This document shows, one piece after another, positions 1 through 24,752 of a stretch of 24,752 nucleotides of DNA. Source of the stretch: a virus (lineage: Duplodnaviria > Caudoviricetes); the IMG/VR virus record IMGVR_UViG_3300025108_000363, positions 1 to 24,752 of that record; one strand, given 5' to 3'. The notes beneath the pieces were generated by a model. It made no database searches. It had not been told where the DNA came from and saw nothing but the letters and a program-made list of their open reading frames with translations. A program made the translations under genes and the position numbers. The stretch's first letter is position 1. Every line of letters begins with the position of its first letter.

Positions 1-2
1 GT

Positions 3-287
3 TTCCGAGTCAAGGATGCTGATTACATTAAGGAAACCGACGGACTAATGATTAAGGACGCTGAATTATTCGAGGTATCAGTTGTATCTGTACCCTGCAA
101 TCAGTCAGCTACTTTTTCGCTCGCGAAATCATTTGACTCTATAGACGAGTACAATGAATTCAAAAAAACTTTCACAAATCGTGTAGATCTAGCAGGTCAG
201 TCTCTGGCTAAGGAAGAAGTTATTACTTCGGGAATAGCTAGTGACACACCTCAAAGCGCGGAGAAATCCGTAGATCAGGAGATCAAG
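3..287 (+). CDS. HK97/T5-type prohead protease, C-terminal part plus linker (5'-truncated; no stop, continues in frame into the major capsid protein)
   Basis: Frame is open from base 3: FRVKDADYIKETDGLMIKDAELFEVSVVSVPCNQSATFSLAKSF. The ELFEVSVVSVPCN motif is typical of caudoviral prohead serine proteases. The ATG at 48 in the ORF track is internal. Confidence 0.88.
186..281 (+). promoter_or_regulatory. Putative structured RNA element ending at the capsid Shine-Dalgarno (AGGAG 277-281)
   Basis: Nested complementary segments found by eye: 186-191/271-276, 194-197/248-251, 200-202/243-245, 204-210/235-241, 216-220/225-229, and 259-262/267-270 closed by a GAAA tetraloop. Confidence 0.55.
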
Positions 288-1652
288 ATGGATAATCAAA
301 ACATCGACTTGGAAGCTTTTGCAAAGAAGGTAGCTGACGATACAGCTGCTAAGATTGCTATGAAGCAAGCCGAGCAAAAAGCAGCTGAAGAAGCAGAAGC
401 AAAAGCAGCCGCTGAACAGGCTTCATTCGTTGAAGCACAAGAAATCAAAGTTAAGACTGGTATCCAGTCTGGCGTTGAGAAGTTAATGGGTGACTTCGAA
501 GCTAAGCTGACTGAAAAAGACGCTAAGATGGACGAAGTACTTGCCTCATTCAAAACCGAACTAGAAGAGAAGTCTTCTGAAATCGAAGCTATGCGTAACA
601 GCAAGCGTACTTTCGGTGACCGTTCTGAGAAAGGCGATATCACTAAGTGGGGCAAAGACTTCATGCACGCTTCATTGCTTGGTACTATGACTGGCAAAGG
701 CATGAACACTGACTTCGCTCAGGGTATCATGGAAAAAGCTGGTATTGACTATGCTACTAACGCTGGCGACATCGATCAAGAAGTTGCTCGTCAAATCGAA
801 AAAGAAGTTACTCTAAACTTGCGTACAGCTGGTCTGTTCCGTGAGATTCAGGTGAATGGTGCTGCTACTGTAATGCCAATCCAGCCTGACGTAGAGGCCG
901 CTACTTTCCAAACTGGTGCAGCTGCAGCAGGTAACTTGGAAAACCGTGGTGCTTCTGACAACACTTACAAGCCTTCACAGGTAATCTTGAACGCTTACCG
1001 TTTGATCAGCCAGACTTTCATGGACAACAACGTAGATGAGCAAGTTCTCATCAACTTGATGCCTATGCTTGTTGACTCAGTAGCACGTGCTCACGCTCGC
1101 GCTGTTGATAACGCTATCATCAACGGTTCTGGTTCTATCACTGGTCTTGACGGCTATGCCGCAGCTAGCGGTTCTAGCATTGACCTTGATGGCGCTTCAG
1201 TCGCTTCAGGTAACTCAGCTACATTGACTGCAGCTGGCCTTCTTACTGCTCGTAAGGCTATGGGCAAGTATGGTGTTAACCCTGCTGATGTTGCTTACAT
1301 CGTATCACAAGCTCGTTACTTCGAACTCATCGAAGATGCAGGCTTCCAGGATGTAACTGACGTTGGTTCTGACATGGCGACTAAGATCACTGGTCAAATC
1401 GGTTCTGTATTCGGTTCACCTGTAATCGTATCTGACAGCTTCGCTACTGAAGGTGCTGGTGTACCTGTAGCCTTCGCTGTTAACGCTCGTAACTATGTTA
1501 TCCCACGTCTACGTGGCGTAACTGTTGAGACTGACTATGAAGTTGGTAATCAGCGCAACGTAGTAGTTGCTTCACAAGCCTTAGGCTTTGAAGAGCTAGT
1601 AGCCGGTGCAACTGGTAACGAACCTGTAGTTAAGATTGACTGCGTAGCTTAA
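288..1652 (+). CDS. Major capsid protein, HK97 fold, T5 pb8-like, with N-terminal coiled-coil scaffolding (delta) domain; 454 aa from the internal start
   Basis: AGGAG at 277-281 lies 6 nt before ATG 288. An Ala/Glu/Lys coiled-coil N-terminus precedes HK97-type motifs (AHARAVDNAIINGSG, GSVFGSPVIVSD). Codon bias suggests high expression, and a terminator follows. Confidence 0.93.
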   Translation: MDNQNIDLEAFAKKVADDTAAKIAMKQAEQKAAEEAEAKAAAEQASFVEAQEIKVKTGIQSGVEKLMGDFEAKLTEKDAKMDEVLASFKTELEEKSSEIEAMRNSKRTFGDRSEKGDITKWGKDFMHASLLGTMTGKGMNTDFAQGIMEKAGIDYATNAGDIDQEVARQIEKEVTLNLRTAGLFREIQVNGAATVMPIQPDVEAATFQTGAAAAGNLENRGASDNTYKPSQVILNAYRLISQTFMDNNVDEQVLINLMPMLVDSVARAHARAVDNAIINGSGSITGLDGYAAASGSSIDLDGASVASGNSATLTAAGLLTARKAMGKYGVNPADVAYIVSQARYFELIEDAGFQDVTDVGSDMATKITGQIGSVFGSPVIVSDSFATEGAGVPVAFAVNARNYVIPRLRGVTVETDYEVGNQRNVVVASQALGFEELVAGATGNEPVVKIDCVA

Positions 1653-1669
1653 TTTAAAAGCAAAACGAG

Positions 1670-1696
1670 AGGGGAGTTCGCTCCCCTTAAGTTTTT
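1670..1696 (+). terminator. Intrinsic terminator after the capsid gene
   Basis: AGGGGAG-TTCG-CTCCCCT hairpin followed by TAAGTTTTT. Confidence 0.8.
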
Positions 1697-1708
1697 AGTA
1701 ATGGACTT

Positions 1709-2293
1709 ATGGCAAATTTAATCACATTAGATGAATATAAAATCTCTGAAAACATTCAGAGCACAAAGGAAGATGCTCGCATCAATTCTTTAATTACTGC
1801 CGTAAGTCAATTAGTGAAAACTTACTGCGGAACAACTATTGTAGATCACTACTCTAGTGATAAAACAGAAGAGTTTAGCATAAACTGGTCTACAAACTTG
1901 GTTCAGCTTACAGAGAGTCCTTTTGTAAGTATTACTTCCGTACAAGAACGAGAAGACTTCAGTAAGGCATATACTACTGTTGCTTCCACAGAATATTATG
2001 TAGATGGCTCCACAGACAGCGTGTATCGAGTCACTACAGACGGCACTAGAAAGAACTGGCCTACAGGCCCAGGTGCTGTAAAGATTACTTACAAAGCAGG
2101 ATACTTAGAGTGTCCCGCAGACTTACAACTTGCTGTTATTGATTTGATTACATACTATGTAAAAGACGAGCACAAAGCCCGTCAAACACTTCAAGGCGCT
2201 AGCATTCAAAACAACTCTTCTTCAAGTCAGAGAAATAATGTAGCATTTCCTGATCATATTAAAAGAGTGTTGGATCTGTATAAGAACTTTTAA
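1709..2293 (+). CDS. Head completion / head-tail adaptor protein (T5 p144-like)
   Basis: Lies right after the capsid gene. Motifs LITLDEYK, ITYKAGYLECPADLQLAV and FPDHIKRVLDLYK are typical of gp6/gp15-type adaptors. Confidence 0.85.
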   Translation: MANLITLDEYKISENIQSTKEDARINSLITAVSQLVKTYCGTTIVDHYSSDKTEEFSINWSTNLVQLTESPFVSITSVQEREDFSKAYTTVASTEYYVDGSTDSVYRVTTDGTRKNWPTGPGAVKITYKAGYLECPADLQLAVIDLITYYVKDEHKARQTLQGASIQNNSSSSQRNNVAFPDHIKRVLDLYKNF

Positions 2294-3597
2294 TGAGTAG
2301 ACAGGCTTTTGACAGAAAATTCACAAAGCCTCTGCTTAGAAAATTGGATGCAGAAGCTCGTAAAGCTGTAACTCGTCAAAGAGGGCAGCTTTTAATTTTA
2401 GCAGATACAAAAGAATTACAAGTTGCTATAGAAGCTGCTACAGGACATAAGCCTAAACCTGCTCACTTAGCAAAAGCTTTAAAAGAAGCACAGAATCACG
2501 CTAAAAAGTTACAAAGTAACTTCAAGACAAGAAACAAACGAAGATATAATGCAATAGTATCTAAGTTACCAGAAATACGACTACCGTATACTTTAAATAC
2601 GGATATGTTTATAGTAAGTAGTTTTTCTAGATCTATTACTACTATTAAGAACACTATGTTAAAGACCCTGGTAGCATCAGGAGCAATCTCAGATGCAGAC
2701 TCTAAAACAGTATCTAAGAATCTGCACAAAGGTCACGGAGCTAGAGGTAATGCAGTTTCGCAGGTTCAGATAGCTTCCTCTGTTTCGGGACTAGATGCTG
2801 CAACTAAAAAACTACTTCTTTACAATTTAGAAGGACAGTTCAGATCAGGCAATATAGACAGCATCTCCCATAGAGAGATAAAAAGGCTTATTACTGATGG
2901 AGAGCAAATAGTAACAAAAAAGGGTAAACTTACTGCAAATTATGTTTCTGTTATTGCCTTTCAGCTTGGAGACGATAACATAAAAGACTCCGTCGAGGAG
3001 AAAGCAGTAAAAAAAGTTTTCCGAAAGTTTATAGGGGAGCTTACCCCAGACCTTTTAAATATGGAAGGGTCTTCTACCTTAAAGGAAAAAGCAGCAGCAG
3101 TAGTTACTGAAAGTTTTAAAGGTAAGAAAGGAGTTAAGGTTAAAAGCAAATCAGTACAGCTTAAAACTAAAACTAAAAGTAAAAGTAAAGGTGCAAAAAC
3201 ATCTGCTTCGGTAGCTCTAAGCGCAAAAAGGTTAAAAACAAAGAAGAAAAAGTCGAGAGCAAAAGCAACTGCAGCTTCTCAACCTTTAGCTATGGTAGCA
3301 CTACTTAACAAAAAACTGCCTAATACAGTTAGAAAAAATATGCAAAATCCTCAACTAATAAATAGAACAGGTCGATTTGCAGATAGTGTAAAAGTTGTTG
3401 ATGTAATGCCTACCCCACAAGGGTTTCCTAGCTTTGGGTACACTTACCAGAAAAACCCTTATCAAGTATTTGAAGAGGGAGCCGGAGCCCAACCTTGGGC
3501 AAACGGTGAAAGAGATCCTCGAGATCTAATTGACAAATCTATAAGAGAAATTGCAGCAGAATTTGCAATCGGAAGATTCTACACTAGGAGAGTTTAA
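2293..3597 (+). CDS. Tail completion / neck protein (T5 p143-like), unusually long and basic
   Basis: C-terminal LINRTGRFADSVKV...YTYQKNPYQVFE...RDPRDLIDKSIREIA resembles T5 p143. Syntenic, with TAATG coupling at both ends. Confidence 0.72.
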   Translation: MSRQAFDRKFTKPLLRKLDAEARKAVTRQRGQLLILADTKELQVAIEAATGHKPKPAHLAKALKEAQNHAKKLQSNFKTRNKRRYNAIVSKLPEIRLPYTLNTDMFIVSSFSRSITTIKNTMLKTLVASGAISDADSKTVSKNLHKGHGARGNAVSQVQIASSVSGLDAATKKLLLYNLEGQFRSGNIDSISHREIKRLITDGEQIVTKKGKLTANYVSVIAFQLGDDNIKDSVEEKAVKKVFRKFIGELTPDLLNMEGSSTLKEKAAAVVTESFKGKKGVKVKSKSVQLKTKTKSKSKGAKTSASVALSAKRLKTKKKKSRAKATAASQPLAMVALLNKKLPNTVRKNMQNPQLINRTGRFADSVKVVDVMPTPQGFPSFGYTYQKNPYQVFEEGAGAQPWANGERDPRDLIDKSIREIAAEFAIGRFYTRRV

Positions 3598-4049
3598 TGG
3601 CAACAAGAGACTATACAACACGAAGACTTGGTATTATTGCTGCTCTTGTTGAGAAGTTAAAAGATATTGACGGGTCTGGAACGTTTCTAAGTGATGTGAA
3701 TGAAAACGTTTCTCCTCGTTTAAAGTTCTGGGATGAAGTAGAAGAGTTTCCAGCAATACATTTAAATGCTGGCTCAGAATCAAGAGAGTACCAAGGAGGC
3801 GGTTATAAAGATAGATTTCTTGCAGTAACTCTCCGTTGTTATGTACAATCAGAAGATGCAGTAGAAGCTCTAGACGAATTACTAGAAGATGTAGAAACTG
3901 TATTAGAAGACAACTCTCGTTTATCGTATACTGATCGCACAGGTGCTATTCAGTCTACACAACAAATCACAATAATCAGTATAGATACTGATGAAGGTGT
4001 ACTAGAACCTCTAGGAGTAGGAGAAATACTTATAGAAGTTCGTTACTAG
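3597..4049 (+). CDS. Tail terminator protein (T5 p142-like)
   Basis: Motifs EVEEFPAIHL and SIDTDEGVLEPLGVGEILIEVRY resemble T5 p142. Lies immediately upstream of the tail tube gene. Confidence 0.85.
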   Translation: MATRDYTTRRLGIIAALVEKLKDIDGSGTFLSDVNENVSPRLKFWDEVEEFPAIHLNAGSESREYQGGGYKDRFLAVTLRCYVQSEDAVEALDELLEDVETVLEDNSRLSYTDRTGAIQSTQQITIISIDTDEGVLEPLGVGEILIEVRY

Positions 4050-4112
4050 AAAATACTGGCACGAGCAAACGTTCACGTCCATGTCTTTTCAAGAAATCAT
4101 AGGAGATTAACT

Positions 4113-5225
4113 ATGGCAAATTCTTTACATTTAAGCCGCGAAGTAAAAGTCTATGTAAAATTTGGAACCAAGTATTGGGAAATTCCAGTTTTAGACGGCT
4201 TCAGCTTCTCGCAAGCTACAAACACAGCAGAGGTAACCCTTAAAGAAATGGCAGGGGCTTCCAATGCTAATAGACGAGCACGTAAGTTATTTACAGACTC
4301 ATTGGCTCCAGCAGAGTGGAGTTTCTCTACTTATGCGCGTCCGTTTACTCGTGACGTATCAAGCGCAGACGAACATCACGCAGTAGAAGAAGTTCTTTGG
4401 GCAATGATGGCAGGTGCAGAACACGCTGAGTATAATTCTACTTCAGATAAGTGGACTGATGTTATTGATAATACTGCTACTAAGGCAACTATTGACTTTG
4501 AAAGCTCTAACCTTTTAACCTTCCCAACAGCTACTATTTATTTCAAGTTCCCAGCAAATGGTGGTTCTGATCTTTGGTATGAGTTAGAAGACGCTACAAT
4601 TAATGAGTGTCAAGCTGACTTCGATATTGACGGTATTGCTACTCTAAACTGGTCAGGAATGGCTAAGCAAATTAAAGAGCCTTCTAGCGCTCCTACTGTA
4701 AGTACTTTAGAAGTAACTGCAGGAGAGCTTACTAACACTGCTAACTTTATTCGTAACCGTTTGAGTACTCTTGCTCTTACTACTTCAGCAGCAGGTAACC
4801 TACTCGCCGCTTATAACTTAGTATTAACAGGCGGTAGTATCACTATTACAAACAACGTTGAGTATGTAACTCCTTCTAGTTTGGGTATCGTGAATGTTCC
4901 TCTGGGCCACGTAATGGGTACTCGTTCTGTTTCAGGCAGCGTAACTTGTTACATAGACCATAATGCTGCAGCTTCTGCTGATCTTATGGAAGACTTACGT
5001 CTTGAAAGCGATAAAGAAACTAATTCGTTCTCTCTTAAACTACAAGTGGGCGGTGCAGATGCTGCTCCTGGTATTGAGTTCGAATGTCCTAAAGCACATT
5101 TGGAGATTCCAAGCCACACAGTTGAAGATGTTATTGGTATGGAGTTAAACTTCCATGCACTACCAACAAATATCTCCTCTGCGGATGAAGTAAAAGTTCA
5201 TTATAAAGGCATTTCTTCTCAGTAA
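4113..5225 (+). CDS. Major tail tube protein (T5 pb6-like)
   Basis: RKLFTDSLAPAEWSFSTYARPF and DIDGIATLNWSG resemble pb6 motifs. Shine-Dalgarno AGGAG at 4101-4105. Confidence 0.9.
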   Translation: MANSLHLSREVKVYVKFGTKYWEIPVLDGFSFSQATNTAEVTLKEMAGASNANRRARKLFTDSLAPAEWSFSTYARPFTRDVSSADEHHAVEEVLWAMMAGAEHAEYNSTSDKWTDVIDNTATKATIDFESSNLLTFPTATIYFKFPANGGSDLWYELEDATINECQADFDIDGIATLNWSGMAKQIKEPSSAPTVSTLEVTAGELTNTANFIRNRLSTLALTTSAAGNLLAAYNLVLTGGSITITNNVEYVTPSSLGIVNVPLGHVMGTRSVSGSVTCYIDHNAAASADLMEDLRLESDKETNSFSLKLQVGGADAAPGIEFECPKAHLEIPSHTVEDVIGMELNFHALPTNISSADEVKVHYKGISSQ

Positions 5226-5235
5226 TAGAGGCATC

Positions 5236-5277
5236 AAAAAAATAATTCTTGACATAGGAGGTCATTTCGACTATACT
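5236..5277 (+). promoter_or_regulatory. Sigma70-type promoter with A-tract UP element
   Basis: AAAAAAATAATTC, then TTGACA (5249-5254), a 17 nt spacer and TATACT (5272-5277). 21 nt are identical to the promoter at 20846. Confidence 0.88.
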
Positions 5278-5294
5278 ATGAAATAGAAAATCGA

Positions 5295-5326
5295 AGCAGG
5301 GGTGATTTTTCACCCCTGTTTTATTT
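5295..5326 (+). terminator. Intrinsic terminator
   Basis: CAGGGGTGA-TTTT-TCACCCCTG is a perfect 9 bp stem followed by TTTTATTT. Confidence 0.8.
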
Positions 5327-5353
5327 AGACAACTTTACAACAAAGGATATAAA

Positions 5354-5779
5354 ATGAACGAAACCCAACCAATTTCACTAGCGAGTCTTATGACCCCTAG
5401 TAAAACTGTAGCAATTGACTTCCCTGGCTTTAAGGGTATGTCAGTAAAACTCTGTTATCTAGCACGAGAAGAACTAGTAAAACTACGAAAAAAATGTGTA
5501 ACTAACAAGTTCAACAAAAAGACTCATCAACCTGAAGAAATTCTAGATGAGGATAAATTCTTAGTAGAGTATTGTAAGGCAGTAATCAAAGGATGGTCAG
5601 GCCTGAAGTATCGTTACCTAGAAGAGCTTCTATTGGTAGATGTCTCGGCACTTGACGCAGATGATGTGTTGCCTCACACACAAGAAAATTCAGAACTACT
5701 TATGAGAAACTCTGGCGTGTTTGATACATGGGTTACAGAGACTGTGAGTGAACTGGAAAATTTTACTGGAAACAAGTAA
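5354..5779 (+). CDS. Tail assembly chaperone (lambda gpG analogue, T5-like)
   Basis: Lies between the tail tube and tape measure genes, contains a VIKGWSGL motif, and has a slippery sequence near its 3' end. Confidence 0.82.
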   Translation: MNETQPISLASLMTPSKTVAIDFPGFKGMSVKLCYLAREELVKLRKKCVTNKFNKKTHQPEEILDEDKFLVEYCKAVIKGWSGLKYRYLEELLLVDVSALDADDVLPHTQENSELLMRNSGVFDTWVTETVSELENFTGNK

Positions 5780-5800
5780 GCCAGATACGGGGTTTACTTG
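5758..5800 (+). promoter_or_regulatory. Programmed -1 ribosomal frameshift signal
   Basis: In-phase heptamer A AAT TTT (5758-5764), an 8 nt spacer, then a 10 bp hairpin CAAGTAAGCC / GGTTTACTTG (5773-5800, one G-U pair). Confidence 0.75.
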
Positions 5801-6192
5801 AAAGATTCGTAAAAGAAGACGATCAATCCATCGATGTAGATAAATACTTATCTATATGTGAGCAACTTGGACAAGAGCCAGACCCCAATAAGATGCCGCT
5901 GGAGATCTCAGACTTTCCCTCTGAGGTCCAAGTGGCATTTTTTATATTCAGCTACCTTGAAGATAGATTTGAAGGAATGTCCGGACAGTACATGGGCAAA
6001 TCCTGGAATAATTTACAGTATTTATTTGAGTTGTTCGATGTAGAAGATAAGGCAGAAGTTTTATACATAATGAAAATGTATGAAGGAATAATAGTCAAAC
6101 ACTACTCAGATAAAGCAGAAAGGAAAAGAAAGGCAGAGGAAAGAAAGTCTGCGAGCGGTGGAAAACAGTACACCCATAATGTGAAAGGCTAA
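5761..6192 (+). CDS. Second tail assembly chaperone segment (gpT analogue), probably made as a -1 frameshift fusion; the track's ATG 5893 is likely internal
   Basis: The -1 frame is open from 5752 to 6192 (FYWKQVSQIRGLLERFVKEDDQSIDVDKYLSICEQLGQEPDPNKMPLEISDFP...). No Shine-Dalgarno is evident before ATG 5893. Confidence 0.75.
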   Translation, partial: FYWKQVSQIRGLLERFVKEDDQSIDVDKYLSICEQLGQEPDPNKMPLEISDFPSEVQVAFFIFSYLEDRFEGMSGQYMGKSWNNLQYLFELFDVEDKAEVLYIMKMYEGIIVKHYSDKAERKRKAEERKSASGGKQYTHNVKG

Positions 6193-9100
6193 TGGCAGAT
6201 ACAATAACAGTAAAGTTTAAAGTTATGGAAGACGGTAGCTTAAAAGCTATCGGAAAAGATGCAGATAAAGCCGCAGCTGCACTTGACAAAACTTCAAAAA
6301 GTGCCAGAACTGCAGACCGTAATATCAAAGGAGCGGCTCAGGCTTCTGCGAACGGTACTAAAAACTTTTCAAAAATGGCTCAAGGTATGGGTGGCTTAGT
6401 AGGCGCTTATGCAACTTTTGCAGCCAGTGTATTCGCTTTATCTGCCGCATTTAACTTTCTAAAGAATGCCGCAGACGTAGCCCTTCTAGAACAAAGTCAA
6501 GTTCAGTTCGCTCAAAATAGTGGTATCGCTATGGAGAGTCTCACCAATAAACTAAGAGCAGCTTCCAAAGGAATGCTAGACTTTCAGTCTGCCGCAGCAG
6601 CTTCCGCAATGGGACTAGCTAAAGGTTTTTCCTCTGAGCAGATGGATGAAATGGCAGAAGGTGCACTTAAAGTTTCCAATGTTCTAGGACGAAACTTTAC
6701 AGATTCTTTTGATCGATTAACAAGAGGTGTGTCAAAAGCAGAGCCTGAATTACTCGACGAATTGGGTATCACCCTTAAACTAGAAACCGCAAAAAGAAAA
6801 TATGCAGAATCTTTAGGTATTTCAGCAGACGCTCTTTCGTCTGCCGATGCTTCACAAGCAGTATACTTAGAGACTATGGAACAGCTAAATAAAGTTGTGG
6901 GAGACGCAGAAGGACAAGCAAACCCCTTCATGCAGCTAGCTGCTACCTTCAATGATTTAGCCAAAACACTCTCAGGTTTTATACTCCCTCCCTTCGAAGC
7001 TTTAGCAGGTTTTCTTAACAAAAATGCCGCAGTAGCTGCTCTATTTTTTGGAGCAATTGGTATGGGCATCATAAAGAATATGCCCTTTGTCGCAGAGGCA
7101 AAAGAGGCTATTTCATCTTTCTTCGATTCCCAGGAACAAAAAGCAGACGAAGCTAAGTCCGCAATGGCAGCTTATGCAGAAGAAATCAAAAAGACTAAAC
7201 AAGCAGCCGCCAGCCTACGAGAAGAAGGCGGGGCCGAAGTAAAATCAGGTGCTAGCAAAGCCGTAGAAGCTGGCTCCACTTCAAAAGTACTAGCAAGAGC
7301 AGCGTCAGGCGAAATGAAAGGAGCAGATAAATCTAATCTAAAGAAAGCTCTTAAGTCCGCTGAAAAACAGTATAAGGAACACGGAAAAATTACGAAAGGC
7401 ATTTTCAAAGACGTTGGTATAGATATTGCAAGAGAAATTGGAAATGGTTTAAAGAAAACAGAGACCCAAACACGAAGCACCGGTCAAAAAATAAACGGTT
7501 TCTTTAAACGCATACAACTACGTTCAAAGGTTGTAGGTACAGCACTCAAAAGAGGTTTAGCAGGTGGATTTAAAGCAGTAGGTAGAGCAGCTACTATGGC
7601 AGGCAAAGCTATGAATATGGCTATGAAAGGTACTGTTATTCTAGGAATTATTCAGATGATCTATGATATGATCATGGCAGTAGTAAACGCCCCTAGAACT
7701 ATGCTTGATGGAATTATCAAAGGTATTAAGTTTGCTCTAAAAATGATACAAGGTATGGCAAATATGGCTATTAGTCTTGTAAACTACTTAAAAGAGCAGC
7801 TCAACAAAATACCTGGAGTTAAGCTGGAAATGTCTGAGGATTTTACTTTCGGAGATGATTTAGGAAAGAAAATAGAAGAAGGCATAAAAAACTCAAGTAT
7901 CTATAAAGCCGCAGATGCGCATCAAACAGCTAGAGAAGAGGCCTTGGGCTATAAAGACAGTTTAGAGCAAATACGAAACACTGCAAAAGACTTAGGAAAA
8001 GAACTAGATACTATTACTAAAGGTAAAGTATTTGACAAAGATGCTGTAAATAGCGCAGGCGAGAAGACTTATGATCCTCTAAAGGCAGATAGGGCTAAAG
8101 CTAATACTATGCAAAGCCTTCCTGTTCTGGATATGATGAGAGAGCTTGATGAGCTCCTACCTAGACTAGAGAAAAACGAGCTAGGTGAGATGATTCCTAA
8201 AGGAGATGCTGAACTCTACTCACAAGGTCTAAAGAAAATCGGACTTGAAATGCAGGGTTTGGAGAAAATATCTCCTGCATTTCATAAAGCTGTAATCTCT
8301 GGTAATACTGCAGCGGTTCAGGAAATGACCGAAAATGCCGGTAAGTTTAACCGCAATATCGAAGAAGCCCATAATCAACTAGGTAACATGAGTTCGGCTC
8401 TTAAAGGAGCAAGCTCCGAAGCCGTACTAAGTTATGTAACAAACATAGAAAAACTAGGAACCTCTGCGGAAGACGCAGGAAAGTCACTAGGACTAACCTC
8501 CGATGTTCAGAAAAAGATAGACGAGAGATTCAAAGCAGCAGGTGGGGTCGATCAGTATATTGAAAATTTAAGAGCAGTAGAAGCAGAAGAAAAGCGTATT
8601 GCAAACGAAAAAAGTGTTAATGCAATTGCCAAAGTCGATGCGGGTGCAAATTTAAACTCTGCTTTCGGGCAAAGAGAACAACTTGAAATAGCACATAAAG
8701 AAGCTATTCTTGCTTTAGATGAAAAGCATGCTGCTCTCGCTAAACTAAAGAATGAAGATGTTCTGATTATGGATCAGGTACAGCAAGAGATACACCAAAA
8801 AGCAATGGAGCAAGGACAAAGAGAAATAGAGCTTGCAGAAGCAAAACGAGATGCAGCTAAAAAGGCCGCAGACGAAATGGCTCAAATGGGTTTAAAGATT
8901 GGTGACTCTTTACAGAGTAATATGGAAAGTGCATTTAACTCCCTTATAGACGGAACTAAATCCGCAAAAGAAGCCTTTGCAGATATGGCAAAAGCTATAC
9001 TTGCAGATATTGCAAAAATGATTACTAAAATGTTAGTAATGAAGATGTTAGAGAGTGCTCTAGGCGGTACAAGTTTCGGTAATTTCCTAGGAATAGACGG

Positions 9101-9455
9101 AGGTAGAAATGGCGGAGTATTTGAGCAAGGCAAGAAACAAAATAGCTATAGAAGTGGCGGGGTTGCGAAAGGGTCTCAAGGAGGCTATCCCGCAATGTTG
9201 CATGGTACAGAAGCAGTAGTACCTCTACCTAACGGCAGATCTATACCTGTTGAAATGAAAAATACTGGAGGAAATGTTTCAAACGTAACTGTAAATGTTT
9301 CAACCGAAGCGGGTAATACAAGTGCTCAAACAGAGCAAAACGATGGTGGAATGGACCAAGAGCGTTTAGGAAAAGCCATTGCAGTTGCCGTACAAAATGA
9401 ACTACAAAATCAAAAACGATCGGGCGGTATACTTAACCCATATGGAGTAGCATAA
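6192..9455 (+). CDS. Tape measure protein
   Basis: 1087 aa, Ala/Lys/Glu-rich and helical with hydrophobic segments. C-terminal GGVAKG...LHGTEAVVPLPNGRSIPV...VQNELQNQKRSGGIL is of the lambda-like TMP type. Canonical gene position. Confidence 0.93.
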   Translation: MADTITVKFKVMEDGSLKAIGKDADKAAAALDKTSKSARTADRNIKGAAQASANGTKNFSKMAQGMGGLVGAYATFAASVFALSAAFNFLKNAADVALLEQSQVQFAQNSGIAMESLTNKLRAASKGMLDFQSAAAASAMGLAKGFSSEQMDEMAEGALKVSNVLGRNFTDSFDRLTRGVSKAEPELLDELGITLKLETAKRKYAESLGISADALSSADASQAVYLETMEQLNKVVGDAEGQANPFMQLAATFNDLAKTLSGFILPPFEALAGFLNKNAAVAALFFGAIGMGIIKNMPFVAEAKEAISSFFDSQEQKADEAKSAMAAYAEEIKKTKQAAASLREEGGAEVKSGASKAVEAGSTSKVLARAASGEMKGADKSNLKKALKSAEKQYKEHGKITKGIFKDVGIDIAREIGNGLKKTETQTRSTGQKINGFFKRIQLRSKVVGTALKRGLAGGFKAVGRAATMAGKAMNMAMKGTVILGIIQMIYDMIMAVVNAPRTMLDGIIKGIKFALKMIQGMANMAISLVNYLKEQLNKIPGVKLEMSEDFTFGDDLGKKIEEGIKNSSIYKAADAHQTAREEALGYKDSLEQIRNTAKDLGKELDTITKGKVFDKDAVNSAGEKTYDPLKADRAKANTMQSLPVLDMMRELDELLPRLEKNELGEMIPKGDAELYSQGLKKIGLEMQGLEKISPAFHKAVISGNTAAVQEMTENAGKFNRNIEEAHNQLGNMSSALKGASSEAVLSYVTNIEKLGTSAEDAGKSLGLTSDVQKKIDERFKAAGGVDQYIENLRAVEAEEKRIANEKSVNAIAKVDAGANLNSAFGQREQLEIAHKEAILALDEKHAALAKLKNEDVLIMDQVQQEIHQKAMEQGQREIELAEAKRDAAKKAADEMAQMGLKIGDSLQSNMESAFNSLIDGTKSAKEAFADMAKAILADIAKMITKMLVMKMLESALGGTSFGNFLGIDGGRNGGVFEQGKKQNSYRSGGVAKGSQGGYPAMLHGTEAVVPLPNGRSIPVEMKNTGGNVSNVTVNVSTEAGNTSAQTEQNDGGMDQERLGKAIAVAVQNELQNQKRSGGILNPYGVA

Positions 9456-9853
9456 TGACTGTAGGTTTTAAATATTTAGGACAAAACTACGCAATTCCTG
9501 ATAAAGGATTAAACAGGCAGAGTAAGCACAATGTTGCTGTTGCAAGGTTTGGAGACGGTTATGAGCAACGAATAGTTAGAGGCTTAAACTCTATAGGGGA
9601 AACATATAACCTACAATTTCAACACAGAGAGAAAGAGTTCATTGACGATGTTGTTAATTTTTTAGATGGTAAAAAAGGCGTAACAGCTTTTTCTCTAATT
9701 ATTCCAGATTCAAATGTAACTTCTGACCCTGCAGGTGATGCAGGTGTAGGAGAAAGAGAAATTAAAGTAGTTTCTGATACGTACACAACTACATATTTGT
9801 ACGGAAACTTTTATTCATTAACCGTTAGCGTAAGGCGAGTATACGAAGCATGA
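9455..9853 (+). CDS. Distal tail protein (lambda gpM-like)
   Basis: ARFGDGYEQRIVRGLN and FLDGKKGVTAF motifs; 132 aa, directly after the tape measure gene. Confidence 0.88.
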   Translation: MTVGFKYLGQNYAIPDKGLNRQSKHNVAVARFGDGYEQRIVRGLNSIGETYNLQFQHREKEFIDDVVNFLDGKKGVTAFSLIIPDSNVTSDPAGDAGVGEREIKVVSDTYTTTYLYGNFYSLTVSVRRVYEA

Positions 9854-11004
9854 CCAATTTAATAGCAACAGACGTACAAGGCACTACAGTCGATAGTGGC
9901 GTTGTTAGTCTCTTCGAAATAACACTACTTCAGAGTGGTAATACTTTTTACTTTTGTGAAGGTATTGGAGACGACCTTGAAGATATACAGATGAGGGACA
10001 AAGAAGTTCCTTCAAATGTACGTACCTATAAAGCTATCCCTATGACGATTGAAGGCGTAGAAGTTACCTCAACAGGTGCGTCCGCACGACCCACAATAAC
10101 AATAGCCAATGTGAGCTCCCTTCTAAAAGATACTCTAGGTGTCACAGATTATGATGAAGTAGTGGGCGCAACAGTTGTTCGTAGACAAACTATGCAAAAA
10201 TATCTTTACGGAGAGTCTGGAGACGCCAGCCCTCCGGTAGAGATGCCCACTTTAAAATACAGAGTTGATAGAATTGCTGGAGAAACTCAATTGGCAATAA
10301 AGTTTGAGCTAGCTGCTGTATACGACCTGGAAGGTGTAACTATACCCCGACGCAGGGTCGTAGGTAAGTTCTGCAGTTGGATGTATCAAGGACAAGCTTT
10401 AGAACAGAATGGGGGTTGTGTCTGGAGAGCAGATAGTGTTGTACGAGCAAGATCCTCCACAATACCTTCTTCCCCTCCGTATAACTATAATATATTCTAT
10501 AACGCGAAAGATCAGCCTTTACTAACTCAGACTCTTTTAAATGGAGTATCGAACTGGGCTTCCGGAGCCTCCATAACACAAGGATCTTATAGAAAGTACA
10601 ATAATAAATGGTATAGAGCACAAGTAGGGCATACTAGCAGTAGCGGTAATGACCCCGAAGAAAATGATGGAACTTGGGTAGAAGCACTAGGATATTCCAC
10701 CTATAGCTCCTCTACTACTTATACAGAAGGGGCTTTAGTCAAGGCCGATGTCACTACTGTTAATAGTGTAGTTATAACCACGGTATGGAGGTCTTTACAC
10801 TCGGGCAATATAAATAATGCTCCTACTCTTAACTCTCCGCATTGGATTAGAGAAGAAATGTGTGGAAAAACTTTACATTCTTGTAAGTGTAGATACGGGG
10901 CGACTTTAATAGGAGATAACTCAAGCGGTGTAAAAATAGATGCAAAAACAGACAGCTCTGCTGTTTTACCTTTTGGCGGTTTCCCTGGCACAGTAAAGTT
11001 TTAA
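9850..11004 (+). CDS. Tail tip protein L (lambda gpL-like) with an internal insertion
   Basis: ARPTITIANV, FELAAVYDLEGVTIPRR, Cys motifs CSWMY...GGC and CGKTLHSCKCRYG, and terminal LPFGGFPG. Confidence 0.88.
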   Translation: MTNLIATDVQGTTVDSGVVSLFEITLLQSGNTFYFCEGIGDDLEDIQMRDKEVPSNVRTYKAIPMTIEGVEVTSTGASARPTITIANVSSLLKDTLGVTDYDEVVGATVVRRQTMQKYLYGESGDASPPVEMPTLKYRVDRIAGETQLAIKFELAAVYDLEGVTIPRRRVVGKFCSWMYQGQALEQNGGCVWRADSVVRARSSTIPSSPPYNYNIFYNAKDQPLLTQTLLNGVSNWASGASITQGSYRKYNNKWYRAQVGHTSSSGNDPEENDGTWVEALGYSTYSSSTTYTEGALVKADVTTVNSVVITTVWRSLHSGNINNAPTLNSPHWIREEMCGKTLHSCKCRYGATLIGDNSSGVKIDAKTDSSAVLPFGGFPGTVKF

Positions 11005-11006
11005 TT

Positions 11007-11705
11007 ATGTTACAGTTTTTAGATGAAATAGAAAAACATTTTAAACAGAATTATCCACGAGAAGGGTGTGGTTTGCTAGCTGTCGTTAAGGGTGAGTTAC
11101 AGTGGTTTCCTTGTACTAATGTTGCGGAACATGAAGACGATTTTATACTAGATTCCACAGAGTATTTAAACATATCACGAAAAAGTGATATAGTAGGAAT
11201 AGTGCACAGTCACCCTGATGCAAGCTGTGACCCGAGCGAGTCAGACATAAAGCACTGTAATGCTATAGGGATTCCTTACTACATATTTAGTTATCCTGGT
11301 ATGGATGTTCACGTACAACAGCCTGAAAAAGAATCTAAACCTCTTTATGGTAGAGAGTATGAATTTGGCGTTTCTGATTGCTTCGAAGCAATGAGAGACT
11401 ATCTAGCTTCACAAAATATAGACATACCTTCTCGTGCTGCTTTCGAAGACGATTGGTGGGAGAAGAAACTAGATTACTTTACAGACGAAATAATTCAAGA
11501 TTATGGGTATAAGCCCGTAGAAGGAAATATGGAAAAGAACGATGTTATTATATTCACAGTAAATGCCTCTGTAGGTAATCACTGTGGAGTTTATTTAGGG
11601 GAGGATATTTTTTATCACCACGCAGACAGTAGATTATCATGTAGAGAGAATCTATATCCATTTTGGAAAAAGTACATAACAGGAGTATATCGCCATGATG
11701 CGTAA
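11007..11705 (+). CDS. Tail tip assembly protein K (lambda gpK-like; JAB/MPN plus NlpC/P60)
   Basis: YPREGCG and HSHPDASCDPSESD form the JAMM motif. FGVSDCF, NHCGVYLG and YHH supply the NlpC/P60 catalytic residues. Confidence 0.92.
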   Translation: MLQFLDEIEKHFKQNYPREGCGLLAVVKGELQWFPCTNVAEHEDDFILDSTEYLNISRKSDIVGIVHSHPDASCDPSESDIKHCNAIGIPYYIFSYPGMDVHVQQPEKESKPLYGREYEFGVSDCFEAMRDYLASQNIDIPSRAAFEDDWWEKKLDYFTDEIIQDYGYKPVEGNMEKNDVIIFTVNASVGNHCGVYLGEDIFYHHADSRLSCRENLYPFWKKYITGVYRHDA

Positions 11706-12396
11706 CGTATATTTACAAGGAGAACTAGGCGAACAGTTTGGTTCTGTTTTTAGAATAAATGCGACTAATTATACTGAAGTATTTAAATGCATTAATGCGA
11801 ATAGACCTGATTTCTTGGCTTATGTCAGAGAATGTCATGACAATAATATAGATTTTGCTGTAGATACTGCGGGCGAGCAAACAAGTGAAGAGGATCTTTT
11901 AACGCCTTTGAAAGAAGGAGATGTGACTATAGCAATTATTCCCGCAGGGTCTAAATCAGCCTTCGGAAAAATACTGGCAGCTATTGCTATAATAGCAGTT
12001 CTTTACTTTGCTCCCGTTTTAGGAACAGAAGCAGCAAGCCTCGCAGGGATTACAGGTAGTATTGGTGGCTTGACAGCAGTAAGTGTCGCACTAAATCTAG
12101 CAATGGCAGGGATTAGTCAAATGATGGCTCCCGATCCTTCTGTAGATGGAGAAGGTCCGGAAAATTATGCGTTTAACGGGAACGCACAAAATATACAAGA
12201 AGGTGATCCTATTCCCATACTCTATGGAAGACTAAGAGTGCCAGGCAGACCTGTAAGTATAGATATTCAAAATGCATCAGGATATAGAAGAAATACAGGG
12301 GCTATTTTTGGAGGAGACGGCTCAATAACAACCACCTCTAGTAGTACAATATCACATCATAAAAAGACAGGCTCTAAAAAAGCCCACGAACGGTAG
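11695..12396 (+). CDS. Tail tip assembly protein I (lambda gpI-like)
   Basis: VYLQGELGEQFG ubiquitin-like N-terminus, a central hydrophobic Gly/Ala segment, and NYAFNG...EGDPIPILYGRLRV. Confidence 0.9.
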   Translation: MMRNVYLQGELGEQFGSVFRINATNYTEVFKCINANRPDFLAYVRECHDNNIDFAVDTAGEQTSEEDLLTPLKEGDVTIAIIPAGSKSAFGKILAAIAIIAVLYFAPVLGTEAASLAGITGSIGGLTAVSVALNLAMAGISQMMAPDPSVDGEGPENYAFNGNAQNIQEGDPIPILYGRLRVPGRPVSIDIQNASGYRRNTGAIFGGDGSITTTSSSTISHHKKTGSKKAHER

Positions 12397-12405
12397 GAGA
12401 TAAAA

Positions 12406-15400
12406 ATGAGACATGGCGGAAATGGTTGGGGTGGCACAGGTAATTCTGGTAATTCTAATCCAGGAGGTACAGGCACATCCAGCAATAATGCTGCTACAAT
12501 TAGTACAAGCGCTCAGGATGCACAGCTTGTTTCTATTACAGATGTTATTTCAGAAGGCCCCATACTAGGTTTAGTAGACGGTTCGGCTTCTGTATTCCTG
12601 AATAATGACAGAATTCACGAAGTATCTGCGTCAGGGCAACGTGTATCTCACGGCCCTATGACTATCACTCTTACTAATGGGTCTACTTCAGCAACAATTA
12701 ATAATGCAACTTCTACTACTCCCTTGGTTGTGAATGCCTCATTAGGAGCGCAGTTATTAATACGAGGAGGAATGCTAGCGGAAACAAGCGTAACAAGTAG
12801 TTACGATACTAGACATAAAGTAAGTTTATCTACTTCTTCGAGTACTTTTACCCAAACTATGGTTAGCGCACTCGGTCAACGAGCAAGACCAGATAGTTTA
12901 GTTCCTGGGCGTATTAAACCAACCAGCAGTACTAGTACTCCAGACGGCCTTCCTATAGAAGGTTTTATATGGCGTAGAGTTAGCGGTACCGAGGCTCTTT
13001 GGAGATCAGGTTCTTTTGGTGATTATAACGATTTTAGACTCGACGACGGAACGTACAAGCTAGAACTAGATAAAATAGTAAGTATAAATCCGGGAGGTGC
13101 TAATGGCTCAGCTATAACACTTGCAAGTGCTTGGGACGGAACATCGGGGACATATAGATGGGATAAAATAAGTGTAGTTAATATGGATATCTCTGAGGTA
13201 GGCACTAGGGCTTCTCAGCGAGTACAGGGTGGTACTGTTAGTTTTAGACCAGGCACACTAAACCAAACTCCCATGAATAACAAAGCCTCTACTGCAATTA
13301 GTAGAAGTATTAGCGAACAACTGGAGGTGGGGACTCCTCGATTTTTAGTGGGGAGTGGTAACTGTGGTCTTACAGAAGCTCAGCTTCTGGAAGTGGACAA
13401 AGTAAGATGGCGTATTACTTATCCTGCAGGATTTAAAGCGATCAGTGGTAAAGGCAATGATAAGACTACTTACATACGGTATAAAATAAGTATAGCAATA
13501 AAAGAAGAAGGAGACTCTGATTTCGGAGGCTTCACTGTTATTAGAAACCCTCTAACTCATAGTGGTAACTATACTAACTCTAAAACTTTTGAAAGCGACT
13601 TAAATCTTGAAAGATTTCGCCCTTTTATAGACTTTAAACTAAAAATAGAAAGATTAGACACGGATGATGATCCAGGTTTTAAATCTGTAGGAAAAACTTA
13701 CAAAGACTGGACAAATGTTACTGCAGGCGCCTTAGCAGGAGTGACTTCTGTTCTAAATGAAAAACTTAACCACCCTTATACTGCTATATCTAATGTTTCT
13801 TTTAGCACAAAGCAGTATCAAGGTATACCTCAAAGAACTTATGATCTATACGGTAAAATGGTTAGAGTACCTTCAAACTATGTTACAAGAGAAGAGGCAA
13901 CTAATGGAGTAGCTTCTTATAATAGAAATACAAGCACGGGAGTTATTACTAGCAATTACCAAGACTGGGACGGAACTTTTCGAGATGAATTAGTTTATAG
14001 TAACAACCCTGCTTGGATTTATTATGACATTATTACTAATAATAGATATGGTTTGGGTTCCTTCATTAAAGAAGTGGATATAGATAAGTATGCTCTTTAT
14101 CGCGTTGCAAGATATTGTGATGGCCTGGTTCCTGATGGAAAAGGAGGACTAGAGCCTAGGTTTACATTAAATACCTACTTAACAAAAGCGGCAAATAGTT
14201 ATAAAGTTCTTAAAGATTTAGCAACTAACTTTTTAGGCTTGCTTTACTACTTAGATGGACAGCTTTATACCTCTCTTGATGCTCCAGCAGCTCCGGTCTA
14301 TACATTCAATAAAACTAATGTAATAGATGGTACATTTAGCTACGAGAGTTCTTCGGAGAAAACTAGAAGCAATCAAATTATTGTAAACTGGAATGACCCA
14401 ACAAAAGACTATAAGATGGAGCCTTTAATCGTTGAAGATGAGCGAAATATAGTCAATACAGGCAGAATTGTATCTGAAACTGCAGTTGCTTTCGGCTGTA
14501 CCTCAGAAGGGCAAGCTACAAGATATGGTAAATGGAAGCTATGGACAGCAGCAAACCAAAAAGAAATAGCTAGCTTTTCTGCAAGCCTAGAGGGTGCATT
14601 TGTAGCTCCTGGTGATATAATCAATATCCAAGATGCGGATAGATATGCTGTAAGATTAGGCGGGCGAGTTTCAAATACAGGAACTCTTAGCACTACCACT
14701 ATACCTTTAGACTCTACTGTTCTTTTGAATTCAGGGTCTACATATACTCTAAGCTTGGTATACCCTAAGCCTGCTGCATTTACTCGAGAAGCTGTTACTA
14801 TAGGCGGAGTTAGTTATGAGGCAGGAGATTTAATACATCAAGCTTATGTTAATGGTTCTTTAACAGTAATTGATACTAAAGAAAAGTCTGTAAATGCTAA
14901 AGTATCTGCATCTTCCGGAGCTGAACCTTTAATACTTGACTTCAATGCTAATGTACGAACAGAAACAAAAGATGTAACTTCTAGTCAAATTGGAAGTTCT
15001 GTAACTTCTATCACTGTGACCTCTGCATTTACAGAGGCTCCTACTAGAGAATCCTTGTGGGTTCTTCAAGAGACAAAAACTGGTCTACAAGTAAAAGGAT
15101 CTAAAAAAGAATACAAAGTTTTATCTATCTCTGAAAACTCTGGTAATGTCTATGATATAACGTGTATTGAACATTATGATAGCAAGTGGACTTCTGTAGA
15201 AGAAGATTTTACTACCTACATACAAGGAGACTTAGAGCCTTCTCTGCTAAGCACAGATGTTGTTCCGCCTGTCGAAAACTTGATAGCAAGAAGTCACGGC
15301 AGAGATAATGGTACAGCCCATGAAACCTTACTTGTTTCTTGGGATCCACCAGGAGCAGCGCAGGCTTACGTTAGAAGCAGTACCGGAGGTAGACATAATC

Positions 15401-18400
15401 AGACGATTAGTGAAGAGTACGAATACTTGCTTGGCTATCTAGTAGAGCACAATTTACCTGAATATGAAAATCCTATGAGGGTAAGCAGAGACACAACCGA
15501 ACTTTTATTTTCGGATTTAGTTGCAGACGACTATACAATAACCGTAAGAACAATTAATGCGCTAGATAATGTATCAGAAGCAACTAGTGTTCAAGCGACT
15601 ATAACTGATCGTTTCCAAGATGCTATACCTAGATTCCCTTTAGGTCTTCCGTACGGTGGTAAATCTAATGTTGCTATAAAAGCAATAAATAGTAATGCAA
15701 GCGACGCAGACTACGGGTTATTCGAGCTAGCAAAAGATGTTTACATATTTACTCCTGCTCAATCAAACGGATTCGGAATAAATCAGACTTCGACAGCAGA
15801 TTCTACATATAAGCAAGATGTATCAGGAATTGCAGAAACAACTGCGGTACTTTCTTCAGAGACGGGTACTTTTATTGATAGGCATTATTATATGTCTTTA
15901 AATTCCGCTGTATCTTCTGATAACCTTACACTGCTTAAATATAATAAAACACCAACCCATCTTGTTCCATACTGGTACGATGCAGGAAATGGTAGCGATA
16001 CAAGTGGTTTAACGAATCTTACTGGTAGTGTAAGTGTGTCAGGTTCTACGGTTACAGGCTCGGGCACAAGCTTCGAGTCTGAGCTAGTAGTAGGGGCGCT
16101 TCTACAAACAGCATTTAATACAGCAGCTATAGTTACTTCAGTAGTTAGTGATACAGCTGTGTATATTGATAGAGTTTTACCTACTGTATCAGGCGTAACA
16201 GGTAAAACAAACAATCATAGATTTGATTTTGATAATGAAACTATTATTGCTAAAATATACGCTACAGATAACGGAACAACTAATAAAGTATTCTCTCTGG
16301 AACCTTATATGACATTGGACGCAAATGTCCAAGCACAACAAGGTGTTACTAGAACTCTATTTAAAAGAGTAGTAAATAATGGAGCAGCCGGCACTATTAA
16401 TACTACTGCAGGTACTTTTGACGACCCTGCAAATGGAGCAGCCACAGGGTGGCAGTTAGCAAATCCTGGACTACAAGCCAATGGCGATATTATTTATGCT
16501 ATAAATCGTATCTTTACCAACGATGGTTTACCTCCTCAAGAGGCTAGTTGGTCAGCCGCTTCTATTGTTGCAAGACGGCAAGATGGTGCGGCAGGTAATA
16601 ATGCAAAAGTAGTATCTTTGCGAGCCAGTCAGTCAGTTATAGAATATGCAGCAAATGGTACTACCTCGTCAGGTCAAACTATTACTCTAACTGCGGAGTC
16701 GAAAAACTTCGACAATGCCTATTTTAGGTTCACAGCAGACGATAGTTCTTTCACTACAGTAGATTGGGTTGATGGAGCTACTGCAAATAGTAAAACAGCC
16801 ACCTACAATATACCTACAAGTTATAGCTCAGATCCTATTACTTTCACAGTAGAAGTTAAAGATGGTAATTCAGGCAGTCTTGAAGCTACAGATGTTCTTA
16901 CTATTCCTTCGATTAAGCCTGGTGTGAATGGAAACCCAGGAGCCCCCGGAAACCCAGGAGACCCAGGAGACCCAGGAGACCCAGGAGATGATGGACAAGA
17001 TGCACTGACTGTAGTTATGAGTAACGAAGCTCATGCAGTCCCTAGAAGCTCTACAACCTCCAACCCTGACTTTACAGGTTCGGGAAATACTATTAGAGTA
17101 TTTGAGGGTATAACAGAACTAGACCATGATAATGCAGGCACCACCGCCTCTCACTATAAAGTTGTTACTACAGGTTCTACAAATATTACTCCGGGCGGTT
17201 TAACAGGCGAAAGTTCCGCTGTTCTTTCAGCAACTTTCGGCAATCATAGTAATATGACAGCAGCTACGGCTCTCGTAAAATATACTATAACAGGTAAGCG
17301 AGCAGACGGAACAGCTTTCTCTATCGTTAGATTCCAGTCTTTAACTCGAACAACCGATGGAGCTCCTGGTACTCCCGCTACAGACGAAAAAACAGTTATA
17401 GTCTATAAAAAATATGCCGCAGGAGTAACAGCACCTACAGCAATTACATTTACTTCTGGTAACAATGCAACAAATCAAACCCACTCAAATCCTACAAATG
17501 GACTAGATGGCTGGACTGTTGCTTATCCTTCTATAAGTGTTGAAGGCGATCGAGTTTATTCAGGGCAAAGAACTTTTACGTTAACGGGCGGTGACAGCGC
17601 GTGGACTTTCAACGGAAAAGTTGCAGAAATAAACACAGGCCCAAGAACGGCTACAGTACAGTTGCATTATTCTGCTTCAGCGTCAGCTCCTCCTGCAAAG
17701 CCAACTACTGCCAATACTCACACATTTAACTTTGCAACTAGTACTTTTGGGACTATAAAAACTGGATGGCAGCATGGAGCACCAACCTATGCTTCGGGTA
17801 ACTCTAATAAATACTACTACTCTTTTGCTACTATTACCGAGTCTTCTTTTGGCGGTTCTCAAACTATAACTTTCGGTAATACAACTCAAGCTATAGGATT
17901 CTCAGGTCTGGTTACGTTTACTTCAGCGGGTGTGTTAGGAGATGGTAATTCCAGCATCACGCCTCTTACCACTCATCAAGATGTAAGTAGTTTTATGGAA
18001 GCAGCAGATGTCGCAAATCATATTGGTGGAGCTAACACCTCAACTATTGATGGCGGTAAGATAAACGCAGGCAGCTCTGTCACAGTAGGAACTACCGGAA
18101 CTAACCGAGCAGGATTATCAGGAGTAGGAAATAACGAAACCGATATTAGAGTTTTTTCGGGAGCATCTTTTGCTAACAGAGGAACAGCACCTTTTAGAGT
18201 AACACAAGCAGGTGAATTTAGGTCTTCTACCGGTATTATAGGCGGATTTACGTTTGGTGATGATGCTATGACCACTAGCCAGGATACGATATTAAGACTC
18301 GGTTCTGATTTAGGAAATAACATAGATCAAAGTGTAACTTTATCTTCTAGAGCTGAAGATGATTATGTTATCTATGCTGGTCATGCTCCTACAGATAATG

Positions 18401-19974
18401 ATCCAGTAACTTCTGACGCACCTCCTCCTTTTGGTGTAGAGAAGAATGGTAATGTAACCATGCGCTCTTACCAGCTTACTGATTCTGCAGGCGCTGTTGT
18501 ATTTGACTCAGAAAACTTATTAGGCGGCCCAGTACTATCCCAGATTCAGACTTTAGTAGGAGGCTTTTCTGACACTGTTACTACTTCTGTGCATGCCTCT
18601 GGTTCTATCAAAGTAGAGCTAGGGCAAAGTCAGAACGTACAAATTGGTTTTGAGGTACCTCTCGGGAACCCTTATGTGAGTAACGTAACAACAAACACTA
18701 CTGACGCTATGAATGCGCTACCTTCAGCTATTAAAGTAAATGTTGAATATTCTACTAATAATGGGTCATCTTGGAGTTTATTTGGAGCTCAAACGTTCTC
18801 TCGACTATCTAGTACAAATCCCAATGCCTCCACAAGTGCTAGCCAGTATCTTGTTCACGGAGACTCTTATGATGCTCGCTCAGGAGGAACACGTCACGTA
18901 GCACATATTGTTAGTAACAAAGGGGCAGTGTCTTCTACTGGTAGCTTAACAGGGACTATAACAGGTTCCGGAAACTTAGGAGCAGGTACTTACTTATTTA
19001 GAATAGCTCAAGTTTCAGCGAGTTCAGGTAATTCAGGTATTGTATGGACTGCTGGCTCCTACACTGGAGGTTACACATATGCAAAGTATGGTACCGATTC
19101 TAACAATAATATCTCTACTGCGTATGCGAAAACCGCAGACAGAGTATACATTGTAGGCTCTAGTTCGTCGACAGGCGGTACAGCCGGCGAAGGCTATAGT
19201 ATTAATACAAATCTAAGTCAGCCTCATATTAAAGACTCTACTTTTACTGTAGAGTATATGCCTATTACGGGAGGTAGTTTTACAGGTTCAATAAACTGGG
19301 GAGCAGATACGGCAAGCATAGGTTATGGTAATTACGGTACAGGCACCGATATATTTTTCATGAATCTGGGTGATGATGCCACCAGTATGATACTAGGGTT
19401 AAATGGCAGTAGTTTAACTTTGGCGAATAACCTTAGCCCTCACCACCATTTTGACTCAAATGGAGATATTAGATTTTCGGGAGACTTAAAACAGCTTGAT
19501 GACGGTGATACTAAGATATCTTTCACCAACGACAAAATAACTTTTAAGGCGGGTAACGCCACGATGATGGAACTAGTCGAAGTCAGCACTGGGTATGACT
19601 ATGTTAGAATGGGAAATACTGGTGATGGCAATGATACTATTACGTTTAATTTATCAGCAGGCTCGGGTGTCTTTACAGGAAATGTAACAGCTTACTCGGA
19701 TATAAGTCTTAAAGAAAATATAGAAGTTATTGATAATGCCGTAGATAAAGTCAGTAAACTAAGAGGTGTTACTTTTGACCGAATCGACAAAGAAGATATT
19801 CCTAGACAAACAGGACTTATTGCTCAAGAGCTAGAAGAAGTATTACCAGAAGCTGTAGAGACTAGTGAACTAACCGGCATAAAGTCAGTAGCTTATGGTA
19901 ATGTTGTAGGCCTTTTAGTAGAAGCTATCAAAGAACTCAAAGAAGAAATCGAAGAGTTGAAAAGGAGTAAATAA
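12406..19974 (+). CDS. Giant central tail fibre / tip attachment protein (lambda gpJ-like) with FN3-like region, collagen-linked modules and C-terminal peptidase S74 chaperone
   Basis: gpJ motifs DVISEGPILGLVDG, YSNNPAWIYYD...NRYGLG, YCDGLVPDGKGGLEPRF, AFGCTSEGQATRYGKW and PGDIINIQD. C-terminal SDISLKENI...GLIAQELEEVLPEAV...LLVEAIKEL. Shine-Dalgarno AGGAG precedes the start. Confidence 0.92.
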   Translation: MRHGGNGWGGTGNSGNSNPGGTGTSSNNAATISTSAQDAQLVSITDVISEGPILGLVDGSASVFLNNDRIHEVSASGQRVSHGPMTITLTNGSTSATINNATSTTPLVVNASLGAQLLIRGGMLAETSVTSSYDTRHKVSLSTSSSTFTQTMVSALGQRARPDSLVPGRIKPTSSTSTPDGLPIEGFIWRRVSGTEALWRSGSFGDYNDFRLDDGTYKLELDKIVSINPGGANGSAITLASAWDGTSGTYRWDKISVVNMDISEVGTRASQRVQGGTVSFRPGTLNQTPMNNKASTAISRSISEQLEVGTPRFLVGSGNCGLTEAQLLEVDKVRWRITYPAGFKAISGKGNDKTTYIRYKISIAIKEEGDSDFGGFTVIRNPLTHSGNYTNSKTFESDLNLERFRPFIDFKLKIERLDTDDDPGFKSVGKTYKDWTNVTAGALAGVTSVLNEKLNHPYTAISNVSFSTKQYQGIPQRTYDLYGKMVRVPSNYVTREEATNGVASYNRNTSTGVITSNYQDWDGTFRDELVYSNNPAWIYYDIITNNRYGLGSFIKEVDIDKYALYRVARYCDGLVPDGKGGLEPRFTLNTYLTKAANSYKVLKDLATNFLGLLYYLDGQLYTSLDAPAAPVYTFNKTNVIDGTFSYESSSEKTRSNQIIVNWNDPTKDYKMEPLIVEDERNIVNTGRIVSETAVAFGCTSEGQATRYGKWKLWTAANQKEIASFSASLEGAFVAPGDIINIQDADRYAVRLGGRVSNTGTLSTTTIPLDSTVLLNSGSTYTLSLVYPKPAAFTREAVTIGGVSYEAGDLIHQAYVNGSLTVIDTKEKSVNAKVSASSGAEPLILDFNANVRTETKDVTSSQIGSSVTSITVTSAFTEAPTRESLWVLQETKTGLQVKGSKKEYKVLSISENSGNVYDITCIEHYDSKWTSVEEDFTTYIQGDLEPSLLSTDVVPPVENLIARSHGRDNGTAHETLLVSWDPPGAAQAYVRSSTGGRHNQTISEEYEYLLGYLVEHNLPEYENPMRVSRDTTELLFSDLVADDYTITVRTINALDNVSEATSVQATITDRFQDAIPRFPLGLPYGGKSNVAIKAINSNASDADYGLFELAKDVYIFTPAQSNGFGINQTSTADSTYKQDVSGIAETTAVLSSETGTFIDRHYYMSLNSAVSSDNLTLLKYNKTPTHLVPYWYDAGNGSDTSGLTNLTGSVSVSGSTVTGSGTSFESELVVGALLQTAFNTAAIVTSVVSDTAVYIDRVLPTVSGVTGKTNNHRFDFDNETIIAKIYATDNGTTNKVFSLEPYMTLDANVQAQQGVTRTLFKRVVNNGAAGTINTTAGTFDDPANGAATGWQLANPGLQANGDIIYAINRIFTNDGLPPQEASWSAASIVARRQDGAAGNNAKVVSLRASQSVIEYAANGTTSSGQTITLTAESKNFDNAYFRFTADDSSFTTVDWVDGATANSKTATYNIPTSYSSDPITFTVEVKDGNSGSLEATDVLTIPSIKPGVNGNPGAPGNPGDPGDPGDPGDDGQDALTVVMSNEAHAVPRSSTTSNPDFTGSGNTIRVFEGITELDHDNAGTTASHYKVVTTGSTNITPGGLTGESSAVLSATFGNHSNMTAATALVKYTITGKRADGTAFSIVRFQSLTRTTDGAPGTPATDEKTVIVYKKYAAGVTAPTAITFTSGNNATNQTHSNPTNGLDGWTVAYPSISVEGDRVYSGQRTFTLTGGDSAWTFNGKVAEINTGPRTATVQLHYSASASAPPAKPTTANTHTFNFATSTFGTIKTGWQHGAPTYASGNSNKYYYSFATITESSFGGSQTITFGNTTQAIGFSGLVTFTSAGVLGDGNSSITPLTTHQDVSSFMEAADVANHIGGANTSTIDGGKINAGSSVTVGTTGTNRAGLSGVGNNETDIRVFSGASFANRGTAPFRVTQAGEFRSSTGIIGGFTFGDDAMTTSQDTILRLGSDLGNNIDQSVTLSSRAEDDYVIYAGHAPTDNDPVTSDAPPPFGVEKNGNVTMRSYQLTDSAGAVVFDSENLLGGPVLSQIQTLVGGFSDTVTTSVHASGSIKVELGQSQNVQIGFEVPLGNPYVSNVTTNTTDAMNALPSAIKVNVEYSTNNGSSWSLFGAQTFSRLSSTNPNASTSASQYLVHGDSYDARSGGTRHVAHIVSNKGAVSSTGSLTGTITGSGNLGAGTYLFRIAQVSASSGNSGIVWTAGSYTGGYTYAKYGTDSNNNISTAYAKTADRVYIVGSSSSTGGTAGEGYSINTNLSQPHIKDSTFTVEYMPITGGSFTGSINWGADTASIGYGNYGTGTDIFFMNLGDDATSMILGLNGSSLTLANNLSPHHHFDSNGDIRFSGDLKQLDDGDTKISFTNDKITFKAGNATMMELVEVSTGYDYVRMGNTGDGNDTITFNLSAGSGVFTGNVTAYSDISLKENIEVIDNAVDKVSKLRGVTFDRIDKEDIPRQTGLIAQELEEVLPEAVETSELTGIKSVAYGNVVGLLVEAIKELKEEIEELKRSK
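16921..17001 (+). repeat. Collagen-like (Gly-X-Y)9 coding repeat containing four perfect ACCCAGGAG tandem copies (16952-16987)
   Basis: Encodes GVNGNPGAPGNPGDPGDPGDPGDDGQD; the 9-nt tandem unit is read directly from the sequence. Confidence 0.92.
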
Positions 19975-20591
19975 TGGCACTACCGGCGGCAGGGAATAGT
20001 TTATCTTTAAACCAAATTCATATAGAGGCAGGAGGTACTTCTGGTACCACTTGCTCTCTAAATGATAGTGACATTAGAGGATTAACACCAGGAGGAGGAA
20101 ACACTATTCCTACGGGTAATGAGACTACGATTGATATCGGTGATTTTTATGAGGCTTCTAGTACCAACGCCAATGTTCACACATTAGTAGCAGGTTTTCA
20201 GCAAACTAGTTTCATTCCTCGAAGCGGCTCAGGTACATATACAAACTATTATGGGTATATGCCTTTTTATGGTTCACCAACGTCTCAAAACGGGAGTTTA
20301 ACTCCTACAGCTTTTGCAAAGAAAAATAATGATACTATTTTGGCAATTTACAAGAATACAAGCACCAATAATACGGGTATACATAATAAAGTATTCTTAA
20401 GAGTAGATGGTCCACAGACTAATGCTGGATGGACTTCTATGAATGTGTTTGTTTCTGGTGTCTTAAACGTGACTTTTTATAGGACTGCTGCGCAACAGTT
20501 TGTCAGTGGTAGTAATTACTCATATTGGAAGTGGGCTTATACTGGTTCAATATTTTCTAACAACGTTAGTCATATAATTACATTTGCATAG
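19974..20591 (+). CDS. Putative fibre-tip adhesin / receptor-binding protein
   Basis: TAATG-coupled to the S74-terminated fibre. The N-terminus MALPAAGNSLSLNQIHIEAGG...IDIGDFY is of a type often seen downstream of S74 fibres. The C-terminal domain is aromatic-rich and beta-like. Confidence 0.6.
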   Translation: MALPAAGNSLSLNQIHIEAGGTSGTTCSLNDSDIRGLTPGGGNTIPTGNETTIDIGDFYEASSTNANVHTLVAGFQQTSFIPRSGSGTYTNYYGYMPFYGSPTSQNGSLTPTAFAKKNNDTILAIYKNTSTNNTGIHNKVFLRVDGPQTNAGWTSMNVFVSGVLNVTFYRTAAQQFVSGSNYSYWKWAYTGSIFSNNVSHIITFA

Positions 20592-20600
20592 GAGAATATA

Positions 20601-20840
20601 ATGATTGAATATACAACAAAAACAGATGAGTCGGTATTGTTTGCCTGTTTCACAAAAGATAACATAAGCCTGGAAGTACCCCTAACAGATATCGCAGAAG
20701 AGGATATACAAGCGTATTTAGAGGCTCAACTAGATATGGCAAAAGACGTACAAGCAGAAGATTATTATTTTTTAGAGGCGCAGAATCAAGAAGAAGGGTG
20801 GTGGTGGAACGGCCCCGATGATGAAGTACACTGGGAATAA
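20601..20840 (+). CDS. Small acidic hypothetical protein (possible fibre or adhesin assembly chaperone)
   Basis: AGGAG Shine-Dalgarno upstream; 79 aa, very Asp/Glu-rich; last gene before the next promoter. Function is inferred from position only. Confidence 0.6.
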   Translation: MIEYTTKTDESVLFACFTKDNISLEVPLTDIAEEDIQAYLEAQLDMAKDVQAEDYYFLEAQNQEEGWWWNGPDDEVHWE

Positions 20841-20845
20841 CCATG

Positions 20846-20887
20846 AAAAAAATAATTCTTGACATAACACCCCAAGTTAGCTATAAT
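20846..20887 (+). promoter_or_regulatory. Consensus sigma70 promoter with UP element
   Basis: AAAAAAATAATTC, then TTGACA (20859-20864), a 17 nt spacer and TATAAT (20882-20887), followed by GGAGG and ATG 20908. Confidence 0.92.
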
Positions 20888-20907
20888 TCTGTAATGGAGG
20901 AAATCAA

Positions 20908-21246
20908 ATGAGTGCAGCCCGCTACAACCTAGTTATTGACCAAGGTTCCGACTTTGCCATTAACTTTACTGTTAAAGACAACGGATCAGTTAAAGACCTG
21001 ACAGGCTACTCTGCGCGTGCTCAAATGAGAACTTCAAAGACAGCTTCCTCAGTCGCGGCTACTTTTGCGTGTGCTATTATCACTCCTTCAAATGGAACAA
21101 TTACAATGTCTTTAGCAAATTCAGTAAGCACCCCCTTAACCTCAGGCACTTATGTTTATGATTTAGAAATCTTCACAGCGAACAATGCCAGCGTAACTAG
21201 GCTAATTCAAGGGTCTGTAGACCTCACTCAAGAGGTTACTCGATAA
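20908..21246 (+). CDS. Side-fibre attachment / collar protein (T5 p132 / LtfC / BppU-N-like beta sandwich)
   Basis: YNLVIDQGSDF...DLTGYSARAQMR...GTITMSL...YVYDLEI...RLIQG pattern. Confidence 0.7.
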   Translation: MSAARYNLVIDQGSDFAINFTVKDNGSVKDLTGYSARAQMRTSKTASSVAATFACAIITPSNGTITMSLANSVSTPLTSGTYVYDLEIFTANNASVTRLIQGSVDLTQEVTR

Positions 21247-21611
21247 TGGCAATTACAATTACGGCAACGCCTATACAGAATGGTATCGAAGTTACTGGAG
21301 GAAGTACAACTATTACCGCAGCAGGTGTTGCACTTGCTAACACTTCCGCAGATGGTATGGGTATTACTAGCATATCAGGTTTAAGTGCTACAAACGTACA
21401 AGATGCCATTGAAGAGCTTGCAGGACAAAATTTTCAACAAGATAACACACCAACAGGGTCTCAAGTAAACGAAGGAGATACATGGTACGATACGGACGAC
21501 AATCAATATAAAATATATCGCGAAACAAGCAATGGAGTATATCAGTGGGTACCTATAATTGTAGGTTCAGCTGAAGACGATTCAGATACGCTTGACGCAG
21601 GAGCCTTTTAA
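21246..21611 (+). CDS. Short fibre adaptor protein
   Basis: ATNVQDAIEEL coiled motif, TPTGSQVNEGDTWYDTDDNQYKIY knob motif and C-terminal LDAGAF. TAATG-coupled to the previous gene. Confidence 0.6.
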   Translation: MAITITATPIQNGIEVTGGSTTITAAGVALANTSADGMGITSISGLSATNVQDAIEELAGQNFQQDNTPTGSQVNEGDTWYDTDDNQYKIYRETSNGVYQWVPIIVGSAEDDSDTLDAGAF

Positions 21612-21632
21612 GGCTAATCCCGGAGACTTTAA

Positions 21633-22793
21633 ATGGCTCAAACAATTCAAATCAAACGTAGTACATCTACTGCGACACCCAGCAGTCTTACAGCAGGCGA
21701 GCTAGCGTATTCAGGCAAGTCAGATAGTAACAAACTATTTATTGGACACCCTGACGGCACTACAGGCCCTGTTGCTATCGGTGGTCAATACTATACTGGT
21801 GTTATTGATAGTGCGGCAAGCGCTAATACTGCTAGTAAGCTCGTATTACGAGATGGTTCAGGAAATTTTTCCGCAGGCACAATCACAGCAGCTTTAACTG
21901 GTAATGTAACTGGTGATCTAACAGGTAACGCTGATACTGCTACTACTCTTGAGACTGCACGTACAATCGGTGGAGTGTCATTTGACGGTTCTGCTAATAT
22001 TAACCTTCCCGGTGTTAATGCATCAGGTAATCAGAATACTTCTGGAAACGCTGCAACCGCCACAGCTCTTGCGAGTGGCAGAACGATTGCAATCACAGGG
22101 GACTTAGGGTATACTTCTCCTAGCTTTGACGGCTCTGGTAATGTTACAGCACAAGGTACTCTTGCCACTGTGAACAGTAATACTGGCTCTTTCGGTTCTG
22201 CTACTGCTATTCCAGCAATCACTGTAAATGGAAAAGGTCTTATTACCGCGGTTAGTACTAATAATATTTCTTCTAGTTTTACTCTAGCGGCTGACAGCGG
22301 TACTAGTGATACTTTCAATAATGGTGAAACTCTTACCTTAGAAGGTGGAACCGGTGTTACTTCTACCGTTAGCAATAATAAAGTTAGTTTTGCAATCGGA
22401 CAGGCAGTTGCTACCAACTCTAATGTACAGTTCAATAATGTTACTGTTGATGGTACTCTAGCTTCTGATGACATTACTTCTACAAATATCTCGGTTGCTG
22501 GTAATGCTACAATTACGGGCAATCTTACAGTTGAAGGCACTACAACTACTGTTGACTCTACTACTGTTGCCATTGGTGATAACATCTTGGTACTTAACAA
22601 AGATGAGTCAGGAACACCTTCTGCAAATGCTGGTATCGAAGTTGAACGAGGAACTGCGACAAATGTATCGCTTCTTTGGAATGAAACAAACGATAACTGG
22701 ACTGTGAGCAATGGAAGTGCAACTTCCGTAATATTAACTGCCGCAAACTTTGGAAGCACTTATACAGGTGCAATTGATGGCGGATCATTCTAA
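21633..22793 (+). CDS. Side tail fibre protein (Mtd-N-like N-terminus, fibre shaft repeats)
   Basis: MAQTIQIKRS...LTAGELAY N-terminus, two GNA.TAT.L...RTI...SFDGS.N repeats, GNLTVEGTTTTVDS and AGIEVERG fibre motifs, and C-terminal IDGGSF. Confidence 0.78.
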   Translation: MAQTIQIKRSTSTATPSSLTAGELAYSGKSDSNKLFIGHPDGTTGPVAIGGQYYTGVIDSAASANTASKLVLRDGSGNFSAGTITAALTGNVTGDLTGNADTATTLETARTIGGVSFDGSANINLPGVNASGNQNTSGNAATATALASGRTIAITGDLGYTSPSFDGSGNVTAQGTLATVNSNTGSFGSATAIPAITVNGKGLITAVSTNNISSSFTLAADSGTSDTFNNGETLTLEGGTGVTSTVSNNKVSFAIGQAVATNSNVQFNNVTVDGTLASDDITSTNISVAGNATITGNLTVEGTTTTVDSTTVAIGDNILVLNKDESGTPSANAGIEVERGTATNVSLLWNETNDNWTVSNGSATSVILTAANFGSTYTGAIDGGSF

Positions 22794-22840
22794 ATAAAAC
22801 CGAATCTCTAGCGTACATACGCAGATTATAGGAGAGCCAA

Positions 22841-23071
22841 ATGGCACAAACGATTAAACTAAAGCGTTCGTCTACAGCGGGCGCTATCCCTACTTCTGGA
22901 CAACTGGAGTTAGGCGAAGTTGCTATCAATACTGCGGATGGTCGTATGTATATGAAAGACGGAGCCAACTCTATTGTATGGGTAAATAAAACTTCTGAAA
23001 TTACAGGAACCACTCCTCAAGCATCGGACGGAACAGACAAGCCCGTAGGTTATGTTTGGTATGTAGTCTAA
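22841..23071 (+). CDS. Mini fibre connector (Mtd-N-like domain plus short C-terminal GYVWY motif)
   Basis: MAQTIKLKRSSTAGAIPTSGQLELGEVAINTADGRMYMK is paralogous to the N-terminus of 21633..22793. AGGAG Shine-Dalgarno upstream. Confidence 0.75.
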   Translation: MAQTIKLKRSSTAGAIPTSGQLELGEVAINTADGRMYMKDGANSIVWVNKTSEITGTTPQASDGTDKPVGYVWYVV

Positions 23072-23072
23072 G

Positions 23073-24752
23073 ATGACTATTAAGGTTTGGAACGGTTCCG
23101 CAGTACAAGAACCAGAGCAAATAGTAGTTAAAGCTGCAGCGGGAACGTTGCGGTTTGTAAACTATGTCGTACAGAAAGTTACAGATGGAAGTCTGAACAC
23201 TGTATGGAATGCTATCTATAATACAAGCCGATCTACTGATACTTCTAGAAGTTCTACAACTACTTTTACTACTACTTTCGATACTAGTGCATCTACGAAT
23301 GTCAGTACTACTACTGGATTCGATACAATTAGAGGGACTTCAAGAAGCACAAGCAGTACATTTACTACTGCATACAATACTTCTGCTGTTACCTCTAAAT
23401 CTACCACGACTGCTTATAGTACCACATTTGGTACAAGTGCTAGTACGACTACAACATACGTAAGTAACTTTGATACGACTCGTGGCACCACTGTGGACAC
23501 TACCACAGCCTTCAATACTACTTTTGCGACTTCTAGAGATACGACTACCGAGTATACGACTACCTTTGACACTGCTACGAGTAAGTCAACGACTACCTCG
23601 TTTACAACAACTTTTGAAACGACTCGTGGCACTGCGGTAGATACTACTACTACATTTACTACTACTTTTGCAACTAGCAAAACAACTAATACAGTATTTA
23701 CTACTACGTTCAATACTACGACTACTCGTAGTACCACTACTGCGTATACTACAACTTTCAATACGAGCACAACTACTTTACGAAACACCACGACTACGTA
23801 CACTACTAGCTTTAACACTAGTAAAACTACTACGACTACGTTTCCCACTGAATTTGCAACAGGTACAAGCAGAGATACCACAACCACGTATACTACTACG
23901 TTTAATACTACTAGATCTACTACAATAGATACTACTACTGCTTATACTACTACGTTTAATACTACTCGATCTACAACGATAGATACGACTACTACGTTTA
24001 ATACTACGACTACTCGCAGTACTACAACTACGTATACCACCACTTTTAATACTTCGAGAGGTACTTCTAAGTCTACCACTGTAAGTACTACTACAACTTT
24101 TAGTACTTCTCGAAGCACTAGTAGAGATACTACTACTGTGTTTAATACGCAGACTTCTAGAGGCACAAGCAAAGATACTACTACAACTTTTAATACTTCT
24201 AGAGGCACTAGCAGAGGCACAAGCAGGTCCACTACTACTACATTTCTAACAGGAACCTCACGCAGTACAACAACAGCTTTTATTACTGCTACAAGCAGAT
24301 CCACCTCTAAAGATACAACTTCCGTTTACAACACGAGCAGAGGGACTTCTAGAGTTACGGATAAAGCTACTACTACTGCTTTTGCCACAGGTACTAGCAG
24401 ATCTACCACGACCGCCTTTGCCACTTCAAGAGGTACAAGTCGTGGTACAAGTCGTGGAACAACTACCGTATTCGGAACAGCTACAAGCCGAGGCACTACT
24501 ACAGCCTTTAATACGACTACTACCTTTACTACAAGCCGTGCGTCCAACACCGTATACACTACAACCAGAGGCACAGGCACTTCTAGATCTACGACTACTA
24601 CTTTTGCTACTGCTACAAGTCGAGGCACTGGAGAGAGTAGAAGCACGACTACTACATTTAACACAAGTAGGGGTACAACTTTTGGTACAACTACTGTATT
24701 CGGAACCGCAACGTCTAGAGGAACAGGAGAGTCTAGAGGTACTACCACAAGT
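23073..24752 (+). CDS. Thr-rich repetitive putative fibre protein, at least 560 aa, 3'-truncated (absent from the ORF track)
   Basis: ATG 23073 is 1 nt after the previous stop and the frame is open to the window end: MTIKVWNGSAVQEPEQIVVKAAAGTLRFVNYVVQKVTDGSLNTVWNAIYNTSRSTDTSRSSTTTFTTTFDT...TTTFNTSRGTSRGTSRSTTTTF... Confidence 0.88.
   Translation, partial: MTIKVWNGSAVQEPEQIVVKAAAGTLRFVNYVVQKVTDGSLNTVWNAIYNTSRSTDTSRSSTTTFTTTFDTSASTNVSTTTGFDTIRGTSRSTSSTFTTAYNTSAVTSKSTTTAYSTTFGTSASTTTTYVSNFDTTRGTTVDTTTAFNTTFATSRDTTTEYTTTFDTATSKSTTTSFTTTFETTRGTAVDTTTTFTTTFATSKTTNTVFTTTFNTTTTRSTTTAYTTTFNTSTTTLRNTTTTYTTSFNTSKTTTTTFPTEFATGTSRDTTTTYTTTFNTTRSTTIDTTTAYTTTFNTTRSTTIDTTTTFNTTTTRSTTTTYTTTFNTSRGTSKSTTVSTTTTFSTSRSTSRDTTTVFNTQTSRGTSKDTTTTFNTSRGTSRGTSRSTTTTFLTGTSRSTTTAFITATSRSTSKDTTSVYNTSRGTSRVTDKATTTAFATGTSRSTTTAFATSRGTSRGTSRGTTTVFGTATSRGTTTAFNTTTTFTTSRASNTVYTTTRGTGTSRSTTTTFATATSRGTGESRSTTTTFNTSRGTTFGTTTVFGTATSRGTGESRGTTTS
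23889..23996 (+). repeat. Near-identical 54-nt tandem duplication (YTTTFNTTRSTTIDTTTA/T x2) within the Thr-rich gene
   Basis: TATACTACTACGTTTAATACTACT(A/C)GATCTAC... occurs at 23889 and 23943, with mostly synonymous differences. Confidence 0.8.

Follow-up and report, generated by a model that had tools for sequence, protein, structure and literature searches.

Mirror-complementary halves of a threonine-rich phage side-fiber protein suggest a long β-hairpin

The question raised by this locus was what structure is encoded by the threonine-rich gene that closes a set of phage side-fiber genes. The DNA analyzed, here called the window, is the 24,752-nucleotide stretch forming positions 1 to 24,752 of IMG/VR record IMGVR_UViG_3300025108_000363, from a tailed virus (Caudoviricetes). 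The only contig of this record ends inside the gene (23073 to 24752, + strand) after codon 560, leaving it open at the 3′ end; judged by its nearest relative, L001, the full-length protein would have about 1,400 residues. Because the contig end cuts the gene, only the first ~40% of the protein is present, and the mirror arm described below is invisible in the window. The part that is present consists of a conserved 50-residue head (23073 to 23222, +) with three pseudo-repeats of the form I-x-V-x-x-x-G-[ST]-L, and an N-terminal arm (23223 to 24752, +). In this arm the odd positions hold T, F, Y, R, or K and constitute a ladder face, and the even positions hold small residues.

A sequence-only reading of this DNA had described a Thr-dominated stretch lacking Cys, with a single Pro, built from even-length units that keep Phe, Tyr, and Arg on one codon parity. 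Complete counts bore out this description. Residues 51–560 include 232 Thr among 510 residues (45%), no Cys, and one Pro, and His is absent from all 560 residues. Within this span every Phe (37/37), Tyr (11/11), Arg (37/37), and Lys (8/8) is at an odd position, and the even positions carry all of the Asn (20/20, counted from residue 50), Asp (15/15), and Gly (28/28) and most of the Ser (66/71) and Ala (23/26). The combined F/Y/R parity of 85/85 was reached by none of 20,000 shuffles (best shuffle, 60). Successive F/Y/R residues are separated by an even number in every case, with 4 or 6 in 69 of the 84 gaps, and the Fourier analysis that had been proposed as a check gave a peak at period 2 of ~100 times the mean for the window arm. 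Mixed synonymous codons had been taken as a sign of selection at the protein level, and our results agree: the mixing of Thr codons resembles that in five other window genes, and dN/dS between the window protein and L001 is 0.07 (207 synonymous and 61 non-synonymous differences). Of the amino-acid differences from L001 past residue 50, the ladder face carries 11 and the small-residue face 37. The observation is real and strongly selected.

By its sequence, the window encodes the head and tail genes of a siphophage distantly related to T5; its major tail protein is 30–33% identical to those of T5-like phages. The gene order is central fiber J, an LtfC-like gene, two fiber segments of 121 and 386 aa, a 76-aa adaptor, and the Thr-rich gene, placing the latter at the end of the side-fiber genes, in keeping with the location at the side-fiber tip that had been proposed for its product. 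The LtfC-like side-fiber attachment protein (20908 to 21246, +) matches phrog_3304 with an E of 3e-18 and Pfam LtfC with an E of 1.6e-4, below the cut-off. The 121-aa fiber linker (21246 to 21611, +; C-terminus ...DAGAF) has no family match in PHROG or Pfam, and its sequence holds, in one chain, a G-D-T-W-Y strand and then a Y-K-I-Y hairpin. The 386-aa side-fiber segment (21633 to 22793, +; MAQTIQIKRS... to ...DGGSF) matches tail-fiber PHROGs with an E of 1.6e-20. The adaptor (22841 to 23071, +) has an N-terminus like those of long-tail-fiber distal subunits (PHROG E about 1e-9 to 1e-5) and a C-terminus with the motif P-x(n)-G-x-V-W-Y-V-V, and the Thr-rich gene starts one base past its stop codon. 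Elsewhere in this module, J (12406–19974; 2,522 aa) includes a short stretch of collagen and carries a Peptidase_S74 chaperone at its C-terminus, and the 205-aa gene after J may encode a separate adhesin. Between 21246 and 23071, a C-terminal D-[AG]-G-[AS]-F followed by a next gene starting MAQTI-x-[IL]-KRS resembles a repeated docking pair. The seven sequencing runs containing at least half of the words of the Thr-rich gene (one of which may be the source of the window) are all labeled "marine metagenome"; 13 runs with less than half of the words were left out of this habitat reading.

Relatives were collected by searching IMG/VR and GTDB with the head and tail, which gave 64 distinct full ORFs of 234–2,084 aa. 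The first round (58 translated loci, 16 of them incomplete) yielded 57 complete and 16 incomplete ORFs; with the incomplete ones and 15 duplicates dropped, 42 distinct ORFs remained. In the second, 3 duplicates and 9 ORFs open at the 5′ end were dropped from 34 tail-found loci. L043 and L089 were also dropped, having early ends without a tail; these ORFs (L043:7001, 526 aa; L089:3940, 300 aa) stop early through a frameshift or an assembly error. Record IMGVR_UViG_3300038825_001103 (L042, L053) has a head of this gene at both contig ends, representing either two copies or a circular overlap. Common to the relatives are the ~50-aa head and a ~30-aa tail. The nearest, L001 (1,408 aa), is identical to the window protein at 512 of 560 positions in an ungapped alignment. 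Recovery of the full gene with its C-terminal part, which had been recommended, succeeded for the relatives, with their conserved tail, but not for the window itself. Four runs that hold the window also carry contigs ~83% alike to the C arm of L001, at a depth similar to that of the N-arm contig. The loose end of the latter corresponds to window DNA near 24,400, and those runs contained no contig bridging the N and C arms.

Searches outside this set returned little. The head, the tail, and a whole 433-aa member had no match among 50,697 phage records with the low-complexity filter on. In genome contigs, the head profile found none. The tail profile found L097 as its single genuine member; its 71 remaining loci were short weak matches (E 2e-5 or worse), mostly in Actinobacteria. 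A protein homologue search gave 13 proteins, crowded with chance candidates. The window protein (P0001) and four full-length relatives had no Pfam or PHROG match except a weak DUF2510 on the last 14 residues, the window protein had only a compositional match, far below cut-off, in NCBIfam, and the head profile had no Pfam, PHROG, or PDB match.

The full-length relatives revealed that the two halves of the protein are mirror complementary. Every anti-diagonal of each protein was scored for an aromatic residue opposite Arg, Lys, or His. In eight near relatives (1,408–1,781 aa) one ungapped anti-diagonal, i+j = L+22, stands out, with 108–141 aromatic-cation pairs and 1–3 like-with-like pairs, and this mirror diagonal spans the protein from base to tip. 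In L001 it has 112 pairs of an aromatic with Arg/Lys/His and 2 like-with-like pairs, and Thr lies opposite Thr; its score of 110 compares with 35 for the second-best diagonal and a maximum of 31 for shuffles that kept parity. Among the 42 distinct first-round ORFs, 36 exceed all 200 of their parity-kept shuffles, and the six that do not are all 258–524 aa. The ladder faces of five long proteins form 1,934 pairs: 987 T-T, 592 F/Y-R/K, and 5 aromatic-aromatic. In 34 of the 42 first-round proteins the partner of an aromatic residue is R, K, or H in 1,167 of 1,477 cases, the rest being mostly N, I, V, and A, and the spacing between rungs is almost always 4 or 6 residues. When the window arm was set against the C arm of L001, 44 of 45 R/K residues faced F/Y, 39 of 48 F/Y faced R/K/H, and 135 of 146 odd Thr faced Thr. 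An inverted repeat in the DNA was rejected as the cause, base complementarity being 0.39 on the diagonal and 0.397 at the best other offset. An acidic subfamily (L041:7001-9445 and L062:5514-9578, the latter with 117 D+E vs. 69 R+K) keeps the mirror register and has aromatic partners that are more often non-cationic.

The register can also be predicted from the ends of the protein. With an offset calibrated on L001, the end motifs by themselves give a register that coincides with the top-scoring diagonal in 59 of 62 proteins. Allowing short gaps, mostly of one residue, restores pairing in L075 and L190, which are among the misses, and in the tip region of L021; L073 pairs poorly even when gapped (8 rungs). 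One-residue bulges in the zipper recur, as in VDH vs. EYR (L021:10001-16255) and DIGD vs. TDT-F (L075:4610-6184). The two arms, delimited by tip motifs and ranging from 74 to 848 residues, are within 0–6 residues of each other in length in 29 of 30 proteins; the C arm of L016 has ~16 extra unmatched residues. Rung order differs freely between subfamilies. Only one of 215 collinear ladder columns among six near relatives has swapped polarity, so covariation by substitution is weak and the comparative evidence rests on the matched insertions and deletions and on the differing rung orders of the subfamilies. The relatives are, moreover, not independent.

In the relatives the center is a short Gly/Lys or Asp-Glu-Asn loop or a variable insert of 70–90 residues, and comparison of this central tip domain with the PDB, PHROG, and Pfam gave nothing convincing. 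Parity flips across the center in many members, a behavior expected of a loop. Alternating faces combined with pairing at constant i+j are the signature of an antiparallel two-stranded sheet. From these features and the parity-flipping loop or insert at the center we infer an intrachain hairpin. A thin fiber would likely result as the chain doubles back and zips up along its length, and the mirror pairing strongly implies a fold-back with the N and C termini at the base. In our preferred interpretation, which we consider probable, the protein is a single-chain antiparallel β-hairpin forming a whisker on the end of the side fiber, with a variable tip that would meet the host first. Of the β-ribbon or β-helix filament suggested by the sequence-only reading, the long two-faced β structure is retained and the β-helix is not, there being no fixed coil period.

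Structure prediction gave no confident model. AlphaFold2 returned a mean pLDDT of 36 for L016 alone and a pLDDT of 42 with a pTM of 0.27 for L050 with 30 sequences. In the low-confidence L050 model, for which contacts were not given, long strands at 41–69 and 183–207 coincide with segments predicted to pair; a Foldseek search with it gave no match at E ≤0.001. The ESM Atlas model had a pLDDT of 0.28, and its matches were unnamed viral clusters only.

A different arrangement of the same fold-back is an unlikely but serious candidate: three hairpins, bundled or interwoven, could make up a needle of six strands whose small-residue faces point inward, an extreme form of the tip of T4 gp37. The gp37 needle (D10-D11) is likewise described as a fiber-tip chain that runs out and back, with both termini at the base and the receptor part at the turn; three such chains of about 216 residues each interweave over 20 nm (PMC9603124). 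Phage fibers are mostly trimers (PMC12143355). One face of the Thr-rich protein is almost exclusively S/T/A/G/N/D, which suits close packing, and a ~50-aa coiled-coil gene found near it in 34 of 42 loci could encode an assembly chaperone. The Thr-rich protein differs from gp37 in its arms (74 to about 1,000 residues), its 45% Thr, and its aromatic/cation mirror code, and neither gp37 nor any PDB chain matched its sequence (D10/D11 homology was sought with PHROG and Pfam, and with the head profile in the PDB). The His motifs of gp37 bind central iron ions; the window arm lacks any His with which to form such sites. The three pseudo-repeats of the head would also suggest one chain capping a trimer.

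The pairing code alone fits pairing within and between chains alike, and an antiparallel head-to-tail homodimer, in which the N arm of each chain zips with the C arm of the other, would make a tether about twice as long. We regard this as improbable in view of the center, where a Gly-rich loop or an inserted domain is found and where an indel of one residue that flips parity is tolerated (L006 vs. L007).

Insect TxT antifreeze proteins and bacterial ice-nucleation solenoids had been offered as analogs, and the 45% Thr, the strict alternation, and a weak 16-residue F/Y Fourier peak could be taken to favor a β-solenoid or flat Thr array binding ice or mineral surfaces. In the ice-binding solenoids, the TxT motifs of consecutive loops are aligned on a flat face (bioRxiv 10.1101/2025.03.18.644030). 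The Thr-rich protein, by contrast, has neither a fixed period nor a TxT ladder: at the best lag, aromatic falls over aromatic in just 58% (window) or 42% (L001) of cases, and there are never more than two consecutive T-T pairs. Thr runs on the ladder face do not exceed 3, shorter than chance, since each of 1,000 shuffles had runs of at least 5. Antiparallel mirror pairing is not predicted by a solenoid, and we find this analogy very hard to sustain. A disordered mucin-like, O-glycosylated spacer or shield, to which low complexity, low model confidence, and a nearby candidate glycosyltransferase could point, is just as implausible, because perfect parity, mirror pairing, matched arms, and a dN/dS of 0.07 would be purposeless in a disordered chain, and the single Pro and 85/85 parity agree with the earlier distinction of this protein from mucins.

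The single-chain hairpin suggests the following mechanism. In L001 it would have ~665 pairs and, at 0.335 nm per residue, would extend roughly 220 nm. The rungs would be cross-strand cation-π pairs, and their aperiodic order would fix one register, like the base pairs of an RNA stem. At the base, the head and tail would form a joint fold that docks on the fiber protein encoded upstream. Because the head has three similar repeats, it may cap a trimeric adaptor, giving one hairpin per fiber. Hanging from the end of the side fiber, the whisker would have a long flexible reach that might increase encounters with sparse marine hosts, and would capture the host with its variable tip. In the near relatives the tip is short, which makes a role in receptor contact less evident for them. 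L001 is net positive (120 R+K vs. 40 D+E). Downstream enzymes might glycosylate the Ser/Thr face.

The neighborhood of the gene is also conserved. In 35 of 42 loci, and in every one of the 17 further loci that were looked at (17 of 22), the upstream gene closes with P-x(n)-G-x-V-W-Y. These upstream genes otherwise differ, encoding fiber proteins of 61–1,086 aa; in L097 the upstream gene is collagen-like, and collagens are trimers. Genes for the ~50-aa coiled-coil protein, a ~295-aa protein, and a ~235-aa protein occur close by at 34, 32, and 30 of the 42 loci, respectively. Among the 22 further loci, 21 have the ~295-aa gene and 20 the ~235-aa gene no more than 3 kb downstream, and both misses are short of sequence. 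For the window phage these genes would lie past the window end, and they are known from relatives only. The ~295-aa protein weakly resembles a glycosyltransferase, for which it is a candidate: 5 of 14 members match Capsule_synth (PF05159) at E up to 1 (best E 8e-4), the protein of the L001 locus scores 14.7 bits against a cut-off of 20, and an Atlas cluster with 13% PF05159 scores 0.95 for it. It has no match in the PDB. For the ~235-aa protein no family was found; its look is perhaps GT8-like. The search for neighboring glycosyltransferases that had been advised thus gave a candidate gene following the hairpin gene in relatives. Virion glycosylation has a precedent in mycobacteriophages (PMC12619734, citing Freeman 2023), and the hairpin is possibly glycosylated by the conserved downstream enzyme. 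Two phages speak against strict coupling: DLP6 has the same enzyme, with the other two genes, after a non-Thr fiber, and KVP40 has it with no annotated fiber gene nearby. In Stenotrophomonas phage DLP6 (L093:3-3448) the trio follows an unannotated long fiber ORF without a Thr ladder that spans the genome ends, and the C-terminus of this ORF appears Hint-like by eye.

One member comes from a cultured bacterium. L097:100-19790 (JAOALD010000003.1), a block of phage structural genes taken to be a prophage, lies on a 520-kb contig from SAR92 strain H921. The available text of the paper on this Yellow Sea coastal isolate contains no mention of a prophage (PMC10746254). The member has 988 aa, 63 rungs, and no like-with-like pairs. 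Fiber genes, the collagen-like protein, and the hairpin cassette lie in this block between the capsid and head-tail adaptor genes, which suggests that the cassette may also sit on head or neck fibers. Shorter Thr-rich proteins of ~215 aa with a weaker mirror lie between a tail fiber and a Capsule_synth-like gene at L092:6321-6968, L241:1327-1980, and L240:1322-1876. The first, Lull_041 of Caulobacter phage Lullwater (215 aa), has 10 rungs, which none of 2,000 plain shuffles reached (10 of 2,000 for BL198 gp046), and no homology to the head or tail of the hairpin protein. The text available for the paper on these Caulobacter phages holds no information on it (PMC11053796). The Quill_5.2 copy is annotated as shorter and changes character near its end.

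Known systems share some of these features. T-even gp38 is likewise encoded by a separate gene right after a trimeric fiber gene, caps the fiber end, and has variable segments; it is described as apparently trimeric (PMC3157838). Pfam gave no match to the GP38 domain (PF05268), and no homology to gp38 appeared in PHROG either. In phage S16 gp38 is reportedly monomeric, and gp38 is not known to have a long hairpin stalk. With T5 and DT57C, in which LtfC anchors the lateral fibers (DT57C; PMC10713586), the window phage shares a T5-like tail and an LtfC-like gene heading the side-fiber genes. Its fiber differs in being a series of short adaptor proteins ending in the hairpin gene, whereas that of DT57C/T5 is a long LtfA/pb1 trimer. 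Bovine ultralong CDR-H3 regions have a stalk and knob, with a two-stranded antiparallel stalk of about a dozen residues per strand and a variable knob, and Trp-zipper hairpins have cross-strand aromatic/cation pairs; compared with these the hairpin arms are 10–100 times longer and unrelated. We know of no free two-stranded ribbons of such length. An atlas of phage fibers recognizes 16 classes, and its main text contains neither of the words hairpin and threonine (PMC12143355). No description of a self-complementary hairpin design was found in searches of the open-license PMC and bioRxiv literature. We give about even weight to the wider proposal of a new fibrous class: a free two-stranded β-ribbon of up to ~300 nm, held in one register by a pairing code, tuned in length by matched arm insertions, fitted with swappable tips, moved as a cassette onto the tail, side, and head fibers of unrelated phages, and sugar-coated by the phage's own enzymes.

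If the fold is true, a simple complementary code sets a unique long-range register in a protein, and this would be the longest β-hairpin known to us. The family would then offer natural material on which to test the rules of cross-strand pairing, and programmable protein zippers and nanofibers could be modeled on it. The short members (234–430 aa) and the copy in a cultured strain make the proposal directly testable. For the phages themselves, the hairpin would be an overlooked appendage of diverse marine phages, missed by both annotation and structure predictors.
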